Virus record (IMG/VR): IMGVR_UViG_3300019132_000012
Location: 1 to 64,000 of that record
Strand: one strand, 5' to 3'
From: a virus
DNA: 64,000 nucleotides
In this document: one piece after another, positions 1 through 64,000 of the stretch
Layout of the letters: each line of letters opens with the position of its first letter
How positions within the stretch are numbered: the stretch's first letter is position 1
Translations under genes and position numbers: made by a program
Notes under the pieces: generated by a model
The model's input: only the letters and a program-made list of their open reading frames with translations
Database searches by the model: none
Told to the model about the DNA's origin: nothing

Positions 1-1
1 T

Positions 2-45
2 CGGGGTGTAGCGCAGTCTGGTAGCGCATCTGCTTTGGGAGCCGA
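2..45 (+). tRNA. Partial tRNA-Pro(UGG): 5' acceptor arm, D-arm and anticodon stem-loop only. No T-arm or 3' end. Probable attachment-site remnant.
   Basis: cggggtg-ta-gcgc-agtctggta-gcgc-a-tctgc-tttggga folds as acceptor 5' strand, D stem-loop and anticodon loop with TGG. The following gccgatagtcaccctgcc gives a mismatched 3' anticodon stem and no GTTCGAATC-type T-loop. Confidence 0.6.
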
Positions 46-57
46 TAGTCACCCTGC

Positions 58-1248
58 CTATCCTGTTGATTTTCGTTGATTTTCCGCTTCGTCCTCAATT
101 GTGGTGTGGCTTGTGGTGTGACCTGGTGCATCGGCGTGAGCACCGCTGCCGCTTCCGGCGGCCACGCCCGCCTCGATCCCGGCCAGCACATCCTCATCCA
201 GGACATGCGCGTACCGCATGGTGGTGGCGATATCCTCGTGACGTAATACCGTCTGCACAACCTTCAGATTCTTGCTGCCCCGCAGGATGCGGGTGGCCGC
301 CGTATGACGCAGATCGTGGAAGCGGAAATCGAGGATTTTTGCAGTCTCGCGTTTGCGTCGAAACGTGGTCTTCAAACCCTCGTAGGTAATCGGATAGCGC
401 TGTCCGGCGATGCGGCGCTCGCCGATCTTCGGGATCGTGCGGGTGCGCTCGGCGATATAGGTGAACACGAATTCGGCGTGATGCCCGCGCAGCGGCCAGA
501 GAATGTCCCGCATGCTGGGCGCGAGCGGAATCGGCGCCCGCTTGTTGCCCTTGCCGGTGATCCAGACACGGCGATTGCCGAAATCGACGTCGCTCCAGCG
601 CAGCGAGCAGGCCTCGTCGAGGCGCAGACCGGCCACGATGCAGAAGCGGATGATCGGATGGTAGTCCGCCCGCAGGGCCGTAAAGAGGCGCTCTTCCTCG
701 TCGCCGTGCAGCTCGCGGGTTCGCTCCTTCGGCTCGTCGCGCAGCAGCTCCTTCCAGACGATCTTGCCGTGCGGCTGGTCGTGGACCTCGGCCGCATAGC
801 GCAGGATCCGCCTGAGCGGCTCGGTCACCGTCCGGTTGAGCGTCGCGTCCGAGACCCGCGTCCCTGCCTTCTTGCCGGGATCCTGGGCCCGCCTGGCGAT
901 CAGCTTGGCCACGAAGCCGGTGGTAATCTCGCGCAGCGGCGTGTCGTTGCCGACCTCCTTCTGCAGCCAGGTGAAGATCCCCTTGGTGTTGGCGTCGAAC
1001 TCGCCGTCGAGCCGCTCCTTGAAATACGCGGTCGCGGCCTGACCGAAGGTCCAGGGGGCACCGTTGGTCTCTCGCAGCCGCTTGATCTCCTCGCGGGCTT
1101 TCTCCTTCTCGCGGGCTTCTACCCGTTTGGCCGCCCGTTCCGACGTTTCACCTGTATTGCCTGAAAATCGACGACCCCCGAGTTCAAAGCTGTAGGAGTA
1201 CGTTTCCGCTTTTTTGCCGTTCCTTCCGGTTTTCCGGTAGACTGCCAT
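58..1248 (-). CDS. int: Tyrosine-type phage integrase
   Basis: 396 aa ORF. C-terminus has HDLRHTAATRILR ... LRHEDIATTMRYAHV (tyrosine-recombinase H-x-x-R and catalytic Tyr boxes). It abuts the tRNA fragment. Confidence 0.9.
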   Translation of the reverse strand: MAVYRKTGRNGKKAETYSYSFELGGRRFSGNTGETSERAAKRVEAREKEKAREEIKRLRETNGAPWTFGQAATAYFKERLDGEFDANTKGIFTWLQKEVGNDTPLREITTGFVAKLIARRAQDPGKKAGTRVSDATLNRTVTEPLRRILRYAAEVHDQPHGKIVWKELLRDEPKERTRELHGDEEERLFTALRADYHPIIRFCIVAGLRLDEACSLRWSDVDFGNRRVWITGKGNKRAPIPLAPSMRDILWPLRGHHAEFVFTYIAERTRTIPKIGERRIAGQRYPITYEGLKTTFRRKRETAKILDFRFHDLRHTAATRILRGSKNLKVVQTVLRHEDIATTMRYAHVLDEDVLAGIEAGVAAGSGSGAHADAPGHTTSHTTIEDEAENQRKSTG

Positions 1249-1436
1249 TGGCGCCTCTTGGTGATGAAAGCATTCAGATCGTCAGGGTGGATGCGCCGAG
1301 ACTTGCGCATGGTCCCGCTGCCGACAGGGACAGACGGGATGTCGCCGGACTGTATCAGGTTGAGAATCGTCTTGCGACTTGCGCCCAGGATCTCGGCGGC
1401 CTCGGCGAGGGTGAGGAGTTTGAGTACGGCGGTCAT
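1119..1436 (-). CDS. xis: Excisionase / MerR-like HTH DNA-binding protein
   Basis: N-terminus LTLAEAAEILGASRKTILNLIQSGDIPSVPVG is an excisionase-type HTH. ATGA coupling to the upstream gene. The 3' end overlaps int by about 130 nt, so the true end is uncertain. Confidence 0.65.
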   Translation of the reverse strand: MTAVLKLLTLAEAAEILGASRKTILNLIQSGDIPSVPVGSGTMRKSRRIHPDDLNAFITKRRQWQSTGKPEGTAKKRKRTPTALNSGVVDFQAIQVKRRNGRPNG

Positions 1437-1780
1437 TTCGTCTTCCCGAACACGGACTCGATGGTGTGCTCCTCACGCTCCAGCCGGTCGGTCTTGGTCG
1501 TGCCCCTGGGGGCGCGATAGACCCTCGGCTGCTGGACCTGCGCGCGTCTGGCGACGAATTCCTGCACGTCATGGGCCCTGTTGAGCTTCGACACCAGCAC
1601 CTTGAAGCCTGCCAGCTCGGCCTCAGTCTTGGCGTTCGGGCCGGTGAAGATCCGTACCTGTCCGCCCTGGGTGACCCACTGGGGCGGCTCGCCGGGGATG
1701 GCGTAGGAGCCGAGATAGGCACCGGGGATGTCCCGGTGCCCAATCGCGGTGGAGTAAAACGACTTGGCGGGTTTGCTCAT
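1433..1780 (-). CDS. Hypothetical protein (115 aa)
   Basis: Internal ATG (MSKPAKSFY...) of the 291 aa track ORF. The upstream part of that ORF is Arg/Pro-rich shadow sequence overlapping the transglycosylase gene. ATGA overlaps at both ends. Confidence 0.5.
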   Translation of the reverse strand: MSKPAKSFYSTAIGHRDIPGAYLGSYAIPGEPPQWVTQGGQVRIFTGPNAKTEAELAGFKVLVSKLNRAHDVQEFVARRAQVQQPRVYRAPRGTTKTDRLEREEHTIESVFGKTK

Positions 1781-2229
1781 GACTCTCCCTTGGCGTAGGT
1801 GAGAACCTTGCGGCAGTAAGCCGAGCGGACGGCGCGGGCGTAGATCCCCCGGTTGTAGAGGGTCGCCGCGCCGCACCAGTCGCCGTCTGCCCTGTCGAGG
1901 GCCAGCGCCAGGTAGCGCATCCCAGCCTCGACGCCGGTCCTGCAGTCCTTGAGATTGCCGTGGATGCCGACGCCTCGGGCCGTGCGGGGCAGCACCTGCA
2001 TGGCTCCGGTGGCGTTGGATGAGCGATTGACGGCCTTGCAGTCGTAGCCGCTCTCGACCTTGACGACCCCATGGGCGAGCGCCACGGGGACGCCGTGCTT
2101 CCTGGCCTTCTCGGTCACGATTGCGCGGACGTCGGGTTTCGGATTTGCATTCACAGCGTTCGTATGCGCTTGATTGCAAGCAACGAGCAAGAGCGAGATC
2201 GCTCCCACAGCGATGGATTGGAGTCTCAA
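1777..2229 (-). CDS. Lytic transglycosylase (SLT domain) lipoprotein
   Basis: Signal peptide with lipobox LLLVAC. VKVESGYD ... ATGAMQV matches the SLT catalytic Glu-Ser and GxMQ motifs. TTG start preceded by AGGAAG. Confidence 0.75.
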   Translation of the reverse strand: MRLQSIAVGAISLLLVACNQAHTNAVNANPKPDVRAIVTEKARKHGVPVALAHGVVKVESGYDCKAVNRSSNATGAMQVLPRTARGVGIHGNLKDCRTGVEAGMRYLALALDRADGDWCGAATLYNRGIYARAVRSAYCRKVLTYAKGES

Positions 2230-2332
2230 AATGTAACTTCCTGCGGTTCAGATCAGGCCCCGGTCGTGCGGTAACCCCACACGACCGAAGCGATGAAGAG
2301 GATCGCAAGGATCCAGGCGATCCACTCCGGCA

Positions 2333-3733
2333 TCACACGGCGACCGGCGCCGAGATGCGTTCGTGGGACTCGTAGCCGACGAGCACGACGTCGTCGGCGG
2401 TGATGGTGTCGATGGTGAAGGGGCGCTTGGCGAAGCCGATGCGCGGCAGACGGAGCGGCTCGCGGTTGAGCTGCTGTTTCACCTGCACCATGTGGTTGTT
2501 GTAGATGTGCCCGTCGCCGATGGTGTGGACGAACTCACCGGCCTGCAGACCTGTCAGCCGAGCGATGATCTCGGTGAGCAGGGCATACGAGGCGATGTTG
2601 AACGGCACGCCCAGGAAGGCATCGGCCGAGCGCTGATAGAGCTGGCACGACAGCTTGCCGTTGGCGACGTAGAACTGGAACATCATGTGGCAGGGCGGCA
2701 GCGCCATCTTGTCGACTTCGGCCGGGTTCCAGGCCGAGACGACAAGGCGGCGGCTGTCGGGATTGCGCTTGATCTCCTCGATCACCCACTTGAGCTGATC
2801 ATAGGTCGATCCATCAACACCGTGCCACGAGCGCCATTGAGCCCCATACACTCGACCCAGATCACCATCCTCAATCAACTCCAGACGAGGCAGATAATCT
2901 GGAACGTCCAGTTCAGTGAACTCCCATCCCGCAAAAGACTTGTTGTTGCCCTTGAGGGTGGACGGAACGCCTTCCTTCACGAAACGACTCAAGGTCGATG
3001 TCGGCATGCCGATGCGACGGGATGCTTCGGCTTGGCTCAGATAGAGGCGCTTGATGCCGTCACCATCCACAACGCTGACGGGCTTGGCCGACTTCGTGTA
3101 GAGATTGTTCTCGTCTGTGCGGAGCCAGACCGATGTCTCGGGACCATACTGACGGGAGCCGTAATAGTCCTTGTCCAGCTCGAACTCGTCCCAGTTCTTC
3201 TGCTTGTACCACCAGTGAGGGATCTTCTTCACGCCCTCGATAAAGGCGCGGGGATCATGCCATGACGGATGAACCGACACACCATTTGCTCCATAGAGAT
3301 CGAAACGGTGATAGTTTTCATCGTAGCAGCGCCGCATCATACGGACCCAGGTATCTGCGAGCTTACGATCTTCGCCTTCCGGTAGGTTCAGACCGGCATA
3401 GCTGAAATCACCCGTATAAGGGGCGTATTCGGCCTCCTTTGGCGTAACCCACACCATGTTGCGGTCGAAGTTGTACGGACGACGCCACTCGTCCCAGATC
3501 GTGACGCCGTTGTCGTTCAGGTACTTGATGTTGGTGTCGCCGCGCAGGAACCAGATCAGCTCGTGCAGGATCGATTTGAAATGCACCTTCTTCGTGGTGA
3601 CCAGCGGAAATCCCTTCGAGAGGTCAAAGCGCATCTGGTAGCCGAAGATCGATCTCGTGCCGGTGCCGGTGCGATCAGACTTGTCGACGCCGTTGACGAG
3701 GATGTGCTGTAGAAAATCGTGATACTGCTTCAT
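2333..3733 (-). CDS. thyA: Thymidylate synthase ThyA with an in-frame insertion of about 206 aa
   Basis: MKQYHDFLQHIL..DRTGTGT..IWDEW then, after the insert, GDLGRVYGAQWRSW..SAWNPAEVDKMALPPCH..YQRSADAFLGVPFNIASYALL..GDGHIYNNH. These are all canonical ThyA blocks. Start taken at MKQYHD; the 98 aa upstream extension in the track looks like shadow sequence. Confidence 0.9.
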   Translation of the reverse strand: MKQYHDFLQHILVNGVDKSDRTGTGTRSIFGYQMRFDLSKGFPLVTTKKVHFKSILHELIWFLRGDTNIKYLNDNGVTIWDEWRRPYNFDRNMVWVTPKEAEYAPYTGDFSYAGLNLPEGEDRKLADTWVRMMRRCYDENYHRFDLYGANGVSVHPSWHDPRAFIEGVKKIPHWWYKQKNWDEFELDKDYYGSRQYGPETSVWLRTDENNLYTKSAKPVSVVDGDGIKRLYLSQAEASRRIGMPTSTLSRFVKEGVPSTLKGNNKSFAGWEFTELDVPDYLPRLELIEDGDLGRVYGAQWRSWHGVDGSTYDQLKWVIEEIKRNPDSRRLVVSAWNPAEVDKMALPPCHMMFQFYVANGKLSCQLYQRSADAFLGVPFNIASYALLTEIIARLTGLQAGEFVHTIGDGHIYNNHMVQVKQQLNREPLRLPRIGFAKRPFTIDTITADDVVLVGYESHERISAPVAV

Positions 3734-4119
3734 GCGGTTGGATCCGTCAGGGTTCCGAGGTTGAGGAACACGTCGGCAGGGCCGTCGTATTCGATGTGCG
3801 TGATGAAGGAACGGCGCACGAAGGGCATGAAGGCCCGGTAGGTCTTGGCGCCGCCTGCGATCCAGATGTCCCGCTTGGGGTCCATCTCGGTGAGGGTCTT
3901 GATCAGCCCTTCGGGATCGATGTCCCGGCGCCAGCCGACGAGGAGTCGGCCTTCGAGGGAAGGGACATGGGATAGGGTGTTGCCACCCATGATCACGAAG
4001 CCGTTCATGGTCATTTTCTTGAACCACTTCAGGTCTTCGGCATCATGCCAGGGCAGCTTGCCCATCAGCCCGAGCTGGCCCGACTTCCCGACCGCTGCGA
4101 TCAGGTTGACGCTGCCCAT
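3730..4119 (-). CDS. folA: Dihydrofolate reductase (short form, 129 aa)
   Basis: VNLIAAVGKSGQLGLMGKLPWHDAEDLKWFKKMTMNGFVIMGGNT matches the DHFR IGxxGxLPW / MGrkT pattern. Overlaps the thyA start (ATGA-type coupling). Confidence 0.8.
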   Translation of the reverse strand: MGSVNLIAAVGKSGQLGLMGKLPWHDAEDLKWFKKMTMNGFVIMGGNTLSHVPSLEGRLLVGWRRDIDPEGLIKTLTEMDPKRDIWIAGGAKTYRAFMPFVRRSFITHIEYDGPADVFLNLGTLTDPTA

Positions 4120-4400
4120 CAGGCAGCTTCCTTGATGGATCGGAGCGAGAAGAATCCGTCGTATTGTGGATTGTTCTGCATCCAGAGCCGTGCGTAATAG
4201 GCGGTGTAGTGATCGTTGATCTTGAACTGCCGGTCGGTCGTGACGACAGAGGTTTCCCACCGGATCCGATGCAGGATCGCGTCGGAGGAAAATCGCTTGT
4301 AGCCCCGCCTGATCACCTCTCGGGTGAAACGGTCGAACAGCTCGTAGACCTGCGGATTGTCAGCATGGAACTGCTGAAATCTTTGCTCGATCTCGTTCAT
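4119..4400 (-). CDS. Hypothetical protein (93 aa)
   Basis: Internal start MNEIEQRFQQFH. TGATG coupling to the DHFR gene. Protein-like composition, unlike the upstream part of the track ORF. Confidence 0.6.
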   Translation of the reverse strand: MNEIEQRFQQFHADNPQVYELFDRFTREVIRRGYKRFSSDAILHRIRWETSVVTTDRQFKINDHYTAYYARLWMQNNPQYDGFFSLRSIKEAA

Positions 4401-4891
4401 TTGCGTTTGTCCTTTTGAATTCGCGCAAGTGCTTCGAGGAGTTTTTCCTTGGCTTTTTCCTTCCAGCGTCGAGCCGTCAGCTCGGCCAGTCGTTCGACCG
4501 TGTAGTCGGTCATGCCGTCTGGAAATTCGTCGCCGAAGAGCCTCGTGGCGATACTCTGACGGTCCAACTCGACGTAGGCGACGACCTCTCGGCTCATGGT
4601 CATGGGATTGTCGCTGAAGTAGGCTCTGGCCAGAATGTCGGGGATGCCGATGCGCTTGGCATCGTTCTGGAGGTAGTTGTCCAGCTCCCGCTCCATATGG
4701 AGAACGGCCTCCCGCATCTCCATGACGCGGATGCCTCGGGCTGCGACCTCGTCGAGGGCGGCGTGGTAGCGCCACCGCATGACAAAGGGCCAATGTCGGT
4801 TGAACCAATCCTCAACCGGCTTGATCAGCCTGACGCCCAGATCCGTGGTCCATTCGGTGTAGAACCGCATGGTTCTCCGGGTGAGGGTCAT
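4397..4891 (-). CDS. Hypothetical protein (164 aa)
   Basis: ORF with normal composition. ATG overlaps the stop of the upstream gene. Confidence 0.6.
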   Translation of the reverse strand: MTLTRRTMRFYTEWTTDLGVRLIKPVEDWFNRHWPFVMRWRYHAALDEVAARGIRVMEMREAVLHMERELDNYLQNDAKRIGIPDILARAYFSDNPMTMSREVVAYVELDRQSIATRLFGDEFPDGMTDYTVERLAELTARRWKEKAKEKLLEALARIQKDKRK

Positions 4892-5079
4892 CAACCCCTC
4901 CGCTTGGAGGCGCTGCCGCCCTTGCGACCAGCCGTCGAGGCGAGTTCGCGGCTCTGGGAAAAGCTGCGGTTTTCCGGCTTGACCGACAGGCCGCCCTTGC
5001 GGGCGATCTCGGCGCGGCGTTCCGGCGACATTGCGGCGAAGCCTCTCTTGCTCTTGGCTTGGTCAGGTGTGGTGTTCAT
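4891..5079 (-). CDS. KGG-repeat small stress-protein-like protein (62 aa)
   Basis: GFAAMSPERRAEIARKGG ... GRKGG resembles KGG-repeat general stress proteins. Start at MNTTPDQ is preceded by AAGGAG. Confidence 0.55.
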   Translation of the reverse strand: MNTTPDQAKSKRGFAAMSPERRAEIARKGGLSVKPENRSFSQSRELASTAGRKGGSASKRRG

Positions 5080-5090
5080 GCACTTTCTCC

Positions 5091-5148
5091 TTTGCATTTC
5101 GATTAGCGGTCTATTTGCATTCAAGCAATCGTTAAGTTGCAATCAAGG
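5091..5148 (-). promoter_or_regulatory. Intergenic motif cluster; candidate promoter TTGCTT-N17-TAATCG in gene sense
   Basis: Plus strand tttgcatttc..ctatttgcattcaagcaatc..ttgcaatcaagg. Gene sense reads CCTTGATTGCA..TTGCTTGAATGCAAAT..AAATGCAAAGGAG. Confidence 0.5.
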
Positions 5149-5607
5149 GTCCAGGAACGACAGGCGCGGCAGACTGACGCCCCGGTCGTTCACCACGATC
5201 TTCTCGTCGCGAGGATCGGGTGTAGTGCGGCTCCGGTGCTCCATCATGGCGATGTAGGCACGGCGCTCCACGGACTTGCGCTGCCGTTCGCGCAGATCGC
5301 GCTGTCTCGCCCGCTCGGATTTCTCTTCGGGAGACATGCGCTTCGGAACGCGAACCGGCATCGTCTTCTGCGGCAGCGGGGAGGGTGGCGTTGGTGGCCG
5401 GTCCTGTTTCCGTTTCGTGGTACGGCCCTCAGAGCGGAAGCGTTCCCAGTGGAGCTTCTGATTGCTGATGGGCAGCTTCAATCCTTTGCAGGCACGACTG
5501 ACCGAGGCTTTGCTCTTGCCGAGCCTCTCGCCGATCATCTCGTAGGTGCCGAAGCCCTCCAGGTAGAGGCGGCGGGCCTCGGCAAACCAATCAGGATCTT
5601 GCTTCAT
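5143..5607 (-). CDS. HTH-containing DNA-binding protein (154 aa)
   Basis: N-terminus RRLYLEGFGTYEMIGERLGKSKASVSRACKGL looks like a sigma-region-4/resolvase-type HTH. Basic C-terminus. Confidence 0.55.
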   Translation of the reverse strand: MKQDPDWFAEARRLYLEGFGTYEMIGERLGKSKASVSRACKGLKLPISNQKLHWERFRSEGRTTKRKQDRPPTPPSPLPQKTMPVRVPKRMSPEEKSERARQRDLRERQRKSVERRAYIAMMEHRSRTTPDPRDEKIVVNDRGVSLPRLSFLDP

Positions 5608-6091
5608 TGCCGTCGTCTACTTCGACTGATTGAATCAATCGCACAAACTCCACGACTTCTTCGTGAGACCGTGTGTGCTTCATGCGGTTGATTGCGTTGC
5701 ACACGAACTGAACGTTGCCGGGTATGTATCCGATGCTGCTGTCGATCCTATCGAGTGATGGTGCGGCCATCGACCTTACCGTGCTGCGTGACATGTCGAA
5801 CTTCACGCCTGTGTAGGCACAGCGCCCTTCTTGCTTGACCCATAGGTCTTGCAGGTACTCGTCAGTGAGATCAAAACCGACCTTCTTTCCGTTGGTATTC
5901 CTTCGACTATCGCCGAGCAGCTTCCGAACGTAGATCTTGGCCGGAATTTCAGCCTTCGAGCGACGCTTGTTCGCGCAAGTGATTGAGCAGCATTGCTCAT
6001 GTGGAGAGAGGCGCGTCTTTCGGCGCACCTCTGCTTCACGACGCTCAAAGTTTTCGCCGCAATGAGCGCAACGTAACTTGATCGTCTTCAA
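5591..6091 (-). CDS. HNH-family (DRID-type) endonuclease-like protein with N-terminal Cys cluster
   Basis: CAHCG...CCSITC then SLDRIDSSIGYIPGNVQFVCNAINRMK, typical of phage HNH_3-like nucleases. TTG start after GAGG. Visibly lower GC. Confidence 0.6.
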   Translation of the reverse strand: MKTIKLRCAHCGENFERREAEVRRKTRLSPHEQCCSITCANKRRSKAEIPAKIYVRKLLGDSRRNTNGKKVGFDLTDEYLQDLWVKQEGRCAYTGVKFDMSRSTVRSMAAPSLDRIDSSIGYIPGNVQFVCNAINRMKHTRSHEEVVEFVRLIQSVEVDDGNEARS

Positions 6092-6100
6092 AGTAAAACC

Positions 6101-6616
6101 TCACTGGTTTACGGTGATAACGAGCGGCTCAGTACGCAACCTCAGAGGTTTATCACTATAGAGATATTTCCCATTCCACTGCCGGTACTCACCGTTGCTG
6201 TTCCAGTAGAAGATGTATTCGCCTGACGAGCCGTGCGTGCCTTCGTCGGACGGTGCCGGAACCGCGACGTAGGTGTCGGCGAGACTCGGTCCCTGATTGA
6301 ATTTTTTGATCTGGATCGGATCGGTGAGGCGCTTCGAGCCCGAGGTGATCTTGCCTTTCACGCCCTCGTACATGATCGGCTGACCGGCCTCGTTCATGAG
6401 CAGGATAAAGCCGATCATCCCCGGCTTCGAGGTCAGCTCGATGCGGTTCTTGATGTTGTCGATCTCGGCGTTATCCGTGAAGGTGATCGAGTTGGCGGCA
6501 GCGCGGGCCTTCTCGGCCTGCACGTTCTTCGCAGGCTGAGCGGCGGGCTGGCTATTGCAAGCAGCGACCGCCAGCATCAAGGGGAGAGCGAGGAGAGTGA
6601 GAAACTTCTTCATCAT
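6101..6616 (-). CDS. Lipoprotein, unknown function (171 aa)
   Basis: MMKKFLTLLALPLMLAVAAC is a signal peptide plus lipobox. Lower GC. Confidence 0.7.
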   Translation of the reverse strand: MMKKFLTLLALPLMLAVAACNSQPAAQPAKNVQAEKARAAANSITFTDNAEIDNIKNRIELTSKPGMIGFILLMNEAGQPIMYEGVKGKITSGSKRLTDPIQIKKFNQGPSLADTYVAVPAPSDEGTHGSSGEYIFYWNSNGEYRQWNGKYLYSDKPLRLRTEPLVITVNQ

Positions 6617-6619
6617 GTG

Positions 6620-7039
6620 TTACTCGCAGATGGCCGGTTCGAGATAGGACGGAGACTCGCCTTGGAAGATCGACTTGTTCATCTTCTCGGCATTGGCGTT
6701 GTACTTGCCGACGAGATCGCGACAGCCTTGCTGGATCGCCGACAGCTCGATGCGGAGCCGCGATTTTTCGGCCGCGTCTGTGGTGTCGGCCAGGATCTTC
6801 TTGTGACCGGCGATCTGGGCGACGCGGGCCTTCACCTGGTTGTGGGCGTCCTTGAAGAACTCGTAAGACGCGATCACGCTGTCGGTCTCCATCGTCTTGG
6901 AGATGACACGGCCTGGCGCGGTCGCGACGGATGTGAGGGTCATGAGCGAGCTGCCGACGAACCCGAGGATCGCGACGCCGATCAGGATCGCGATGCCGAG
7001 GCCGACGATTTTCCAGAAATCTTTCACTTGGTCCTCCAT
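6620..7039 (-). CDS. N-terminally membrane-anchored protein, weakly LemA-like (139 aa)
   Basis: One TM helix (IVGLGIAILIGVAILGFVGSSL). C-terminal LVGKYNANAEKMNKSIF is reminiscent of the LemA YN..N..FP segment, a weak match. Confidence 0.6.
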   Translation of the reverse strand: MEDQVKDFWKIVGLGIAILIGVAILGFVGSSLMTLTSVATAPGRVISKTMETDSVIASYEFFKDAHNQVKARVAQIAGHKKILADTTDAAEKSRLRIELSAIQQGCRDLVGKYNANAEKMNKSIFQGESPSYLEPAICE

Positions 7040-7066
7040 TAGAACGGCCGCCCAGCAGGACGACCG

Positions 7067-7111
7067 ATTTGCATTTGCCTTATCATGTCATTTGAATTCA
7101 TGCAATCAAGG
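7067..7111 (-). promoter_or_regulatory. Intergenic motif cluster; candidate promoter TTGCAT-N17-TAAGGC in gene sense
   Basis: atttgcatttgcc..atttgaattcatgcaatcaagg. Shares CCTTGATTGCA and AAATGCAAA boxes with the 5091-5148 cluster. Confidence 0.5.
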
Positions 7112-7250
7112 ATTTAAGGTCGATAGCAACCGCCACGACCAGCGCCAGGGCGGCCGGGACGATCAGCCAGGCCCAGCCAGGTTCATCCGCCGAGATGCGG
7201 GCCGCCATGACACCCAGGAGGGCGCCGCTTGCCAGATACAGCGCACCCAT
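7098..7250 (-). CDS. Small hydrophobic protein (50 aa), translationally coupled
   Basis: MGALYLASGALLGVMAARISADEPGWAWLIVPAALALVVAVAIDLKSLIA. ATG overlaps the mazG stop (TGATG). Two predicted TM segments. Below the track cutoff. Confidence 0.4.
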   Translation of the reverse strand: MGALYLASGALLGVMAARISADEPGWAWLIVPAALALVVAVAIDLKSLIA

Positions 7251-7597
7251 CAGCGATTGTCCCCTGAGCCCTGCAGCACGCCACGCTCCTGTCGATTGGC
7301 GAGCTTATCGATATTTGCCAAGGCTACATCGCCGAGGTTGATTCCGAAGTCTCGGGCCAGAGCGGCGACATACCAAAGAACGTCACCTAGTTCTTTCTTG
7401 ATCGCCTCGACGAATGCGGGATCGGTAAAATCCCCATCGGCGTCACGAAGCTGCTTCCCCAGCTTCTCAGAGACCTCGCCAGCCTCACCGGCTAGCTTGA
7501 AGCCTGGATAGAAGATGGGATGTTTGTAGATTGCCGTCTTCATGGCGGCCTGCTGGTAAGTGTCGAAACCCGCCAGGATTGCAGTTCTGTCGCTCAC
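7250..7597 (-). CDS. mazG: MazG-like nucleoside triphosphate pyrophosphohydrolase
   Basis: KLAGEAGEVSEKLGK ... ELGDVLWYVAALARDFGINL is the MazG EExxE/ELGD core. Confidence 0.85.
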   Translation of the reverse strand: MSDRTAILAGFDTYQQAAMKTAIYKHPIFYPGFKLAGEAGEVSEKLGKQLRDADGDFTDPAFVEAIKKELGDVLWYVAALARDFGINLGDVALANIDKLANRQERGVLQGSGDNR

Positions 7598-7608
7598 TTG
7601 TTTCTCCT

Positions 7609-8157
7609 TTAGTCAGAGCAGGTTGCGGACTCGTCACTGCGTGCGAGCCAATCCTCTTTGTTGTCGCCGAGGCGGCGGTCCATCTGTTCCTCCGTTTCCG
7701 GCCACAGGTGTAAGGCATGCACCATGCGGATGTAGACGTCGTACCAGAACTTGCGATGCGTCGGATCGGAGTGCTTGTAGCCCGCGATCTCGAAGGCGTG
7801 CATCATGTGGGTGTAGTAGTGGAACGGCATGCCGTCGCGGCTGTCCATGAAGTCGCTGACTACAGGCTTCATGGCGCTGACCCAGTCGAAACCTTCCTCG
7901 GTCTGGAGGCGGCCGTTTTCGTCCGTCATGTTCGCCGTGATGCTCGGGCCGGTGAAGGATCCGCCACCTTCGCCATAGGGGTGAAGGATCGGGTATCCCT
8001 CGAACGACGAGATCAGGATCGAGCGCCGGAAGAACCGGATCAACGGCTTCAGCTTATGAAACTTCTCGATGCCGTCAGGGCCTCTGATACCCGAGATGAG
8101 GACGGATTGTTGCATGAGCGGCAGCTCCTGCACCCAATCCTGCAAAACCGATTTCAT
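7609..8157 (-). CDS. Hypothetical protein (182 aa)
   Basis: Long ORF with normal composition in the operon. Confidence 0.65.
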   Translation of the reverse strand: MKSVLQDWVQELPLMQQSVLISGIRGPDGIEKFHKLKPLIRFFRRSILISSFEGYPILHPYGEGGGSFTGPSITANMTDENGRLQTEEGFDWVSAMKPVVSDFMDSRDGMPFHYYTHMMHAFEIAGYKHSDPTHRKFWYDVYIRMVHALHLWPETEEQMDRRLGDNKEDWLARSDESATCSD

Positions 8158-8549
8158 GCAGCTTCTCCTTTTACGTATTTCAGGTCGTCGCGCAGATCCT
8201 CCAGCATGTTGACGACCTCCTTCTGAGTGCGGCCCTTCACATCGTTCCAGTCGAATGGATAGGCGAAGGGCTCGATGTGCCTGGCCAGTGGCCCCGGCCA
8301 GGTCTTGCGCTTGAGCTTCCCGTCCTCCTCATAGACGATTTCGGGTTTGACGAAGCGCTTGTAGGCGGCAGGATCCTCGCGTCCTGCCGCGCGGCGGATC
8401 ACTCCCTCAAGGTCGAGGGAGCGGGCCCGCTCATCGAAGATCGGGACGGGCTTGCCGTCCCGGTCTCGGGCATTCACGCCCTGCGTCCACCGCCCTGGCT
8501 TCGAGAGCCAGAGCAGGCAGCGCTCAACGATCTCCAGATCGCTTCTCAT
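8154..8549 (-). CDS. Hypothetical protein (131 aa)
   Basis: ORF overlaps both neighbours by 4 nt or less. Confidence 0.6.
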   Translation of the reverse strand: MRSDLEIVERCLLWLSKPGRWTQGVNARDRDGKPVPIFDERARSLDLEGVIRRAAGREDPAAYKRFVKPEIVYEEDGKLKRKTWPGPLARHIEPFAYPFDWNDVKGRTQKEVVNMLEDLRDDLKYVKGEAA

Positions 8550-8550
8550 G

Positions 8551-11500
8551 CTACGAGCAGCCGGTCGTCTCGCCGCACGTCATGCACTTGTTGCAGGTGC
8601 CGTTCCTCACGAGCGTGAAGTTCGAGCAATTCGTGCAGGCGTCCCCGGTGTAGCCCTTCAGCTTCGCCTCGGCTCGCGCATCAGGCTTGACAGCTTCCGC
8701 GACGAACTTCGACACCGCTGCAGGCTCCGGAGCGTTGACCACGAGATCAACCTTCACGGGGAAGGGGATCGTCTCGGCGGCCGGAGCCTTGCCTTCCGCC
8801 AGACCGCCGCCGACCGAAGTCGAGAGCGTCTCTGCCGGAACGTGGGCCAGGTCTTCGCGGTCGAGGTAGTTGATTGCGAGATCCCGGAAGACGAAGTCGA
8901 TGATCGACGTCGCGCTCTTCAAGCGGTCGTGGCCCTGGACGAAGCCGGAGGGCTCGAACTTGAAGAAGGTGAACGCATCGACGAACTCATCGAGCGGCAC
9001 GCCGTGCTGCAGGCCGAGGCTCACAGCGATGGCAAACGCATTCATCATCGACCGGAAGGCCGCGCCTTCCTTGTGCATGTCGATGAAGATCTCGCCGAGT
9101 CTGCCATCCGGGTAGTTGCCGGTGCGCAGGTAGACCTTGTGGCCGCCGACGACTGCCTTCTGGGTGTAGCCCATACGCTTGGCCGGGAGCTTCTCACGCT
9201 GCCGCACGAGTTTCTCGACGATCTGCACGACCTGGGCGGTCGGGGTCGCGGCCGGAGCCTCATCCTCGTCCTCCTCATCGTCCTCGACCAGGGCCGCATT
9301 GAGCGGCTGCGAGAGCTTGGAGCCGTCGCGGTAGAGAGCATTGGCCTTCAGCGCCAGCTTCCAGGACAGGAGGTAGGCCTCCTTGATGTCCTCGACGGTG
9401 GCGTTGTTGGGCATGTTGATCGTCTTGGAGATCGCACCCGACAGGAACGGCTGGCAGGCCGCCATCATGCGGATATGTGCCTCGGTCGAGATGAACTGCT
9501 TGCCCTTCTTGCCGCAGGGATTGGCGCAGTTGAACACCGGGTAGTGCTCCGGCTTGAGGTACGGAGCACCCTCGATGGTCATCGTGCCGACGCAGTAGTC
9601 GTTGGCCCGCTCGATCTCTTCCTTGCTGAAGCCCTTTGAGGCCCAGTCGGCCAGGAACGAGATGTCGAAGGCGGTCTCGACCTGTGGCATCACCGTCTTG
9701 AATTCCTCGTCCGACAGTGCGGCGACGAAGGAATCCGGCAGGCGGCGGTGACCCGTCGCATAGCGCACGATCTCGTCGATCTGACCATCAGAATAGCCGA
9801 GGGCTTTCAGTGCCGGAGGCACCGACTGGTTGATGATCTTGAAGTAGCCGCCACCGGCCAGCTTCTTGAGCTTCACCAGCGCGAAGTCCGGCTCGACACC
9901 CGTCGTGTCGCAGTCCATGACGAGGCCGATGGTGCCCGTGGGAGCCAGGACCGTCGTCTGGGCATTGCGGTAGCCGTACTCCTCCCCCAGGGCCAGAGCG
10001 CGATCCCATGCCTCTTCCGCGTGGTCGGAGAGGTCGGAATAGGCTTCCGGGATGCCGTCGTGATCGAGCGGAACCGGCTTGATCGAGAGACCGACATAGC
10101 CGTCTTTCCAGCCGTAGGCGGCCTCGCGGTGGTTGCTGATCACCCGGAGCATCGACTCTCGGTTCTCCGCGAATTTCGGGAACGGTCCCAGCTCCCGTGC
10201 CATCTCGGCCGACGTGGCATAAGCCGTGCCGGTCATGATCGCAGTGAGAGCCCCGGCGATGGCGCGGCCCTCGCGGCTGTCATAGGGGATGCCCATGGTC
10301 ATCAGCAGGCCGCCGATGTTGGCATAACCCAGACCCAGAGTCCGGTAGTCATAGGACAGCTGTGCGATCTTCTCGGACGGGAACTGCGCCATGTAAACCG
10401 AGATCTCCAGGACGATGGTCCAGAGGCGGTTGACATGGATATAGCCCTCGACGTCGAACTCCTTCGTGTCCTTGTCGTAGAACTTCAGCAGGTTCGAGGA
10501 CGCCAGGTTGCAGGCCGTATCGTCGAGGAACATGTACTCGGAGCAGGGGTTGGAGCCCCGGATCCGGCCACCGGCAGGGCAGGTGTGCCAGTCGTTCATC
10601 GTCGTATTGAAGTGCAGGCCAGGATCGGCCGACTGCCAGGCGGCATAGGCGATCTTGTCCCACAGGGCGCGGGCCTTGACGGTCTTCGTGAACGACTTGT
10701 CGACGCGGCCGGTCAGCGTCCAGTCCTCGTCGTTCTCGACGGCCTTGAGGAAGGCGTCGGTGAGAGACACGGAGTTGTTGCTGTTCTGGCCGGATACCGT
10801 CTCGTAAGCCTTCGACTGCCAGTCGGTGTCGTAGACCTCCGTGGTGAAGGGCTGGCCCTGCTCAGCCAGCATGATGACGCGCTGGATGTAGTTCTCCGGG
10901 ATCATGGCCTTCTTGGCAGCCTTGATCGCCTTCTTGAGTTCTTTCCCGGTCTCGTAGGCAGGCCATTCCGGGTTGTTGGCCGCGACTGCCGCGTCATAGA
11001 CATTCGCCAGATGCTTCGCCATGATCTTGGAGCCGGTCACGAGCGCCGCGACCTTCTGCTCCTCGATCACCTTCCAATCGATGAAGGCCTCGACGTCGGG
11101 GTGGTCGATGTCGACGATCACCATCTTCGCCGCACGGCGCGTCGTACCGCCCGACTTGATCGCGCCAGCGGCGCGGTCGCCGATCTTCAGGAACGAGAGC
11201 AAGCCCGATGACTTGCCGCCGCCCGAGAGACGCTCACCTTCGCCTCGGATGTCGGAGAAGTTGGAGCCGGTGCCGGAGCCGTACTTGAACAGGCGAGCCT
11301 CGTTCGTCCAGAGGTCCATGATGCCACCAGGATTGACCAGGTCATCGCCGACCGACTGGATGAAGCAGGCATGCGGCTGCGGACGCTCGTAGGCCGAGGT
11401 CGAGCGGACCACCATCTGCTTGGCTTCGTCGTAGTAGAAGTGACCCTGGGCGGGGCCGTCGATGCCGTAGGCCCAGTGCAGGCCGGTGTTGAACCATTGC

Positions 11501-11964
11501 GGGGAGTTCGGCGCCACCATCTGGTTGGCGAGCATAAACCGCAGCTCGTCGAAGAAGGCGCGGGCCTGATCTTCAGCGATGCGTGCATCCTTATCGGGAT
11601 TGGCGAAATACCCGCCCTTCCAGCCCCAGTATGTCCAGGCCCCGGCCAGGCGGTCGAACACCTGCTTGGCGGACATCTCGGGTCCGGTGAACACGCCCTC
11701 GACGGCGGCAACGGAGCGTTGCAGCCATTCCGGCACCCCTTCCTCGGCGACCTTGCGCAGCTCGGCTGGGACACCGGCCTTGCGGAAATACTTCTGAGCC
11801 AGAACGTCGGTGGCCACCTGCGACCAGTTCGCGGGCACCTCGATGTTCTCCATCTTGAAAACCGAGGATCCGTCCGTGTTACGGATCTCGGACGTGGCCA
11901 TCTTCCAATCCAGCAGCTCGTAGGGGTCGCGGCCCGCGATGGTATAGCGGCGTTCAATCTTCAC
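8551..11964 (-). CDS. nrdJ: Class II (adenosylcobalamin-dependent) ribonucleotide reductase
   Basis: 1137 aa. Blocks such as [25 protein letters not shown] and the C-terminal Cys-rich tail [28 protein letters not shown] are typical of monomeric NrdJ. Confidence 0.9.
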
Positions 11965-12008
11965 GATTGACTTCTCCTTGTCAGTGGGTGGGAAAGGAAA
12001 GGCCCCGG

Positions 12009-12329
12009 TTAGGGGGCCTCTGGATGGTCGTTCTCGTCGCCTGGATCTCCCGTTCGGAAGGAGGCTTTGTCGGCGGGGTCGTGCCCCGGCATCCAGGATT
12101 CGACGTGATAGGAATTGCCGCTGCGGGTGAGATAGAGGTTCTCGCCGAGCACTTCCTTGATGGGGCTGGTGGCGACGCGGGTTCCGTCCGGCCAGCGCCG
12201 CTGCTCGTCGCTGTGGATCGAGCCGACCAGGAACTGGTTGCCGCCTGGCGTTTCCATGACACCGGCCTGCTTGAGGATCCCGGTCACGGTGATGAAGACG
12301 CCGTCGTTGTTCTGTGCCGTTTCGGTCAT
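12009..12329 (-). CDS. Hypothetical protein (106 aa)
   Basis: ORF in the operon; ATGA-type overlap with the upstream gene. Confidence 0.55.
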
Positions 12330-12730
12330 GCGGCCTCCTGGAGCTGGGGCGTCAGGCGCTGGACGCGGCGGGCAGCGCGTTCGCGCTCCTTCTTTCCGGG
12401 GCCGTCATAGGTCTTGCCATAGACCTGGAGATGCGCCCGCTTGATCGGAACGAAGCGCACCGGATGCCGCTGGATCTCGGCGAGCAGCTCGTTGAAGCGC
12501 TCGTTGTCTCCGGCGTCATGCGCCTCGCGCATCTGTTTGGTGAGGCTGTTGATGGCCTCACGTTCGACGGCGGCGATGCAGTTCTTGGCGTGAATGGCGG
12601 AACCGGCCCGCTCGAAGCGGTACTTCGGATGCTTGGGTGGCTGCGTCGCCCGACGCTGGTTCTGGGCGGCCACCTGCATGGCGGCCTTGATGAGTCCTTC
12701 GGTCGTCTTGTTGAACGCTCTCGTATCCAC
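12326..12730 (-). CDS. Hypothetical protein (134 aa, GTG start)
   Basis: GTG preceded by AAGGGGA at about 9 nt. Protein-like composition throughout. Confidence 0.55.
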
Positions 12731-12944
12731 TGGTGATGATCCCCTTTATCTTGCGCCGGATCTGCTGCCGCACGAAGTTGTTGACGTAGAGTTTGTGAGT
12801 AAAAGGTATGTCGTGCCAGAGGCCCGCGTACCTGAACTTGATTATGCTGTGTTTACTTCTGTGTCCGAACTGGTAATCCTCGATTTCACCTCTTGCGACC
12901 AGTTCATCTGCTTCCTTTTTTATTTCGCGTTCGTGTCTTTGCAT
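12558..12944 (-). CDS. Hypothetical protein; only the low-GC 5' half looks genuine, 3' end uncertain
   Basis: MQRHEREIKKEADELVARGEIEDYQFGHRSKHSIIKFRYAGLWHDIPFTHKLYVNNFVRQQIRRKIKG is AT-rich and plausible. The frame then runs about 170 nt into the next gene as Arg-rich sequence without a stop. Confidence 0.35.
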   Translation of the reverse strand: MQRHEREIKKEADELVARGEIEDYQFGHRSKHSIIKFRYAGLWHDIPFTHKLYVNNFVRQQIRRKIKGIITSGYESVQQDDRRTHQGRHAGGRPEPASGDAATQASEVPLRAGRFRHSRQELHRRRRT

Positions 12945-13419
12945 CTTTGGGCTTCTTCGGAAACGGCCGTTTCGGCCATGATTTCTTGCGTTTAGCCCCT
13001 GTTGCTGGCGGTTCTTCTCCGGTGGCTTTCGCCAGGAGCTTCCGCCTGAAGTCCTCTTCTTTCTTGGCGAGACGCTTGGTTCGGGCGATCTGCGGAACGT
13101 CGCCGTCGCGCGTGTCGCTGAACTTGCTTTCCCCTTTGCGGCCGGTGGTTTTGACCAAGTGGCAGACCTTGTGCTTGGCCTCGATGAACTCGGGGTCGTT
13201 GGCCTGCGGCGCCGTGTCCTTGATCTCCTCACACCAGATGCGCAGCTGCAGCGCGGGCACATGGTCGAACTGGGTGTCCTTCAGTTGACCGAGGCGCTCG
13301 CCGCATGCTTTGCACTTGCCCTCCTGCCTGATCACCACATCGAGCTTCACTGTCGTGGGGATGCTCGGTCTGTAACCGGCAGGAGGGCCCGAAACCTGCT
13401 CTCTGAATTCCATTTGCAT
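12904..13419 (-). CDS. HNH endonuclease
   Basis: CKACGERL...FDHVPALQLR...HKVCH is an HNH/zinc-hook pattern. Lys-rich C-terminus. Confidence 0.7.
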   Translation of the reverse strand: MQMEFREQVSGPPAGYRPSIPTTVKLDVVIRQEGKCKACGERLGQLKDTQFDHVPALQLRIWCEEIKDTAPQANDPEFIEAKHKVCHLVKTTGRKGESKFSDTRDGDVPQIARTKRLAKKEEDFRRKLLAKATGEEPPATGAKRKKSWPKRPFPKKPKDAKTRTRNKKGSR

Positions 13420-13465
13420 TGACTAATTGAATTCGTGCAAATGGTCAAGCGAGATCATGCAAATT
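13412..13465 (-). promoter_or_regulatory. Intergenic motif cluster
   Basis: atttgcat..aattgaattcgtgcaaatgg..atgcaaatt. The HNH start codon lies inside ATGCAAATGG. Confidence 0.45.
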
Positions 13466-13466
13466 G

Positions 13467-13616
13467 TCAGAGGAAAGTTGCACTCCACACAAGAAGGGCG
13501 GCCCCGATGAACAGAGTCGCCACAAAAAGGTAGAAAGGGACAGGGGAACAGGCTGGATTGTGAGGATCATCCCAACAGGATCGGGACATAAGCTCCTCCA
13601 CATAGAGATGGATCAT
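13467..13616 (-). CDS. Small membrane protein (49 aa)
   Basis: MIHLYVEEL...PVPFYLFVATLFIGAALLVWSATFL. ATGA coupling to the upstream gene. Confidence 0.45.
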   Translation of the reverse strand: MIHLYVEELMSRSCWDDPHNPACSPVPFYLFVATLFIGAALLVWSATFL

Positions 13617-13840
13617 GCACTTCGCTTCCTTTCGATGGCTTGGCGCCAGGCCTTGCGACCGGCATCGGTAAGGGTGCCGCACGGCAGCATCGCTCCCTTG
13701 CGCTTGAGGGCGTCACTGACGATGCGATCCCGGCCGTTCTCAGGCACGAAGCCGATGTTCCAGCCAGCGCGACACATCCAGTAATCCTGCGTATGAATAC
13801 AGCCGTCGATGAGACGGATCTGAGCCTTCGTCAGTCTCAT
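13613..13840 (-). CDS. Hypothetical protein (75 aa)
   Basis: Internal start MRLTKAQIRL, coupled to the upstream gene. Confidence 0.5.
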   Translation of the reverse strand: MRLTKAQIRLIDGCIHTQDYWMCRAGWNIGFVPENGRDRIVSDALKRKGAMLPCGTLTDAGRKAWRQAIERKRSA

Positions 13841-14301
13841 GCTGCCTCCTTGTACCGGGCTTCGGCCTTGGCCTCGTTGATCCAATCCTCGACGGTGGAG
13901 CCGGGAACGATCCTTGTGGTGATGATCGTCATGGCCTGGTCGAAATATCGATTGAACTCGTCTTCTTCCATGTTGTCGAAGGCGATGGAGTCCGGGATCA
14001 GCCGGATGTCGCCGTCGAGCGTGATCATCGACCGCGTCACGCCGCAAGCCGTCAGCAGCAGCTCGTGCAGGCCGCGTTCCGTCGCCCACAGCTCGGTGTT
14101 CTTCATCACCTGCCGGACCACCGACCAGTATAGGCGGTGCTTGGGAAGGGAGCGGGCCTGCTTGAACATGACCAGGACTTGATCGCCCTTCTTGAATCTC
14201 TCCTGGATCCTCTCAAGATCGATGTTGGCGTAGGGCCACATGGCCTCGCCATCCCACTCCATCAGGGTCCACTTGTGCTTTGTGCTTCCTTGCTTGCTCA
14301 T
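13837..14301 (-). CDS. NinB/Orf-family (DUF1367-like) recombination mediator
   Basis: KQARSLPKHRLYWSVVRQV and SIAFDNMEEDEFNRYFDQ parallel lambda Orf RSLDQNRKLWACLGDV and STSRMRVGEFAELLE. Sits next to the annealing-protein/exonuclease pair. Confidence 0.5.
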   Translation of the reverse strand: MSKQGSTKHKWTLMEWDGEAMWPYANIDLERIQERFKKGDQVLVMFKQARSLPKHRLYWSVVRQVMKNTELWATERGLHELLLTACGVTRSMITLDGDIRLIPDSIAFDNMEEDEFNRYFDQAMTIITTRIVPGSTVEDWINEAKAEARYKEAA

Positions 14302-14309
14302 GTGTCACC

Positions 14310-14600
14310 TCAGATCGCGGCGCGGCGCTTGGGCTTTGCCTTTTTCTTGGGTTCGGGCTTCGGGAGAGGGGGAAGCTCGCCGAGGGCGGCGATCTTCGCC
14401 TTGCTGGCCGCGATGAGCGTCTGCTCGTGCTCGTCGGTCAGCTCGCTGGCAATCCGGTTCTTGGTCTCGGCGCTCCACCAGTCGCGCAGTTCCTGCGGAT
14501 GCGTGGCCGCCTCGATGGCAATGAGCGCAAGCCAGACATAGGCGTCGGCCGCGCTCTTGAATCTGTCGCCATTGGTGAATTGGAAGGAGGGCAGAATCAT
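14310..14600 (-). CDS. Hypothetical protein (96 aa)
   Basis: ORF with ATGA coupling. Confidence 0.5.
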   Translation of the reverse strand: MILPSFQFTNGDRFKSAADAYVWLALIAIEAATHPQELRDWWSAETKNRIASELTDEHEQTLIAASKAKIAALGELPPLPKPEPKKKAKPKRRAAI

Positions 14601-14896
14601 GCCGCCCTCTCCGTGGGTTCGACCTCGACCCAGCCGGTACCGTTCCAGCGCACCAGGGTGCGTTTGCTCCCCCGGTTGATCACCAGGACCGGCGATGCGG
14701 CGGTCAGCTGTCGCCAGTGATCGTCGACCGCGCCATACGGATTGGTGTCCCGACCCTGCGGGACGAGTTCATCCTCGCCGTCCAGGATCAGGACATTCTC
14801 GTGATGGACGCGCCAATCGAAGGGCTTCTCCAGGTAGATCGACATGAATCCGATGGCCTGGAGAGCCTGATACCTGCCGTCCCAGGTCAGCATCAT
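14597..14896 (-). CDS. Hypothetical protein (99 aa)
   Basis: ORF with 4-nt overlaps on both sides. Confidence 0.5.
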   Translation of the reverse strand: MMLTWDGRYQALQAIGFMSIYLEKPFDWRVHHENVLILDGEDELVPQGRDTNPYGAVDDHWRQLTAASPVLVINRGSKRTLVRWNGTGWVEVEPTERAA

Positions 14897-15618
14897 CCGG
14901 CTGCCTTCTTGGTCGGCCAGCCGAGTTCGGTCAGCCGCGCCTTGGCAAAGTCGCGGATCTCATCGCGGACGCCTTCCGGCAGATCGGCGAGCGTCCGCTG
15001 TGTGTCTGCATGCAACATCAGATCGGTGACGGCGTTGATGGTCTTCGCCTTCTTGATCTTGTCCTTCAGATCCTTCTCGATGGTCTGACGGTCGAGATTC
15101 GCGTTGTCGACCGGATCGTCCTTCAGCTTCGAGCGCTCCATCTCGACGACGTTGTCGCTGCGGGACTCGCCGCGCGATACGGTGCGCTGCACGCCCTCGT
15201 CGCTGCCGCGACCCTGCTTGAACTCGTCGGCCTCCTCGTCAGAGTAGACGTCGCCGTGCAGGTCCGCCAACTTGAGGATCACCCGGTCCTTGGCCCGCTT
15301 CTCGGCCATGGCCCAGACGTAGGCGGCCTGCTTGCCGGAGACACGGTAGTTGACGCCGATCACCGCTTCGCCGATGGACCATTCCATGCGGTCACCGACG
15401 CGGCCGATCACCTGGATCACCGCCTCGTCGCGCTCGGCGCGGATGATCTTGGGCTCGTCCCAGACGACCTTGAGGGCTGCGCCCAGCCGCTCGATGGCCT
15501 TGTGGTAGACGACCGGCGTGCCCTGGACCTCCCAGATGCTGTCGCGGTCGAGATCGACGCCGTGCTTGTCGAAGACGGCGTAGATCGCGTCCAGTTTCTC
15601 TCGCCTGCTCTTTGCCAT
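14893..15618 (-). CDS. Putative single-strand annealing protein (Rad52/ERF-like)
   Basis: SIGEAVIG...GKQAAYVWAMAEKRAKDRVILKL resembles the Rad52-like GEA...KRA helix. Lies directly downstream of the YqaJ exonuclease. AAGGAGG RBS. Confidence 0.5.
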   Translation of the reverse strand: MAKSRREKLDAIYAVFDKHGVDLDRDSIWEVQGTPVVYHKAIERLGAALKVVWDEPKIIRAERDEAVIQVIGRVGDRMEWSIGEAVIGVNYRVSGKQAAYVWAMAEKRAKDRVILKLADLHGDVYSDEEADEFKQGRGSDEGVQRTVSRGESRSDNVVEMERSKLKDDPVDNANLDRQTIEKDLKDKIKKAKTINAVTDLMLHADTQRTLADLPEGVRDEIRDFAKARLTELGWPTKKAAG

Positions 15619-15628
15619 TCAAACCTCC

Positions 15629-16519
15629 TTATGCCGCGAGTGCGGCCTGCTTTGCGGCTTCCTCGCGGACAGCCTGTTCCATTGCCTTCTTGTCCACCGT
15701 CAGCTTGAGCTTGTTGTCTTTGGTCCGGCTGATCTTGACGCCCCGGCCAGATGCCTCCTTGGCGTCGTCCGGCATGAGCTTCTTGATGTCCTTCTCGGCC
15801 TTCTTGAATTGGTCGGCCGCCGACTTCGAGATCAGGATCGTCTGAGCGAGATCGACCCACTCGTTGTTCGTCGCCATGTCGACGACCTTCATCTCCTCGA
15901 ACTTCGGGAGATCGGCCTTCACCTCTGGATTGCCGGGAAGGTCGCCGCTCTGCACCGCGTCCCAGAAGTCGCGCTCGGCCTGGAGCAGCTTGACCTGATA
16001 GAAGACGTCGGCGTTCAGCTTGACGTTCACGTACTGCGCGGCGCCGGTCAGGACCGACAGCCAGGCGTGATCCATCTGATTGACCAGCATGTTGTGCTGG
16101 ATCTGCGGCCAATACTTCTCGATGGCCTTCTCCAGCGACCAGTGGAACGGCATCATGAACTTGGCTTCGAGAAGCCCGAGCGCCGGTCCGGTTTCCGTCT
16201 CGCGGACGATGCCGTCGAGGGTGGAATGGATGAACGAGAACTCGGGGTGGAACACCTTGCGTTGCTCGTCCGTGACCACGAAGCCGGTCTGGTCCTCGAA
16301 CAGGTCGAGGTTGAGCGGCTCGGTCAGGTTGCCGAGATTGATGAGGATGATCTCGGACAGATCCTCCAGATCGGCCTCGCCGCGTTTTTCCATCCACAGC
16401 TGTTCGATGGCTTTCTGATCGCCGGACATGATGATCTTGGCATCCGACCCGCCAATCGAGAACATCCGCGTCTTGCGGTCCTCGTCGCTCATCTGGATGT
16501 GTCGGGTCCGTTTGCGCAT
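15629..16519 (-). CDS. YqaJ/lambda-Exo-like viral recombinase exonuclease
   Basis: IGGSDAKIIMSG..., STLDGIV, LLEAKF match the PD-(D/E)xK YqaJ signature. Confidence 0.75.
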   Translation of the reverse strand: MRKRTRHIQMSDEDRKTRMFSIGGSDAKIIMSGDQKAIEQLWMEKRGEADLEDLSEIILINLGNLTEPLNLDLFEDQTGFVVTDEQRKVFHPEFSFIHSTLDGIVRETETGPALGLLEAKFMMPFHWSLEKAIEKYWPQIQHNMLVNQMDHAWLSVLTGAAQYVNVKLNADVFYQVKLLQAERDFWDAVQSGDLPGNPEVKADLPKFEEMKVVDMATNNEWVDLAQTILISKSAADQFKKAEKDIKKLMPDDAKEASGRGVKISRTKDNKLKLTVDKKAMEQAVREEAAKQAALAA

Positions 16520-16542
16520 CACTGTCTCCGTTTGTTTGTTTA

Positions 16543-16557
16543 GCTTGAATTCGTGCC
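16543..16557 (-). promoter_or_regulatory. Motif copy
   Basis: gcttgaattcgtgcc, about 20 nt upstream of the exonuclease start. Confidence 0.4.
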
Positions 16558-16684
16558 AACATCAAGAGAAAAGGCGCCCCGAAGGACGCCTTTTTCCCGT
16601 TCACCCGCGAACACTCACATTCCGATGCTACGCTGCACACCCGTGGCCCATCCCGAGGGCCTCATCGGAAGAGAATTGTCCTTT

Positions 16685-16723
16685 AGCATTTGCATTTGCG
16701 CCTGTCAAGCGCAATGCAAACGG
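16685..16723 (-). promoter_or_regulatory. Motif cluster
   Basis: agcatttgcatttgcgcctgtcaagcgcaatgcaaacgg (ATTTGC x2 plus inverted ATGCAAA). Confidence 0.4.
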
Positions 16724-16873
16724 TCAGATCTTGTGTTCGCGGCGCAGTTTCTGGATCGTCTCCAAGATCAGGCGGGCGCTGTGCTCGGCCTGAAGGCGAT
16801 CCTCGTGCGCCCGCTCCAGCTTGATCCGAAGATGCTTCAGAAGCTCCTCAGCTTCTTCCTTGCTCAATGTCAT
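16724..16873 (-). CDS. Small coiled-coil protein (49 aa), translationally coupled
   Basis: MTLSKEEAEELLKHLRIKLERAHEDRLQAEHSARLILETIQKLRREHKI. ATGA overlap with the dnaQ-like stop. Below the track cutoff. Confidence 0.45.
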   Translation of the reverse strand: MTLSKEEAEELLKHLRIKLERAHEDRLQAEHSARLILETIQKLRREHKI

Positions 16874-17598
16874 GCTGCCTCCTCCTTGGGCTTGGTCGCC
16901 CAGACATCCATCTCCACAGGCTTGCGACCCAGGTACTCGGCCCAGATCGAGTCCTTGCCTAGGCTTGCGACGAAGAAGGTGTGATCGATCTGTTCTTCCG
17001 GTGTAATCCGGGAGATGAAGGTACGAGGGCCGTAATCGGGTTTCTCGTATTCCTTCTTCGTATCGACGGCGACCAACTCCATCATGTGCTGACGGCCGCC
17101 GAGCAGCTCGACATAGATGTCGGCCAGGATCTGCGAGTCGAGCAGAGCGCCGTGGAGTTCGCGCTCCGTCCTGATCCCGTACTCCTTGATGAGCGCATCG
17201 AGGCTGTTCTTTCGTCCCGGCCGTGCCTGCCTGGCGAGGACCAGCGTATCGATGATCTCGTTCGAGAGGGGCGGGAGGTCGAGGCGGGCCAGCTCGGCGT
17301 TGATCATGCGGACGTCGAACGAGGCGTTGTGCGCCACGAGCGGTGCCTCGCCGATGAAGGCGAGGAACTTGTTGACGATCCGCTTGAACACCGGCTTGGT
17401 CTTGAGGAAGTCGTAGGTGAGGCCGTGGATCTTCACGGCCTCCTTCGGCACCTCGATGGTCGGATTGATGTAGACGTGAAACGTCTTGCCGGTCGGCATC
17501 CGATCCTGCAGCTCGACGCAGCCGATTTCGACGATCCGGTCCTCGGTCGATGTGCCGGTCGTCTCCGTGTCGAGAACGATTTCCCGCATTTGGCTCAA
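16870..17598 (-). CDS. dnaQ: DnaQ/epsilon-like 3'-5' exonuclease (DEDDh)
   Basis: IVLDTETTG (Exo I), LVAHNASFD (Exo II), HGALLDSQILADIY (Exo III). Confidence 0.85.
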   Translation of the reverse strand: MSQMREIVLDTETTGTSTEDRIVEIGCVELQDRMPTGKTFHVYINPTIEVPKEAVKIHGLTYDFLKTKPVFKRIVNKFLAFIGEAPLVAHNASFDVRMINAELARLDLPPLSNEIIDTLVLARQARPGRKNSLDALIKEYGIRTERELHGALLDSQILADIYVELLGGRQHMMELVAVDTKKEYEKPDYGPRTFISRITPEEQIDHTFFVASLGKDSIWAEYLGRKPVEMDVWATKPKEEAA

Positions 17599-18137
17599 GC
17601 CTTCAGAATGTTCATGAACAACTCACCCTGCTCGATGGCGTCATCGAGAGCGATGTGCGTGTGCGGCTTCTCGGGGAACCATGACTTCGGCATGTTGCGC
17701 TTGGTCGTGTGCCGGAACTTCGTGCCGAGCTTCGCCATCGCATACGACTTGATGTCGAGAGCCGAGAACGAGAATGGCGAGCGACCGACAAACTTGATCA
17801 GGTACCAGTACATGAAGGTGAAATCGAAGCCTGCCGGATAAGCCACAAACACCGGAGTCCCAGGCAGGACCGCGACCCACCGCACGAAGTCGAGCATCGC
17901 TTTTTCAGGAGCAACGGTACCGACCCGCGTTGCGTCGTAGGCGGCCTGGTTCTTCTTCCAGAACTCTTCTGTCTCGGGGTGCATGCTTGCCTCTGGAAGG
18001 GTGTCCAGGTTCTGAGAATGAACGCCGATCAGATGTCCGTCCTCACGGAAGGCGGCAGCTCCGAACGAAAGCATCGAGTGGGGACCAGGAATCGGCCCGT
18101 CTGTCTCAATGTCCACGCTGATGTAAATCTCTTGCAT
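17595..18137 (-). CDS. Second DEDDh-family exonuclease
   Basis: ISVDIETDGP, VAYPAGFDF, HIALDDAIEQG. Confidence 0.7.
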   Translation of the reverse strand: MQEIYISVDIETDGPIPGPHSMLSFGAAAFREDGHLIGVHSQNLDTLPEASMHPETEEFWKKNQAAYDATRVGTVAPEKAMLDFVRWVAVLPGTPVFVAYPAGFDFTFMYWYLIKFVGRSPFSFSALDIKSYAMAKLGTKFRHTTKRNMPKSWFPEKPHTHIALDDAIEQGELFMNILKA

Positions 18138-18138
18138 G

Positions 18139-18372
18139 TCAGCCTCGCGTGTCAGGGTTGATGCCTTGGGCCTTGAGAAAGACCCGCGCGTTCTCCTCGC
18201 GCTTGTCGAGAAGAGCCTCCATGGCCGCGATCACTGCGAGCCTGGCCTTTTCCCGCTCGACGGGCGAGCCGACCATCAGGGCGGCCTCGAACTCCTTGAC
18301 GGTGCCGTCCAGAAATGACTGGGCGGCAGCGACGCGGAACTGGCTCCGTGTCAGTTCTTCCTGAATGTTCAT
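18139..18372 (-). CDS. Hypothetical protein (77 aa)
   Basis: Internal start MNIQEELTRSQ, coupled to the upstream gene. Confidence 0.5.
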   Translation of the reverse strand: MNIQEELTRSQFRVAAAQSFLDGTVKEFEAALMVGSPVEREKARLAVIAAMEALLDKREENARVFLKAQGINPDTRG

Positions 18373-18959
18373 GGGATGGGCACCTCCTGAAATGAGAGCC
18401 ATTCTCCCGGCACGATCCCGCAATCCTTGCGCAGGCCGGAGAGGATGTAGCCGGTGACCCGCGTCCTGATCTCGTAGATCGTGCGCCGGTCGCGCTTGTT
18501 CTTGTTCGGGTGATAGATGCGATGCACCGCTTCCGTATCGCCGCCCCTGGCGAGGGCAATGGCGGCCTTCACCAGCCGTTGGCTGTTGCGGGTGCCGTTG
18601 CACCAGCGCAGCCACTCCAACACGCCCAGAGCCCGCTCCAGGTCGTTGCGTTGCGGCGCGTATTTGGCCGTGCCGTCGTAGGGCTTCATCGCCGAGAGCG
18701 TGCGGAGCTTCTCGATCTCCTTCAGCTCCTGCGGCGTGAGGCCGACCATGTTCCAGCCGCCCGACCTCGTGCCGGAGGTCAGCCAGCGCTTTTCCTGATC
18801 CGGGGTGCGGTCGAGCAGATCGACCGCCTCGACGAGAAGCGACCAGATCACATCGCTGTGTCTGGCCTGCTCCTTCTTCAGCTCCCAGGCCAGCCCAGCG
18901 CCATGGCCGAGCCAGCCCAGAAACCTGTCCCGGTCCTCACGCGAGAACTGCGACGCCAT
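18369..18959 (-). CDS. Hypothetical protein (196 aa), possible regulator
   Basis: ORF with normal composition. The C-terminal RTIYEIRTRVTGYILSGL may be an HTH (weak). Confidence 0.55.
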   Translation of the reverse strand: MASQFSREDRDRFLGWLGHGAGLAWELKKEQARHSDVIWSLLVEAVDLLDRTPDQEKRWLTSGTRSGGWNMVGLTPQELKEIEKLRTLSAMKPYDGTAKYAPQRNDLERALGVLEWLRWCNGTRNSQRLVKAAIALARGGDTEAVHRIYHPNKNKRDRRTIYEIRTRVTGYILSGLRKDCGIVPGEWLSFQEVPIP

Positions 18960-19290
18960 GCCTTGTCCTTACTGTTCGGGGTTCGTGGTCGGACACCATC
19001 CGGGTCCGTGTCGCCCGGTACTCGTAGCGACCCTCACCCAGCCGCTTCTGGGTGAGAGCCACGTCCTTGCGTCGCGCATCGGACTTGATACGGTCGGCGA
19101 GGAAGCCGAGAGCACCGATCTGCTTGCGGCGCACCTCCTGGCTCGGATCGTGATCGTCGAACGTTTCCTGCCGGTCGTTCTGCAGATCACCGACCCAGTA
19201 GACCAGGACGTCGCCGTGCCTGGCCCTCTTGAGCCAATCCTCGTATTCCAGGAGGGCGCCTGGTCCCACGTCGAGATCGGTTCTCTTCAT
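18937..19290 (-). CDS. Hypothetical protein (117 aa)
   Basis: ORF; 23-nt overlap with the next gene. Confidence 0.5.
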   Translation of the reverse strand: MKRTDLDVGPGALLEYEDWLKRARHGDVLVYWVGDLQNDRQETFDDHDPSQEVRRKQIGALGFLADRIKSDARRKDVALTQKRLGEGRYEYRATRTRMVSDHEPRTVRTRHGVAVLA

Positions 19291-19293
19291 GGA

Positions 19294-19719
19294 TCAGGCG
19301 ATCCCCTCAAAGTCCTTGAGGTTGCGGACCAGCTCGATGGTCTGCTGTTGGTAGGTGAGGGTGGCTTCGGTCAGGCGTTCGAGGAGGGCGCCGACATTGG
19401 CGACGGTGATGTTCTGGACCTTCAGAACTTCCATGTGCTGCGCCCGCTGGATCTCTTCGTCGCTCGGGCCGAGGTTGGCGAAGATGCCACTGAAGAGCGT
19501 TTCGAGCGCATCGCCGTCCTTCACATCATCGCCGAAGAGCCGGAGGCCTTCGCCGCCATTCTCGATGCACTGATCGAGCGGGAGGCCACAGTCGCAGGTA
19601 GCCTCCTCGCCGCCGAGCATCGTGCCGATGGCGTTGCCCTCGACAGCCTGTCTCGCGCCCTCGTCGGACACCGGCTTCGTCTCGAACTCGATGCCCATGT
19701 AGCTACCCTTGTTGTCCAT
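19294..19719 (-). CDS. Hypothetical acidic protein (141 aa)
   Basis: ORF directly downstream of a motif copy. Confidence 0.55.
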   Translation of the reverse strand: MDNKGSYMGIEFETKPVSDEGARQAVEGNAIGTMLGGEEATCDCGLPLDQCIENGGEGLRLFGDDVKDGDALETLFSGIFANLGPSDEEIQRAQHMEVLKVQNITVANVGALLERLTEATLTYQQQTIELVRNLKDFEGIA

Positions 19720-19736
19720 GATGTTCTCTCTTTCGG

Positions 19737-19755
19737 TTTGAATTCATGCAAATGG
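19737..19755 (-). promoter_or_regulatory. Motif copy
   Basis: tttgaattcatgcaaatgg; gene sense CCATTTGCATGAATTCAAA. Confidence 0.45.
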
Positions 19756-19820
19756 GTGATGAAATGAAAGGGGAGGATGCCGTACCCACTCTCGGCACCC
19801 TCCCAGGACATTCCGTTACA

Positions 19821-20366
19821 CTAGAACGGAATATCGTCGTCGAAATCGTTGCTGCGCGACGGGGCGGGGCGGCGGTCCATCGGCGACGAGCGGCCGAACT
19901 CGCGGTCGCCGCGCCCCCGGTCGTCGTCGTCCCGGCCGCGTCCGCTGTCTCGGCTGGAGCCGGAGGAACGGCGGCGCTCGCCGCGATCCTCGTCCTCGTC
20001 GTCACGTCCCCCGCCACGGCTGTCGAGGATCGTCAGCTCGCCCCGGAAGTTCTGCAGGACCACCTCGGTGGTGTACTTCTCGACGCCCTGCTGGTCGGTC
20101 CACTTGCGGGTCTGCAGCTGGCCCTCGATGTAGACCTTCGAGCCCTTCTTGAGGTACTGCTCGGCGACATTCGCCAGGTTCTCGTTGAAGATCACCACCG
20201 AGTGCCACTCGGTCTTCTCCTGGCGCTCGCCGGAGCGCTTGTCCTTCCACGTCTCGCTGGTCGCGATGCGGAGGTTGACGACGGGCTTGCCGTCGTTGAG
20301 GCGGCGCACCTCGGGATCGCGCCCGAGATTGCCCACCAGAATTACCTTATTCACTGAGCCTGCCAC
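19821..20366 (-). CDS. ssb: Single-stranded DNA-binding protein
   Basis: [17 protein letters not shown]...TEWHSVVIF...[10 protein letters not shown] is an OB fold. Gly/Arg/Asp-rich linker and acidic tail [11 protein letters not shown] start 6 nt after AAGGAG. Confidence 0.9.
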
Positions 20367-20380
20367 GCGGGTCTCCTTTT

Positions 20381-20422
20381 CATTTGCAGTTCCATAGCAC
20401 ATCCGTTTGCATTCAAGCAAGC
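20381..20422 (-). promoter_or_regulatory. Motif cluster upstream of ssb
   Basis: catttgcag...gtttgcattcaagcaagc. Confidence 0.45.
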
Positions 20423-20428
20423 GGCATT

Positions 20429-21997
20429 TTAGAAAGCCAGCGGCTTGAAGAGCTGGGTGACGGGATCGAAATCCAGCTCGCATTCCCCGACCTGTCCGGC
20501 GATCCCCTTGAGCCGGATCTTGGGAATCCTGATCGTGCGTCTCGTCTGGGTCGGATCGTCGGTATGGACCACGAAGCCGAGGTCCGCCTTGTTCGCCCAG
20601 TGCGCCGAGTCCGAGATGTCGTACAGACCCGGCGTCGCCCCGCTCTGCATTTTGGTCGGGTGAGCGATCACCGCCGTCATGCAGTCGAACGACTTACCGA
20701 AGCGCTTGATCTTGCGGATCGCGTCGCCCGTGTACTGGGTCAGCGACGTGTTCGATCCGACCTTGTGCTCCAGCTCGTTCCAGGGATCGATCAGGAGCAT
20801 CTTCGTGCCGTACCGGAAGACCGAGGCGGCGGCAGTGTCGAGGAGGTAGTCGAGATCGATGTCCTCGCCGTCATCGAGCCGGGGATCGTGGTCGATGAAG
20901 GTGAAGTACCGCTCGACGAAGGCCTGCGCCCGCATGCGGTCCTCGTAGGACCAGTCCTTCCGGGCCTTGCCGAGGAACGCCGTCATCAGCTCGATCATCA
21001 GGAAGGGCTTGACCTGCTTCTCGCCGGAGAAGATCGCGATGGGCCACTTGTGGATCTTGGCCATGTTGACGGCGATCTGGTTGATGAGCGTCGACTTACC
21101 GGCATTGGGCACGCCGGTCCCGACCAGGAACGCCCCGGTATAGAACTTGATCAGCTCATCGAGCTGCGGCGCGATGCCGAGTTCGTGCATCACCGGCATC
21201 TCCTGATCGGGATAGTCGGAGAGCTTGAACAGGCCCTTCACCGGCCACGGCTTGGTGTTCTCCAGGATCTCGCGGACCTTGTCCGGCCCGAAATAGAGCA
21301 GGACTTCGTTGAGATCCTTCACCGGCCGCATGGGCTGCGACTTCATCGTCTTCTTGTCCTTGTTCGGGACAACCGGATCGTCGGGATAGACGACGAAGCG
21401 GCAACGGGCGGGACCGATGCGTCTGACCAGTTCTTTGGCCATGCGGCGACCGGAATCGTCGTTGTCGAGCGCCATCACATGGGTCTTCACCCGCATGATC
21501 TGCTGCATGAGCATGCCCATGAACAGGAACTTGTCGTCGTCCTCGGGATCGATGTCGTCAGTGCCGTAAGGCACCTCGATCAACCGCCCCTTGGCGTCGC
21601 GTCCCGGCATGGCGCCGTCCGGCACCGAGACCGTGTGCGGATAACCGGCCTCAATCGCCGTCCAGCAATCGAACTCGCCCTCGGTCCAGATCAGGAACGC
21701 CGCATCGGTCTCCAGCTCGGTGAGCATGTCCTCGTCGAGCAGGACATTGGCGTTGTAGACGGTCTTCTTGCCGTCCTTGACCTGGCTGAACTTCTTGACA
21801 CCGTCCTCCGACCAGCGGTGCTTGGTGTTGACCTCCTCGTCGTATTCGTAGAACGGGAAGCACAGGATGTTGCCGCTCGGATCAGGGGCGACGGATCCAT
21901 CGCGCAAGCGCTTGCCGCTGTAGGCTCCCATACGGGTTGCTGTCTCGACGCTCAGGCCTCTTGCCTCGATTCCCCGGATATGACGCTCGTTTATCAT
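20429..21997 (-). CDS. TOPRIM primase / DnaB-like (RecA-fold) helicase fusion, T7 gp4-like, lacking its own zinc finger
   Basis: TOPRIM-like [11 protein letters not shown] ... [14 protein letters not shown], then Walker [12 protein letters not shown] and Walker B-like LLIDPWNEL. Confidence 0.8.
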
Positions 21998-22211
21998 CGA
22001 TCAGATAGTCCTTCTCGCCACAGTGATGACACTGGTACACGCAACCGGCATCATCGATTTTCACGCTGAGACACTTGAGTTTTTGATGGGCTTTCTTGCG
22101 CCTGTGCGAGCAGAACGGGCAGATCGTGTACTGATTTCCCGCCCTGAGCGACCGGATCCTGATGCCCTTGCTGGCCAGCCATCCGGCGATGTCCAGCTTC
22201 TTCTCGCTCAA
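21882..22211 (-). CDS. Primase-type zinc-ribbon protein, out of frame with and overlapping the TOPRIM-helicase gene
   Basis: CPFCSHRRKKAHQKLKCLSV...YQCHHCGEKD. TTG start with TTGA coupling after GAGGAGGA. The last 35 aa or so are Arg-rich and overlap the next gene by 116 nt. Confidence 0.6.
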   Translation of the reverse strand: MSEKKLDIAGWLASKGIRIRSLRAGNQYTICPFCSHRRKKAHQKLKCLSVKIDDAGCVYQCHHCGEKDYLIDDKRASYPGNRGKRPERRDSNPYGSLQRQALARWIRRP

Positions 22212-22972
22212 ATCGCCATCCTCCTCACTTGCGCGGCGGGTTTCTTGGGTTCGTTTCCGGCGATGGGCTCGTCGAGCCAGCGTGCCTGGTTGAGCCAGGT
22301 GGCGGGATTGCACCACGGCCGGTCGTCGGTCTTGTTGCAGTAGCTCTTCAGTCCGGCCATGAGTGTCTCGAAATCGACCTTCTTCGACTTCATCACCCGC
22401 ACGAAGGAGGCCTGGGCCGCGCCCTTGCCGACTTTCTGCGGATAGGTCTTCCAGAACAGCTCGAACGCCTCCGACACCGAAGTGGGGGAAGGCGAAGCGG
22501 CGTGCGCCTCGCGCACCCGCGTTTCTCCCTCTGGAGATTCTACTGATGGTTCTACTGATAGGTTAGGCGGCACGTCGTGCCGCTGGTTTTGGAACGACGT
22601 GCCGCTGGCTCTGGAACCAGGTGCCGCTGGCTCGGAAACAGATTCCTCTGGTCCACCGGAACGTCGTGCCGCTGGTTCATCGTCAGCGGAACGGTATGCC
22701 GCTGGACGCATGATCAGCCGGATCAGATCGGTCTTGTAGGTCTGCTTGTCGCCGCGTCGACCTTGCCGGTCGATGATGCCCATGTCCTCCAGGGTGGCGA
22801 GGGCGTTGCGGACGGCGCGTTCGGACAGTTCGGTGTCGTCGGCCAGACGCTTCTGCGAGGGCCAGGCCAGGCCTTCTTCGTCGGCGTAGTTGGCGATGGC
22901 GTACAGGACGGCTTTGAGGGTGGACGAGCCGGTCTTGATGCCTCTCGCCCAATGCATGGCAGAGTAGCTCAT
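22208..22972 (-). CDS. Replication initiator / replisome organiser with N-terminal winged-HTH
   Basis: LKAVLYAIANYADEEGLAWPSQKRLADDTELSERAVRNALATLEDMGII is an HTH_36-like domain. C-terminal FELFWKTYPQKVGKGAAQASF is a module common in phage replication proteins. It contains iterons internally. Confidence 0.7.
   Translation of the reverse strand: MSYSAMHWARGIKTGSSTLKAVLYAIANYADEEGLAWPSQKRLADDTELSERAVRNALATLEDMGIIDRQGRRGDKQTYKTDLIRLIMRPAAYRSADDEPAARRSGGPEESVSEPAAPGSRASGTSFQNQRHDVPPNLSVEPSVESPEGETRVREAHAASPSPTSVSEAFELFWKTYPQKVGKGAAQASFVRVMKSKKVDFETLMAGLKSYCNKTDDRPWCNPATWLNQARWLDEPIAGNEPKKPAAQVRRMAI
22567..22704. repeat. Five iterons (consensus about GGAACGnCGTGCCGCTGG): putative origin of replication inside the initiator gene
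   Basis: cacgtcgtgccgctgg, ggaacgacgtgccgctgg, ggaaccaggtgccgctgg, ggaacgtcgtgccgctgg, ggaacggtatgccgctgg, at about 22-24 or 44 bp spacing. Confidence 0.7.
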
Positions 22973-23015
22973 TTCAGGTTCCTGCGGGTGGCGGGATTTC
23001 GAGGGGGGGTGGACA

Positions 23016-23035
23016 TTAGCTTGAATTCAAGCTAA
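23016..23035. promoter_or_regulatory. Perfect 20-bp palindrome in the divergent intergenic region (motif family)
   Basis: TTAGCTTGAATTCAAGCTAA, between the replication operon (-) and ruvC (+). Confidence 0.55.
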
Positions 23036-23086
23036 GAGTCAACCAACTAGATCTAGGGCCCCGGAGGGCCGGGAGACACAAGACGC

Positions 23087-23659
23087 ATGAGACGAATCCT
23101 CGTCGCTGGAATCGATCCGGCCTTTGCGAACTTCGGCATCGCCAGGATGTGGCTGGATCTCGACACCCTGGAGCTTGACCTTGAGGCGCTGCAGCTGATC
23201 CAGACCGAGAAGACCGAGCTGAAGCAGACCCGCGTGTCCTCGGACGACCTGCGGCGGGCCCAGGAGCTGCATGGCGGATTCATCTACGGGTTGCGCGAAT
23301 GCGTGGTCTGCTTCGCCGAGATCCCGTCCGGCGCCAAGGACGCCAAGGCGGCACGGCTGCTCGGGATGGCGACCGGCGTGCTCGCCGCGTGCCCGATCCC
23401 GATCATCGAGGTGCAGCCGGTCGAGACCAAGCTGGCGAGCGTCGGCACCAAGACCGCCACGAAGACCGAGATGATCGAGTGGGCGGTCGGGAAATATCCC
23501 GAGGGGGACTGGCTGCGGCTCAACAACAAGCCGGGAGGGCGCCTGCTCAAGGACAACGAGCACCTGGCCGACGCCATCGGCGTGGTCCATGCGGGGATTC
23601 GCACCCCCGACTTCAAGCGTTTGCTTGCACTGTGGCACTCGGCGCCGGTCCCGTCCTGA
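23087..23659 (+). CDS. ruvC: RuvC-like Holliday junction resolvase
   Basis: ILVAGIDPAFANFGIA (first catalytic Asp), FAEIPSG, EHLADAIGVVHAG (C-terminal catalytic Asp). Confidence 0.75.
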   Translation: MRRILVAGIDPAFANFGIARMWLDLDTLELDLEALQLIQTEKTELKQTRVSSDDLRRAQELHGGFIYGLRECVVCFAEIPSGAKDAKAARLLGMATGVLAACPIPIIEVQPVETKLASVGTKTATKTEMIEWAVGKYPEGDWLRLNNKPGGRLLKDNEHLADAIGVVHAGIRTPDFKRLLALWHSAPVPS

Positions 23660-23768
23660 AGGATTGCGGTGTTGAATCCTTGCCACGCGGACAAGGATTC
23701 GTTGACCATTTCGGATTATTTCGTCATCCGATTTGCGTAGTTTCAAGCGCAAGAGCGAACAGACCTGA

Positions 23769-24110
23769 CTAGGTCGGCTGGATCCGGTCGACCACAGGGC
23801 TCCAGTATTCCTTGTACATCGGGATGGCTAGATCTCGATTGATCCGGTGGCGCCGGAAGAGAATTTCAACAGCGGCCAAAGCAGAGTTACAATAAATCAC
23901 AGCAAGACTCTCATCATCGCCGATGATCTGGTCGAGGTTGTTCAGAATGTCCGACGTGACCGACTCGGCGTTTCTGTGAGCATGGCTCTGATGTTCTTGG
24001 TTCATGACGCTTTCTGCTTTCATCTGACTGATACTCTCCGAGTTTGGCGATAGACCCAAAGTCCTATCGACCATAACCCAATGAGAACAAAAAGAGAACG
24101 GTTTTTCCAT
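23769..24110 (-). CDS. Hypothetical protein, low GC (start uncertain)
   Basis: AT-rich ORF divergent from the repressor. Alternative starts at MKAESV and MNQEHQ. Confidence 0.4.
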   Translation of the reverse strand: MEKPFSFCSHWVMVDRTLGLSPNSESISQMKAESVMNQEHQSHAHRNAESVTSDILNNLDQIIGDDESLAVIYCNSALAAVEILFRRHRINRDLAIPMYKEYWSPVVDRIQPT

Positions 24111-24233
24111 TTGCAATCGCGCAAAAACTGAATTAGTTGTGGTCAAGTTATCGGAACGGAACAAAATCCGGTTCGCCCTGGGAACTCGTTTGTATTTGCA
24201 TGGTTATGATGACGGTTAGTGCAAACGCAAATT
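24111..24233. promoter_or_regulatory. Immunity-region operator/promoter cluster (three motif-like sites)
   Basis: ttgcaatcgcgcaa (TTGC-N6-GCAA), tatttgcatgg and gtgcaaacgcaaatt, between divergent genes. Confidence 0.5.
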
Positions 24234-24315
24234 CGGCAATCTCGTACCCCTGTGGCCGTCCAGCGAGACCGCAGGCAGGACGATTATGCCAAGTGCTCAA
24301 GGGAATGGAGGAGTT

Positions 24316-25050
24316 ATGCTTACAATGATCGAACAAAAGGGCCGGGAGGCATCAGTGACGGAAAGTCCTCGTGATGTAGTTGTTGAGTGGCTGCAGCACA
24401 TTATGAAGGTAAAGGACTGGACCGGAACAGATATTGCTCGAAAGTCAGATCTAGCGCCGTCGACTGTTCTACGAATACTGAACGATCCGCAACACAAGTT
24501 CGTTCCGGCTCTGAAGACACTTCAGAAAATTGCCACGGGTACCGGCTACCCGATCCCCCGCAAGGTCACCGACGCGCTTGGAGCACCGAGCATCTCGACC
24601 GGGGAGGGTAAGGAATTCGCAGGACGCACCTTGGCTCGGGAAATCTCACCCCCACCAGCCGCGCCACGCCGGAGCCCGATGGTCGAAGTCAAGCATGTGT
24701 CATCGCTGCCGTCGTCGCTGCAGCCCATCGACAAGCGGGAGATCCATGTCGCCGCGCTGCCGCATTGGGAAGGCGACGACACCGCGTTTGCCTTCTACAT
24801 GCCGGATAATGCGCTGGATCCGTGGGCACCGGCCGGTACCCTGATGTACGCCACCAAGCGCCGCGATCCGGTCGGCGGCGACTGGGTGCTGGTGATCGAC
24901 CAGGCCGGGAAGTCACGGGTGCGCTTGTTGCTGAGCATCGATGAGAAGGGCCTGTCTCTCTCGAAGAGCCATCCGGCAACCGAAGACGAGAAGATGACCT
25001 TCGATGAGATCAAGGAACTGGCCATCGTCGGCGCTGTCATGCGAATCTAA
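24316..25050 (+). CDS. CI-like repressor: N-terminal XRE HTH plus C-terminal S24/LexA-like domain without the Ser/Lys dyad
   Basis: WTGTDIARKSDLAPSTVLRILN is the HTH. The C-terminal FAFYMPDNALDPWAPAGTLMYATKRRDPVGGDWVLV aligns to V-GDSM-P..GD.v.v with Ser replaced by Ala, and the Lys position reads SRVRLL. ATG follows GGAGGAG. Confidence 0.75.
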   Translation: MLTMIEQKGREASVTESPRDVVVEWLQHIMKVKDWTGTDIARKSDLAPSTVLRILNDPQHKFVPALKTLQKIATGTGYPIPRKVTDALGAPSISTGEGKEFAGRTLAREISPPPAAPRRSPMVEVKHVSSLPSSLQPIDKREIHVAALPHWEGDDTAFAFYMPDNALDPWAPAGTLMYATKRRDPVGGDWVLVIDQAGKSRVRLLLSIDEKGLSLSKSHPATEDEKMTFDEIKELAIVGAVMRI

Positions 25051-25068
25051 GTGCACCAGAGCCGCCTG

Positions 25069-25103
25069 AGCCCGCAGTCCTCATCGGCTGCGGGCTTTTT
25101 GTC
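25069..25103 (+). terminator. Rho-independent terminator
   Basis: agcccgcag-tcctcatcgg-ctgcgggct followed by ttttt. Confidence 0.75.
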
Positions 25104-25132
25104 GTCCGCAATAACTAGAAAAGGTTTGAGTG

Positions 25133-25540
25133 ATGGCTCAGCGAGTTGAGCGCGGAGTGCCTGTTGTGCCGATCCGCAACCTGTCACGGTTGCCGAATAA
25201 CCTCTCAGCCCAGACCGAGGCCACGACACGGTGCCCCTTCCCACTGATCGACGACGAGACAGCCTTCGCCTTCTACATCCCCGAGGAATATGTCGGATTG
25301 CACAAGGACGCCCTGGCCTTCGCCAGCCAGCGACGGGATCCGATCCCCAACGACCTGGTGCTGTTCGAGCTGAAGGATGGCGAGCGCAGGTTCCGATGCG
25401 TCTATGAGGTAAAGAGTGATGGGTATGTCACGATAAGACCTTTGAAGTTTCCTTTGAAATCAGCGAAGATCGAGAAAGAAACCATCAAGTTTCATGAGAT
25501 TGACCAGATGAGTGTGGTCATGCTGGTCGTAAAGACCTGA
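25133..25540 (+). CDS. Stand-alone paralogue of the repressor C-terminal (S24-like) domain, no HTH
   Basis: DDETAFAFYIPEEYVGLHKDALAFASQRRDPIPNDLVLF aligns with DDTAFAFYMPDNALDPWAPAGTLMYATKRRDPVGGDWVLV of the repressor. Lower GC. Confidence 0.65.
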   Translation: MAQRVERGVPVVPIRNLSRLPNNLSAQTEATTRCPFPLIDDETAFAFYIPEEYVGLHKDALAFASQRRDPIPNDLVLFELKDGERRFRCVYEVKSDGYVTIRPLKFPLKSAKIEKETIKFHEIDQMSVVMLVVKT

Positions 25541-25628
25541 CGGTCTATCCTCGATCTTCTGTCTCGCTCCAGGGACACCTTCGTCAGAAGATGCCTTTGG
25601 CCCCTGTCTTCTGTTGTTATCATTCCAC

Positions 25629-26168
25629 TTACGCTGCTTTCTTGTTGAAGTAATCATCGACGAGAGCCTTAGCCTTTGCAAAGAGCGCGGTGTTGCCATC
25701 CGCCAGGAGGGGCAGCAGATCGCGTTTCTCCCGCATGTAGACCACCGCGAAGTCGGGGTCGTGCAGCGTGATCGAGCCGGTGTTGCTGATCAGGTCGGCC
25801 AGCTTGATCGTCTGACCGGCCGCTGAGGCTTTGGCCAGGTGCTCCCGGTCGATGGCCTTGCGGGTGGCGCGGTTGCCGTCCTCGGGCCTCGACGGGTCCG
25901 TTACCTCGTCGACGAGCTGGGCGACACGGTCGCCGAAGACCAGGCGGATATGGCTATTCTCGATGGCCGCGTTGTCTTCGACCGTATCGTGCAGCCAGGC
26001 CGCCGCGAGGATCGCCTCATCGGTGACGCCTGCATCCTTCAGGATCCCGACCACGGGGGCCGGATGGCAGATGTACGGCTCGGCCGTGTACTTTCTGGCC
26101 TGGCCTGCATGAGCCGCCGTGGCGAAGGCGAAGGCGGCCCGTTCGAGTTCAGAGTGAGTCAGGTGCAT
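25629..26168 (-). CDS. SpoT/RelA-type HD-domain hydrolase (small alarmone hydrolase-like)
   Basis: AHAGQARKYTAEPYICHPAPVVGIL...AAAWLHDTVEDN matches the (p)ppGpp hydrolase HD motif. Start taken at MHLTHSE after GGAGG. Confidence 0.75.
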   Translation of the reverse strand: MHLTHSELERAAFAFATAAHAGQARKYTAEPYICHPAPVVGILKDAGVTDEAILAAAWLHDTVEDNAAIENSHIRLVFGDRVAQLVDEVTDPSRPEDGNRATRKAIDREHLAKASAAGQTIKLADLISNTGSITLHDPDFAVVYMREKRDLLPLLADGNTALFAKAKALVDDYFNKKAA

Positions 26169-26177
26169 GGTACCTCC

Positions 26178-26208
26178 ATTTGCATTCATGCAAATTTTGC
26201 GCTACATG
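26178..26208. promoter_or_regulatory. Inverted octamer ATTTGCAT-TC-ATGCAAAT overlapping candidate promoter TTGCAT-N17-TACATG
   Basis: Sits between the divergent HD hydrolase and T5orf172 genes. The -10-like hexamer ends 6 nt before the ATG at 26215. Confidence 0.5.
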
Positions 26209-26214
26209 TAGGGC

Positions 26215-26691
26215 ATGTCAGATGCCAACACCCAACATGTCTGTGGTATGCCGTGGTTCGAGGCCCGTCAGGAGATCGACCTCTTCCGCGAACTTGAATA
26301 CGCCTGTGTCTATGCGCTTGGACCCGCAGAGGGGGCACCTCTGCGGATCGGGATGACCGCCGACCCCCGGCGCGAGCTGGGGATCCTGCAAGCCGAGAAC
26401 TGGCAGGATCTCATCGCCCACGAGATCGTCTGGACGGCGGGGAAGCCGCTGGCGCGACGGCTCAAGGCCGAAGTCCACCGGCTCCTGGACGGAGAGGGGC
26501 GGCGCATCCGCGCCGACTGGTTCCGTCTCGAACGGGATGAGGCGTGGCCGCTGATCAAGACGGCCGCCGCCACCCTCAAGATCCCGACCTTCTCTCACCA
26601 GGAGATGATGCGCCGGGTCCGCTCACTGCGGGAGGATCGGATCGCCCAGGCCCTGGCGTCCGCAGGGTTCTCGCATTTGCATTCGCATTGA
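26215..26691 (+). CDS. GIY-YIG-like T5orf172/MUG113-domain protein
   Basis: CVYALGPAEGAPLRIGMTADPRRE...AEVHRLL...ADWFRL follows the T5orf172 pattern. Confidence 0.55.
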   Translation: MSDANTQHVCGMPWFEARQEIDLFRELEYACVYALGPAEGAPLRIGMTADPRRELGILQAENWQDLIAHEIVWTAGKPLARRLKAEVHRLLDGEGRRIRADWFRLERDEAWPLIKTAAATLKIPTFSHQEMMRRVRSLREDRIAQALASAGFSHLHSH

Positions 26692-26700
26692 CACAAATGC
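26673..26700. promoter_or_regulatory. Motif copy in a convergent gap
   Basis: gcatttgcattcgcattgacacaaatgc. Plus strand also reads TTGACA-N17-TACTCC, pointing antisense into 26710..27126. Confidence 0.35.
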
Positions 26701-26709
26701 CGATTTATG

Positions 26710-27126
26710 CTACTCCCTCTGCAAGGATGACCAGACTGGAACCACATTGTTCCGCCTGATGAACGTGTTCTCCAGGGCCTTCTGGAGATCGTTCAGAAAG
26801 TCAATCGACACGGTCGTCGTGTCGGCTTGAAATTCATCCTTCAGCCGTTTCAGCTTCGACAGCCACTCCTTGGCCATCTCGGCTTGACCGGGAGGCAGTT
26901 TTGTCTCCCATTCACTCTTGTCGACTTCGAGCTGTGCTTTCTTGATCTCGAAGTCGAGGTAGTCGTGCAGTTCCTGGATCCTGACCTTGACGCTCTCCAG
27001 GATCGGCTCGGCTTGAGAAAGAGCCGCACAGATCTCTTCGATGATCTCGGGCAGCTGTTCCTGAAACCGGGGATTGATCTCGGGTAGCGACGGCTTAGGC
27101 GGAACCCTTGTCGTCGTTGGCACCAT
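26710..27126 (-). CDS. Hypothetical protein (138 aa), low GC
   Basis: ORF predicted helical/coiled-coil from composition. Confidence 0.55.
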   Translation of the reverse strand: MVPTTTRVPPKPSLPEINPRFQEQLPEIIEEICAALSQAEPILESVKVRIQELHDYLDFEIKKAQLEVDKSEWETKLPPGQAEMAKEWLSKLKRLKDEFQADTTTVSIDFLNDLQKALENTFIRRNNVVPVWSSLQRE

Positions 27127-27379
27127 CCTCCTCCTTCCTGTTCACGGCGGAATGGTCCTCCTCCTGCGGCTTCCAGGGGGCGAGGCCGCGTTCGAGCGCC
27201 GACAGGGCCAGCGCCACGATGCGGCTGCAGCCGCGCTTCTCGTACTTCAGGACGGCGGCATCGCTGATGCCGAGCCAGTCGCCGACCTCCTTCTGGGTCA
27301 GCTCCCGGCTGATCCGCCAGAGCCGGAACTCGTCACCGGACAGAAACGGTTCCTGCTCTCTCGAAGCACGTTCTTCCAT
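27095..27379 (-). CDS. Cro/CI-type (XRE) HTH regulator (94 aa)
   Basis: LTQKEVGDWLGISDAAVLKYEKRG. Internal start MEERASRE. Confidence 0.7.
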   Translation of the reverse strand: MEERASREQEPFLSGDEFRLWRISRELTQKEVGDWLGISDAAVLKYEKRGCSRIVALALSALERGLAPWKPQEEDHSAVNRKEEDGANDDKGSA

Positions 27380-27487
27380 GGTCGCCCCTCTTCTCCCTGA
27401 CCGGGGATGCTCAAAGCCTTCACTTGTCATGATCAATGCGTTCCGTTCGCGCCGTGGAGCTGAGTTAAGGTTAGTCATTGATCGGGT

Positions 27488-27530
27488 CAAGCAAAATTTG
27501 CATTTGCGATAACGATTCCATTTGCATTTT
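27488..27530 (-). promoter_or_regulatory. Two ATGCAAAT octamers upstream of candidate promoter TTGACC-N17-TAACTC (gene sense)
   Basis: caagcaaaatttgcatttgcg...ccatttgcatttt. Confidence 0.5.
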
Positions 27531-27533
27531 GGC

Positions 27534-27809
27534 TTACGCCACACACACCCCCTTCGCCTCGGTGAAGGACATCGCCTCCTTGGCCTCGATCCGCCCGGAG
27601 ACCAGCTCGGCCCAGGCTCGTGCGCCGCACGGCAATTGCTCATGTTCACGCGGGTCGATGAACCGCAGGTGACCATGGACGTCGATCTGATGGGCATAGG
27701 TCGTCTTGCGGCCCTCTTTGATGGTGTAGACTGGACGCTGGCCGCCGTCCTTTGCATTCATCGCAATGAAACTCCGGTTCACATGAATGATCGTCCGTGG
27801 CTTTGACAT
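27534..27809 (-). CDS. Hypothetical protein (91 aa)
   Basis: ORF with an AAAGGAG RBS. Confidence 0.55.
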   Translation of the reverse strand: MSKPRTIIHVNRSFIAMNAKDGGQRPVYTIKEGRKTTYAHQIDVHGHLRFIDPREHEQLPCGARAWAELVSGRIEAKEAMSFTEAKGVCVA

Positions 27810-27823
27810 GGATCAAACTCCTT

Positions 27824-28381
27824 TCATGCCGCCCTGGCGTAGGAATTCCAGATCGAGAGATCGAAGTCGGCCGGTGTCATCTTTGCGCCATCGGCGAGCG
27901 CTAGGACGATCTTTTCCAGGCGCCGGTAATTCGCCCCGGTCGGGGTGGATTTCGGCACCTTGTAGCCGAGCGAGGCCAGGTGCTTGAGCACATGGGTGTC
28001 GAGCACCGCATAGCGCTGACCGGGCCGGGAATGGACGATGAAGAACCGCGCCGTCTTCGGGCCGACGCCGTAGATGGATTCGAGATCCTCGACGCTGCAG
28101 GTGAAGAGGTTGGGCTTGCGCTCGAACGTCTGCTGGAAGGCTTCCGAGATGCGGCGATACTGCCCGATGCGCCACATCTGCAACAGGCCCCGCAGCTCCC
28201 AGTATTCGAGCTGACCGAACTTGTCGAACGGCATGTCGCCCCGCAGGGTCGTGAGCATGCCGTCGAGCAGCCGTGCCATGCGGAAGGCGGGTTTTCCGGC
28301 CGCCAGGATGCAGAACAGCCAGAACTCCTGCAACTCGGCCTCGGTTCTGTCGTACTTGGTGATGTCGCTGGGGTCGATCAT
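27824..28381 (-). CDS. HhH-GPD superfamily DNA glycosylase-like protein
   Basis: LESIYGVGPKTARFFIVH (helix-hairpin-helix) followed by AVLDTHVLKHL (catalytic Asp region). Confidence 0.65.
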   Translation of the reverse strand: MIDPSDITKYDRTEAELQEFWLFCILAAGKPAFRMARLLDGMLTTLRGDMPFDKFGQLEYWELRGLLQMWRIGQYRRISEAFQQTFERKPNLFTCSVEDLESIYGVGPKTARFFIVHSRPGQRYAVLDTHVLKHLASLGYKVPKSTPTGANYRRLEKIVLALADGAKMTPADFDLSIWNSYARAA

Positions 28382-28626
28382 GACGACGGCACATCCTTCG
28401 CTGATCGGGCCTGGTACTCGGCGAACTCATCCCTGGTGTGGATCTGCTCGCCCTGACCGTCCCAGTAGGTGGTGAGGTTGGGATTGGGGCCGTCCGGCAT
28501 CGAATGGATGACGTGACCCCGGTGGCCGTACTTCTTGAGCCAGCGATGCAGTTCGTGCTTGACGGTGAAAGCGGCGAGGGGACCGGACGCCCCGGCCACC
28601 ACATAGATCTTCGTGGGTCGAGTCAT
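28378..28626 (-). CDS. Hypothetical protein (82 aa)
   Basis: Internal start MTRPTKIYVV; coupled. Confidence 0.5.
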   Translation of the reverse strand: MTRPTKIYVVAGASGPLAAFTVKHELHRWLKKYGHRGHVIHSMPDGPNPNLTTYWDGQGEQIHTRDEFAEYQARSAKDVPSS

Positions 28627-28844
28627 CAGACTCTCCTTCCGTTTCGTTCGGCCGCCTGACGACACCACTCTTCCTTCGGTGGGATCTCGGCGACCCTGTG
28701 GGTCTTGGCGCAGTCGGGGCAGACCGCGACGTCTCGCTTGACGTTCCAGAACGGGGTGCGGCTCCAACAGAAGCAGCACTGCTCCATGACGCCCCGGAAG
28801 CCGCATGTGAGTTCATCCGGCTCTCGTTGAATCGGGATTGTCAT
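28626..28844 (-). CDS. Small Cys-rich (zinc-ribbon-like) protein (72 aa)
   Basis: CCFCW...CPDC; coupled at both ends. Confidence 0.5.
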   Translation of the reverse strand: MTIPIQREPDELTCGFRGVMEQCCFCWSRTPFWNVKRDVAVCPDCAKTHRVAEIPPKEEWCRQAAERNGRRV

Positions 28845-29143
28845 TACGCGGCCTCGCAGGTTGGAAGAGGACGGGTGTTGACACCGCAAAGAGGGCACCA
28901 CTTCGCCTTGCCGCCCCAGTTCTTGAGCTTGCGCTCGAAGGTCCGGTCGGCGCCGGGGATGAAGTGGGCCAGTTCCACCTTGCGACCGGCCGCGACCGCC
29001 GCCTTGACCAGGGGGTTGGCCCTGTGGCCGCCCGACAGGTGCTCCTGCACCCGTCTCGATGGATCGTCGTCTTCGGTGTAGCCGAGGTAGTGCCTGGCAT
29101 GGCCGAAGGGCTTGTCGAAATGCAAAAGGTAGACACCGCTCAT
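28844..29143 (-). CDS. GIY-YIG-superfamily small nuclease-like protein (99 aa)
   Basis: VYLLHFDKPFGHARHYLGYT..RVQEH...ERKLKNWGG...CPLC follows a pattern common in actinophage and proteobacterial GIY-YIG-like proteins. Confidence 0.55.
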   Translation of the reverse strand: MSGVYLLHFDKPFGHARHYLGYTEDDDPSRRVQEHLSGGHRANPLVKAAVAAGRKVELAHFIPGADRTFERKLKNWGGKAKWCPLCGVNTRPLPTCEAA

Positions 29144-29161
29144 TTGAATTCACGCAAAAGG
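29142..29161 (-). promoter_or_regulatory. Motif copy
   Basis: atttgaattcacgcaaaagg, immediately upstream of the GIY-YIG-like gene. Confidence 0.45.
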
Positions 29162-29183
29162 TTGGGCAACGGAGAACCGTGGC

Positions 29184-29363
29184 TCACGCCACGGCCCCCA
29201 TCGCTTGTGGAATTGGCCGAGCCAGGAGGCCTTTGCCCCACAATCGCTCGACCTCTCTAATGGCCTGGGACCAGGGGAGGGCTGGTGTCTGGGGCAACCA
29301 TTCGTCCCAGTCATCGTCCTCCAGATCCAAGGCGTAGACGACAAACAGTCCTTGCTTCTTCAC
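29184..29363 (-). CDS. Small acidic Trp-rich protein (59 aa, GTG start)
   Basis: (V)KKQGLFVVYALDLEDDDWDEWLPQTPALPWSQAIREVERLWGKGLLARPIPQAMGAVA. GTGA overlap with the upstream stop. Just below the track cutoff. Confidence 0.4.
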   Translation of the reverse strand: MKKQGLFVVYALDLEDDDWDEWLPQTPALPWSQAIREVERLWGKGLLARPIPQAMGAVA

Positions 29364-29974
29364 TTCTCCTCCAGTTTCAGGACGTCCTTCAGGGTGCCGA
29401 CGACGTCCGCATACAGGTCGTTCCAGTCGTCGCCGTCTGGCGGCCGGGAGCCGTTGCCATGTGCGTCGCCGTCCATGGCTTCGGCCGACCGCTCGATCCG
29501 CCCCAGCAGGTCACGCAACTTCTGCTCGGGGGATTTCGCTGCTTCCTCGCCTTTCTTGACGAATGGCTCAAGTGCGTCGCGTTGGGCCTTCATGTTGTAG
29601 CCGTGCGGCTCGATCAACTCGATCAGCGAGAGCAAATCCCGCGCTTCCTTGCTGTGATCGATAGGGTCCAGATCTTGGCCGAGACTCAACTCGACGGCTC
29701 CGACCAAGATCCAGTGCAGGGCCGTAGCCTGCTGTTCAGTGAGGGTCTTTGTCTGTCGCCGGTTTTCGAGAAATGCCAGGATTCGACGGGCTTCGTCGCG
29801 GTTCCTCTCCTGAACATCCTGCGGCGTGATGTGTACCCACCCACTGCCGCGATAGCCGTCATCTCCTTCATGCTCGGGCCAGGTCCAGGTGACGGGTCCA
29901 TCATGGATCTCATCATGAAGGAACTTCGCCAGCGCTTCCTGGTCCGTCCAGGTCATAGACGATACTTCAGCCAT
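29360..29974 (-). CDS. Hypothetical protein (204 aa)
   Basis: Internal start MAEVSSMTW; the upstream part of the track ORF is shadow sequence. Confidence 0.55.
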   Translation of the reverse strand: MAEVSSMTWTDQEALAKFLHDEIHDGPVTWTWPEHEGDDGYRGSGWVHITPQDVQERNRDEARRILAFLENRRQTKTLTEQQATALHWILVGAVELSLGQDLDPIDHSKEARDLLSLIELIEPHGYNMKAQRDALEPFVKKGEEAAKSPEQKLRDLLGRIERSAEAMDGDAHGNGSRPPDGDDWNDLYADVVGTLKDVLKLEEK

Positions 29975-30380
29975 AAACGATTTCTCCCAGAACGCAGGCT
30001 TGCAGGAAGACGTCGGCCGTCTCGGCATCGCCTTCCTCGCTGACGATCTCGGTGATGCGGCCAGGCTGGTTCTTGGAGAGCCATTCGAGACCGCGATTGA
30101 TCCGCTCGGGGTTGAGCACCTTGTGTGCGTTCTCGCCGATCTCGGTGACGTGGATCTCGAATGGCCCTTCATAGACCCGCTTGTCCGAGTACCAGGGGTT
30201 CTCAAGGGGAGGGCGAGACTTGTTCATCCTCCATTCGACGGTTTGCCCGTCGAGGGTGCAGTTCTGCAGGAAGAATCCGTCGCACCAGTAGTTGGATCCG
30301 CCCTCGATGGCGGTAATGATCTGATCGGCGATCATCTGTGAGGTGATCTCGATCTCGGCTTTGTATGAGACTTGCGTCAT
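29967..30380 (-). CDS. Hypothetical protein (137 aa)
   Basis: ORF with normal composition. Confidence 0.6.
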   Translation of the reverse strand: MTQVSYKAEIEITSQMIADQIITAIEGGSNYWCDGFFLQNCTLDGQTVEWRMNKSRPPLENPWYSDKRVYEGPFEIHVTEIGENAHKVLNPERINRGLEWLSKNQPGRITEIVSEEGDAETADVFLQACVLGEIVYG

Positions 30381-30610
30381 ACGGGCTCTCCGTCGATTTC
30401 GTAGACGATGCCTTCCTTCTCTTCGTTGAGGGCCAGAGACACCTCTACGAGGATCGGATCACCGTTGGGCCATGCGCCCAGGTTGGCGTTGTTGGCATCG
30501 ATGTGAGCCCGCAACATCTCGCGGGCTTCAGTTTCGCTCGTGGCCCTGACGCGGATCGCTGCTTTCAGCTCCACGTCAAAGGCGTATTCGTGAATCTCCT
30601 TCGGCTCCAT
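30377..30610 (-). CDS. Hypothetical protein (77 aa)
   Basis: Internal start MEPKEIHEY. Confidence 0.5.
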   Translation of the reverse strand: MEPKEIHEYAFDVELKAAIRVRATSETEAREMLRAHIDANNANLGAWPNGDPILVEVSLALNEEKEGIVYEIDGEPV

Positions 30611-30617
30611 GGGCGCC

Positions 30618-30833
30618 TCACTGGAAAACCAGCTCGCCGAAGCGCGAGGGAGGAGGGCAGGGGTTGTAGTCCTCGTTGTCGATCTGATGGCGGCGAGCGC
30701 GGTAGCCGCCGACACCGACGAATTCGTAGCCTTCGATAATGTCGTCGATGGTGCGGCCATCGCTCTCGATTACGGCATATTCGGAAACGCCCTTGCTCAT
30801 GACGGCGTTGGTACGATCCTTGTTCGTGCTCAT
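30618..30833 (-). CDS. Hypothetical protein (71 aa)
   Basis: ORF in the operon. Confidence 0.5.
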   Translation of the reverse strand: MSTNKDRTNAVMSKGVSEYAVIESDGRTIDDIIEGYEFVGVGGYRARRHQIDNEDYNPCPPPSRFGELVFQ

Positions 30834-30842
30834 GGGTGAACC

Positions 30843-31199
30843 TCAGTGATGTATGAAAAGGTGGCGGTAGCCGCGAGAGACGCGGCGGTACTCGGGTTCA
30901 GGCTTGGTGTAGGGGTCCATGCCGTACTTGCGGAGGAACTCGCTGGCCGAAGCCGCCACCTCGCGCTGATGGGCGTAGGACCATTGCTCGATCTCACCGG
31001 CAACCAGCACGCTCACATCGAGCGCCTGGTTCTGGGCGAGATCGACTTTGATCACGCGGTCGATCTTGCCGACGTCGTAGTCGCCGGTCGCGATGCCCTC
31101 GACGATCTTCTCGCGCGAGGCCTCGGCCAGGGTGGCTTCATGGGTGAAGGTCACGCCATCGGCGGTCGTGGCCTGCACCAGGTAGAACTCGTTCTGCAC
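30843..31199 (-). CDS. Hypothetical protein (118 aa, GTG start)
   Basis: ORF; GGAGG lies upstream. Confidence 0.55.
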   Translation of the reverse strand: MQNEFYLVQATTADGVTFTHEATLAEASREKIVEGIATGDYDVGKIDRVIKVDLAQNQALDVSVLVAGEIEQWSYAHQREVAASASEFLRKYGMDPYTKPEPEYRRVSRGYRHLFIHH

Positions 31200-31208
31200 G
31201 ATTCGCCT

Positions 31209-31251
31209 CCATTTGCTTCCTTGTTAAGTTAGCATTTGAATTCAAGCAAAC
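31209..31251 (-). promoter_or_regulatory. Motif cluster
   Basis: ccatttgcttcc...agcatttgaattcaagcaaac; overlaps the stop codon of the upstream gene. Confidence 0.45.
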
Positions 31252-31994
31252 ACTTTTTCAAAGTGCTTGGCGCCGTTGCCGTGGACCTCGATAGTGATGT
31301 TGGCCTTGAAGCCACGCTTGAGGCCGTTGCAGAGCATGCACTGGGTGCATTGAACGGCCTTGCCCAGCTCCTTGGACGCGGGGCACTTGCCCTCGCCCTT
31401 GAGCACCGGCTCGCCCTTGCGCCTGACGCGGTAGGTGCGCCAGCCGAGCGCCACGGCCTCGGCGTATTCCTCGTCGGAGCTGACCGAGGCCATGCACCAT
31501 TGCTTCAAGGCCGGGATGGTCCGCCAGAAGGTGGTGTAGCCGACCGGATCGGCTTTCGCGAGGATCGTCTCCCAGACGAGGATCGGGACCGCGCCGGGAT
31601 CGCCGTAGGCGCCGATCCGCACCTTGCGGCCAGCGAGCAGCCGTCTGGCGACCGACAGCGGCACATCCTGGTAAGCATCCCCGCGCCTGAAGGCCTGGTA
31701 GACCGTGTGCGGGCCGTTCATGAGGACGACGTAGCAGGTGCGCTCCTCGTTCTTGAGGTTGCCGGTCTTCTCGTCCCTGACCACCTTGCCACGATGCTTG
31801 CAGTTGCCGCAGATGGCGTAGTCAGACCCGTTCTGGTTCGCCTCGAACGGGTGCATGTCGGAGCGCATGATGTAGATCTGGGGCATTGGCCCGGTCTTCG
31901 AGTTCTTGCCGCCGCTCATCAGGCCTGAGACGATCACGACAATCGGGGAGCCGTCGACCTCGGACGGCCCTCTGTAGATGATCATTCCTTGCAT
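31242..31994 (-). CDS. Hypothetical Cys-rich protein (250 aa)
   Basis: Long ORF. CGNCKHRG and CTQCMLC clusters suggest metal binding. Confidence 0.65.
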   Translation of the reverse strand: MQGMIIYRGPSEVDGSPIVVIVSGLMSGGKNSKTGPMPQIYIMRSDMHPFEANQNGSDYAICGNCKHRGKVVRDEKTGNLKNEERTCYVVLMNGPHTVYQAFRRGDAYQDVPLSVARRLLAGRKVRIGAYGDPGAVPILVWETILAKADPVGYTTFWRTIPALKQWCMASVSSDEEYAEAVALGWRTYRVRRKGEPVLKGEGKCPASKELGKAVQCTQCMLCNGLKRGFKANITIEVHGNGAKHFEKVFA

Positions 31995-32006
31995 TCATCC
32001 TTCCTT

Positions 32007-32026
32007 TCTCGAATTCGTGCAAAGGG
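32007..32026 (-). promoter_or_regulatory. Motif copy
   Basis: tctcgaattcgtgcaaaggg. Confidence 0.45.
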
Positions 32027-32626
32027 TTAGGCAGGCTCCTTCAGTTGATCCTCCTGATCATCGCCTTTATGTGCTCCTTGATCCTTTCGGGCTGGTCTTG
32101 CTAAGCCCCGAAGCTCGTTGAGCTGACGCTGCTGATCATCGATCACCTGCTGCGCCAAGTAGAGTTGGGTTGCCAGGTTCTCGATCTCGCCACCCTTCGA
32201 CCGAGCCTCCTCGATGATGGCAGTGATGCCGGTCGTGCGCCGCTGTTCCCGCTGCTCGAACCAGGCATGGTCCTTGTTGCGGGCATTGGGGTCGAAGTCG
32301 TCGGCTACGACTGGTGCTTCCGGCTGCTCGACGATGGCATCGGGGCCGTCATAGGCTAGGGTGGCTTCCTGCTGCTCCGGCGTCAGGTTGTTGAAGAAGC
32401 CTGTCATCTCGCGAGGACCGCCAGCATCGCGCCACCACTTCTGCTCCTGGAAGCGGGCGAGAGCCTGATCGCGGGCCGCATCGATCCTGACGAAGTACGC
32501 CATGACCTCGTCGGGCGACCGCTCATAGGACGGGCCGGACAGGTTCGAGAAGATCCTGAAGGCCTCCTCGATGTTCTCGATCCGCTTCTCAGCAAGCCGG
32601 TGAAAGTTCAGGTTTTTTTCGCTCAT
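32027..32626 (-). CDS. Hypothetical protein (199 aa)
   Basis: ORF with normal composition. Confidence 0.6.
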   Translation of the reverse strand: MSEKNLNFHRLAEKRIENIEEAFRIFSNLSGPSYERSPDEVMAYFVRIDAARDQALARFQEQKWWRDAGGPREMTGFFNNLTPEQQEATLAYDGPDAIVEQPEAPVVADDFDPNARNKDHAWFEQREQRRTTGITAIIEEARSKGGEIENLATQLYLAQQVIDDQQRQLNELRGLARPARKDQGAHKGDDQEDQLKEPA

Positions 32627-32925
32627 ACCATGATCCTCTTGGCGGCTTCCCTGAGAACCTCGCGCTTGAACTCAAGTTTCCTTGCGTCACTGAGTTTCTG
32701 CCAGTGATACTGATCAGGTGTCAGAACGACGGTCCACCACTCGTTGTTGTGTGCATCTTTGAAGAACTTGCACGGCCTATTGTCTTTCTCGACCGTGTGA
32801 TAGAACTTCAGTGACATAGCTTCTGACGGCCAGCCTCCGGCCGCATCGACCTGACGGACAAGATCCTCCGTCGTTGTCTCAAGCCAACTGTGGGTGATTG
32901 CGGGCCTTTCAGATGCGTCGGCCAT
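32623..32925 (-). CDS. Hypothetical protein (100 aa)
   Basis: ORF; 4-nt overlap. Confidence 0.55.
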   Translation of the reverse strand: MADASERPAITHSWLETTTEDLVRQVDAAGGWPSEAMSLKFYHTVEKDNRPCKFFKDAHNNEWWTVVLTPDQYHWQKLSDARKLEFKREVLREAAKRIMV

Positions 32926-33115
32926 ACCATGCCTCCGTGAACATGTGCATCATCTGGCAGAATGCGATGATGGGTCCGGCGACGATCCACATGGCCATGT
33001 AGAACACGGCCACGACGGCGCCGAAGGTGAGAATAATGGACCGCCGCAGCCACACCGGCTGGATGTCTGCCCACTGCATACGCATGTAGTCGATGCTTCC
33101 TTCGCCCATGGTCAA
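32909..33115 (-). CDS. Small membrane protein (68 aa)
   Basis: Two hydrophobic segments (SIILTFGAVVAVFYMAMWIVAGPIIAF). Confidence 0.5.
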   Translation of the reverse strand: MTMGEGSIDYMRMQWADIQPVWLRRSIILTFGAVVAVFYMAMWIVAGPIIAFCQMMHMFTEAWYGRRI

Positions 33116-33408
33116 TCCTCGTAGTTGTGCAGCTCATCGATAGGCTCGACATCCCGGTCGAACATGATCCAGGAGCAGCCTTGGCTTCGGGCGAAGACGA
33201 TGCAGAGGCGAAGGTCTTCGGGGTACATCGCCTCCCAGTCTTCCTTCGGGTCGTCCGTGATAGCAACGAACCAACCGTAATCGCCCTTGCTGTAGTAGAC
33301 CGGCAGAGCCTCGAAGGCGCTGCCTTCCAGCCGGTCCATGTCTTGGCGAGTGCCCAGGCTCAGGTGAGCCGTGGATAGCGCCAGCATCTTATGGGTCTCA
33401 AGACTCAT
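33112..33408 (-). CDS. Hypothetical protein (98 aa)
   Basis: Internal start MSLETHKMLALSTAHL. Confidence 0.5.
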   Translation of the reverse strand: MSLETHKMLALSTAHLSLGTRQDMDRLEGSAFEALPVYYSKGDYGWFVAITDDPKEDWEAMYPEDLRLCIVFARSQGCSWIMFDRDVEPIDELHNYED

Positions 33409-33970
33409 CGTCGTCCTCCTGGCAGCTGTCGCACAGTCCGATCTGATCTGTGCCGAGCGGGTTGTTGCAACGGTCGCAGGCCTCGTCGCCGATGTCCTCG
33501 TCCTCGGGTTCATTGAAAACGTCACCCTTATCGAGGATGTCCTGCACGGTGTCGTTGAAGAAGAAATCGAACTTCTGTTCTTCGCTCAGCATGCCGAAGG
33601 CGACCTCGAACAACTCACGGAGATCATCGATCTCAGGTTCATTGCCTTCCTTCTCGCCATGCTCGAACGCAGCATTGCTGTAGAAGCCGGATGTTTTGAT
33701 CCGTGCAAGCGTCAGGCCGGTGGGCTCGAAGAACTTCTTCTCGGGCATGCCGTCACCCTCGTCGAAGACGTTGGTGATCTTATTGCCGATCACGACCGTG
33801 AAGGCCCAACCCTGCTTCTCGCCGAGATGCTCGATGTGATCGATGATGGCGAGTGTCCCAGCGGGCAGGGTGACTTCTTCGTCGTTCTCATCTGAGCCGG
33901 TCGTCTCGACCAGCGTGCGGACGATGTCGTACTTCTTGAAGCCGAACATCTCGATGACTTTCTGACCCAT
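33398..33970 (-). CDS. Hypothetical acidic protein (190 aa) with C-terminal CxxC..CxxC
   Basis: ORF; ACDRCNNPLGTDQIGLCDSC at the C-terminus. Confidence 0.6.
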   Translation of the reverse strand: MGQKVIEMFGFKKYDIVRTLVETTGSDENDEEVTLPAGTLAIIDHIEHLGEKQGWAFTVVIGNKITNVFDEGDGMPEKKFFEPTGLTLARIKTSGFYSNAAFEHGEKEGNEPEIDDLRELFEVAFGMLSEEQKFDFFFNDTVQDILDKGDVFNEPEDEDIGDEACDRCNNPLGTDQIGLCDSCQEDDDES

Positions 33971-33971
33971 T

Positions 33972-34193
33972 TCAGACCTCCACTACTTCTTCCTGACGGC
34001 CGTTGCCGTAGGACTCCGCTTTCCTGCATTTCAGGTAGCCGAGATAGTTGGTTATCGAAACTTGTCGCTCGATCTGCTCCGGGAACCAGCCCATGAGCTT
34101 GCGAGCGTCCTCGATGTTGTCCGCTGAAACCTCGACCTCGACACGAAGGTCGGCTTCAAATCGAAACTTTTTGGTTTTGCGCTTGACCGGCAT
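33972..34193 (-). CDS. Hypothetical protein (73 aa)
   Basis: ORF in the operon. Confidence 0.5.
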   Translation of the reverse strand: MPVKRKTKKFRFEADLRVEVEVSADNIEDARKLMGWFPEQIERQVSITNYLGYLKCRKAESYGNGRQEEVVEV

Positions 34194-34412
34194 TTAGACC
34201 TCCTCGCGGATCTTGTATTCGGGCCGCGTCTCCATCTCGTCCTGCACCGCGATCATGCGGCGGTTCTGTGAGGGCGAAATGCTCTCGGCATAAGCCAGCA
34301 CCTGGTACTCGTTGAGCAGCTCCTCGTAGCTCATCTCCTTGACCGGACGGGTCGAGTTGATCTCGGCGTGAACCCGGTGAACCGGGATGTGGCAGGCATG
34401 ACAGTCACACAT
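34194..34412 (-). CDS. Hypothetical protein (72 aa)
   Basis: Start MCDCHACH lies 6 nt after AAGGAG, directly downstream of a motif copy. Confidence 0.5.
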   Translation of the reverse strand: MCDCHACHIPVHRVHAEINSTRPVKEMSYEELLNEYQVLAYAESISPSQNRRMIAVQDEMETRPEYKIREEV

Positions 34413-34422
34413 GCAATTCTCC

Positions 34423-34440
34423 TTTGCATTCAAGCAAGCG
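34423..34440 (-). promoter_or_regulatory. Motif copy fused to the RBS
   Basis: tttgcattcaagcaagcg; gene sense CGCTTGCTTGAATGCAAAGGAG. Preceded in gene sense by hairpin gagggcg-ataa-cgccctc at 34453-34470. Confidence 0.45.
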
Positions 34441-34473
34441 TCGTTACGCACTGAGGGCGATAACGCCCTCTGA

Positions 34474-34755
34474 TTATTGGGCTGGTTGCTGTTCGGCGGT
34501 CAGGAGAACTGCGAACAGGCGGTAGGTGCCAGTGAGATCGAGATACTTCAGGCCGACTTCCATGGCCTTGTAGGGTTCGTCTCGCTCAAGTTGCTCTGCC
34601 ACGCCGCTCACGACAGCCATGCCGTCTGCGGTCTCTAATCCCATGTCGCGGCAATGCTGCAGGGCAGCGTCTCGCCGGAAGACGGGGATGGGCTTCCCCA
34701 TTGCGGCAAATCCGTCATGGTTCTCAGGCTTCACCTGGTTCATAAACTGAGCCAT
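34474..34755 (-). CDS. Hypothetical protein (93 aa)
   Basis: Internal start MAQFMNQVKP after GGAGAGAGG. Confidence 0.5.
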   Translation of the reverse strand: MAQFMNQVKPENHDGFAAMGKPIPVFRRDAALQHCRDMGLETADGMAVVSGVAEQLERDEPYKAMEVGLKYLDLTGTYRLFAVLLTAEQQPAQ

Positions 34756-34834
34756 TCCTCTCTCCTGTTCAGCTTGACGATGGCATTTTCGATTTCGATA
34801 CGCAAATGCAAACGTCTGTACAGACATCGCCACG

Positions 34835-35080
34835 TCAAGCAACGTTCGTTTGCTGACGAGTCTTGGCCCGCTTCCGGCGCTCGGCGCGGGCCCTGGTTCG
34901 CTCGTTCGGGGTCATGGCCGCGTTCTTCTCGGCCAGGGAAACCCGCTCTTTGCGGTGCTCGATGGCGCAGGTGGCATGCTGGACACGCCACCCGCCGTAG
35001 GGCCTCTTCTCGAAGTACCCATCGCCCGCTGCGCAGTGCTTGCCGCAGCGGTAGCAGGTGCCGGGGAAACGGTTCCTCAT
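34835..35080 (-). CDS. Small zinc-binding-like basic protein (81 aa)
   Basis: CYRCGKHC...HATC; Arg/Lys-rich tail. Confidence 0.5.
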   Translation of the reverse strand: MRNRFPGTCYRCGKHCAAGDGYFEKRPYGGWRVQHATCAIEHRKERVSLAEKNAAMTPNERTRARAERRKRAKTRQQTNVA

Positions 35081-35364
35081 GCGAACGTAGCAACCTCGCG
35101 GTTAGCTTCGACCAATTCGGAAAGGCTGGTTTCCTGCAATGCCTTAGCCTTCATGGTCTGGAGCGTCTCGATGACCTCGTCGATTTTCTCGATGGGGATC
35201 GACATGCGGCTGGCGAACGATGTCCGGTGGCTGTTGACCGGATTGATACAGACCTCCTTGTCCCGCTGCATCAGCATCAGGCTCAGGCCAGTCTGGTGCA
35301 TCGCCCCGTTGCGGCCAAAGGCGCCGTATTCGATCTTCCGGCCGTAGCTAATCTCCTTGATCAT
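35077..35364 (-). CDS. Hypothetical protein (95 aa)
   Basis: ORF; 4-nt overlap. Confidence 0.5.
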   Translation of the reverse strand: MIKEISYGRKIEYGAFGRNGAMHQTGLSLMLMQRDKEVCINPVNSHRTSFASRMSIPIEKIDEVIETLQTMKAKALQETSLSELVEANREVATFA

Positions 35365-35827
35365 TCAGGATCTCCTTGATTGAGGTGTTATCGACGTAGC
35401 CAAAGAAGTCCTCCCCGGCCTCGTCCTCGACGTAGATGCGCTTCTCGGCATCGTCGTTGTCGACCTCGCCGACGATGTAGATGCCGTCCGGCGCATCGCG
35501 GTCGCCATGGACGCGGACCCGGTCGCCTTTTCTGACGACCAGAACCTTCATCGCATCGGGCTTCTCGACGGCGAGCTTCATCCAGTCCTGGGACAGCTGC
35601 TGACCATCGAGGGTCACGCCATCCTCGGTGAGGGTGACGCGGCCCTCCGTGACGTCGGCCACCGCCATCGTCACGTCGGTCAGGTGGATGAGGCGATCCT
35701 CATCGTCGATGCCTTCGAGCAGCAGGGCTTTGACCGTCTCGAAGTTGCCGTGGTCCGCCGCGAGGGTCCAGGGCTGGCCCCTCGCAATGAACATGATCGA
35801 TGTGTCGGTGATCACTCGTGGGATCAT
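35348..35827 (-). CDS. Hypothetical protein (159 aa)
   Basis: ORF immediately downstream of the GHKL ATPase gene. Confidence 0.6.
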   Translation of the reverse strand: MIPRVITDTSIMFIARGQPWTLAADHGNFETVKALLLEGIDDEDRLIHLTDVTMAVADVTEGRVTLTEDGVTLDGQQLSQDWMKLAVEKPDAMKVLVVRKGDRVRVHGDRDAPDGIYIVGEVDNDDAEKRIYVEDEAGEDFFGYVDNTSIKEILNDQGD

Positions 35828-35828
35828 G

Positions 35829-37982
35829 TTAGGCTCCGATGATGATGGGCTCCTGGGCGTCCTCCACGGCCTGGGCCGCCTGCTCCCGTTCTTCGCAGGC
35901 GAGAAGCCGGAAGTATTCGTTCAGAGCCGTCTGACGCTTGTTCTTGGTGTCGTAGCCATAGCCGTAGTGATGATCGGCGATCACCCGGAACAGCGGGTAC
36001 TTCTTGATCATCGCTTGGTACTTGTCATTGATCGCCTGCGTCGGGCTCGGGAAGGTCGGCTCCTGGACGGTGTGACCGATCATCTTCAACGCCTCGATGG
36101 CGCGGTCGGTGTCGGTCCGCGTGTAGGTGCCGCGCTGCAGCCGCTCGATGATCGGCATGACCTCCTCCTTGAAGGCCTTCATCGGGGCAGGAGCCTGCGT
36201 CAGGTCGTATTCCCTGACGAACTGCCGGACGTGGGCATCGAGACTCGACTCGGTGCGGCCGTAGAACTCGTCGCGGGTGGAGAAGTCTACCTTCGCCTCG
36301 ATCAGCGGCTTGAGCTTGTCGGCAATGAACGTCCAGCCTCCGGTGAGAACATCCTTCTCCTGTTTGATCAGGATCTCGGTATCCTCCGGGAGCACCTTCA
36401 GTTCCGCCGCCAGCTTGAGGAAGCGCTCCATCGTGCCTTGCGACACGCGGATGCCCCGACCGATGAACCAGTTGGCATCGTACTTGCCATGGCCATATTC
36501 GGTGTCGCGGTAGACATAGAAGCCACCGCCAGCCAGATCGACATCCTCGGCCTCGATGTGCATGCCGTACTGAGTGGCCGTGATGGTCCGGCGCTTGCGC
36601 ACGGTCTTCGCCCGCTTCTCGGTCGGAGACTTCTTCTCCAGCTTGAAGTCGTCGAGTGTGATGTATCCGGCCGGATTGCCGATCTGGGTCAGGACGCTCG
36701 CCAGATCGTCGCGCTTGACGCGGATCCAGAGGAATCTCTCGTCGTCGAGTCCGGCCGCCGCGAGGCGTTCCTTCGAGCGGTACGGGTTATGCTCGATGGC
36801 GATCTTGAAGCCCTCCAGGGTACGGAAATCGACCTTGCCGCCCTCAAACTTCTCGACGCTCCTGCCGCCATGGCTGACCTTCATCATCTTGGCGTGCAGC
36901 AGCTCCGCGCCCGCCGCTCGCAGATGCAGGCCACGCCACTTGATCTGCGAATGCAGCCAGTCCTGGCGCCACTGACCGAGATTGCCGGTCTCGTCATAAA
37001 AGATCCTGCAGGCCGCGAAGTAACTGTCGGCCGCTTGGACCTTGGCGCGGATCTGTTCCAGGTTTGACGTCTCGTACTGCCGCACCAGACGCTCCAGCGT
37101 TGCCTTCGTGCGCTCGTCATAGGCCAGGGCCTCGCGGGAGAGCGTCACGGAGAGCGATCCGATGGGGGCCTCGAACAGCACCGCATCATCCTCGTTGAGC
37201 ATCTGCGAGCCCTGGATCTGACGCAGATCGAAGGGATACATCACCGGACCCAGTTGCACATGCGGCCCGTCGAACGGCACCGTGTGAGCGTGATAGCGCG
37301 TCCAGCCCTCGCCTTTCATGTACACTTTGGGCTCGCCCCATTCGATCTCCGGGAAGACCTTCGGGCGCGGATGGAACGACCAGTAGATCTCCTTTGCCCG
37401 ATGGTGGAAGGCGTAGATGTCGTTGCGCGACACTGAGAACGACACCTCGACGCCGGTCTCCTCGTCCGTATCCTCCTCGTGGATCATGCGGAGCTTCGGC
37501 TTACCGGCCTGATCGAGCGACATCGTCCAGATCCGTTTCTTGCCCTCGGACCAGGTCGTGATCGTGAACATGCCGGTGCCGCTCTCGCCGATCAGGTAGG
37601 CGAAGGGCGACATCTTGCCCAGGCCCCAGCCACCGGCCTCTTTGTCGGACAAGCGCTTGGTCGAGGCATAGAGACGAGAATAGACGTCCTCCATGACCTG
37701 CTTGGTCATGCTGTGGCCGTAGTCACGGATGCGGAAAGTCGGGTTGAGGTTGGTCGGCAGGAAGATACGGGGCACCTTGTCCTCGGGCACCTCGTCGCCG
37801 AAGCGGGCCACCGAGGCGTCCCAGGCATTGGTGGCGAGTTCCCGGATCGGGTAGCCGATCTTGTCCTTCGCCAGGCCTGACATCTGGGCAAAGAAGGCAA
37901 CGCCGTTGGCCTCGATGGTGACGTCGATTTCGTCCATCACGCCAGCGGTGATGTCGGTGTGTTCGCGCAGGGCGAGTTTCAT
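35829..37982 (-). CDS. GHKL (Bergerat-fold) ATPase, RIIA-like (717 aa)
   Basis: IRELATNAWDAS (N box), IRDYGHSMT (G1-like) and GGWGLGKMSPF (G2-like). The size and N-terminal ATPase resemble phage RIIA-type proteins. Confidence 0.6.
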   Translation of the reverse strand: MKLALREHTDITAGVMDEIDVTIEANGVAFFAQMSGLAKDKIGYPIRELATNAWDASVARFGDEVPEDKVPRIFLPTNLNPTFRIRDYGHSMTKQVMEDVYSRLYASTKRLSDKEAGGWGLGKMSPFAYLIGESGTGMFTITTWSEGKKRIWTMSLDQAGKPKLRMIHEEDTDEETGVEVSFSVSRNDIYAFHHRAKEIYWSFHPRPKVFPEIEWGEPKVYMKGEGWTRYHAHTVPFDGPHVQLGPVMYPFDLRQIQGSQMLNEDDAVLFEAPIGSLSVTLSREALAYDERTKATLERLVRQYETSNLEQIRAKVQAADSYFAACRIFYDETGNLGQWRQDWLHSQIKWRGLHLRAAGAELLHAKMMKVSHGGRSVEKFEGGKVDFRTLEGFKIAIEHNPYRSKERLAAAGLDDERFLWIRVKRDDLASVLTQIGNPAGYITLDDFKLEKKSPTEKRAKTVRKRRTITATQYGMHIEAEDVDLAGGGFYVYRDTEYGHGKYDANWFIGRGIRVSQGTMERFLKLAAELKVLPEDTEILIKQEKDVLTGGWTFIADKLKPLIEAKVDFSTRDEFYGRTESSLDAHVRQFVREYDLTQAPAPMKAFKEEVMPIIERLQRGTYTRTDTDRAIEALKMIGHTVQEPTFPSPTQAINDKYQAMIKKYPLFRVIADHHYGYGYDTKNKRQTALNEYFRLLACEEREQAAQAVEDAQEPIIIGA

Positions 37983-37996
37983 GGGTCAGATCCTTT

Positions 37997-38015
37997 CTTT
38001 GAATTCGTGCAAACG
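37997..38015 (-). promoter_or_regulatory. Motif copy
   Basis: ctttgaattcgtgcaaacg, upstream of the GHKL ATPase gene. Confidence 0.45.
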
Positions 38016-38023
38016 ATCAGGCG

Positions 38024-38980
38024 CTAAGAGGCCTTCCTGAGTGTGGGGAAGCGTTCGGCGCGGCGCTGGTCTCGCTCGAACAGGACCAGGTTCTTAAACT
38101 GCTCAAAATCGAGCGGCATGGATTCGAGCACGGTCGCGACGTCCTCGGGATAGCTGAAGCAGAGGTCGAAGAAGTCGCGCGGGCCCCGGCCAAGGCGGCT
38201 GAGCCCGCCGAAGCCGCCGAAGCTGAACTGCTTCTCCTCGACCTTGCTCGGGTCACGCTCGATGACGAGCTGCGCGGCGTCGATCTTGATCATCGCATCG
38301 CGTAAGCGGAACAGATGATCGACATCGAGCCGCTCGGCGCTCGTGTGGGCATCGTAGTAGCCGACCGCGACGTTCGTGCATTCCGGCACCAGGCGGTGAT
38401 AGCTCTTGGTGTCGGTGAACGAGCCGTTGGCGTCGGGCTTAAAGCCGTCCGGCAACTGGGCGGCGAGCGACCGGGCGAACTCGTCCGAGGCTCCGCGCTC
38501 GCCCATTTGGTGGGTGATGACGGAGTCGGTGCCCTTGCGGTCGAAGGCGACCGCCGCCTGGATGCCCTTCAGCAGCTCCGGGGTGTTCTTGGCGATGTTC
38601 TCCGATCCGATGCGGCCGATCTCCTCCTGGGCGTGGAAGATGTAACGGCCGGGAACTTTCGCCTCGATCATCTTCATCATGATGAAGTTGCCTGCCGCGT
38701 CGTCGGCGCCGAGGCACGACGCCTTCGACTTCTTGTGCAGGGCGATGTATTTGCCGTCGAAGACGATCCTCTGCTTGCCCTCGCCGCGATGCACGGAATC
38801 GGTGTGACTCGACCACAGGACGGTCGGGTTCTCGCCGATGTCGAGGATCAGGTTGCCGAACTTATCCTCCTGCACACCCAGCGGCACCAGGAACCGCTGG
38901 CGGTATTCCTGTTCGGTCGGGCCACCGGCAGGCCGCTTGTAGCGGTGCATTTCCATCAATAGCTCAAGATCAGCGGACAT
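38024..38980 (-). CDS. M20/M28/M42-like metallopeptidase-fold protein (318 aa)
   Basis: WSSHTDSV, CLGADDAAGNFIMMKM and HAQEEIG match the metal-ligand motifs of the aminopeptidase clan. Confidence 0.55.
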   Translation of the reverse strand: MSADLELLMEMHRYKRPAGGPTEQEYRQRFLVPLGVQEDKFGNLILDIGENPTVLWSSHTDSVHRGEGKQRIVFDGKYIALHKKSKASCLGADDAAGNFIMMKMIEAKVPGRYIFHAQEEIGRIGSENIAKNTPELLKGIQAAVAFDRKGTDSVITHQMGERGASDEFARSLAAQLPDGFKPDANGSFTDTKSYHRLVPECTNVAVGYYDAHTSAERLDVDHLFRLRDAMIKIDAAQLVIERDPSKVEEKQFSFGGFGGLSRLGRGPRDFFDLCFSYPEDVATVLESMPLDFEQFKNLVLFERDQRRAERFPTLRKAS

Positions 38981-38988
38981 GGTGCCTC

Positions 38989-40041
38989 CTACGCGGCTTC
39001 GTTGAGTGTCGGCAGCGTGACTTCGGTCAGGGTGTGGGTGACCGTCTCGCCGCTGGGCGTGGTGATGGTGAGGGTGAACCGAGTGGGTTCGAGCCTCGGT
39101 TTTTCAGCAAAGACAGCCTTGATCAGGCCGGTCGTGTTGCTGGCGGGCATCGGGCCGGTTGGATCGATGACGAGGAAATCGCCATTGTCGCGCACCCTGG
39201 TTGCGCCCGATCCATGCTCGGTATCATTGTCGACGTAGGGCACGACGAAATGATCGACGCCGCCGTGCTTGACGACATGGCGCAGCAGGCGGGCTCCGGC
39301 AAAGGCGTGAGCATCGCCCTCGCGCCAGCCCATCATCTCCATCCGCCGCTTGAGGCGGCCGGAATTGTCCGAGTAGATGCGGCCATGGAGTTTCTTGTCG
39401 GGCCAGCAGATGCAGCGCTCGGCAGGCTTGCCCGACTTCGACAGGGTATAGGCGATGGCGAGATCGCCTGCCGCATAGACCCGCGTCGGATGAAACGGCG
39501 ACCAGAAGTAGTCGCGCTTCGCCTTGTTGCGCTGGTACCAGGTCGTCATGCACGAGGTGGCATCGCAGGACTCGTAGACCTTCTCGATCTCATCCTCGGT
39601 CTTGGCGAAGAACACTTCGTTGCCATGATCCACCATGCGGGCATAGCGCATCATCTCTTCTTGCCCGATCTGCCGGTAGAAGCGGGCCAGGTACTGCGTC
39701 GGCGTCATGACGGTGGCTTTGTCGAGCACCGCATGTTCCGCCTTGGCAAAGAACGAGACCATCTCCTCGTCGTCGGCGGCCAGGTGCAGGAAGTGGCCGT
39801 CGATGGGCGGCAGATCCCAGGTCGCGGGGAGGGGCTTCAGCTCGCCGCTGTCGAGGCGCTGCTGCTGACGCGCCCGCCAGTCCGGGGCGTGCTTCATGCG
39901 CCGCCCCAGAACCTTCTTGCCGGTTTCCCGCTCCAGTTTCTTGGCCCAGCGGGCGGCCATGGGCCCGGTCTTGAACGGGCCGTATTTGCTGACCGGCGTC
40001 TCGGTGCCGTCATCGTTGATCTGCACAAGATAGAACGACAT
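38989..40041 (-). CDS. Hypothetical protein (350 aa)
   Basis: Start MSFYLVQIND after AAGGAG; long ORF with normal composition. Confidence 0.65.
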   Translation of the reverse strand: MSFYLVQINDDGTETPVSKYGPFKTGPMAARWAKKLERETGKKVLGRRMKHAPDWRARQQQRLDSGELKPLPATWDLPPIDGHFLHLAADDEEMVSFFAKAEHAVLDKATVMTPTQYLARFYRQIGQEEMMRYARMVDHGNEVFFAKTEDEIEKVYESCDATSCMTTWYQRNKAKRDYFWSPFHPTRVYAAGDLAIAYTLSKSGKPAERCICWPDKKLHGRIYSDNSGRLKRRMEMMGWREGDAHAFAGARLLRHVVKHGGVDHFVVPYVDNDTEHGSGATRVRDNGDFLVIDPTGPMPASNTTGLIKAVFAEKPRLEPTRFTLTITTPSGETVTHTLTEVTLPTLNEAA

Positions 40042-40050
40042 GTTCACTCC

Positions 40051-40077
40051 TTTGCATTTGCTTTTGCATTCAAGCGC
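40051..40077 (-). promoter_or_regulatory. Motif cluster
   Basis: tttgcatttgcttttgcattcaagcgc. Confidence 0.45.
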
Positions 40078-40078
40078 A

Positions 40079-40363
40079 TCAATGCGCAAGCGAAAACTCC
40101 GGGAACTCCTTCACGAGGAAGTGCATGGTGGGCTCCCAGAGGGGATTGTCTTTGGCCCATTCGACACGCCAGGAGCGGTAATCCTCGCCGCGTGAGCCGC
40201 CGCGCTGGATTACGGTGCCGCAGTCTTCCCCTTCTTTGTGGAAGTAGTGGTCGACCGCGTTCCGTTGCGGGTAGCCTTTGGTCGGCCCGGTCGTGCCGAG
40301 ATAGACGCAGGTTTGGCAATCGTGCTCGTAGACGGGGCCGGTGTCTTCTTCGCAGTGGACCAT
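40079..40363 (-). CDS. Hypothetical protein (94 aa)
   Basis: ORF with normal composition. Confidence 0.55.
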   Translation of the reverse strand: MVHCEEDTGPVYEHDCQTCVYLGTTGPTKGYPQRNAVDHYFHKEGEDCGTVIQRGGSRGEDYRSWRVEWAKDNPLWEPTMHFLVKEFPEFSLAH

Positions 40364-40530
40364 GGCTGGAATTTCCTGAACAGAAAGGTTTGCATGAACA
40401 TCTGCGCCGTGGTGTCGTCCTTGTAGGCGACGGTGACGACGCCATCGAGCTTCTCCGTGCGCTCTCGCTCGACCGTCACGGAGACCTTGTTGCCTGATCG
40501 ATCCCGATACAGGCCTGGCTTTACTCCCAT
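40210..40530 (-). CDS. Hypothetical protein; 3' end uncertain (long overlap)
   Basis: MGVKPGLYRDRSGNKVSVTVERERTEKLDGVVTVAYKDDTTAQMFMQTFLFRKFQPW looks genuine. The frame then continues about 150 nt into the next gene as low-complexity sequence. Confidence 0.35.
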   Translation of the reverse strand: MGVKPGLYRDRSGNKVSVTVERERTEKLDGVVTVAYKDDTTAQMFMQTFLFRKFQPWSTAKKTPAPSTSTIAKPASISARPGRPKATRNGTRSTTTSTKKGKTAAP

Positions 40531-40618
40531 GACAAACTCCAAAGGAAAAGGCTGATGAGGCCTAGGACGAGAAGGATGCGATACCAGGCCGGTGTCACAT
40601 CCCAGATAGTGGATCTTC

Positions 40619-40936
40619 TCATGGCTCTGTCCCGAAATTCGACAAGGTCTCAACGAAGACGCGCTTGTCGTATCCGTTCTTGGCCTTGAGATTGCTGGTG
40701 ATGCCGACATCGCCGAAGCGGGATGCCATCGTGACACGCACGCGCTGGCCCTCGAAGTCAGCGAAGAGCACCGGCTCGGGATTCTTCCAGATATGCTGGT
40801 GCAGATGCTCGGGGATGTGCTTCTCGCAGCCCTCGTAGTAGAACTGAAGCGAGGCCGGAAGGCGCTTGAAATGCAGGAACCGCCGCAACGCCTCGGGCTG
40901 TGTCTCGTCCTCAATATAATCGTCGCAGTGCTTCAT
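40619..40936 (-). CDS. Hypothetical protein (105 aa)
   Basis: ORF; 4-nt overlap upstream. Confidence 0.55.
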   Translation of the reverse strand: MKHCDDYIEDETQPEALRRFLHFKRLPASLQFYYEGCEKHIPEHLHQHIWKNPEPVLFADFEGQRVRVTMASRFGDVGITSNLKAKNGYDKRVFVETLSNFGTEP

Positions 40937-41298
40937 GCTGCCCTCTTTTCGTGGCGGTAGAATTGGGGTTTCGGGGTCTCGTACCAGAAGGCGACACGAG
41001 GCGGTTCCTCGAACGCCACGACCACAACCGGATTGGCGTCCTGGTATTTGCGCTCAGCCTTGCGCAAGGTGGCTCCGCTCTCGCGGGCGGTGTCTACCAG
41101 CAGCAGGCGGCCGAGATGAGTGGGCACCTTCGATCCGTAAGGGATGAAGGGAATGCCGAGCAGATGCGATGCGTAGACCGCAGCGACCGCGCCGGAACGG
41201 CCAGGGCCTGTGACCGAGCCGACCTTCGACAAATCGGTTGTCCCAAGTACCTGGCGCAGACGTGCGGCGAACTCAGCCTCCGTCACGATCCTCATCAC
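40933..41298 (-). CDS. Short phosphoribosyltransferase-like protein (121 aa)
   Basis: RLLLVDTARESGATL resembles the PRPP-binding loop (hydrophobic-x-DD/T..SG.T). GPGRSGAVAA lies upstream. Confidence 0.45.
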   Translation of the reverse strand: MMRIVTEAEFAARLRQVLGTTDLSKVGSVTGPGRSGAVAAVYASHLLGIPFIPYGSKVPTHLGRLLLVDTARESGATLRKAERKYQDANPVVVVAFEEPPRVAFWYETPKPQFYRHEKRAA

Positions 41299-41507
41299 CG
41301 GTCTCTCCGTGCAACGTGGATCGTCTTGAGGACATGGATGGCGTTACCCGGAAAGGCGGCAGCGAGACGCTCAGCCTCTTCGATAGCCCGTTTCTCGCTG
41401 CTGTGGATCCCGCCGTAGATGCGGTCGAGGTCGGTGACGTAGTACACCGTGTACGGGTTTTCGCGCTGACGGCGGCTGAACAGCCAGGAAAAAAGACGTC
41501 CGATCAT
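41295..41507 (-). CDS. Hypothetical protein (70 aa)
   Basis: Internal start MIGRLFSWLF. Confidence 0.45.
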   Translation of the reverse strand: MIGRLFSWLFSRRQRENPYTVYYVTDLDRIYGGIHSSEKRAIEEAERLAAAFPGNAIHVLKTIHVARRDR

Positions 41508-41677
41508 TGCAGCTTCCTTTTCCTTTCTACGGTTGCGCCGACGTACCAGCGCCAGCGTTCGCTCTCGAATTTCTCCAGGGTTCCCCGCTTGTCGCGCTGC
41601 CAACCGACGATGATCTCGTCGGGATCGGCACCGATGCTCTTGCAATAGGCTCTGGCGTTGGCTTCACCGGGGCTCAT
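41504..41677 (-). CDS. Small protein (57 aa), coupled at both ends
   Basis: MSPGEANARAYCKSIGADPDEIIVGWQRDKRGTLEKFESERWRWYVGATVERKRKLQ. ATGA overlaps on both sides. Below the track cutoff. Confidence 0.45.
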   Translation of the reverse strand: MSPGEANARAYCKSIGADPDEIIVGWQRDKRGTLEKFESERWRWYVGATVERKRKLQ

Positions 41678-42309
41678 GCTGTCGCTCCATTGACGAGCTG
41701 CAGGCCGTCGATAGCGTGGCGTGTGAGCTGGACGCGCATGCCGTCAGGACGACGCCAGACGAGCTTGCGGCCCTGGCGTGCAGAAAGGGTTATGGTCTCG
41801 GCCGTGACGCCGTCCGTGAACCGCAGCGGCGAGCTGAAACGGAACACCGCACCGGGCCGCATGGCCTGCTCGACTTGGATCCTGGCGCGGCAGCGCTCAC
41901 GCCATTCGTAGGCACTGAGCAGAGGATCGTAGGCCGTCTTGCCTTCGGCTTCCGCCACTGCCTTCTTGGCGAGCGCGGCGTCGAGCGCTAACGGCTTGAA
42001 TGGCGACAGGAGATCGAGGATCTTAGCCGGACAGCTCGATTCGACCGGCCCCATGAACTCGTCCATGTCCTTGTAGCCGAAGTTGTAGTAATCCCTCGGC
42101 ACCCACTTGATCAGACAGACGATGGCGACGACGACCTTGCCGTTTTCGTCCGGCACGAGGCGCTCGTCGGTGGTCTCCAGGGCGACATAGAACGCGCCGT
42201 TCTTCGTGGCCGCTGCCTTGATGCGCGAGGCGAAATCGTTGCCCCATTGATGAGCGAACCAGTCTCGGTCGCTGATGCCCTTGGAACGGTGGGAGAATGT
42301 CCATCCCAT
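41674..42309 (-). CDS. Hypothetical protein (211 aa)
   Basis: Long ORF with normal composition. Confidence 0.65.
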   Translation of the reverse strand: MGWTFSHRSKGISDRDWFAHQWGNDFASRIKAAATKNGAFYVALETTDERLVPDENGKVVVAIVCLIKWVPRDYYNFGYKDMDEFMGPVESSCPAKILDLLSPFKPLALDAALAKKAVAEAEGKTAYDPLLSAYEWRERCRARIQVEQAMRPGAVFRFSSPLRFTDGVTAETITLSARQGRKLVWRRPDGMRVQLTRHAIDGLQLVNGATA

Positions 42310-42318
42310 GTTGCCCTC

Positions 42319-42675
42319 CTATGCGTAGACGAGATCGGCGGGGTGATCTTCGTCGCCGCTGCGCCCGTCGATTCCGAAGGAAGCGTCGACCTGCCAGGCA
42401 GGGACGCGGGCGATGATGTTGAGACCGTCATCCGAAAGTCGGACGTTCTCGACAGAAAGCCCCGCTCGCAACTGAAGAGGCTTCGTGATGTCGAGCGGTG
42501 TCTTCTTCGACAGATGCTCGCTTGCCCTCTGAATCCACTTCACTCGGGAGGCATCGCTTAGGCGCTCCCATTGCGGGTAATCCAAGTCCACTGCATCGGC
42601 CATGGAACGGTTTTCCTCGTAGAGATCCTGAGCGGCAATGAGGACTTGAGCAGGCGTGTACCAGGGTGTGGACAT
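42319..42675 (-). CDS. Hypothetical protein (118 aa)
   Basis: ORF in the operon. Confidence 0.55.
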   Translation of the reverse strand: MSTPWYTPAQVLIAAQDLYEENRSMADAVDLDYPQWERLSDASRVKWIQRASEHLSKKTPLDITKPLQLRAGLSVENVRLSDDGLNIIARVPAWQVDASFGIDGRSGDEDHPADLVYA

Positions 42676-42677
42676 GG

Positions 42678-42902
42678 TCAGATCCCGTATTTGAATTGAT
42701 GGACGAAGCGGCGCTCAGCGCGACGGTCCTTGCCGCGCTGAGTCTTGGCGAAGGGAGCCGGGTGCTTCTTCCAGGTTGAGAGCTTCAGCAACTCCAACAG
42801 CAAATCCCGAGGGATGCCGGATGAGCCGCCGCGATCAGCAGGGTGGCGCCAGCGCTTACGCAACCGGACCCGCTCTTCCCTTCGGACGTGCATGTAGCGC
42901 AT
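42678..42902 (-). CDS. Small basic protein (74 aa)
   Basis: Internal start MRYMHVRREE; weak RBS. Confidence 0.4.
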   Translation of the reverse strand: MRYMHVRREERVRLRKRWRHPADRGGSSGIPRDLLLELLKLSTWKKHPAPFAKTQRGKDRRAERRFVHQFKYGI

Positions 42903-42911
42903 TTGCTTACC

Positions 42912-42931
42912 CCATTTGCATTCATGCAACC
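42912..42931 (-). promoter_or_regulatory. Motif copy overlapping the 3' end of the flavin reductase gene
   Basis: ccatttgcattcatgcaacc. Confidence 0.4.
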
Positions 42932-43431
42932 ATACGGGCAGCAGACGGCATTTCCGCTGCACGACGGTATGTGCGGTTGTGGTAGACCAAGGCCTCACGC
43001 GGCGGACCGGTGAACACCTGCTGGATGGTGCCGAGGATGGCGTAGTGCGTGGCGATGTACCGGAATTCGGACGCATGACACTCGAACGACACCAGGCTCG
43101 ACTTCAGACGCGGACAATCGCCTTCCATGTCCCAGTCGCCATAGAGGAAGCGCTCGGCCCCGGAGATGCCGCGCTGACCGGCGAAGATGTCGGCGAGCGC
43201 CTGGTCGTCGCAGGAGAGGGTGTTGACGGTGAAACAGCCGTTCTCCTCGATGAGTTTCGCGACCGAGGCCTTGGTGTTGAGGCAGATCATCAGGGTCGGG
43301 GGCGAGTCGGTGATCGACGTGAAGGCCGAGATGGTGCAGCCGCCGAGACCGGCAGGGCCGTCCGTGGACACGATGTGAACCGCGCTGCTGACACAACTCA
43401 TGCCGTTTCTGAAATCGGTAACATTGCACAT
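42922..43431 (-). CDS. Flavin reductase-like (FMN-binding split-barrel) protein
   Basis: FRNGMSCVSSAVHIVSTDG...GCTISAFTSITDSPPTLMICLN...FTVNTL fits HpaC/RutF-type NAD(P)H-flavin reductases. Confidence 0.7.
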   Translation of the reverse strand: MCNVTDFRNGMSCVSSAVHIVSTDGPAGLGGCTISAFTSITDSPPTLMICLNTKASVAKLIEENGCFTVNTLSCDDQALADIFAGQRGISGAERFLYGDWDMEGDCPRLKSSLVSFECHASEFRYIATHYAILGTIQQVFTGPPREALVYHNRTYRRAAEMPSAARMVA

Positions 43432-43433
43432 GG

Positions 43434-43730
43434 CTATCCCTTCCTTTCCTCATGTTCGCTGATGGGCTCTGCCTCGAAGTCGAGCCAGGATTCCATTTCC
43501 TCGTTGTAGATCGACTGCGCCTCGTCCTCGTCGACGCCGTCCTGCTCCATGATCTCGCCGATCTCGCGGAGGCCGTGCATCCCGGCGTAGCTCTCGTATT
43601 CCTCGATGGCGAGCTGACGAGCCTCTTCCATCGCCTCGTCGAGATCTTTGGCATGGGTGATCTGCCATTCGGCGTTTTTGACCCCGCCGAAGCCACCGCC
43701 GAGGGCGCCGCGAATTCTGAACCGTGGCAT
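43434..43730 (-). CDS. Hypothetical acidic protein (98 aa)
   Basis: Internal start MPRFRIRGALGGG. Confidence 0.5.
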   Translation of the reverse strand: MPRFRIRGALGGGFGGVKNAEWQITHAKDLDEAMEEARQLAIEEYESYAGMHGLREIGEIMEQDGVDEDEAQSIYNEEMESWLDFEAEPISEHEERKG

Positions 43731-44431
43731 CACGCGGCCTCCTTCCTCGGGTAGTCCCAGTTGTAGAGAATGATGGGCGGCTGATCGTCCATGTAGATCG
43801 TCAGCACGGCATCGGTTTCGATGTACGAGACGCCGCGTCCGGCCGTGCCGGGAACCGGTGTCGTCGGACGGTGAATCATGCGGGTCGGGCCGTTCCATTC
43901 CACCTTGCGGCAGAAGATGACGTCGTTGGCCCAGTCGGTGCCGACCGAACGCACCGCGATGACCGGATCTTTGCGGCCGGTCTTGCGGTTGTTGATGAGG
44001 ATCGGCGCCTGGATGTGGATGACCCATTTGCCCATGATGTGCTTGTTCATCATCGACTTGCGCACCTGGCCCTCGCGGCACAGGACCGAGGTCGGCTCGC
44101 CGTCGCGCCAGCATGTGATGGGGCCATCGGTCTCGACCCAGTTCTGGATCTCGGTGCCGGGGATCTTCTGGAAATCGTAGTGGACGAAGCGCGAGGGGCC
44201 GTCCCAGGCCAGCTCGCGGGCCACGACAGGATTGTCCATGTCGTTGAGGTCGCGGACCATCACCACCTGGTTGTGGTGGTTGTTCTCGCGGTTGGAGAGG
44301 ATGGTCTTCACATCGACGTGGATCAGGAAATCGCCACGGATGGGCGCGGTCATCAGGCCGGACAGAGGCTCGATGCCGCTGGAGAGGTCGAGGCCTCGCA
44401 CGTCGTATCTGGCGCGGTGTTCAGCGGGCAT
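43730..44431 (-). CDS. Hypothetical protein (233 aa)
   Basis: Long ORF with normal composition. Confidence 0.65.
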   Translation of the reverse strand: MPAEHRARYDVRGLDLSSGIEPLSGLMTAPIRGDFLIHVDVKTILSNRENNHHNQVVMVRDLNDMDNPVVARELAWDGPSRFVHYDFQKIPGTEIQNWVETDGPITCWRDGEPTSVLCREGQVRKSMMNKHIMGKWVIHIQAPILINNRKTGRKDPVIAVRSVGTDWANDVIFCRKVEWNGPTRMIHRPTTPVPGTAGRGVSYIETDAVLTIYMDDQPPIILYNWDYPRKEAA

Positions 44432-44464
44432 GGGTGCTCCCTTTCTTGAGCTGGCGTGAGGGGG

Positions 44465-44494
44465 AGACCCGCCCCCTGAGTTGAGGGCGGGTCT
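44465..44494 (-). terminator. Intergenic 10-bp hairpin (possible terminator or processing site; no clear U-tract on the gene strand)
   Basis: agacccgccc-cctgagttga-gggcgggtct. Confidence 0.4.
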
Positions 44495-44500
44495 TGTTCG

Positions 44501-46483
44501 TTAGCGCCGGATGTTCTTGTCCAGGGCGTAGTAGCGGGTGGATCCGTCGTCGGGCTGGAAGAGGATCTTCGAGCGGGCGTGGTCGCGGATCTTCACCACC
44601 TTGCCGTAGCGGGTGCCGACGTGTTTCTTGTAGAAGCCGACACGATCACCGACCTTGTAGGTGTAGCCGTTGATCCAGGCCTCCTTCTGCGGCGGATACT
44701 TATCGTTGTCGTCCGCATCCGGCTCGGCATCGTCCTGGTCGTGCTTCTTCTTCGGGATGGTGACCGGGAAGGCGGTCACGAACACGAAGCTGTCATCGTC
44801 GAAGTAGGCATCCCGCGCCGCCTCCTCGCTCGTGAAGGCATCCTCTTCGGAGAAGAACAGCGTGTCGTTGCTCTTGTCCATCAGCAGGCGGCCATAGACC
44901 ACGTCCGGCAGGTCGGCGAAGGGGTCGGGCTCCAGGCCAGCGGGGAACACGTTTTTCAGCGTGTAGTCGCCGGAATACGAGTCGCCGTCCTCGTCGAACT
45001 GCTCGGGACGCTCCTCGCCATACACGGTGACGATCACCAGGTACGGGTAGGAGTTGCCGGTGAGCTTGGTCACGAAGCGGGCAGGCTCGTCGTCCTCCGT
45101 CACGACGACGTAGTTGTAGTCGATCTTGCCCGTTTTCAGCTCGGGGTCGTAGGGCTTGCCGGTCGCCGTCTCGGGTGCGGCATCGCCCTCGGTCGTGGCC
45201 TCTTCGACCACGACCGCCACCGGCTCGGGCCGGACGCTGGCCGGATAGACGGACCAGCGACGTCCGTTGTCCTCACGCTCCAGAACCCACCAGCGCGAGC
45301 CGCCGCCCATGTCGACGAGCTTGCCGATGACGCGGTCCACCTCGTGGTCCGAGTGGTCGGTGCCGGAGACCCGGTCGCCGAGCTTGAACGAGACCGTCGC
45401 CTCGGCCTTCTTTTCATGGCGGACGGTCTTTTTCCAGACCCACCACTCGTCGCCTTCCCAGCCCTCGCTGTCACGGACCAGGATGAACTTCTCCTTGTCG
45501 CCGTGACGTTCGAGGGCCTTGATCGTGCCGGTGACGCGACCGAATTCAGGGTCGTGGCTGTCGTCGGTGCCGCTGACGTAGTCGCCAACCTTGAACACGA
45601 CCTCTTCCTTCCTGAGCGAGGCGACATAGACCTCGTAGCCGCGCTCGCCGCCCTCGACATCGATCTGGGCGATGCCGGGAGTGCGCTTGCCGATGCTGAC
45701 GATCACGCCGACCTTGCGGTCCCTCTCAGGATCGCTGTAGGCAGAACCGCTCACCCGGTCGCCGATCTTGAACGCAGGAGCTTCTTCCGGCAGCAGCGTC
45801 TCGGAATAGACGTTTCGCCGGGTGCCGTTGTCCTCGACGATGTAGGCCGAGTAGCCGTCGTCGGAGTCGAGCGTGCCCGTCACGCGGGAGCTAGCGTCGT
45901 ATACATCGGTCTGGGCGCTCGCCCGCTCGCCGACCTTCGGCTTGGCCGGGGCGGCTTCGAGAGTCTTGGTGAGGACTTCGACGGTGCCGCCTGTTCGATG
46001 GTTGATGATCGTGGTGTTGGTGAGGCCGATGGCCTGGATGACGCCCCAGCGTTTGCGACCGTACCGATCCTCGCCCGACACGCGGTCGCCGACCTTGACG
46101 CTCAGACCGGCCGGAGCCTCTTCCTTGCGCAGCGACTTGACGTAGACGAACCAGGAACGGCCATCGGGCAGGGTGAGGTAGGCGCGGGCACCGTCGATGC
46201 TCTTGATCGTGCCGGTGACGCGGCCCTTCTCGTTGTCCCACTCGTTGTCGGTGCCGGACACCACATCGCCGATCTTGAACGTGGTCTCGGAGCGCAGGGT
46301 GTCGAACCACACCCCGGTGCGCAGGCCGTTGTCCTCGATCACATAGGCGATGTCGCCGATGCCGTTGGTGCCGTCGTACTTGCCGGTCTTGCGGCTGTCC
46401 TCGCGGCCTCTCATGGTGAGACCCGAGACGCGGTCACCCTTGTTGAACGAGGTGACGCCAGCAACCTTGTTGAGATCGTCCAT
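44501..46483 (-). CDS. Repeat protein: seven N-terminal plus one C-terminal SH3/Tudor/KOW-like modules (660 aa)
   Basis: Recurring FK[IVL]GD[RY]VSG-(8-12 aa)-GRVTGTI...Y.V....L..EE about every 60-70 aa. A different acidic middle domain. The last module is YKVGDRVGFYKKHVGTRYGKVVKI. Confidence 0.7.
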   Translation of the reverse strand: MDDLNKVAGVTSFNKGDRVSGLTMRGREDSRKTGKYDGTNGIGDIAYVIEDNGLRTGVWFDTLRSETTFKIGDVVSGTDNEWDNEKGRVTGTIKSIDGARAYLTLPDGRSWFVYVKSLRKEEAPAGLSVKVGDRVSGEDRYGRKRWGVIQAIGLTNTTIINHRTGGTVEVLTKTLEAAPAKPKVGERASAQTDVYDASSRVTGTLDSDDGYSAYIVEDNGTRRNVYSETLLPEEAPAFKIGDRVSGSAYSDPERDRKVGVIVSIGKRTPGIAQIDVEGGERGYEVYVASLRKEEVVFKVGDYVSGTDDSHDPEFGRVTGTIKALERHGDKEKFILVRDSEGWEGDEWWVWKKTVRHEKKAEATVSFKLGDRVSGTDHSDHEVDRVIGKLVDMGGGSRWWVLEREDNGRRWSVYPASVRPEPVAVVVEEATTEGDAAPETATGKPYDPELKTGKIDYNYVVVTEDDEPARFVTKLTGNSYPYLVIVTVYGEERPEQFDEDGDSYSGDYTLKNVFPAGLEPDPFADLPDVVYGRLLMDKSNDTLFFSEEDAFTSEEAARDAYFDDDSFVFVTAFPVTIPKKKHDQDDAEPDADDNDKYPPQKEAWINGYTYKVGDRVGFYKKHVGTRYGKVVKIRDHARSKILFQPDDGSTRYYALDKNIRR

Positions 46484-46511
46484 TTGCTTTCTCCTTTGCG
46501 TTGGACGTTAT

Positions 46512-46530
46512 CGCTTGCATTCAAGCGAAT
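46512..46530 (-). promoter_or_regulatory. Motif copy
   Basis: cgcttgcattcaagcgaat. Confidence 0.45.
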
Positions 46531-46544
46531 GAGGTGAGACGAAT

Positions 46545-47351
46545 TCACCAGCCGAAGCTGGTGCCGAAGCGCAGCGGGATGCGGACGCCCCAGTAGAACA
46601 GCAGGAAGGCACCGCCGCCGATGAAGCCGCAGGACGCGATGGTCGCCGCGTTGCGGTGCATCCAGCCGAGCAGGCGACCGCCCCAGGTGACGAGGCCGAG
46701 GATGATGAGGGTCACGATCAGCATGTTGCCGATGGACTGGAGGGCGAAGGTCATCGCGCCATAGGCCGGATCGCCGGTCGAGACCGCATACTCGAACATC
46801 TTGCGGAACAGCGGGAACGGGCGGCCGATCAGGAAGGCGCCGAGCACCAGGCCCATGGTGAACGGGGCCGGGACGATGCGGCGGATGCCCCAGTAGACCA
46901 TGAGGCTACCGATCAGAACGTAGACCACCGTGGCCTGAGCGAGACGGCCCTGGTAGAACCCGAGCACCGGCTCGTTGTTGATGACCGGGAGCATCGGCCC
47001 AGCCAGCACGCCGAGCGAGCCGTACAGAATTGAGACGAGGAGGGCTCCGGCCAACATCGAGCCGAGGGGCTGGAGGACGGCGAGAGGGGAAGGCGCACGC
47101 CCAGCTACCGGGGCGACGCAGCTGACCACACATACATTGCATGCGGTAAACGTTCCTGCGATGCCCGTCACGAAGGCGAACAGGGCACCGGCCAACAGGC
47201 TGGTGATGGGGGCGGCCTTGGCGTCGTAGCCGAGCAGGCCGTTGGCGACGTTGTCGCCGATGACGGAATCGACGAAATGGAACGACCAGATCGCCGCGAC
47301 GAAGACGCCCACGAGAGCGGGCAGGCCAATGGTTCGTAGGCTCAGGGACAT
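46545..47351 (-). CDS. Polytopic inner-membrane protein (about 7 TM) with intramembrane CNVCVVSC
   Basis: Start MSLSLRTIG lies 7 nt after GGAGAG. Hydrophobic throughout. Confidence 0.65.
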   Translation of the reverse strand: MSLSLRTIGLPALVGVFVAAIWSFHFVDSVIGDNVANGLLGYDAKAAPITSLLAGALFAFVTGIAGTFTACNVCVVSCVAPVAGRAPSPLAVLQPLGSMLAGALLVSILYGSLGVLAGPMLPVINNEPVLGFYQGRLAQATVVYVLIGSLMVYWGIRRIVPAPFTMGLVLGAFLIGRPFPLFRKMFEYAVSTGDPAYGAMTFALQSIGNMLIVTLIILGLVTWGGRLLGWMHRNAATIASCGFIGGGAFLLFYWGVRIPLRFGTSFGW

Positions 47352-47369
47352 CGCAAATCTCTCCTTTTC

Positions 47370-47400
47370 GATTTGCATTGGTTAAGTTGAATTCAAGCGC
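47370..47400 (-). promoter_or_regulatory. Motif cluster
   Basis: gatttgcattggttaagttgaattcaagcgc. Confidence 0.45.
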
Positions 47401-47526
47401 ATGGCAAGACAAATCTCCACCATACGGGGGAGCGGCAGACCCATGCTTGTGGATGGGAAAGGGTGACCAGCCCTTCGTTTCCGCCGCTCTCCGGTATGGG
47501 ATCGGCGAGACCTTGACGACCTCGCC

Positions 47527-47550
47527 GATTTGCATTAGCACTAATGGCAG
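47527..47550 (-). promoter_or_regulatory. Variant motif shared with 60251-60290
   Basis: gatttgcattagcactaatggcag versus gatttgcattaaaacaaatggcag. Confidence 0.35.
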
Positions 47551-47551
47551 A

Positions 47552-47701
47552 CTAGCCTTTTTCTGCTTCAATCAGCTTGAGCAGAACCTTGGCGCAGAGC
47601 CGATAGACCTGGCCCAGGTCGGGGTTGTCGGCGACGGATTGGAGCCAGGAGCGGACAATCGCCCGCTCCCGCTCCTTTTTCAGATCGACCACCTCGGGCA
47701 T
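47552..47701 (-). CDS. Small protein (49 aa)
   Basis: MPEVVDLKKERERAIVRSWLQSVADNPDLGQVYRLCAKVLLKLIEAEKG. The ATG lies 1 nt after the upstream stop. Below the track cutoff. Confidence 0.4.
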   Translation of the reverse strand: MPEVVDLKKERERAIVRSWLQSVADNPDLGQVYRLCAKVLLKLIEAEKG

Positions 47702-47702
47702 G

Positions 47703-49313
47703 TTAGTCCCAACGGTCGATGTGGTACCAGGCGACGCCGGTATCCGTGGTGACGCGGATCTTGTTCGCCGTGGCCCGGTTGCCGTTGCCGACCATCACGC
47801 CGTTGGCCGTGCCCTCGTCCTTGCCCTCGATGGACTTGGATCGGTTGTAGGCCTCGACGACCGAGCGAACCGGGTGCAGCTCGCTCTTGAGGATCTCCGG
47901 GAACAGGCACAGCTGCGGATCGCGCCGGTCCTTGGCCCCTTCGAGGATCAGGATCGCGCCCGTCCCCTGGTGTTCGAGCGGCTTCTCGCCCCACAGGTTG
48001 GGCTTGAGCATGATGCCGGTCACGTTGACCCAGGTGCCGGACCGCAGGTTCCAGTCGGACGGGGCCGATCCGTTGCTGTAGAAGTACCAGGAGAACGGAT
48101 TGCGGTTCTCGTGGCTGTCCCACTGGATGATCGGCGGGGCGTCCGCATGAACCGCCGTCACGACGCCGCAGAAGGCCATCGACGAGGCCATGTACAGCTC
48201 GATCTTGCGGGCATTCGGCAGCACCGTCTTGGCAAACTTGGCCCAGGTGATGTTGACCTCACTGCCATCGGACAGGGCCGGAGACGGACTCTTGCCCTTC
48301 GGGGCCAGGTGACCGAACATGCCGCCCTCGGGCTGCTTCCGGCCGGTGACCTTGACCGCCGTGGGCGTCCAGATCGTCTGGACCTCCTCCAGGCGAGCGA
48401 ACCGGCGCTCGAAGGCCGGGGCGATGCCCATCTCCTCGACGAGCTTCTCAGCCTGCCGGATCGCACCCGACGTGGGGGCGGCCTGCGGGCGCTGATACTG
48501 CAGCGGGTTCATCTTGGACTTGAACCGGGCGGCGACCGCCGTGGTGTCCATGCCCGCAGCCAGATCTTCGAGCAGGGTGCCGACCATCGAGGAGCGCGGC
48601 GTCGCGAACCCGACCGGCGCCTTGGCCACGGCCAGCCACACCAGGTTGTTCGCCTGGGCGCCCCGCGCCTTGGCCCGCGCCAGGTGCAGATCGTGCAGGA
48701 ACTTGGCCGGACCGATCACCTTCTCGGAGCGGTAGAGGCTCTCGGACTGGAGCAGGGTGAGCGCCTGGCCCACGACCTCGACCGAGAAGTCGGACAGGCC
48801 GTGCGACAGGGTGCCGTAATCCTGTTTCTTCTGCGCCATCATCTGGCCTGCGGTCATCACGCCCTTGCGGTGCAGGATGGTCTGCGGCGGCCGGATCGCG
48901 AAGTGGGTGAAGCCACCGGCTTCGGGCGTGCCCCAGGTCAGGTCGGACGACAGGAACACGCCGGTCACGCGGCCTCGGGCCACGGCCTTGGCCATCGACG
49001 CGGCCCCGGCCTGATAGAGATCCGGGATGCTGTCGCCGCCCCACACCGCCGAGGACTGGTGGCCGTGCTCGTCGATGGAGACGAGGTTGCCGAAGCGGCG
49101 GATAAAGCTGCGGCAGGCATGGCAGTTGTGATACTGGATCTGATCGGCCGGGAAGCTGCCGAGGTAGTGGTCGTAGAGATCATCGCTCGTCTCGACCGTG
49201 AACAGGTACGGCGACTGGGCGATGGCGGCATCGAAATGTCGCTGAACCGAGGCGGCGAAGGCATCGAACACGGCATCGACGGGATGGGTGTGCGCGGCGG
49301 TGCTGGTCAGCAT
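47703..49313 (-). CDS. Hypothetical protein (536 aa)
   Basis: Long ORF with normal composition. The longer plus-strand ORF is shadow sequence. Confidence 0.7.
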   Translation of the reverse strand: MLTSTAAHTHPVDAVFDAFAASVQRHFDAAIAQSPYLFTVETSDDLYDHYLGSFPADQIQYHNCHACRSFIRRFGNLVSIDEHGHQSSAVWGGDSIPDLYQAGAASMAKAVARGRVTGVFLSSDLTWGTPEAGGFTHFAIRPPQTILHRKGVMTAGQMMAQKKQDYGTLSHGLSDFSVEVVGQALTLLQSESLYRSEKVIGPAKFLHDLHLARAKARGAQANNLVWLAVAKAPVGFATPRSSMVGTLLEDLAAGMDTTAVAARFKSKMNPLQYQRPQAAPTSGAIRQAEKLVEEMGIAPAFERRFARLEEVQTIWTPTAVKVTGRKQPEGGMFGHLAPKGKSPSPALSDGSEVNITWAKFAKTVLPNARKIELYMASSMAFCGVVTAVHADAPPIIQWDSHENRNPFSWYFYSNGSAPSDWNLRSGTWVNVTGIMLKPNLWGEKPLEHQGTGAILILEGAKDRRDPQLCLFPEILKSELHPVRSVVEAYNRSKSIEGKDEGTANGVMVGNGNRATANKIRVTTDTGVAWYHIDRWD

Positions 49314-49339
49314 AAAGGACTCCTTTGGTTATGCTGGCT

Positions 49340-49648
49340 TCAGGCAAAGACCGGCCGATGGGCGGCGCGGTCCTTCTTGTTCCTCCTGCGGGGGTGCAGG
49401 GTGTTGTCGGGAGGAGGCAGGGGCAGATCATCGAGATCCTCGATGGGCCCCAGGTTGATGAGCCAGTCCGCAGCCGACCGATATGCCTGACCGTGGCCGA
49501 TCTGGATTTTTGCGGTGAGTTGATCGCCGATTGCGACAGACTTCGCGGTAGCTTGTCCGGCCGCCTGGGCTTCCAACATAAGGTTTCGAATGAAACGTCT
49601 GCGTAGACGTTCGGCGAATTCAATCATTGGCAGATGACTGTTCATCAT
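49340..49648 (-). CDS. Hypothetical protein (102 aa)
   Basis: ORF; start may be the second ATG. Confidence 0.5.
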   Translation of the reverse strand: MMNSHLPMIEFAERLRRRFIRNLMLEAQAAGQATAKSVAIGDQLTAKIQIGHGQAYRSAADWLINLGPIEDLDDLPLPPPDNTLHPRRRNKKDRAAHRPVFA

Positions 49649-49735
49649 TTTACTCTCTCGATTTCTATCTGTTCTTATGGAGGTTCCGAAATCATGGTGA
49701 CATCCTTGTCAGACCTGCGAGGAACATTGGGAGGA

Positions 49736-49781
49736 TGAAAACCCTCCATGCCGCCCAACATGACTGCTGGGCGGTGAGGAA
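49736..49781 (-). terminator. Rho-independent terminator, copy 1 of a duplicated element
   Basis: Gene sense CCTCACCGCCCA-N10-TGGGCGGCATGGAGG then GUUUU; starts at the stop codon of 49785..50579. Confidence 0.6.
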
Positions 49782-49784
49782 AGC

Positions 49785-50579
49785 TCACAATGCTTGGAGA
49801 ACCGGCTTGGTCTCGGCGATGACCTGGACGATCTTGGCCTGATCCCAGGATTCGAGGAGGGCCTTGCCGTAGCTGAAGGCTTCCGACTTCGGATCCACGA
49901 CGTCCCAGCCCTTCTGGAACTGGTGCGAGATATTCCAGTTGCTGTCGCCATCATCGCGGTAGATGACGAGGTAGACCGGCGACTTCTCCGACTGCGGATG
50001 GACGGGGCGGTTCTGATACTGTTCGTGACCGGCCGCGATCAGGCCCTCGACATAGTCCTTGGCCTCTTTCAGACCCATGCCATAGGCTTCGCGGGCAGTC
50101 TTGATCGCCTCGATGAGCTGGCCGGTGTGGATCTGCACCCGGATCTTGTTGGCGTATTCCAGATGCTTCCGACTCGCCTCCGTGCGGGCCTCGGCGACGA
50201 GCGCGTCCCGGACCTCTTGCGGGATGAGCGGACGTTTGGCGAGATGATCCTCGACCGCATTCTTGGCGTCGATCAGGCTGGCGCCGGTCAGGGTGCGGTA
50301 GTGCTTGATCGTCTCGATCTTACGGTCGCCCGCAATCGCAGTCGCGATCAGGGCATCGACGGTCTCACGATTGCTCTGCCTGAACTCCTCGACGCCGATG
50401 TTCTTGCCGTGCCGGACATTGTGGTCATCGCGGTCGCGGATTGCGTCGACGGCGCGACCACGAACACCATCATCGATCATGTTTTCGATGGTGCTAATGA
50501 AGGAGCTGGCCTCGACAAGACTGGGATTGGCCAGCTTGGCATCAGATTCGACGGCGGCGGAAGAAGTCATCATACCCAT
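49785..50579 (-). CDS. Protein with two ribosomal L7/L12 C-terminal-domain-like modules (264 aa)
   Basis: KIETIKHYRTLTGASLIDAKNAVE and IEAIKTAREAYGMGLKEAKDYVE, compared with the bL12 CTD [24 protein letters not shown]. Start MGMMTSS after AAGGAG. Confidence 0.65.
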   Translation of the reverse strand: MGMMTSSAAVESDAKLANPSLVEASSFISTIENMIDDGVRGRAVDAIRDRDDHNVRHGKNIGVEEFRQSNRETVDALIATAIAGDRKIETIKHYRTLTGASLIDAKNAVEDHLAKRPLIPQEVRDALVAEARTEASRKHLEYANKIRVQIHTGQLIEAIKTAREAYGMGLKEAKDYVEGLIAAGHEQYQNRPVHPQSEKSPVYLVIYRDDGDSNWNISHQFQKGWDVVDPKSEAFSYGKALLESWDQAKIVQVIAETKPVLQAL

Positions 50580-50606
50580 AGCGCTCTCCTTTGCTGGGTG
50601 TTGACG

Positions 50607-50654
50607 AGGAAAAGCCCTCAATGCCGCCCACCAGTGACGATGGGCGGTGAGGAA
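50607..50654 (-). terminator. Rho-independent terminator, copy 2 of the duplicated element
   Basis: Gene sense CCTCACCGCCCA-N10-TGGGCGGCATTGAGG then GCUUUUCC; starts at the stop codon of the ProQ-like gene. Confidence 0.6.
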
Positions 50655-50657
50655 GGC

Positions 50658-51002
50658 TCAGGCGGCTTGCTTGAGAGGCTCGCGGCGCTTGCGCTTCTGC
50701 TCGCTCATGGCCCGTAACCGCTCTTTGGCGTGGTCGGCCTGTTCCGGCGTCACGATCCCGGCCGGATGGCCGTCGATGCCGTAGCGGTACTGACCGGCGA
50801 CGAGCGTCTTCAGGTAGAGCGGACCGCTGGTGTAGTTGTGCAGCGCGGACCGGATGCGCTTGCGGGAGATATCCGGCATCAGCCGGAACAGCTCCTTGTC
50901 GATGCCGATGGCGAGCGGGATCTTGAGCCTGCCCTTGCCCATGAAGAGATTCGGGAAGCGCTCGACCAGGAGGCGTCTGACGACTTCGCTGTCGTGTTCC
51001 AT
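50658..51002 (-). CDS. ProQ/FinO-domain RNA-binding protein (114 aa)
   Basis: LVERFPNLF...PLAIGIDKELF...SRKRIRSALHNYTSGPLYLKTLVAGQYRYGIDGHPAGIVTPEQADHAKERL follows the ProQ/FinO N-terminal domain pattern. Confidence 0.65.
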   Translation of the reverse strand: MEHDSEVVRRLLVERFPNLFMGKGRLKIPLAIGIDKELFRLMPDISRKRIRSALHNYTSGPLYLKTLVAGQYRYGIDGHPAGIVTPEQADHAKERLRAMSEQKRKRREPLKQAA

Positions 51003-51045
51003 TTGCATTTGCTCCTTTCAGCAGCAGCGGCGTTTGAATTCGTGC
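50999..51045 (-). promoter_or_regulatory. Motif cluster
   Basis: ccatttgcatttgc...gtttgaattcgtgc. Confidence 0.45.
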
Positions 51046-51413
51046 TCACGGCGACGCATGGCGAAGCCGATCATGACGATGGTATAGAGGCTCGCGGCCC
51101 CGGCCCCAACGCCGGACAGGATGGCGCCGAGGAAGACGTAGCACACAAGGTTGATGGCGGTGAGCAGGCCGCCGAGAACGATCCATTCCTCCAGGCCGGT
51201 GAGCTGCTGGATCCATCCCTTGCGCTCGGGCCAGTAGAGGAACAGCTCGATGGCCGCGATCCAGGGCCACAACAGGACGGCTGTGAGGATCGTCAGGACG
51301 TTGACGAGCCGGTCGTATCGCGGATTCCAGACGTATCCGTCCTGCTGAATGAACCAATACAGGCACAGGCCGCCGCAGCCGAGATAAAGCAGGAAGTAAC
51401 TCAGGATTTCCAT
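51018..51413 (-). CDS. Membrane protein (131 aa, about 4 TM)
   Basis: Internal start MEILSYFLLYLGCGGL. Confidence 0.55.
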   Translation of the reverse strand: MEILSYFLLYLGCGGLCLYWFIQQDGYVWNPRYDRLVNVLTILTAVLLWPWIAAIELFLYWPERKGWIQQLTGLEEWIVLGGLLTAINLVCYVFLGAILSGVGAGAASLYTIVMIGFAMRRREHEFKRRCC

Positions 51414-51415
51414 GG

Positions 51416-51589
51416 TCAGTCCTTCAGTTTCAGGGGGCCGCCGTACAGTCTGTACCCTTGGCCGCCGTAGTGTTGCTGGATGTAGGCCCGCATCTTGCAG
51501 AGGGCCCCGTTTACGGTCTCGTCCTGGGCCTGCACCCATTTGAGGCGACCGCTTTTGCGCTTCTTGAACGCAGCCTCAAACACGGCCAT
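51416..51589 (-). CDS. Small basic protein (57 aa)
   Basis: MAVFEAAFKKRKSGRLKWVQAQDETVNGALCKMRAYIQQHYGGQGYRLYGGPLKLKD; tightly packed between neighbours. Below the track cutoff. Confidence 0.4.
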   Translation of the reverse strand: MAVFEAAFKKRKSGRLKWVQAQDETVNGALCKMRAYIQQHYGGQGYRLYGGPLKLKD

Positions 51590-51590
51590 G

Positions 51591-51821
51591 TCAGGTCTCC
51601 TGACTGGCCAGGCGCAGCAGGGCGCGGATCGCGCCGCCGCGAGAACGGTAATTCACCGGATGGCCACCCCTTGCGATGTCGTGGATGTTGAAGCTGCCGT
51701 CCTTCTGCTTGAAGGCGAGGCCGACAACCTTTCCGTTCCAGGGATCAGGGACCACGGCACGGAACCCGCCGAACTGGTCTTCCTCGATCTTGGCGCCGTT
51801 TCGCTCGATGATCACGTTCAT
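51591..51821 (-). CDS. Hypothetical protein (76 aa)
   Basis: ORF in the operon. Confidence 0.5.
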   Translation of the reverse strand: MNVIIERNGAKIEEDQFGGFRAVVPDPWNGKVVGLAFKQKDGSFNIHDIARGGHPVNYRSRGGAIRALLRLASQET

Positions 51822-51825
51822 GACT

Positions 51826-52074
51826 CTAGCCCTCGTAATCTTTGACCGTCACATCGCCGGTACGACCGGCGAGCAGTCGGGCATTGCCGACAGCTGCGGC
51901 CTTGCTGCTGAAGGTGCCGAGTGGGGTGATCGTGCCGTCCGCATGGAAACGCTCGGTCTTCCAGTTCCGGCCGGTCTTGATCACGTTGTATTGCGGGCGC
52001 TTGCGAGCCGCCTGCATCTGCGCCCATGAGCGGGCATAGTGAGTGATCGGCTTGCCGTCTGATCTCGATCCCAT
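51826..52074 (-). CDS. Hypothetical protein (82 aa)
   Basis: Internal start MGSRSDGKPI. Confidence 0.5.
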   Translation of the reverse strand: MGSRSDGKPITHYARSWAQMQAARKRPQYNVIKTGRNWKTERFHADGTITPLGTFSSKAAAVGNARLLAGRTGDVTVKDYEG

Positions 52075-52075
52075 G

Positions 52076-52318
52076 TCACATTCCTTCCACGAGTGAGGCT
52101 TCCCACTCTTCAAGCGGGGTGCCCATGGATTGCTTGAGCTGGATTGCGATGACGGTTTCAGCCATGCTCGGCTCGTCATCTGCGGTTTGCACCGGATCGC
52201 CGATCCGTTGGTAGATCGAAACCTTAGCCCGCTTGTGGTGACGGGCGTGGTCGCGGGCTCCTATCTCCGTTGCGAAGCGCTTGTGGCAGGCGCCGCACAT
52301 GAAGGGTTTGTCTTTCAT
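52076..52318 (-). CDS. C2H2-like zinc-finger small protein (80 aa)
   Basis: CGACHKRFATEIGARDHARHH. Confidence 0.5.
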   Translation of the reverse strand: MKDKPFMCGACHKRFATEIGARDHARHHKRAKVSIYQRIGDPVQTADDEPSMAETVIAIQLKQSMGTPLEEWEASLVEGM

Positions 52319-52470
52319 CAGACGTCCCCGTTCGTGATCGAGATGATGTCGCTGTCCGAGTAGCCCTTGCGGGTCAGTTCCGAGATGGCCAGGACATAGC
52401 TGCGAGCCAGGATCTCGATGACGCGAGAGCCACCGGCTGTCATGCGGACAAGGGCGATGTAGGTGTTCAC
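52318..52470 (-). CDS. Small protein (50 aa, GTG start)
   Basis: (V)NTYIALVRMTAGGSRVIEILARSYVLAISELTRKGYSDSDIISITNGDV. TAGGAG lies 7 nt upstream. TGATG coupling downstream. Confidence 0.4.
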   Translation of the reverse strand: MNTYIALVRMTAGGSRVIEILARSYVLAISELTRKGYSDSDIISITNGDV

Positions 52471-52480
52471 GCGGGTGCTC

Positions 52481-52615
52481 CTATCTCACGCCCGCAAGGG
52501 CGATCTGGATGCGGTCGAGTCCGTCGAGGAACTCCCCGATGGGCAGGGCGGTCAGGACGGCGGCCAGGCAGGCGAGGCCGAGGCCCAGGCACACGAGGGT
52601 TTCAGCGAGCCGCAT
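52481..52615 (-). CDS. Small membrane peptide (44 aa)
   Basis: MRLAETLVCLGLGLACLAAVLTALPIGEFLDGLDRIQIALAGVR; GGAGG lies 7 nt upstream. Confidence 0.45.
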   Translation of the reverse strand: MRLAETLVCLGLGLACLAAVLTALPIGEFLDGLDRIQIALAGVR

Positions 52616-52656
52616 GGCGCGGCCTCCGAATCTCGATCAAACGGATCTCACGCTTT

Positions 52657-52674
52657 TCGCTTGAATTCAAGCGA
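52657..52674. promoter_or_regulatory. Perfect 18-bp palindrome (motif family)
   Basis: TCGCTTGAATTCAAGCGA. Confidence 0.5.
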
Positions 52675-52856
52675 AGATTTGCGCGAAAGTTGTGGAACGA
52701 GGTCATACCGAAGCCGACGACCATGGCGATGAAGACAGCCGTGACGACGGCCAGGCACACAGGACCGAGCATGAAAACACTCCAACGATGCAGGGAAAAG
52801 GGAAGCGGTAAGCGCTTCGGGCTGCCCACCGGAGCCGATGGGCAGAGGCGAAGGGC

Positions 52857-53000
52857 TCAGTCCTCCTCGGCCGCGACCGCCACGAGCTGGGCGCGGGGGA
52901 GGTTGTGATAGAAGGCGACCTGGACCCTGGCCTTGTATGCCGACGAGGCAATCACCTCGTCGATCAGGGTTCCGAAGCGGGTGATCTTCCAGAGGCGCAC
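52857..53000 (-). CDS. Small protein (47 aa, GTG start)
   Basis: (V)RLWKITRFGTLIDEVIASSAYKARVQVAFYHNLPRAQLVAVAAEED; GGAGGA upstream. Confidence 0.35.
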   Translation of the reverse strand: MRLWKITRFGTLIDEVIASSAYKARVQVAFYHNLPRAQLVAVAAEED

Positions 53001-53011
53001 GGTTTCCTCCG

Positions 53012-53443
53012 TCAGTAGGCCGTGCCGGGAAAGTCGCCGTCCCCGTCGAGGCCGGACATGTCGAAGCCGCAGGCGCCCTTGCCGATGATGTTCGATCCCT
53101 GCACGAGCAGGGCGCTGGACAGGCGCATCCCCTGGACCGACTTGGTGCGGTTCTCCATCACGATCTTGAACTGGGGATTGGGCCGGTAGGTCAGGATGAA
53201 GAGTTGATTGTCGGCCGCCTCCGTGGCGCTCCAGGTCGGGCGCTTCTCGGACGAATGAATCACGGTCGCGCCGTCCTTGCGCATCGCCGCTTCTTCGAGC
53301 AGCGTCCCGGAGACCGGGATGAAGGCATAGGACAGCTCGCGACCCTTGGTGTCGGTCAGGACGCAGGCCAGTCTGACCTTCTCGGCCAGGGCGGGACTCG
53401 CCGCCATCAGGGCGAGCGAAAGGGTGGCAAGAAACTTGCGCAT
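53012..53443 (-). CDS. Secreted/periplasmic protein (143 aa)
   Basis: Signal peptide MRKFLATLSLALMAASPALA. Confidence 0.65.
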   Translation of the reverse strand: MRKFLATLSLALMAASPALAEKVRLACVLTDTKGRELSYAFIPVSGTLLEEAAMRKDGATVIHSSEKRPTWSATEAADNQLFILTYRPNPQFKIVMENRTKSVQGMRLSSALLVQGSNIIGKGACGFDMSGLDGDGDFPGTAY

Positions 53444-53469
53444 GGGCGATCTCCGGGGGCGTGTTTGGA

Positions 53470-53498
53470 ATGGAATAAGGAAGGGGGCGAAGCCCCCA
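53470..53498 (-). terminator. Rho-independent terminator
   Basis: Gene sense GGGGGC-UUC-GCCCCC followed by UUCCUUAUUCC. Confidence 0.55.
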
Positions 53499-53520
53499 GG
53501 CTACAAATGCCCTGTCGGGC

Positions 53521-53697
53521 TCAGCCGAGACGGTAGCCGTCGCGGAAGACGGTCTCGCGGCCGTTGGGCCAGCGGATCACGGCCTCGGACCGCTCGCGGA
53601 ACGAGAAGGCACGAGCCGCAGCCGTGATGGGATTGCCGTTGGTGCGAATGTCGTTCTTGATGGCGTAGACACGCCAGAAGGCAGCGTCGGCGATCAT
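53521..53697 (-). CDS. Small protein (58 aa)
   Basis: MIADAAFWRVYAIKNDIRTNGNPITAAARAFSFRERSEAVIRWPNGRETVFRDGYRLG. More protein-like than the overlapping 118 aa track ORF. Confidence 0.45.
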   Translation of the reverse strand: MIADAAFWRVYAIKNDIRTNGNPITAAARAFSFRERSEAVIRWPNGRETVFRDGYRLG

Positions 53698-53754
53698 GAC
53701 GAAAGCTCCAGTGCGGTTGTGAGATGGAAGAAGGATGGGGCCGCAGGCCCCGCG

Positions 53755-53955
53755 CTACGCGGGGATCGAGCGGTCCCGGAAGGGATGGTTGTGGACTCTG
53801 AGGTACACGACGGCTTGAGCGTGTCCTTCGAATGCGGCCAGAGGGGCGCCGTTGCACTCGATCACGAACGGGCGCTCGCCCAGCTCGGGCCGGTGGTGCA
53901 GCTCATACACATCGATGTACTCGTCATCCTCGCGGATGAACTGCGGGTGGATCAT
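53755..53955 (-). CDS. Hypothetical protein (66 aa)
   Basis: ORF; GAGGG upstream. A GGGGCC-GCA-GGCCCC hairpin lies just downstream. Confidence 0.5.
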   Translation of the reverse strand: MIHPQFIREDDEYIDVYELHHRPELGERPFVIECNGAPLAAFEGHAQAVVYLRVHNHPFRDRSIPA

Positions 53956-54089
53956 GGGGAAGCCCTCGCGCTACAGGCGGTCGAACAGGGCGTCGAGGTA
54001 ATCGCGCAGCCGCATGACCTCGGCGGGGCAGGTGAGTTCGTCGATCAGGTCCATGACCTTGATGATCTCATCGAGGATGTGCATGGCCG

Positions 54090-54371
54090 TCACTCACAGG
54101 AGTCGCCGCGATTGCCATAGGCCTGCCAGACGCCAGGCTCGACTTCGCGCGGCGCCTTGTAGGCGAGCGGCTTGCCGTCATGGGTCTTGCGGCTGCCAGG
54201 CGGCCAGTGAAACCAGGTGCCGTAGCCTGCGGGATGGTAGGCCTGCTGGATCCGCGCGATGGCCGCTGTCACAGCCTCGTGTGAGCCGGTGATCGTGTAG
54301 TTGACGGTACGGCCCTCGTAGCGCACGTCGACAGTCGCCTGATGCGACAGGGGAGGGGGATCCAGGGGCAT
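54090..54371 (-). CDS. Hypothetical protein (93 aa); first gene of the leftward block
   Basis: Internal start MPLDPPPLSHQ. Confidence 0.5.
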   Translation of the reverse strand: MPLDPPPLSHQATVDVRYEGRTVNYTITGSHEAVTAAIARIQQAYHPAGYGTWFHWPPGSRKTHDGKPLAYKAPREVEPGVWQAYGNRGDSCE

Positions 54372-54490
54372 GGTCAGGGCTCCAGAAAATGGTTCGGAAA
54401 ATCCCCGGAAAATCGAAAATAAATCTCCGAGGGGCGGAATTTCAGGTTTGCATCGGGCGCAAGAATCCCTCCGCGAACGGGGCGGATCGC

Positions 54491-54519
54491 TTGCATTCAA
54501 GCAAATTCTGTGCTATAAG
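54491..54519 (+). promoter_or_regulatory. Sigma70-like promoter TTGCAT-N17-TATAAG facing a gene-free stretch; overlaps a motif copy oriented for the minus strand
   Basis: cgcTTGCATtcaagcaaattctgtgcTATAAGtgg. Confidence 0.55.
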
Positions 54520-54525
54520 TGGTGC

Positions 54526-54890
54526 TTCAAACGAAGGCCCCGTTCAGTCCGTATGAGGGACGCGGGGCCGCTCTCCCAGCTCCCCGACAGAGGGTAGAAG
54601 CACAAGGGAGAAACCCAAGCAGAACAACAGGTTCAGCCGGAACAGGAGAGACAGCGGATCCGGGGCCGCTGGACACTCTCCCCATCACCCATAAGGGAAA
54701 GATCCCATAAGGGATGACAGGGAAGAGACAGACAGCCGGATAGCGGAATAGGCCGGATCCCCGATAGGCGGGAATAGAGGGAAAAGGCTGTCCAACGCCT
54801 ACTTTCGCCGCCTAAAAAGGCAAATTCCCGAATATCAGGGGCCGGGAAACACCTATTATAGGTTGCAAGGATCGATCCGAGTGGCCTCAG
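54526..54890 (+). ncRNA. Candidate non-coding transcript / protein-binding region, purine-rich, no credible ORF
   Basis: Strong A+G bias on the plus strand (acaagggagaaacccaagcagaacaacagg, cataagggaaagatcccataagggatgacagggaagagacagacag). Only junk-like short ORFs. A promoter lies directly upstream. Confidence 0.3.
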
Positions 54891-54921
54891 AACCGGGGTT
54901 TATACCACCCAACGGTTGAAA

Positions 54922-55365
54922 TCACTCGAAAATCGACTTCTTCGGGGCCTGATACCGGCGCTTCGGGCGCTCGAAGAGGGTCATGGCCGGAGGAGCGGGC
55001 GAGTGGATCGACTTCGGCTCCAGCTGCGGCGCGGGCACCCCGAGCGGACGGCGGGCGCGGATCCTGGCGACCTCGCGGTTCTGCTTGTGGACCAGCTCCA
55101 TCGCTTTCTCGATCCGGCGACGGGCGGGAGTCATCCGCACCTTGGGTGGGCGTAGGTCCGGCAGGGTCTCGGCCGCGTCCACGATGGCATCGTAGACGGC
55201 CAGACCGGACGGCAGACGGTAGCGTTCCTCGTCGGATGGCCGGTCCGACGCCTTTGCCGGGACAGGCTTCGCCTTGCGGGCGGGCTTGCGGCGGGCTTGG
55301 GGCGGCAGGGCGGCCACGACCGGCAGCAGGCAAGCGAGATCGGCCAGGGACTTCAGTGAAGCCAT
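54922..55365 (-). CDS. Hypothetical basic Pro/Arg/Lys-rich protein (147 aa)
   Basis: ORF with a GGAG RBS, flanked by long non-coding regions. Confidence 0.5.
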   Translation of the reverse strand: MASLKSLADLACLLPVVAALPPQARRKPARKAKPVPAKASDRPSDEERYRLPSGLAVYDAIVDAAETLPDLRPPKVRMTPARRRIEKAMELVHKQNREVARIRARRPLGVPAPQLEPKSIHSPAPPAMTLFERPKRRYQAPKKSIFE

Positions 55366-55512
55366 GGGAAACTCCTGAAAATGAGGGGCGGGGTTCGCCC
55401 TATAGGCGGGCGGATCGGGGAATGGGCCGGACCATCTGCGGATGGCTGGCGGCCGGATACGGGAAAACCCTCGATCCGACGAAAAATCGGAGAGGGTTTG
55501 CCGGAATCCGGG

Positions 55513-55543
55513 TCAAAGAAAAGCCCGCTCGGAAGCGGGCTTG
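55513..55543 (-). terminator. Rho-independent terminator
   Basis: Gene sense AAGCCCGCU-UCCG-AGCGGGCUU followed by UUCUUUG. Confidence 0.7.
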
Positions 55544-55566
55544 GATGTTATCGGCTGGGCTTAGGC

Positions 55567-56475
55567 TTAGGCAGCTTCCGCCATGGTTTCCGGCTGGGCT
55601 GCCTTGGGCGCATTGGCGTTCGCCTTGGCCAGCTTGTCCGCCTTGGGCTTGGCCGCCTTGGGCTTGGACTCGCCGTTGACGATGGATTCCGCCTTGGCGA
55701 TTGCACCGCCAAGTTCACGAATGCGGAATTCGATTGCGTCGCGCATTTCCTGAAGCAACTTGACGTCGCCGAACTTGGGCAGAGTCTTGGCCTTAAAATT
55801 GGCCACATACTCTTCAGGAGTCACCTTGCCGCCCTTACCCTTGCCGCCCTTGGTCAGGGCGGATTCCAGTTGGGCATAGGACAAGCCCAGCTTGCCGCCC
55901 TTACCCTTGGCACCCCAACGGTTGAGGAAAAGCCGGACAATGGCCTCCCGTTGCTTGGCTTCCGTGCCCAGCTTCCCGGCATTGGTCAAGCCTTCTGCCT
56001 CATTCGTGGCGAGTGCAATGAAGGCAGGGCGCGCAACCTTGCGCACCTTGGCCAAGCCTTCGGTCACGTCCTTGAATGAGGCATTGAAATAATCTTCCAA
56101 TGCCTGTTTCCGGTTCTTGTCCGTACCCTTGGCGGCCAGGGCGGCAAGCCTGGAAGCCTCCTCGCCACGGTGCGCGGGGAGGCCCATGGAAACCATGGTT
56201 TTAAGGGTAATGGTCCAAATTTCCGACCAAACCGACTCGGGAGTCGTCTTGTGGCCATAGAGCCAACGGCGAACGATCATTTCCGCACAAGAATGAACGA
56301 TTGCGTAGGTGGCAGTCAGGGCGGCCGATTCAAGCTCCTTTGCCGCCTCTTCCGCCTTGCCAAGCATGGCAATGGCATGGGAAAGGGTAACAATCTTGGT
56401 TTCCGTGGTGTCTTCCGTAGCGGTGGCAACGGTCTTAGCGGAAACGGTAGCCTTGGCATTGGTCTTAACGGTCAT
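55567..56475 (-). CDS. Hypothetical protein with Lys/Ala/Gly-rich C-terminal region (302 aa)
   Basis: ORF with GAGG upstream. KGKGGK repeats and a KPKAAKPKADKLAKANANAPKAAQ tail suggest nucleic-acid binding. Confidence 0.6.
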   Translation of the reverse strand: MTVKTNAKATVSAKTVATATEDTTETKIVTLSHAIAMLGKAEEAAKELESAALTATYAIVHSCAEMIVRRWLYGHKTTPESVWSEIWTITLKTMVSMGLPAHRGEEASRLAALAAKGTDKNRKQALEDYFNASFKDVTEGLAKVRKVARPAFIALATNEAEGLTNAGKLGTEAKQREAIVRLFLNRWGAKGKGGKLGLSYAQLESALTKGGKGKGGKVTPEEYVANFKAKTLPKFGDVKLLQEMRDAIEFRIRELGGAIAKAESIVNGESKPKAAKPKADKLAKANANAPKAAQPETMAEAA

Positions 56476-56680
56476 GGTCTCAATCCTCTATCTGTGCCCT
56501 GTCAGGGCGTTGCTGGGTTGGGGAGGCTTCCCGGCAAGGCCGGGAAAAACCGACCCATTGGGCAGCCTTCCCCGTTCTCCGAGGAGGTTCCTCCCGGAGT
56601 CCGCCTCCCCGCGCGGGGAGGCTTGAAGGCTTGCTACGAAACAAGGTAGCTATGGCGTAATGCAATCGCTGCATGACGTT
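56476..56680 (-). promoter_or_regulatory. Highly structured 5' leader (four consecutive hairpins)
   Basis: Gene sense GCCUCCCCGC/GCGGGGAGGC, CCGGGAGGAACCUCCUCGG, UCCCGGCCUUGCCGGGA, GCCCUGACAGGGC. Confidence 0.45.
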
Positions 56681-56720
56681 CCATCACGTTACGCGCGTGC
56701 TGGCATTTGCACAAACGTTC

Positions 56721-56734
56721 CTGACAATTGTCAG
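56721..56734. promoter_or_regulatory. Perfect 14-bp palindrome
   Basis: CTGACAATTGTCAG. Confidence 0.4.
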
Positions 56735-56758
56735 TTAGTCTTTAGTCGTAGAAGTTAA

Positions 56759-56787
56759 GCGTTTGAATTCAAACAAGAATTTGCTTG
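56759..56787. promoter_or_regulatory. Motif copy (palindromic form) plus half-site
   Basis: gcgtttgaattcaaac..aatttgcttg. Confidence 0.45.
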
Positions 56788-56915
56788 TTGAGTCCGTTGC
56801 CCAACGATATCAGAAAGCAACAATGCTACGAGAATTCCTTGGATGTTGTTGCTTTGCGCGCGCTTGCGTACTAAACCATTGACATCATTGCGGAATTTAT
56901 GAGCATTTTCGCCCT

Positions 56916-56997
56916 AGTAAAGCACAAGTAAAACTCTTCCAATGCTTTGCAACCTTGCTTGTCGCGCCCAAGTAAAACCAATTCTCACCAAGTAAAC
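56916..56997 (+). repeat. Four direct copies of (C)AAGTAAA(A)C in an AT-rich spacer
   Basis: tagtaaagc, caagtaaaac, ccaagtaaaacc, ccaagtaaac. Confidence 0.5.
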
Positions 56998-57221
56998 AAA
57001 AGACTTGACAGGGGAATTACACGGAAGAATCAGAGCGAACATTACACGAATATTTTTTATTGCGACATGCCCCGCCATGTTGGGGGCCCCATACCCATAC
57101 CATAAACCCGCAAAAGGCCCTTTTACACATGGGCAACGGGGTCTGTGCCTCGATGAAGACTGTCAGGCGCAGGATCAGCGGCCCGCGATGCACGCCTCCG
57201 GGCACCTGTCAAGCCCGTGAC

Positions 57222-57256
57222 TTGACATTTTGTCGCGTGTTTGCTTGAATGCAAAC
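57222..57256 (+). promoter_or_regulatory. Candidate rightward promoter TTGACA-N17-TTGAAT overlapping inverted repeat GTTTGC-TTGAAT-GCAAAC
   Basis: cTTGACAttttgtcgcgtgtttgcTTGAATgcaaac, 20 nt upstream of the AAGGAG-ATG at 57276. Confidence 0.5.
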
Positions 57257-57275
57257 GGCAACAAGGAGCCTCTGC

Positions 57276-57425
57276 ATGAACGAGATCTTCCAACTGGCGA
57301 AGCAGAGCGCCCCTGTCGTGGTCGTCTTTGCCTCGACAGGCGTGTTCTGTGCCCTGCTCCTCGAACAGGCCGCCAAGTCCCTGGCCGCGTACACCGGCCG
57401 CCGTCCCGACGAGACAGGTGTGTGA
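57276..57425 (+). CDS. Small membrane protein (49 aa); first gene of the rightward operon
   Basis: MNEIFQLAKQSAPVVVVFASTGVFCALLLEQAAKSLAAYTGRRPDETGV. AAGGAG lies 7 nt upstream. TGATG coupling. Confidence 0.5.
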   Translation: MNEIFQLAKQSAPVVVVFASTGVFCALLLEQAAKSLAAYTGRRPDETGV

Positions 57426-57613
57426 TGGAGGCAGACCGCTACAAGCTCGTCTCCGACGATTCCGGCCACGACTACGCCATCCCGGTCCTCCTCGAAGACC
57501 AATGGGACGCCTGGAGGGCGCTGCCGTCCGACGATCCAGCGGCCTGGGAGGCGCCGTCCTTCGCGATCCCGGTCGAGGGTGACTTCACCTTCACCGATCC
57601 GCAGCCGCGATGA
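57425..57613 (+). CDS. Hypothetical acidic protein (62 aa)
   Basis: MEADRYKLVSDDSGHDYAIPVLLEDQWDAW...; coupled at both ends. Confidence 0.5.
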   Translation: MEADRYKLVSDDSGHDYAIPVLLEDQWDAWRALPSDDPAAWEAPSFAIPVEGDFTFTDPQPR

Positions 57614-57774
57614 GCCCCAGCCACCGCGTCTGCCGCCGCTGGAACCGGATCGGACTGCGAGGCCGCATGAGGGTCATCGTCCAGAACGAAACCGGCCTCC
57701 GCAAGCGCCCTGCGCGGCGCTCGGAGAGGAAGGGCAGGGCAGAGATCAGGCGAGAGTTTCTCATGATCGACTGA
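57610..57774 (+). CDS. Small Arg-rich protein (54 aa)
   Basis: MSPSHRVCRRWNRIGLRGRMRVIVQNETGLRKRPARRSERKGRAEIRREFLMID. ATGA coupling; followed by a terminator. Confidence 0.35.
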   Translation: MSPSHRVCRRWNRIGLRGRMRVIVQNETGLRKRPARRSERKGRAEIRREFLMID

Positions 57775-57777
57775 CCA

Positions 57778-57806
57778 CCCCCTCCTCGAACGAGGGGGCC
57801 TGTTTT
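57778..57806 (+). terminator. Rho-independent terminator
   Basis: ccccctc-ctcgaac-gaggggg followed by cctgtttt. Confidence 0.65.
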
Positions 57807-57956
57807 GGGGCCCCACCCGAGTCGTAGCGACCCCTAAAAGGGCCTTTTCCAGCCTGCGGGTCGCCTTCGGCGACAAGAGATTAACCATCGGCCGCCTGCG
57901 GGGCGCGGCCGGTGGCACCAACCGAGTAGGGCCGCGTGCGGCGGCCAGGAGTAACC

Positions 57957-58283
57957 ATGGAAGTTAATCACTCAGCCTATTTCATCGAGAACGCGGATAG
58001 CCCGGTCCACGCGCCCTACTACATCGCGTCCGGCCGGTGTGGCACCTACTGGACCACGAACATCTTTGAGGCCAAGCGCTTCGCCACCGACACGATGGCC
58101 GCTGGCTACGCGAGGCTGCAGGGCCTGGACTCGGACCAATACCGCATCGCCGACCACATCCTGACCGAGGTCGTCGACTACGAGGTCGTCGATACCGGCG
58201 AGGAGGAGACCGGTCCACCCGAGCATGTTCGCTCGACCGCGAGCGCCGAGGACATCATCCGTGCGGCCGGAGAAGTCGCATGA
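57957..58283 (+). CDS. Hypothetical protein (108 aa)
   Basis: Start MEVNHSAYF lies 5 nt after GGAG. Confidence 0.55.
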   Translation: MEVNHSAYFIENADSPVHAPYYIASGRCGTYWTTNIFEAKRFATDTMAAGYARLQGLDSDQYRIADHILTEVVDYEVVDTGEEETGPPEHVRSTASAEDIIRAAGEVA

Positions 58284-58735
58284 AGTTCCGTTTCATCGTC
58301 GAGAACCAGATCGAGCGCGGCCAACCAGCTCTGCACATCGTGTCCGAGGGCTGGGCCTTGAGCGGCAAGCGTTCCGTCGCCCTGCCGATGGTCTTCAAGG
58401 TGTTCGAGGAAGGTGAGGATCCTCAGACCGGGCCCGCACTGGCCGAAGGCTGGGACGGCGACGAGGGCCTGATCGACGCCTTCCTGCAGGGAGCATTGGA
58501 AGCGGCATGGGCGAGGGGGCTTCGCCCCAGTCAAGCTACCGCACCAGAGACGCCCGTCGAGCCCGCGCCTGTGGTCAACAACGTGGTCCAGGCGAGCGAC
58601 GAGCTGGTCGAGGCCAAGGACGCCCACATCGCCGATCTCAGGATCCTCGCCTTCCATCTGGCCGGGATCGACGTCGAGGCGGACGGCCACAGCAACATCA
58701 CCGAATTCGAGAGCCGTCATGACAGCGCCGAGTAA
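58280..58735 (+). CDS. Hypothetical protein (151 aa)
   Basis: ORF; ATGA coupling. Confidence 0.55.
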   Translation: MKFRFIVENQIERGQPALHIVSEGWALSGKRSVALPMVFKVFEEGEDPQTGPALAEGWDGDEGLIDAFLQGALEAAWARGLRPSQATAPETPVEPAPVVNNVVQASDELVEAKDAHIADLRILAFHLAGIDVEADGHSNITEFESRHDSAE

Positions 58736-58958
58736 AGCTATCTTCGCCGCCACGCAGCACATGGCCGAACTGATCCGTGACCGTAATGGGCTCGACCGGA
58801 CCCAATGGGACGCCATCGGTTTCAGCCAGGCACTTGCCGGTCGCCGCTTCGATTTCATCCTGGTTGCCGACGTCCATCCTCACGACCGGCTCACGGACGA
58901 CAAACTCAGCCACCTTCGTACCCGCCTCGGTTATGGCGGCGAACTCATCATCATCTGA
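58719..58958 (+). CDS. Hypothetical protein (79 aa)
   Basis: ORF in the operon. Confidence 0.5.
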   Translation: MTAPSKAIFAATQHMAELIRDRNGLDRTQWDAIGFSQALAGRRFDFILVADVHPHDRLTDDKLSHLRTRLGYGGELIII

Positions 58959-58965
58959 GGCCCAC

Positions 58966-59109
58966 ATGCCCAGCAGCCAGACACTCGCCCTGATGGGCCT
59001 GCTCCAGGCCATCATGAATGTCTCTCATGGACCCGATCACATCAAGATCCGTGCGGGCTTCCTGTATTCCCGGCTCATAGGCCGGAAACACCCCTTCGCG
59101 ACGGTGTAA
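58966..59109 (+). CDS. Small protein (47 aa)
   Basis: MPSSQTLALMGLLQAIMNVSHGPDHIKIRAGFLYSRLIGRKHPFATV; GAGG upstream. Confidence 0.35.
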   Translation: MPSSQTLALMGLLQAIMNVSHGPDHIKIRAGFLYSRLIGRKHPFATV

Positions 59110-59111
59110 CC

Positions 59112-59334
59112 ATGGTCGAGAACCGCCACGGCGTACCTCTGTCACAGTGGAAGAAGTGGACCGAGACCGCTCGGGCCACTTTCAATCACCTCTTTTGAAG
59201 CCATGGAAGACCAGATCCTGTTCAAGAACCCACAGGCGGACGACCTTCCGTACCCTCATTGGGGCACGATCCGCTGGAACGCAGCCTTCGAGGCCGCTCA
59301 CTTCATCACGCAACGAGAATTAGGACGAACGTAA
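59112..59334 (+). pseudogene. Small gene split by a frameshift at a T-run (28 aa ORF 59112..59198 plus 43 aa ORF 59203..59334)
   Basis: ...TFNHLF* at ctcTTTTGAagccATGgaa. Removing one T gives a continuous ...NHLFEAMEDQILFKNPQADDLPYPHWGTIRWNAAFEAAHF.... Confidence 0.4.
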
Positions 59335-59534
59335 TGGCACGCGCCCCGAAAATCTCCGCTGACGAGCGTCGTTGGCGGGCTGAAGACGATCTTCGCACCC
59401 TCACCAGAGCGCAGGAGATCCAGAAAGACCGCTCCCGCATGAGTCAGGTCCAGAAGATCGCCCAGCAGCAGGTCAAAACCCTATCCGCCGTGGTGCAACC
59501 GGCCGCCAGGAAGTCCCCGGCCCGCAAGAAGTAA
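59334..59534 (+). CDS. Small basic coiled-coil protein (66 aa)
   Basis: MARAPKISADERRWRAEDDLRTLTRAQEIQKDRSRM...; TAATG coupling. Confidence 0.5.
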   Translation: MARAPKISADERRWRAEDDLRTLTRAQEIQKDRSRMSQVQKIAQQQVKTLSAVVQPAARKSPARKK

Positions 59535-59559
59535 CCCCCATCCTCATCCGAAGCACCCG

Positions 59560-59590
59560 GCCCCGAGCGATCCTCGGGGCTTTTTTGTTG
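59560..59590 (+). terminator. Rho-independent terminator
   Basis: gccccgag-cgatc-ctcggggc followed by ttttttgtt. Confidence 0.8.
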
Positions 59591-59610
59591 CCCAAGACAG
59601 GAGCCCTGCC

Positions 59611-59937
59611 ATGGCGGGACTGCCCGACAAGGTCCACATCGGACCCTTCACCTACAACATCAACTACGAATGGCCCGAGGAAGAAGCAGAGCGCAAGCGT
59701 GCCTGGGGTCTGATCCACAAGCTCACCTTCGACATCGACATCATGGAAGGCATGGCGCCTAAGCGCCAGGTCGAAGTCACCATGCACGAGATCTTCCACG
59801 GCATGTGGGATGCGGCCGGTCTCGGTGAGCCCGTCGATGAGGAGACCGCCGTCTCGGCCCTCGCCATCCAGATGATCCAGGTCATGAAGAACAACCCGGA
59901 GCTGATCAGGGCCATGCTGCGGGAGCTGCAGAAATGA
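59611..59937 (+). CDS. Small HExxH protein (putative metallopeptidase-like, 108 aa)
   Basis: VTMHEIFHGMWD contains HEIFH. Confidence 0.5.
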   Translation: MAGLPDKVHIGPFTYNINYEWPEEEAERKRAWGLIHKLTFDIDIMEGMAPKRQVEVTMHEIFHGMWDAAGLGEPVDEETAVSALAIQMIQVMKNNPELIRAMLRELQK

Positions 59938-60242
59938 ACATCGTGGTCGCGGATTCGCGCAAGCACGCGGAGGCGGTGATCCGGTGGATGAAGCTCGATC
60001 CCGAAGACTGGGTGCCCTATGCCTACGGCGACACGCTCCAGGGCGTGTACGGCTTCGCCAAGATCGTGCGGCCCCTGGAGGGCGTCACGGAGGCGCATTT
60101 CGACTGGATCCTGGAGCAGCTCGTACCCCGCGTGGTCCACGACACCCATCCGGTCCCCATGAGCTGGAAGCTCGACAGTCCAGAACCGGTCCACGACGAG
60201 ATCAGGACGGGCCTGACCGACAACCCGATCTGGGGGTATTGA
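59934..60242 (+). CDS. Hypothetical protein (102 aa)
   Basis: ORF; ATGA coupling. Confidence 0.55.
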   Translation: MNIVVADSRKHAEAVIRWMKLDPEDWVPYAYGDTLQGVYGFAKIVRPLEGVTEAHFDWILEQLVPRVVHDTHPVPMSWKLDSPEPVHDEIRTGLTDNPIWGY

Positions 60243-60250
60243 CACGTTTG

Positions 60251-60290
60251 CCGATTTGCATTAAAACAAATGGCAGAATGCAAATAGTCT
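60251..60290 (+). promoter_or_regulatory. Motif pair TTGCAT-N16-ATGCAA
   Basis: ccgatttgcattaaaacaaatggcagaatgcaaatagtct. Confidence 0.4.
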
Positions 60291-60294
60291 GATT

Positions 60295-60790
60295 CAAAAG
60301 ATCATCGGATGATGTAACAGGGAGTGGTCCGCTGGAGAGCGTCGATCAACCGTCTGCCATCTCCGACCAGCGCCTGCAGGGGCTTTCCTCCTTTCACCCT
60401 GCAGGCGCCCCATTACTTGCGGCCCATGGTTCTGGGCGAAGCGCATAACCGCGCCTAGCCTCCCCAGGTGTCCGTCTTCGCGGTGCCCGCCGACTGTCAC
60501 CTAACGACATAGGGGTGGCGGGTTAAATGAGGCCATGCGTCAAGCCGCGAGCCACAATGAGACCGATGGCGACGTGAGAACCATCTACGATCTCCGTAGA
60601 CGCGGAGGGTCTCCTCATCTGTGCCCCGACCTCGTCCTCTGTCCTTACATGCACGCTGCCGTGCCTTGGACATGCCGCTCGGGCCTCCGTTCCTCCGGTC
60701 GGCAGTTGCCGGAAGGGATCGCGGGAGGGCGCTGGAGCCGACCAGCAGGGGAGGGGCTTGCAATCCCATCGGCACCAATTCATCAAGGAG
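60295..60790 (+). ncRNA. Roughly 500-nt GC-rich gene-free stretch with extended hairpins; candidate structured RNA or decayed gene
   Basis: No ORF with a normal start or composition in any frame. Perfect 12-bp hairpin gcgcctgcaggg-N15-ccctgcaggcgc (60371-60409). Others include atcatc-gg-gatgat, ctacg-atctc-cgtag and gatgg-N12-ccatc. Confidence 0.3.
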
Positions 60791-60795
60791 ACGTC

Positions 60796-61098
60796 ATGCA
60801 GCCGGTCGCCATCGCCCAGGATCGCTCGATCTCCGTGCCGCCTGGGCACATCGTCAAGACCGGCTACGTCCACGTCGACCAGGTCAAGATGGCCTGCCGC
60901 GAGCGCATGGCCATCGGCGACGTCAACACCGCCTACCAGAAGCGCCTGCAACTCGGCGAGAACCAGTCCTGGCCGCCGCCGCGTGGCCACTGGGAGGGCG
61001 AACGCTTCGTCGTCGAGGACGGCCGTCACGAGTATCTGGCGACCCTCATGTTGGGCCATCAGTACCTCTTCGTCGCCTGGCTTGAACTGGCCGCCTGA
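60796..61098 (+). CDS. ParB/sulfiredoxin-like nuclease-domain protein (100 aa)
   Basis: GERFVVEDGRHEYLATLMLG resembles the ParB-N DGxHR motif. AAGGAG lies 6 nt upstream. Confidence 0.45.
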   Translation: MQPVAIAQDRSISVPPGHIVKTGYVHVDQVKMACRERMAIGDVNTAYQKRLQLGENQSWPPPRGHWEGERFVVEDGRHEYLATLMLGHQYLFVAWLELAA

Positions 61099-61101
61099 CG
61101 T

Positions 61102-61130
61102 TTGCATTTGAGCGAACATTCTGCTATGCC
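61102..61130 (+). promoter_or_regulatory. Candidate promoter TTGCAT-N17-TATGCC
   Basis: gtTTGCATttgagcgaacattctgcTATGCCgtttgcag. Confidence 0.45.
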
Positions 61131-61157
61131 GTTTGCAGAAAATCAAACGGAGCAATC

Positions 61158-61472
61158 ATGCAGACGATCACCGACAAGTCGGATCCGAACCAGTTCAATT
61201 CCGGCATCACGGTCCTCAAGTTCGGGGCCGAATGGTGCCAGCCCTGCAAACAGATGCAGCCCATAATGGAGCAGCTCGAAGCCGAGCATCCCGACATCGC
61301 CTTCGCCAAGGCCGACATCGAAGAGGCGCCGCTCGCGGCTGGCTTCTACAACGTTCGCTCAGTCCCGACCGTGCTCGTCCTCAAGGACGGCAGCATCCAC
61401 GGCCTCGCGGTCGGCTTCAAGTCGAAGTCGGCCTTGTCCGCGATGATCCAGGCTGTCAGGGGAGCCCGATGA
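61158..61472 (+). CDS. trxA: Thioredoxin (active site WCQPC)
   Basis: VLKFGAEWCQPCKQMQPIMEQL...VRSVPTVLVLKDG. Confidence 0.85.
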   Translation: MQTITDKSDPNQFNSGITVLKFGAEWCQPCKQMQPIMEQLEAEHPDIAFAKADIEEAPLAAGFYNVRSVPTVLVLKDGSIHGLAVGFKSKSALSAMIQAVRGAR

Positions 61473-61600
61473 TGTCACAGGAATCCGCCTGGTTTGTTTT
61501 GATCGGGTGTCTCGCCATCGCCGCCGTCATGTCGCTCGTCGCCTTCGACGAATGGAAGGAAGACGGCTTTGCCCTCTCCGAGAGGAGAGGGCGGCATTGA
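61469..61600 (+). CDS. Small membrane protein (43 aa)
   Basis: MMSQESAWFVLIGCLAIAAVMSLVAFDEWKEDGFALSERRGRH; ATGA coupling. Confidence 0.45.
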   Translation: MMSQESAWFVLIGCLAIAAVMSLVAFDEWKEDGFALSERRGRH

Positions 61601-61794
61601 CGAAGAGCTTTTACTACACCGGCCAGTCTCCCGAGGAGTGGCCGCTGTGGCTTCGTTTCACGAATTACGGGTGGGGTCGCGAGGACAAGCGCCTCGTGAT
61701 CCCGCAGCTCGAAACAACCCACATCGTTTTCCCAGGCGATTGGATCGACCGGCGTCCCGATGGACTCCTCACGATCCGCAAGGAGGAGCAATGA
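61597..61794 (+). CDS. Hypothetical protein (65 aa, TTG start)
   Basis: TTGA coupling after AGGAGAGG; (L)TKSFYYTGQSPEEWPLWLRFTNYGWGRED.... Confidence 0.45.
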   Translation: MTKSFYYTGQSPEEWPLWLRFTNYGWGREDKRLVIPQLETTHIVFPGDWIDRRPDGLLTIRKEEQ

Positions 61795-61988
61795 GCGTCG
61801 AAACGATCCTCAAGGACAAGATATCCTACAAAGTTTTCGTGATTCCGAGCGAGGCGTTCGAGCGTCTGTTCCGAGAGGCTCATCTCTACGGATATGCCGA
61901 GGGTGTCGTCGACACGATCTCCATCGAGCGGCCCAAGAGCTGCCGCATCACCGATAATCCCCGGTCCTCTGAAGACATCCACGACTGA
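61791..61988 (+). CDS. Hypothetical protein (65 aa)
   Basis: MSVETILKDKISYKVFVIPSEAFERL...; ATGA coupling after AGGAGGAG. Confidence 0.5.
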   Translation: MSVETILKDKISYKVFVIPSEAFERLFREAHLYGYAEGVVDTISIERPKSCRITDNPRSSEDIHD

Positions 61989-62242
61989 TGGAGCTGGAAG
62001 AAGAACACGAGGGCTTCGACTACACCATCGATCTCGACACGCAAACCGTCCTTTTCCGGGACGGTTTTTCTGTACCGATCATCGAGATGTTCGACGAGTT
62101 CGGTGAGACAACCTTGGATCCGGCAGAATGCGCCACCGTGTTCTTCCGCCTGCCTGGCGGGGACGCGAAGGGCATCACGTTCTACCTCAAGGAATTCCTC
62201 GACGACCTCGAAGCCGGTGTCTTCGACGAGCCCGAACACTAG
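61988..62242 (+). CDS. Hypothetical acidic protein (84 aa)
   Basis: ORF; coupled. Confidence 0.55.
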   Translation: MELEEEHEGFDYTIDLDTQTVLFRDGFSVPIIEMFDEFGETTLDPAECATVFFRLPGGDAKGITFYLKEFLDDLEAGVFDEPEH

Positions 62243-62250
62243 GTCCGCCC

Positions 62251-62592
62251 ATGCTGATGAGCGTCGACGAGTGCTTCAAATGCTGGATGCCAGCCATCAT
62301 TCAGTCCCTGGGGAGTGCGATCAAGGCCCGCGAGGCCTGTGACCGCATGAGGCCGATCATCGAGCGGGCGAAAACCGCCGAGAGGGAAGGCCGTATCTCC
62401 GACATGCAGCCGCTGATGGCGATGTGCAATCCCACCGAGGATTGTAGGCGCGGCATCTGGCGGCTCGAAATCCGCTACACCCCCGTCGTCGACGGGAGGA
62501 AGGGCGAGCCCACGTCCTTCATCAAAACCATCTTAGGAAATCCCGATGACAGACCTGCCCCCGCGCAAGCGCGGGCGGCCGTCGAAGGCTGA
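62251..62592 (+). CDS. Hypothetical protein (113 aa)
   Basis: Internal start MLMSVDECFKCW; overlaps terS by 47 nt. Confidence 0.5.
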   Translation: MLMSVDECFKCWMPAIIQSLGSAIKAREACDRMRPIIERAKTAEREGRISDMQPLMAMCNPTEDCRRGIWRLEIRYTPVVDGRKGEPTSFIKTILGNPDDRPAPAQARAAVEG

Positions 62593-63094
62593 CATCGCTG
62601 CGCGGGAAGCTGCCGCAGCGAACCCGCCCGAGCCGTCCGCCGAAGACCAGATTCTCGACGAGATGCTGGCCCGCCCACATCAGGGCCGCAAAGCCATCCT
62701 GACCGACGACGAGGAGACCCGCCGCGTCATTCACGAACTCGCCAAGATCGGTGCGACCCAGAAGGAGATCGCCGCCGTCCTGGGCGTCTCGGACCGTACT
62801 CTGCAGAACTTCCTCTACGACAATCCGACCGCTTACGAGGCCTGGGAGGATGGTCAGCAGAAGATGAAGATCTCCCTTCGCCGCAAGCAGCTCTCGCTCG
62901 CCGACAAGAACGCCCCGATGGCGATCTTCCTCGGCAAGAACCTGCTCGGCCAGAAGGACGAACACCACACCAACATGACCGTCAACAAACCCGCCGAGGA
63001 AATGTCCGAGCAGGAGCTGCTCGACATCGCCGCTCGCGGGGCCAAGGCCAAGAAGGCCGAGGCAAGGGACGAACCGAAAAAGCAGGTTCACTGA
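62546..63094 (+). CDS. terS: Terminase small subunit
   Basis: N-terminal RKRGRPSKADI and HTH ELAKIGATQKEIAAVLGVSDRTLQNFL; lies immediately upstream of the large subunit. Confidence 0.7.
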   Translation: MTDLPPRKRGRPSKADIAAREAAAANPPEPSAEDQILDEMLARPHQGRKAILTDDEETRRVIHELAKIGATQKEIAAVLGVSDRTLQNFLYDNPTAYEAWEDGQQKMKISLRRKQLSLADKNAPMAIFLGKNLLGQKDEHHTNMTVNKPAEEMSEQELLDIAARGAKAKKAEARDEPKKQVH

Positions 63095-63117
63095 CGGTCC
63101 AACCTCAGTGAGCCCTT

Positions 63118-64000
63118 ATGGATTACCAGACGATTGTCTCCCCCGAGGAGGCAGCGAACGAGATTCTGCGCCGTCGCGCAGCTCGTGAGGGACTCATTCC
63201 CTTCACCGAGTACACGAAGCCCGGTTACAACGCCGACCCGTTTCATCACCTGGTCGCGAGCAAGCTCGAAGCCGTTGAAAGAGGCGAGATCCGTCGCCTC
63301 ATGATCTTCGCGCCGCCGCGACACGGCAAGTCGGAGCTGTCGACCCGTCGCTTCCCGGCCTGGTTCCTGGGCCGGAATCCGCACAAGAACATCATCTCGG
63401 CCTCGTATAACGCCGATTTCGCCAAGACCTTCGGCCGCGAGGTCCGCAACATCGTCAACGGGCCGGAATTCGGCCGCATCTTCCCGGATGTCGGCATCCG
63501 CTCCGACAACCGCGCTGCGGATGAGTGGGAGCTGACGGCGGGCGGTAAATACTTCGCGGTGGGTGTCGGCACCGGCACCACGGGTAAGGGTGCTCACGGC
63601 TTCCTGATCGACGATCCGATCAAGGACCGCAAGGAAGCCGACTCGCAGACCGTGCGCGAGGACCAGTGGAACTGGTACCGCGACGTCGTCTACACCCGTC
63701 TCGAAGAGGATGGCTTCATCATCCTCACGCTGACGCGGTGGCACTACGACGACATCGCCGGTCGCCTGATCGAACTCATGAACGACGGCAAGGGCGAACC
63801 GTGGGAAATCCTCACGCTGCCCGCTCTGCCCATCGTCAAGAAGACGGCGTCGGGCGAACTCATTCTCAACGAGGACGGCACGGTTCCCGGAGATCCGCTC
63901 GGTCGCAAGCCGAACGAGCCGCTGGCGCCCCGGCGCTTTTCGTACAACGCGCTGGTCGACCGCCAGGAAGTTCTGGGCGACCGTTCCTGGGCGGCGCTGT
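63118..64000 (+). CDS. terL: Terminase large subunit (N-terminal ATPase domain; truncated by the window end)
   Basis: My translation gives MDYQTIVSPEE...LMIFAPPRHGKSELSTRRFPAWFLG (Walker A)...GAHGFLIDDPIKDRKEADS (Walker B)...LTLTRWHYDD. Open to the end of the window, so absent from the ORF track. Confidence 0.85.
   Translation, partial: MDYQTIVSPEEAANEILRRRAAREGLIPFTEYTKPGYNADPFHHLVASKLEAVERGEIRRLMIFAPPRHGKSELSTRRFPAWFLGRNPHKNIISASYNADFAKTFGREVRNIVNGPEFGRIFPDVGIRSDNRAADEWELTAGGKYFAVGVGTGTTGKGAHGFLIDDPIKDRKEADSQTVREDQWNWYRDVVYTRLEEDGFIILTLTRWHYDDIAGRLIELMNDGKGEPWEILTLPALPIVKKTASGELILNEDGTVPGDPLGRKPNEPLAPRRFSYNALVDRQEVLGDRSWAAL

Follow-up and report, generated by a model that had tools for sequence, protein, structure and literature searches.

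How could a CI-like repressor be taken off its operators if it lacks the means to cleave itself, and what might a free-standing copy of its C-terminal domain do beside it? Non-cleavable CI-like repressors are common, and how they are switched off is understood for a few phages only. The locus described here lies in a 64,000-nucleotide stretch of DNA from a biocrust metagenome, which was analysed as a whole (the window). The phage is ~109 kb long, bears an integrase and is related to Bradyrhizobium phage BDU-MI-1. Thus, it is temperate, and its hosts appear to be soil Bradyrhizobium-type bacteria. No tRNA genes or Rfam families were found in the window. The two genes of interest, the repressor gene (F) and the domain-only gene (S), have an HD phosphohydrolase gene and a T5orf172-like gene as neighbours.

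F (positions 24316..25050, plus strand) is predicted from the open reading frames, homology and the modelled structure to encode a CI-like repressor of 244 aa. Its ATG at 24316 is preceded by the Shine-Dalgarno sequence GGAGGAG, and the N-terminus that results agrees with that of the closest homologue (P0001). An XRE-type helix-turn-helix (HTH, residues ~18–87) is followed by an Arg-rich linker and then by a LexA/S24-fold domain (~117–244). F alone scored under the Pfam cut-off for an HTH (18 bits vs 23); among its relatives, HTH_26 matched 68/68 and HTH_3 67/68. The model of F contains a five-helix N-terminal domain that resembles those of lambda repressor and other XRE proteins. Through its relatives and this model, F thus has the N-terminal HTH_3/HTH_26-type HTH of the XRE / Cro-CI class. 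Judged only from its position and by analogy, F would be the maintenance (immunity) repressor of the phage. Both reading frames of the original prediction, F and S (25133..25540), were confirmed as described, and the strings it quoted (MPDNALDP, SRVRLL and DDETAFAFYIPEEY) were all found in the proteins.

Do F and S carry an S24 domain? Neither protein matched PF00717 in Pfam (the gathering threshold was not reached), and weak matches recurred in 51/68 family members (best E = 1e-5). Searches of the PDB by sequence (phmmer) and with the family profile gave no matches for this assignment. AlphaFold models of F and S (pLDDT of 86 and 87) both found lambda CI, LexA, UmuD' and phage CI-like repressors as best matches in Foldseek, with a probability of 1.0. 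Target-normalised TM-scores of the two models were ~0.55–0.69 against domain-only chains of the PDB; against a viral library, E-values went down to 2.5e-5 with query-normalised TM-scores ≤0.71. The best structural match was full-length lambda CI for F (3bdn) and the CI C-terminal domain for S (1f39). The S24 assignment is drawn from these fold searches and from the recurrent weak Pfam matches in relatives, and the models, which speak much more clearly than the sequences, show the C-terminal beta-domain fold of LexA and CI in both F and S.

In the reference peptidases, the catalytic Ser is S119 of LexA and S149 of CI, and the catalytic Lys is K156 and K192, respectively. We located these positions through a weak profile-profile alignment to a three-sequence LexA/CI/UmuD alignment (E = 0.04–0.07), whose register agrees with the one first proposed. 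In this weak alignment, LexA Ser119 falls on A166 in F and Y53 in S, and LexA Lys156 on R203 in F and R88 in S. Both proteins lack the Ser nucleophile, with no Ser or Thr up to two residues on either side, and the Lys general base, with no Lys up to two residues away. Because the flanking stretches (F 164–167, DNAL, and 201–205, RVRLL; S 51–55, EEYVG, and 85–90, RRFRCV) contain no Ser, Thr or Lys at all, the loss of the dyad is robust to a register shift of one or two residues. Across the family, the Lys position is Arg in 119/121 members (31/35 when F and S domains are aligned together), and the Ser position is a mixture of Ser (57), Thr (50) and Ala (8) and thus not conserved. An Ala-Gly (or Cys-Gly) cleavage site is not conserved across the family either. 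The strand in its place, matched by strand order in the models and not by residue-level superposition, reads V-S-S-L-P in F and L-S-R-L-P in S, and S-x-L-P is kept family-wide. Because F has neither a Ser/Lys dyad nor an Ala-Gly site, RecA-stimulated self-cleavage is not expected, and its C-terminal domain would be a pseudo-peptidase. The original claim that F lacks the dyad is therefore borne out: the weak alignment to LexA and CI revealed no intact Ser/Lys at shifted positions, and the Ala-Gly site, too, is replaced by the conserved V-S-S-L-P strand.

The F family counts ~120 homologues, mostly from Bradyrhizobium prophages and phage BDU-MI-1, and loss of the dyad extends throughout it. When 1.84 billion representatives were searched with the profile, 67 family clusters were returned, about one third of which are domain-only (~125–143 aa). 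Most members of the F family, including that of BDU-MI-1, have no S gene. The repressors of these phages must consequently work without it, so S is dispensable for repressor function. The original prediction called the arrangement an unusual induction switch; it is not confined to this repressor: dyad loss is family-wide, and most members are found without S.

What is S? The gene (25133..25540, plus strand) encodes 135 aa and was identified by its reading frame, BLASTP and its predicted structure. F and S are 29% identical over 132 aa in BLASTP (E = 2e-14) and share a fold, which confirms the proposal that S is a domain-only paralogue of the C-terminal domain of the repressor. There is no DNA-binding domain in S, and both the basic stretch of the linker and the strand of the former cleavage site are retained. 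Its dN/dS against the closest relative (L052) is ~0.16, near the ~0.12 of the F C-terminal domain; on sequence grounds, S is a genuine gene that purifying selection maintains. The different frame, the intervening terminator, the dN/dS of ~0.16, the conserved length and the occurrence of S in at least 13 diverged clusters ruled out a pseudogene or a frameshifted fusion. A recent local duplication was also ruled out, because the mean identity of S to its own F (27%) does not exceed that to other F proteins (29%). Most S sequences cluster together, and there is partial congruence between the trees of F and S. Together with the equal distance of S from all F proteins, these features point to an old duplication that was passed on as a unit.

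The motifs common to F and S are the L-P strand, D-x-T-A-F-A-F, R-R-D-P and the Arg at the Lys position. They line the former active-site cleft and not necessarily a dimer interface, which hints at a common ligand rather than at mutual binding. Gene contexts, taken from exact-protein look-ups, were obtained for 14 distinct S proteins. In 13/14 cases the gene immediately before S, on the same strand, encodes F; the exception (L042) is an S gene with no F immediately upstream. Searching viral and genome contigs for S with a back-translated pattern found nothing. Because the synteny is conserved, a functional link between F and S is strongly indicated. The pairing recurs in related phages and probably tunes their lysis-lysogeny switch. 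The family-wide loss of the dyad, the recurrence of S, its age and its purifying selection are all new beyond the original prediction.

Is S expressed with F? A GC-rich hairpin (12 pairs, 8 of them GC; stem 25068..25097) followed by a T-run lies between the two genes on the plus strand (25068..25102). The terminator predicted to follow the repressor is thus present, and L052 keeps the same stem with a longer T-run (T8). The hairpin resembles an intrinsic terminator that would attenuate transcription into S or end the F mRNA. The spacing of the two genes varies among loci: (i) S overlaps F or follows it at 0 nt in L036, L043, L050 and L051; (ii) the gap is 10–16 nt in L046, L048 and L049; and (iii) it is 56–88 nt and contains a GC hairpin in the window, L052, L044, L047 and L041. 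In the window, only 35 nt separate the end of the terminator from the start of S, and we looked for an S promoter separate from that of F and found none. The gene arrangement suggests that S belongs to the transcription unit of the repressor. S should consequently be made alongside F in lysogens.

How might DNA damage reach this switch? Upstream of F, we found an exact match to the alphaproteobacterial LexA box, GAAC-N7-GAAC (PMC9578287), at 24085..24099 on the plus strand (GAACAAAAAGAGAAC; GTTC-N7-GTTC on the other strand). Counted to the earliest in-frame ATG of F (24286), this predicted SOS box is 201 bp upstream; counted to the start adopted here (24316), it is ~230 bp upstream. The box is found ~200 bp upstream of F at a fixed distance in 22/37 non-redundant loci; the background of the motif is 13 in 1.14 Mb of strand-bp. 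Ten nucleotides away lies a perfect palindrome (TTTGCAATCGCGCAAA, 24110..24125, O1) with a -35-like TTGCAA inside it. A second operator-like element (TTAGTGCAAACGCAAA, 24216..24231, O2) aligns with TTAGCATCCnnGCAAA, which is conserved upstream of F in relatives. These palindromes are candidate repressor operators, again only by position and analogy. On the other side, a small divergent gene with no known domain (orfD, 23769..24005, minus strand) would encode ~78 aa if started at the ATG at 24005, which places the SOS box ~80 nt upstream of its likely start. Homologues of orfD occupy the same position in L038, L047, L033, L005 and L048. No convincing -10 element emerged when the DNA around the SOS box and O1 was read for sigma-70 promoters in either direction. 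The DNA-damage input is probably through host LexA at the SOS box beside the operator-like palindromes. A box placed in the switch region suggests a more conventional route of induction than a switch based on S.

What, then, could S do to F? LexA and lambda CI dimerise through their C-terminal domain, and CI also forms tetramers and octamers there; by analogy, the S24-fold domain may serve as the oligomerisation domain of F. Our leading, still tentative, explanation is that S is an attenuator built into the module, comparable to SinI/SinR or to a "microProtein", and we consider a damage-induced anti-repressor less likely. In such a mechanism, which we infer from the evidence above, S would use the shared domain to bind F and form mixed oligomers with fewer DNA-binding heads; alternatively, it could cap the contacts between F dimers. 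Either way, S would lower the occupancy or cooperativity of F at its operators and so set the threshold for induction. The terminator hairpin should hold the level of S below that of F in the clade of the window, and S would be translationally coupled to F in other clades. The damage signal would enter separately, through host LexA acting on the SOS box near the operators upstream of F. Against an attenuator, it would be strange to encode an inhibitor in one operon with its target and make the two at a fixed ratio; the absence of S from most of the family and the L042 gene with no F immediately upstream count against it as well. A positive partner or a decoy would account for F/S co-expression just as well.

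S could bind not F itself but a factor that targets the F C-terminal domain, such as an anti-repressor (from the phage itself or from a co-resident prophage), a protease or a small ligand. As a decoy or sponge that titrates this factor, it would make accidental induction of the prophage less likely and the threshold sharper. We hold this to be unlikely, but of the alternatives it is the one that best deserves attention: S keeps the cleft motifs invariant in F (S-x-L-P, D-x-T-A-F-A-F, R-R-D-P and the Arg at the Lys position), the gene arrangement suggests that it is co-expressed with F in the lysogen, and anti-repressors acting in trans on non-cognate, non-cleavable repressors are known for Gifsy prophages (PMC3121763). 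However, the window yielded no identified anti-repressor gene, the conserved residues may simply belong to the core of the fold, and translational coupling is commoner for proteins that assemble with each other. The original prediction saw in S a possible dominant-negative anti-repressor that heterodimerises with F. As an anti-repressor specific to induction, S would be kept off by the terminator until more read-through, by antitermination or from a derepressed upstream promoter, lets it accumulate, heterodimerise with F and induce the prophage. The strong hairpin and T-run between F and S, conserved in L052, and the SOS box upstream of the F-S unit are as this switch would have them. Yet at least seven other loci have no terminator between the genes, the start of S overlapping or abutting the stop codon of F, so S is not expressible there without F. 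Increased read-through would raise F too, no separate S promoter was found, and the gap after the terminator is only 35 nt long. We thus find the switch rather improbable: S sits in the transcription unit of F, with a start that overlaps or abuts the F stop in several loci, which fits a constitutive modulator or partner better.

Could S help the repressor? The P1 co-repressor Lxc/Bof helps C1, and S might likewise join F oligomers and aid cooperative binding or the bridging of DNA between dispersed palindromes. TTTGC-N6-GCAAA occurs 15 times in the 64-kb window against 1.2 expected and is conserved in the phage family; S also appears to be co-expressed with F and, in several loci, translationally coupled to it. 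But a headless protein adds nothing obvious to bridging, and most related phages with the same dispersed motif have no S. We doubt this role slightly more than the induction switch. Least probable is that S targets something other than F, by pairing with host LexA, sitting on RecA filaments or acting in a UmuD-like role. S does share the fold of LexA and UmuD', and an SOS box placed in the switch region implies a phage responsive to LexA; but S is ~27–33% identical to F-type domains and only ~10–17% to LexA, CI and UmuD in fold alignments, no umuC-like gene adjoins it, and its strict synteny is with F.

F resembles lambda CI and LexA in plan (N-terminal HTH, linker, C-terminal S24-fold beta domain). 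Unlike them, it has no Ser/Lys dyad and no Ala-Gly site, and its sequence falls below the Pfam threshold for S24. Coliphage 186 (Tum) and CTXphi (RstR/LexA) are grouped with the Gifsy prophages as phages whose induction is wired to LexA. Gifsy-type prophages have non-cleavable CI-like repressors with anti-repressors under LexA control (Lemire et al. 2011, PMC3121763). As in these systems, the repressor F is not expected to be cleaved, and SOS would be wired through a LexA box, predicted here, that the host protein reads. In contrast to them, the box lies inside the immunity region beside putative operators, no anti-repressor was identified, and the extra protein is a co-transcribed paralogue of a domain of the repressor itself.

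The attenuator reading has closer parallels in SinI/SinR and AimX/AimC, where the oligomerisation domain of an XRE-type repressor is resembled or occupied by a small protein that itself has no DNA-binding domain, and heterodimers abolish DNA binding (PMC3163267; bioRxiv 10.1101/2025.11.23.689978). SinI antagonises SinR via a surface conserved between both proteins (PMC3163267), and AimX blocks the oligomerisation of AimC (bioRxiv 10.1101/2025.11.23.689978). By analogy, S would match SinI as a homologue of the presumed oligomerisation domain of the repressor that has no DNA-binding domain, and the SinI and SinR genes are adjacent, as F and S are. However, SinI and AimX use small helical hooks instead of an S24-fold beta domain and have a regulation of their own, apart from that of the repressor; S, by contrast, is a downstream gene in the operon of the repressor (13/14) with no separate promoter found.

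Truncated paralogues also act as antagonists in TrlR/TraR of Agrobacterium, H-NST/H-NS, the Tn5 inhibitor protein and plant microProteins. Each has a copy limited to one domain, and this copy enters mixed oligomers that poison or tune the full-length regulator, as we propose for S. These concern other folds and regulators, and none is known to involve a phage CI/LexA-type domain. Truncations of H-NS are reviewed in PMC7074111. Phage 434 Hex is a second protein made from the PRM-type mRNA of the repressor in lysogens, where it modulates repressor inactivation and lysogen stability by blocking RecA-stimulated autocleavage (PMC3564112). S would similarly be a second product of the repressor mRNA, judging from gene arrangement; because F has no dyad, the Hex mode is irrelevant to it. 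UmuD, found among the structural matches as UmuD', is, like S, an S24-fold domain with no DNA-binding domain, but S has no dyad and no umuC neighbour and is tied to a repressor gene. UmuD and HumD of phage P1 are stand-alone S24 domains, and UmuD keeps its dyad and works with UmuC.

The F-S locus is a compact, conserved and testable two-gene module in which a repressor domain has been duplicated in free-standing form. Should S turn out to act on F, the LexA/CI fold would join those in which the SinI/SinR and microProtein principle operates, and a use would be shown for "dead" S24 domains. The SOS box and the dispersed palindromes are concrete DNA targets for the switch of a poorly studied group of temperate phages (~110–120 kb), whose hosts are rhizobia of agricultural importance. 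More speculatively, and with more doubt than the attenuator itself, F and S may form an undescribed phage immunity module that pairs a dead-S24 repressor with a co-transcribed "microProtein" copy of its sensor/oligomerisation domain. The F:S ratio, set by translational coupling or by an attenuating terminator, would then decide lysogen stability together with host LexA beside the operators. Large temperate phages of soil Hyphomicrobiales would share it as a widespread and conserved substitute for cleavage mediated by RecA. One family protein of 123 aa (P0123) is identical to residues 122–244 of F; we considered it as an isoform made from an internal start and set this aside, since a truncated gene call explains it equally well.

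Both reading frames of the original prediction were recovered, as were the intergenic hairpin, the homology between the two products and every sequence string quoted for them. The CI-like repressor gene (F; 24316..25050, 244 aa) starts at an ATG (24316) with GGAGGAG in front of it. The small gene encoding only a diverged copy of the F C-terminal domain (S; 25133..25540, 135 aa) is on the same strand, and the gap between them holds a hairpin (25068..25102) with a GC-rich 12-bp stem and a T-run after it. In BLASTP, residues 118-243 of F and 7-134 of S are 29% identical (E=2e-14). P0001, a homologous protein with 85% identity to F, shares its N-terminal MLTMIEQ.

In Pfam, F gave sub-threshold HTH matches only and S gave none, and searches of PDB sequences with single sequences and with the family profile returned no match. 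When 68 aligned relatives were compared with Pfam, HTH_26 was found in all 68, HTH_3 in 67 and Peptidase_S24 in 51, weakly (best E=1e-5). The S24 relationship is scarcely visible by sequence methods alone and is clearer in structure prediction. The F model, built from the 68-sequence alignment (pLDDT 86), shows an N-domain of five helices joined through a disordered linker to a beta domain, and its top PDB matches were the full-length lambda repressor (3bdn), lambda CI C-terminal fragments (2hnf, 2ho0, 8gmu), LexA and UmuD'. Among PDB entries the S model (pLDDT 87, pTM 0.80) was closest to LexA and to the C-terminal domain of lambda CI (1f39, 8gmu), and in the viral library BFVD it matched phage repressors of the CI/LexA type over their C-terminal halves (E to 2.5e-5, query-normalised TM-score ~0.7). 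Membership of both proteins in the S24 fold is supported by these models. BFVD also holds short proteins of other phages consisting of an S24-like fold only (A0A6G5YBB1, 141 aa; A0A8S5RZP3, 125 aa; A0A2I6TCF5, 91 aa), and domain-only copies may therefore extend beyond the F/S family.

Can F cleave itself? A small LexA/CI/UmuD alignment was rebuilt, its LexA and CI sequences checked against PDB entries, and its profile-profile match to F and S was weak (E=0.04-0.07). In the resulting register, FAFYMPDNAL of F and FAFYIPEEYV of S correspond to LexA FLLRVSGMSM, and KRRDP..GD to HKTQDVRNGQ; this weak register places A166 of F and Y53 of S at the Ser119 position, and R203 and R88, respectively, at the Lys156 position. 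Because the alignment is weak, we also inspected two residues on either side of both positions and found no Ser, Thr or Lys in either protein. The predicted loss of the Ser/Lys dyad is thus borne out as Ala/Arg in F, and a dyad shifted within this margin is ruled out. On the strand where LexA and CI have Ala-Gly, F has V-S-S-L-P and S has L-S-R-L-P. With the Ser, Lys and Ala-Gly features all missing, RecA-stimulated self-cleavage of F by the S24 mechanism is not expected from established S24 enzymology. Membership among the active S24 peptidases, examined separately for each of the three features, was rejected.

We detected 158 F homologues (45-85% identity), nearly all from Bradyrhizobium genomes, soil metagenomes and the related Bradyrhizobium phage BDU-MI-1 (121 kb), many of them on 100-122 kb contigs. 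Among 121 homologues, the Lys position is Arg in 119 and the Ser position is Ser in 57, Thr in 50 and Ala in 8, so that dyad loss is a trait of the whole family, not one special to the window's phage. F belongs to the non-cleavable CI-like repressors, a class already known. In several loci (L001, L011, L013, L018, L031 and others) the long, conserved repressor leader contains, ~60-90 nt upstream of the start, a conserved TTTCAGA element and a short ATG frame (MTAN...F-R, ~10-20 codons); this could be a leader peptide or merely a conserved DNA site.

A word-indexed search with S found a single relative. When 1.84 billion representatives were searched exhaustively with a profile of S, the protein P0122 and the F C-terminal domain, 67 clusters were returned, about one third of them domain-only proteins of ~125-143 aa in which a short basic N-terminal segment precedes a V/I-R-x-L-S-x-L-P strand. 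Genomic context was available for 14 distinct S proteins, and in 13 of these the immediate same-strand upstream neighbour was a family repressor, a count that includes contig-cut loci retaining just the repressor C-terminal tail. The exception (P0139; L042 195-608) lacks a repressor directly upstream, a minus-strand gene ending 36 nt earlier, and could be driven from a promoter of its own or result from a rearrangement. The spacing between F and S falls into classes: overlap or 0 nt (TAATG, ATGA; L036, L043, L050, L051), 10-16 nt (L046, L048, L049) and 56-88 nt with a GC hairpin (window, L052, L044, L047, L041), with 65 nt and only a weak hairpin in L038. The window's closest relative, L052, has the same stem, followed by a T8 run. 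These loci span at least two phage backbones, one BDU-MI-1-like with a DnaB-type primase/helicase, a RuvC-like gene and T5orf172, the other (L048) with a DEAD helicase and YqaJ. The S gene is absent from BDU-MI-1 and present in only one of the 37 repressor loci fetched via F, and is therefore accessory; it is also a conserved partner of F, not a one-off.

How old is this pairing? Mean identity of S was 27% to its own F and 29% to other F domains, and within-group identity was 27% among S proteins and 42% among F domains. In a simple neighbour-joining tree, which has long branches and does not establish S monophyly, the S proteins fell outside the F clade in three groups that partly mirror the grouping of their partners. 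This pattern agrees with an old duplication, or a few of them, passed on along with F, faster evolution of S and repeated loss. Between the window and L052, S has dN 0.255 and dS 1.57, and the F C-terminal domain has dN 0.14 and dS 1.15; dS is saturated and the ratios are rough, and both genes are clearly under purifying selection.

What is the role of S? LexA and CI dimerise via the S24-fold domain, which CI also uses for cooperativity, and translationally coupled, tightly syntenic genes typically encode proteins that form complexes with one another. S is a free copy of this domain within the F transcription unit, often translationally coupled, and the pairing has been kept over long divergence. 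Because of this coupling and synteny, we tentatively favour, with rather less than even confidence, a model in which S would join F to form mixed oligomers with fewer DNA-binding heads or, alternatively, cap F dimer-dimer contacts, in either case attenuating the repressor constitutively and so setting its occupancy and the threshold for induction. TrlR/TraR and plant microProteins are likenesses to such attenuation. The proposed action of S on F also resembles SinI/SinR (PMC3163267) and AimX/AimC (bioRxiv 10.1101/2025.11.23.689978).

The original prediction instead had S work as an anti-repressor, making the pair a switch for induction. This idea fits the terminator found in the window's clade, but not the loci in which S overlaps the F stop codon, because S cannot be made there without F. 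A serious rival is that S acts as a decoy, soaking up an anti-repressor, protease or ligand aimed at the F domain, since the residues lining the former active-site cleft are common to both proteins. S may instead be a positive co-factor, or act on LexA or RecA. The F-S module stands apart from the known class of non-cleavable repressors in that S is a separate pseudo-S24 paralogue encoded just 3' of the repressor and the two remain paired in diverged phages, and we found no description of it in the literature; the module is best viewed as a variation on a known regulatory idea, in which an XRE repressor has a domain-mimic partner, with a mechanism that we infer.

The DNA-damage signal may enter the switch upstream of F. 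An exact alphaproteobacterial SOS box (GTTC-N7-GTTC, PMC9578287) lies 5' of F at 24085-24099, the plus strand reading GAAC-N7-GAAC. In 22 of 37 non-redundant loci, an exact box in the same orientation precedes the first in-frame F ATG by 120-260 bp (129-243 bp where measured; about 130-245 bp, mostly 190-245, from the repressor start), against a background of 13 boxes in 1.14 Mb of strand-bp (nominal binomial P 3e-52, the loci being non-independent). Boxes lie at L001 7474, L002 7743, L038 5011, L047 537 and elsewhere. The box is usually single copy per ~16 kb locus, with GAAC repeats fixed and the N7 spacer free to vary. The aligned layout runs from the SOS box through an A-tract, TTTGCAATCGnGCGAA (containing TTGCAA), ~20 nt, TTAGCATCCnnGCAAA and ~130 nt to the F start. 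A small conserved divergent gene of ~78-85 aa without known domain starts ~80-95 nt from the box in the window (23769-24005, minus strand), L038 (4695-4928, minus), L047 (187-444, minus) and a few other loci; it is possibly a Cro analogue or an anti-repressor under LexA control. BDU-MI-1-like loci do not have this gene, and loci without it, BDU-MI-1 included, still have the box. Convincing -10 elements were not found in this region. The conserved box suggests a part for host LexA in switching these phages with non-cleavable repressors, and a DNA-damage signal may act through LexA at the predicted site. Phage 186 and CTXphi follow the same logic. So do the LexA-wired Gifsy prophages (PMC3121763).

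The window, from a biocrust metagenome, is 72% identical in nucleotides to BDU-MI-1 across the primase/SSB region, and its own S protein sits on a 108,979 bp contig. Its minus-strand ORFs for a tyrosine integrase (58..1248), a ribonucleotide reductase large subunit (8551-11964, 1137 aa) and a RIIA-like protein (35829-37982) show it to be phage DNA and place it in a large temperate phage or prophage. A further minus-strand ORF (2333-4027, 564 aa) matches thymidylate synthase in two stretches flanking an HNH endonuclease domain (~residues 219-380), and looks like a thyA gene with a homing-endonuclease-type insert that either interrupts it or is fused to it. F is flanked on one side by a minus-strand replication module (primase/helicase, replication initiator) with a plus-strand RuvC-like gene, and on the other by a long series of minus-strand genes. 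To the right of S are an HD-domain phosphohydrolase (25629-26189, minus) and a T5orf172/MUG113-like gene (26215-26691, plus), neighbours that recur beside S elsewhere, the HD gene in L047 and the T5orf172 gene in L038 and L049.

The 25-bp divergent spacer between these two genes contains one copy of a dispersed palindrome, TTTGC-N6-GCAAA. Allowing up to one mismatch, the window has 15 copies (1.2 expected from shuffles, maximum 5). The 16-nt copies begin at 5114, 19737, 20406, 24110, 26179, 29143, 31235, 34423, 37998, 42915, 54490, 57240, 60255, 61101 and 61132, most of them in short spacers 10-50 nt 5' of gene starts; the 16-bp consensus is TTTGCATTCAWGCAAA and the extended one TTTGCATTCA(A/T)GCAAA. 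Nearly all related loci carry the palindrome (4-9 copies per 16 kb), and the motif is kept in BDU-MI-1 and even in distant relatives. Because the putative F recognition helix (LAPSTxLRxLN) is invariant or almost so across the family, the palindromes are plausible multi-site F operators, for which P1 C1 and the L5 stoperators are comparisons; they could also belong to another regulator or may be a phage promoter element. A second small HTH protein (27095-27400, minus; ~101 aa, weak HTH_31/HTH_3), encoded ~1.6 kb right of S, is another candidate for controlling the switch or the dispersed palindromes.

Follow-up and report, generated by a model that had tools for sequence, protein, structure and literature searches.

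A phage gene pair related to fused ProQ/FinO-bL12-motif proteins and separated by a recurring gene-end hairpin

Two adjacent phage genes, here called B and A, are by homology the two halves of one phage protein family, in which a ProQ/FinO RNA chaperone domain is usually joined in a single chain to a module composed of a bL12-like helical hairpin and a family-specific C-terminal domain. The explanation that best accounts for the locus overall, and that is considered moderately probable, combines a split ProQ-bL12-motif family, gene-end hairpins and a coupling of RNA to translation. As part of that explanation, held with the same confidence, the gene would have been split in this phage by a copied TGA plus hairpin (~55 nucleotides [nt]) placed in the interdomain linker, where it ends the ProQ half and precedes a strong ribosome-binding site and the ATG of the second half; the second half would also have gained an additional bL12-like motif.

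LOCUS AND PHAGE CONTEXT

The window, i.e., the whole stretch of 64,000 nt that was analyzed, is phage DNA, with an integrase, a ribonucleotide reductase, a RecE-like protein, a primase-helicase and rIIA among its genes. Both open reading frames (ORFs) lie on the minus strand where the preliminary description had placed them (Table 1), and the peptides quoted from them are present; an alternative ATG of gene B at 51008 would give a product of 116 amino acids (aa). The sequence from 49600 to 51200 recurs unchanged in an independent Logan assembly made from the same biocrust metagenome, at a k-mer depth of ~526, and the in-frame TGA between the two genes is therefore not an assembly error. The sole sequencing run with the window sequence is a DNA metagenome.

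Table 1. Features of the gene B-gene A locus and of the third hairpin copy in the window
Feature	Position	Strand	Description
E2	49731..49787	minus	Gene A TGA plus the same two-tier hairpin as E1, then UUUUCAUCC; covariance-model match, 58.6 bits
Gene A	49785-50579	minus	ORF, 264 aa; C-terminal half of fused relatives
C-terminal β-β-α-β-β domain	49788..49979	minus	Gene A residues 201-264; pLDDT ~90 (model)
bL12-like motif 2	50046..50123	minus	Residues 153-178, GQLIEAIKTAREAYGMGLKEAKDYVE; conserved in every family member
bL12-like motif 1	50250..50327	minus	Residues 85-110, DRKIETIKHYRTLTGASLIDAKNAVE; Pfam stretch and alignments
Spacer	50580..50602	minus	Holds the gene A Shine-Dalgarno sequence AAAGGAGA
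E1	50603..50660	minus	Gene B TGA plus two-tier hairpin, then UUUUCC; covariance-model match, 63.5 bits
Gene B	50658-51002	minus	ORF, 114 aa; N-terminal half of fused relatives
E3	52805..52862	minus	Third, diverged copy; covariance-model match, 35.1 bits, E ~3e-7

Megablast of the region from 40 to 60 kb gave no match in phage and plasmid collections, Pfam detected no domain in 10 window ORFs near the pair, PADLOC found no match to a defense system, and an Rfam search over 49300 to 51300 returned no family, including no recoding element. The neighborhood is also unlike that of the relatives described below, as their synteny (DUF6197, Phage_T4_Y00F and DUF6008) is absent around the window pair.

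GENE B ENCODES A MINIMAL ProQ/FinO DOMAIN

At the sequence level, gene B is a clear-cut minimal ProQ/FinO-domain protein, in agreement with the homology proposed in the preliminary description. Its product matches Pfam ProQ (PF04352) with 87 bits (E = 1.1e-24; cutoff, 27), and the match spans residues 10 to 110, equivalent to profile positions 7 to 108 of 109, i.e., the whole domain. The C-terminal tail is basic (KRKRREPLKQAA). Sequence matches were also obtained to solved ProQ/FinO-domain structures (6s10, 5e-12; 5nb9, 1e-11), including NMB1681, RocC and FinO. The segments NYTSGPLYL and YRYGIDG of gene B align with LYTSSWRYL and TRVDLDG of Escherichia coli ProQ (5nb9) and also with Lpp1663 (6s10), and the family alignment shows no variation at Y57, T58, Y63, L64, R73 and G78. 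According to the literature, the Tyr of YT..YL and the Arg of R.D(L)DG form the FinO/ProQ pocket for the RNA 3' end.

Gene B resembles other minimal FinO/ProQ proteins (Neisseria meningitidis NMB1681/ProQ, Legionella pneumophila Lpp1663 and the plasmid/phage protein FopA) in being a single domain of ~110 aa with a short basic tail, and its location on a mobile element is shared with many alphaproteobacterial homologs (PMC9977716). It falls below the threshold of both named subfamilies: the ProQ-proper equivalog (NCBIfam PRK04950) scores 64.8 bits against a cutoff of 127, over profile positions 10 to 115 of 205, and the FinO-proper subfamily (NCBIfam PRK13754) scores 35.5 bits against a cutoff of 136. 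With only 114 to 116 aa, the protein has no equivalent of the C-terminal Tudor-like domain of ProQ proper. Among phages, tblastn of gene B gave only weak matches, to Sinorhizobium phage phiM9 and a Cronobacter phage. Gene B is distinguished from the other minimal proteins by 12 relatives in which the ProQ domain is joined to a bL12-motif/C-terminal-domain module, a combination of which no description was found in the literature consulted. One of these fusions, P0076, is 38% identical to gene B over its ProQ part (E = 7e-22). A metagenome scan with a ProQ-domain profile recovered 80 loci, all of them stand-alone ProQ genes and none with a gene A-like partner (0/80).

GENE A CARRIES TWO bL12-LIKE HELIX MOTIFS

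Gene A has its own translation start, with an ATG preceded by AAAGGAGA and a predicted pairing to the 16S anti-Shine-Dalgarno sequence of -8.7 kcal/mol. From N to C terminus, the product has a helical region, then two bL12 α4-α5 motifs, and finally a disordered linker that leads to a family-specific domain. It matches the Pfam profile of the bL12 C-terminal domain (CTD) (Ribosomal_L12, PF00542) with 52 bits (E = 8.8e-14; cutoff, 25.9), but in two partial stretches that each cover only profile positions ~13 to 37 of 67. Judged from these alignments and from structure models, gene A carries two copies of the α4-α5 helix motif of the bL12 CTD and not the whole fold. The preliminary description named a lack of profile support as a refutation, but profile searches back both the bL12 and the ProQ/FinO homology; its term “bL12-CTD mimic” goes too far, as the protein has the two α4-α5 motifs (Pfam, 52 bits) but no β-sheet of that fold, no bL12 N-terminal domain and no Foldseek match to bL12.

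The two motifs differ in their distribution. Motif 1 is an extra copy that is unseen in other family members, is nearest in alignments to the repeats of bacterial proteins combining Pfam DUF6793 with the bL12 motif, and forms model helices at residues 87 to 96 and 100 to 115. Motif 2, with model helices at residues 155 to 166 and 170 to 182, has the invariant core IEAIK..R......LKEAKD.V and is identical to α4-α5 of Thermotoga bL12 (1dd3) at 16 of 27 residues, including I, K, R, G and LKEAKD.VE. In AF2 models of gene A, the motifs are isolated helix hairpins, parted from the β-domain by a disordered spacer.

Helices α4-α5 are thus what gene A has in common with ribosomal bL12, whereas the N-terminal L10-binding dimerization domain, the hinge and β1, β2, α6 and β3 of the CTD are absent. 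There was no Pfam match to the bL12 N-terminal domain, and the full-length bL12 equivalog TIGR00855 scored 45.4 bits, below its cutoff of 84.4. Gene A does not encode a ribosomal protein. A bL12 CTD fold rebuilt jointly by motif 2 and the C-terminal domain was considered and rejected, as Foldseek gave no significant match when the full gene A model and residues 141 to 264 were compared with PDB and BFVD; bL12 was absent from the PDB matches of the gene A models, the best E-values being 0.24 and 0.07.

Helices α4-α5 of bL12 are the segment reported to contact EF-Tu, EF-G, IF2 and RF3 (Kothe 2004; Helgstrand 2007; both via PMC3299993). The same bL12 motif occurs in >3000 nonribosomal bacterial proteins, many with N-terminal transmembrane helices. 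GTPase binding by gene A is not assured, because the motif is common in nonribosomal repeat proteins of unknown function and only two helices are similar. Phage bL12-domain proteins (Mizuno et al. 2019, PMC6375957) likewise match Pfam Ribosomal_L12; their bL12 domain often lies within a larger polypeptide of otherwise unknown function, and the proteins were proposed to interface with translation factors. Here, by comparison, only the two-helix core is present, duplicated in gene A and coupled to a ProQ/FinO domain that is encoded in the same chain or by the gene next to it. A tblastn search of gene A against 50,697 phage records gave no match.

THE TWO HALVES ARE FUSED IN RELATIVES

The usual form of the family is a single chain of 305 to 333 aa, in the order ProQ/FinO domain, linker, helical region, one bL12 α4-α5 hairpin, disordered spacer and β-β-α-β-β domain. 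Twelve of the 17 family members are fused, among them P0123 from Methylobacterium sp. WL120, and the remaining five are stand-alone, gene A-like forms. Gene A aligns with 13 relatives over the helical region, the motif and the C-terminal domain, and the family is recognizable by three signatures: R-D-x-x-N-(V/I)-x-(Y/F/H)-G in the helical region, one IEAIK..R...G.GLKEAKD.VE motif, and (L/I)V.V(I/L)G.(T/S)K.VF at the end of the C-terminal domain. A profile search identified 11 proteins of 305 to 333 aa with both PF04352 and PF00542, at 199 to 419 bits, and ranked the window's gene A (221 bits) and P0077 (216 bits) among them; unrelated bL12-repeat proteins all scored ≤168 bits. A ProQ miniprofile matched the same ORFs as gene A homology in L001, L006 and L007.

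The C-terminal domain is a further mark of the family. It has no significant Foldseek match in PDB or BFVD, and its profile had only 16 matches, nearly all of them family members, among 1.84 billion representative proteins; that search retrieved gene A (75 bits, E = 4.9e-16) and added the fused P0233 and the stand-alone P0228 and P0229. Two scans of GTDB representative genomes with the profile gave no locus. Where context is seen, the contigs of the relatives are phage-like, with DUF6197, Phage_T4_Y00F and DUF6008 as neighbors.

Among the members found, both halves are adjacent only in the window, where the ProQ domain, rather than belonging to the same polypeptide, has an ORF to itself that stops at the TGA at 50660-50658. 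The self-contained module suggested in the preliminary description is strengthened beyond adjacency, as both genes are fused in 12 relatives. Stand-alone relatives begin at the Met (Val in P0125) of the domain boundary of the fusions, and two of them (L002 and L043) have no ProQ gene within 8 to 20 kb; an adjacent ProQ is therefore not required for the gene A half to function, or at least to be maintained. Internal translation starts in the fused genes are a weak possibility: the boundary Met is conserved (Val in one), and a Shine-Dalgarno sequence above background was seen only in L007.

The fused relatives share the layout of enterobacterial ProQ, in which a flexible linker joins a FinO domain at the N terminus to a small folded domain at the C terminus. 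In enterobacterial ProQ, the C-terminal domain is needed for function, and the protein associates with ribosomes (PMC9977716). The differences are that the accessory part consists here of a helical region, a bL12 hairpin and a β-β-α-β-β domain, for which no relative was detectable beyond the family, rather than a Tudor-like domain and that, in the window, the two parts are separate genes.

A FAMILY OF GENE-END HAIRPINS

Genes B and A each end in a copy of the same element. Both copies, E1 and E2, begin at the TGA, which forms part of the lower stem. The E1 tiers are GAGCCUUC / CCGCCCA - loop - UGGGCGG / GAGGGCUU, and the pattern CCTCACCGCCCA-N10-TGGGCGGCAT has exactly two matches in the window (49748-49779 and 50621-50652, minus strand), with 0.00 expected, in keeping with the two paralogous elements starting at stop codons that were noted before. 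Local alignment of E1 and E2 gives 50 identical columns of 59 (85%, in place of the earlier estimate by eye of 75 to 80%), with a score of 67 against 15.8 ± 2.3 for shuffles (maximum, 27), i.e., 22 standard deviations above. The UGAGG arm described previously is correct except in E2, which has GGAGG instead. Folding energies are -29.7 kcal/mol (z-score, -3.9) for E1 and -32.2 kcal/mol (z-score, -4.5) for E2. The third copy, E3, has arms UGAGCCCUUCG..CUGCCCA..UGGGCAG..GAAGCGCUU and folds at -30.2 kcal/mol; its UGA is the stop codon of a 47-codon ORF (52857-53000) that may or may not be coding.

The same hairpin stands 3' of the homologous stop codon in L006, L007 and L041, and a covariance model found more copies at the ends of other genes in the relatives, as well as in L043, which has no nearby ProQ. 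The hairpin is thus not specifically tied to the A/B gene, because it also follows unrelated genes and occurs in L043. All copies fold alike (-26 to -35 kcal/mol), and compensatory changes are seen in the upper stem, at pair 4 (G-C/A-U/U-A) and at pairs 5 and 6 (C-G/U-A in each). Covariation was counted by script from anchored arms, because the MAFFT and covariance-model alignments shift some 3' arms by one column. In the relatives, the hairpins stand right before a promoter-like palindrome. An IMG/VR scan with the hairpin sequence pattern recovered only the two contigs already known, and the other seven matches were by chance.

Like Rho-independent terminators and 3' stabilizer hairpins, E1 and E2 are GC rich, lie at gene ends and, in the window, are followed by U's. 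They differ in their two-tiered stem with an internal loop, in the stop codon within the lower stem, and in keeping sequence, not shape alone, across genes and phages. The stems are followed by only UUUU, and a simple terminator scan (≥5 T in 8 bases) did not flag either; with only four U's, they are not canonical intrinsic terminators. Copies in the relatives continue with GCA... after the stem and have no U-tract. The shared terminator of the preliminary description survives as one element after both genes, but one with only 4 U's and belonging to a wider gene-end hairpin family of the lineage. Most likely, the hairpins form or protect transcript 3' ends, as weak terminators or stabilizers.

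PROBABLE ORIGIN OF THE SPLIT

Genes B and A share a reading frame, with one TGA between them, and E1 occupies the position of the interdomain linker of the fused relatives. Read in the gene B frame, the spacer gives ...QHPAKESAM, matching the linker motif KEGxxxM of the fusions. Because L006, L007 and L041 have the hairpin after the homologous stop codon, E2 is taken as ancestral and E1 as derived. Parsimony and the recent look of the E1/E2 duplication argue for a fission rather than an ancestral two-gene state. The preliminary description had missed the single in-frame TGA, the splitting of an otherwise single gene by the upstream hairpin, and the third copy, E3. A selenocysteine/SECIS-type reading of the UGA plus hairpin was rejected, since the E2 UGA is the conserved C terminus of all homologs; in addition, nothing homologous is encoded past it.

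The common frame and single stop would also suit partial readthrough of the TGA at 50660-50658, giving a short ProQ protein and a full-length fusion with modulation by the 3' hairpin, particularly as translation through the stop yields ...AKESAM... colinear with the fusion linker and as most family members are fused. Such readthrough is nevertheless very unlikely: a shared frame is expected by chance in one case of three, gene A starts at an ATG of its own behind a strong Shine-Dalgarno sequence, the 18 codons over the hairpin encode a peptide without a homolog (AFLTAHRHWWAALRAFPR), Rfam detected no recoding element, and the identical TGA-plus-hairpin at E2 is a true protein end that is conserved in homologs. 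Just as little credence is given to the view that the hairpins are selfish or mobile palindromic repeats (REP- or MITE-like) carrying their own stop codon, one of which landed in the linker by chance with no role in the biology of either protein. Copies after several unrelated genes in the relatives, three copies within 3.2 kb of the window, and the 85% identity of E1 and E2 including the loop, which indicates recent copying and not structural constraint alone, are what such repeats would produce. Against this, copies are very few (3 in 64 kb with filters off), true copies in the IMG/VR pattern scan occur only 3' of this gene, 8 of 11 copies, all in the sense orientation, have the TGA at the same element position, where it ends a sizeable open frame, and the compensatory stem changes point to selection on RNA structure. 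Splitting of a fused gene by a copied gene end is preferred to both.

PROPOSED FUNCTION

The likely function is that of a phage RNA chaperone that would reach translational GTPases or ribosomes through its accessory half. Terminator hairpins with 3' tails are bound by FinO/ProQ domains, which also acquire a variety of accessory domains and have repeatedly been connected with ribosomes (PMC9977716). Phage proteins that contain an embedded bL12 domain have been described before, and 70S ribosome fractions contained one of them (PMC6375957). In the proposed mechanism, the ProQ domain would hold phage or host RNAs by 3' ends made up of a hairpin and a tail, the hairpins described here plausibly among them. 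FinO/ProQ domains recognize the hairpin base and a tail of 3 to 9 nt (PMC9977716); it is a reasonable conjecture that E1/E2-type hairpins are ligands of the ProQ domain. The bL12 motif/C-terminal half would provide the effector contact, most likely with translational GTPases or the ribosome, and together the halves would couple bound RNAs to translation or to control of RNA stability in infection. The split would probably yield the ProQ half in excess of the effector half, via attenuation at E1, and the two halves may still act jointly.

A less committal reading, unlikely but carrying appreciable weight, is that the accessory half is unrelated to translation factors and that the bL12-like hairpin is a general-purpose module for contacts between proteins or with RNA; in combination with the C-terminal domain, it would play a role like that of the ProQ linker and Tudor-like domain, as a second RNA-binding/chaperone surface or in oligomerization. 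The restriction of the similarity to 25 of the 67 bL12 CTD profile positions, the lack of a structural match to bL12 and the >3000 nonribosomal proteins with the motif (e.g., DUF6793 and bL12-motif repeat proteins) are consistent with such a module, as is the diversity of FinO/ProQ accessory domains, which usually confer RNA chaperone activity (PMC9977716). However, the segment that was kept is the factor-contact site of bL12, according to interaction studies (Kothe 2004 and Helgstrand 2007, via PMC3299993), the motif residues I, K, R, G and LKEAKD.VE are invariant family-wide, and a phage bL12-domain protein came down with 70S ribosomes (PMC6375957). A far more specific scheme, which is considered rather improbable, makes the family a phage device tying RNA 3' ends to translation: ProQ would hold the hairpin while the bL12 motif recruits or sequesters EF-Tu, EF-G or IF2, or docks at the GTPase-associated center, so that bound phage mRNAs are favored in translation or host translation is throttled, and splitting of the gene by the ligand hairpin would create an autoregulatory loop setting the ratio of the halves. 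The preferred reading is the broader one of an RNA chaperone with a translation-directed accessory half.

IMPLICATIONS

Bacterial RNA chaperones include, as a major class, the FinO/ProQ proteins, whose accessory domains decide their role and whose association with ribosomes is recurrent but unexplained (PMC9977716). The split pair suggests a link, not described so far, that would join an RNA chaperone domain to the translation machinery, and a natural fusion, recurring in a phage lineage, of a FinO/ProQ domain with the bL12 helices that touch translational GTPases makes that link a concrete, testable hypothesis. The phage “bL12-domain” proteins (PMC6375957) thereby gain a defined partner. The split form is a natural experiment, in which the same modules exist as separate proteins and each half is open to study alone, and the locus illustrates how a portable “gene end” can break one gene in two. 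If the hairpins are ligands of ProQ, the locus would offer a compact and self-contained model in which to follow how RNA and protein coevolve in phages.

Genes B and A as halves of one protein family

By sequence, the ProQ/FinO-domain gene (gene B) and the gene with bL12-like motifs downstream of it (gene A) are two halves of one protein family, and this relationship, together with their separation in the window by a stop-codon hairpin, is the new result. Both genes are present on the minus strand where the preliminary description had placed them. Gene B matches the whole Pfam ProQ/FinO domain (87 bits; cutoff, 27) and, among solved FinO-domain proteins, Lpp1663 (6s10; 5e-12), the E. coli ProQ N-terminal domain (5nb9; 1e-11), NMB1681, RocC, and FinO, which confirms the proposed ProQ/FinO homology. 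Its score is below the NCBIfam cutoffs of both ProQ proper and FinO proper; a full Pfam match, yet below both cutoffs, indicates a minimal FinO-domain protein with a basic tail.

Gene A exceeds the Pfam threshold for the Ribosomal_L12 C-terminal domain (CTD) (52 bits; threshold, 25.9) through two partial stretches, each covering only profile positions ~13 to 37 of 67, i.e., helices α4-α5. Motif 2 (residues 153 to 178) shares 16 of 27 residues with Thermotoga bL12. The second, upstream motif (residues 85 to 110) sets the window's gene A apart from the family and is nearer to bacterial repeat proteins than to the family's own motif. In AlphaFold models (pLDDT of 85 for residues 141 to 264), the helix hairpin forms one unit and the β-domain another, and structure searches of PDB and BFVD with gene A models retrieved no bL12 structure. 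Gene A therefore shows the bL12 α4-α5 surface, not the bL12 CTD, and its earlier characterization as an L7/L12-CTD mimic holds for the α4-α5 hairpin but not for the whole domain.

The first homology search with gene A returned mostly bacterial proteins that have the bL12 motif alone in common, with a DUF6793 plus PF00542 repeat architecture. These repeat proteins (P0002, P0003, P0068, P0133, and >3000 others, with Chloroflexota, Myxococcota, and Planctomycetota among the taxa) contain two to four repeats of the α4-α5 motif, several have an N-terminal transmembrane helix, and they are routinely misnamed “ribosomal protein L7/L12.” Two full-length alignments came from the same search: P0077 (262 aa, on a phage-like 77-kb contig) and P0076 (333 aa, annotated with PF04352 and PF00542). 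Over the ProQ part of P0076, gene B shows 38% identity (E = 7e-22); with the exception of one chromosomal protein, free-standing ProQs are all less close to gene B. A small ProQ profile applied to six-frame translations revealed that the gene-A-like open reading frames (ORFs) of IMG/VR contigs L006 and L007 also start with a ProQ domain.

A whole-family profile recovered 11 fused proteins (305 to 333 aa; 199 to 419 bits); gene A of the window (221 bits) and P0077 (216 bits) fall within their range, and motif-only proteins all score ≤168 bits. When 1.84 billion representative proteins were searched exhaustively with a C-terminal domain profile, only 16 hits resulted, nearly all of them family members; they added one fusion and two stand-alone proteins, for a tally of 12 fused and 5 stand-alone members. 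The annotation of a Methylobacterium genome assembly includes one fusion, P0123, whose neighbors are phage-like (DUF6197, Phage_T4_Y00F, DUF6008, and many small ORFs). The literature searched, which includes a review devoted to how FinO/ProQ proteins evolved, does not mention the ProQ-bL12-motif fusion.

Sequence alignments and AlphaFold models divide the family chain into an N-terminal FinO/ProQ domain, a variable linker, a helical region with conserved RD..N(V/I).(Y/F/H)G, a single helix hairpin with invariant IEAIK..R...G.GLKEAKD.VE, a spacer of ~20 residues modeled as disordered, and a β-β-α-β-β domain of ~62 residues ending in ...LV.V(I/L)G.TKPVF. The last has no significant structural neighbor in PDB or BFVD and, among the 1.84 billion proteins, no relative by sequence beyond the family. 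Separately, a metagenome contig (L071, 2788-4395; also L068) holds an open frame of 536 residues that scores 203 to 205 bits against the family ProQ-domain profile, ~2-fold the score of single-domain proteins in the same scan, and may contain more than one FinO/ProQ domain, another unusual architecture.

Division of the gene in the window

Translation straight through from gene B reads ...PLKQAA*AFLTAHRHWWAALRAFPRQHPAKESAMGMM..., with a single TGA followed by 26 same-frame codons to the gene A ATG. The tail of this translation, AKESAM, aligns with the motif that the fusions carry at the linker boundary (KEGTTPM, KEGTHTM, and KEKDTPM), and the same boundary Met is the start Met of stand-alone P0077 and P0198. 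The frame-interrupting stretch is E1, a copy of the hairpin found 3' of gene A (E2). As the hairpin also lies 3' of the homologous stop codon in contigs L006, L007, and L041, E2 is the ancestral copy, and E1 arose by a recent duplication into the linker. An ancestral two-gene state is a conceivable alternative history. Both halves were found side by side as genes in the window alone, and 80 metagenome loci whose ProQ domains are related included none with a gene-A-like neighbor. The boundary start codon is retained in all seven fused genes with readable DNA, and a ribosome-binding signal before it is clearly above background in L007 only.

The stop-codon hairpin and transcription units

Coordinates of features in the window
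Feature	Position	Strand	Remark
Integrase	58-1248	-	tyrosine type
Thymidylate synthase ORF	2333-4027	-	564 aa; PHROG 160
rIIA-like gene	35829-37982	-	
PHROG 1735 protein	47703-49313	-	536 aa; E = 1e-116
Gene A	49785-50579	-	bL12-like motifs
Gene B	50658-51002	-	ProQ/FinO domain
E1	50660..50603		hairpin 3' of gene B
E2	49787..49731		hairpin 3' of gene A
E3	52862..52805	-	covariance model, 35 bits; diverged third copy
47-codon ORF	52857-53000		putative coding; ended by UGA of E3
Small hairpin	52818-52802		terminator-like; follows E3
Palindromic motif copies 1-5	54504-54491, 46528-46515, 42929-42916, 38012-37999, 34437-34424	-	
Palindromic motif copies 6-9	31249-31236, 29157-29144, 26193-26180, 20420-20407	-	
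Palindromic motif copies 10-13	19751-19738, 13440-13427, 7105-7092, 5128-5115	-	

E1 and E2 are identical at 50 of 59 alignment columns (score of 67 versus 15.8 ± 2.3 for shuffles), bearing out the claim that genes A and B end in paralogous elements, and an exact 22-base gapped pattern has two matches in the window versus 0.00 expected. Each begins with TGA and folds stably. Their description as terminators stood only in part: the hairpin is conserved, but the U-tract is weak (four U's) and was missed by a simple scan that does detect canonical terminators elsewhere in the region. Judged from the DNA, E1 and E2 may be weak terminators, attenuators, or 3' stabilizers.

A covariance model trained on five hairpin copies detected E3 and, with filters off, no further copy in the 64 kb. 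In relatives, its hits lie where other genes end, in L043 (81-aa gene), L036 (80-aa gene), L038, and L042, with a second copy in L041. All copies have a common two-tier fold (−26 to −35 kcal/mol), and in 8 of 11 a TGA at the same position within the lower stem closes an open frame. Counted outward from the loop, upper-stem pair 4 is G-C, A-U, or U-A and pairs 5 and 6 are each C-G or U-A, compensatory variation that is a signature of selection on RNA structure. These comparisons identify the hairpin as a lineage-wide gene-end element. The ~80-aa proteins of L043 (4001-4880) and L036 (2673-2968) are homologous (ending ...ARELARNNGLSYEGSN..D.LD); their genes lie downstream of the gene-A-like gene in L043 and upstream of the fusion in L036, which shows that genes have been shuffled locally around the hairpin.

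In relatives, the palindrome CTTGCA-N4-TGCAAG directly abuts the hairpin. A close variant, TTGC[AT/C/G]TGAAT[G/T]CAA, occurs in 13 copies in the window, all intergenic, on the coding (minus) strand, and just upstream of genes, often with GCAAATG following at the start codon. The motif probably serves the phage as a promoter or operator of its own. The hairpin of relatives runs into this promoter-like palindrome and so, as a rule, lies where a transcription unit ends. E1 and E2, each followed by UUUU, lie within a stretch flanked by motif copies 1 and 2.

Phage context

The window (61% G+C) derives from a biocrust metagenome and carries almost all genes on the minus strand. PHROG matches to an integrase, thymidylate synthase with an HNH insert, ribonucleotide reductase large subunit, RecE-like exonuclease, primase-helicase, rIIA-like protein, and peptidase identify it as phage DNA. 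No near relative was found in phage and plasmid collections. Over 49600-51200, the sequence recurs unchanged in an independent Logan assembly (k-mer depth, ~526). Integrase and rIIA-like genes on the same contig of at least 109 kb suggest a large temperate phage. The HNH endonuclease segment (residues ~219 to 380) of the thymidylate synthase ORF has the look of an inserted endonuclease or intein-like element within a nucleotide metabolism gene. Two genes downstream of gene A, a protein without a Pfam domain matches PHROG 1735, a widely conserved phage protein with no assigned function.

Possible function

FinO/ProQ domains bind the base and short 3' tail of terminator-type hairpins and protect those RNAs; their regulatory action requires accessory parts, and ribosome association is known for several (PMC9977716). 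Translational GTPases find their interaction sites on the bL12 CTD (PMC3299993, which cites Kothe 2004 for helices 4 and 5, and Helgstrand 2007). Some phage proteins are known to contain embedded bL12 domains, and 70S ribosome fractions yielded one of them (PMC6375957).

That the fusion recurs speaks for the ProQ and bL12-motif modules acting on the same target. A generic, nontranslational role of the helix hairpin, which is also present in the bacterial repeat proteins, seems rather unlikely. A single in-frame TGA parts the halves, and gene A has its own start at the family boundary; readthrough restoring the fusion is very unlikely. That the hairpin is a purely selfish repeat, present as it is at several genes' ends and with compensatory pairs in its stem, is the least probable of these explanations.

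The family is best read as a phage RNA chaperone with an effector half that would contact translation factors or the ribosome. Its predicted targets are RNAs that end in a 3' hairpin, perhaps the gene-end hairpins of this lineage itself, and a link between these and the ProQ domain is plausible. In the window, the split would allow the two halves to be produced in different amounts.
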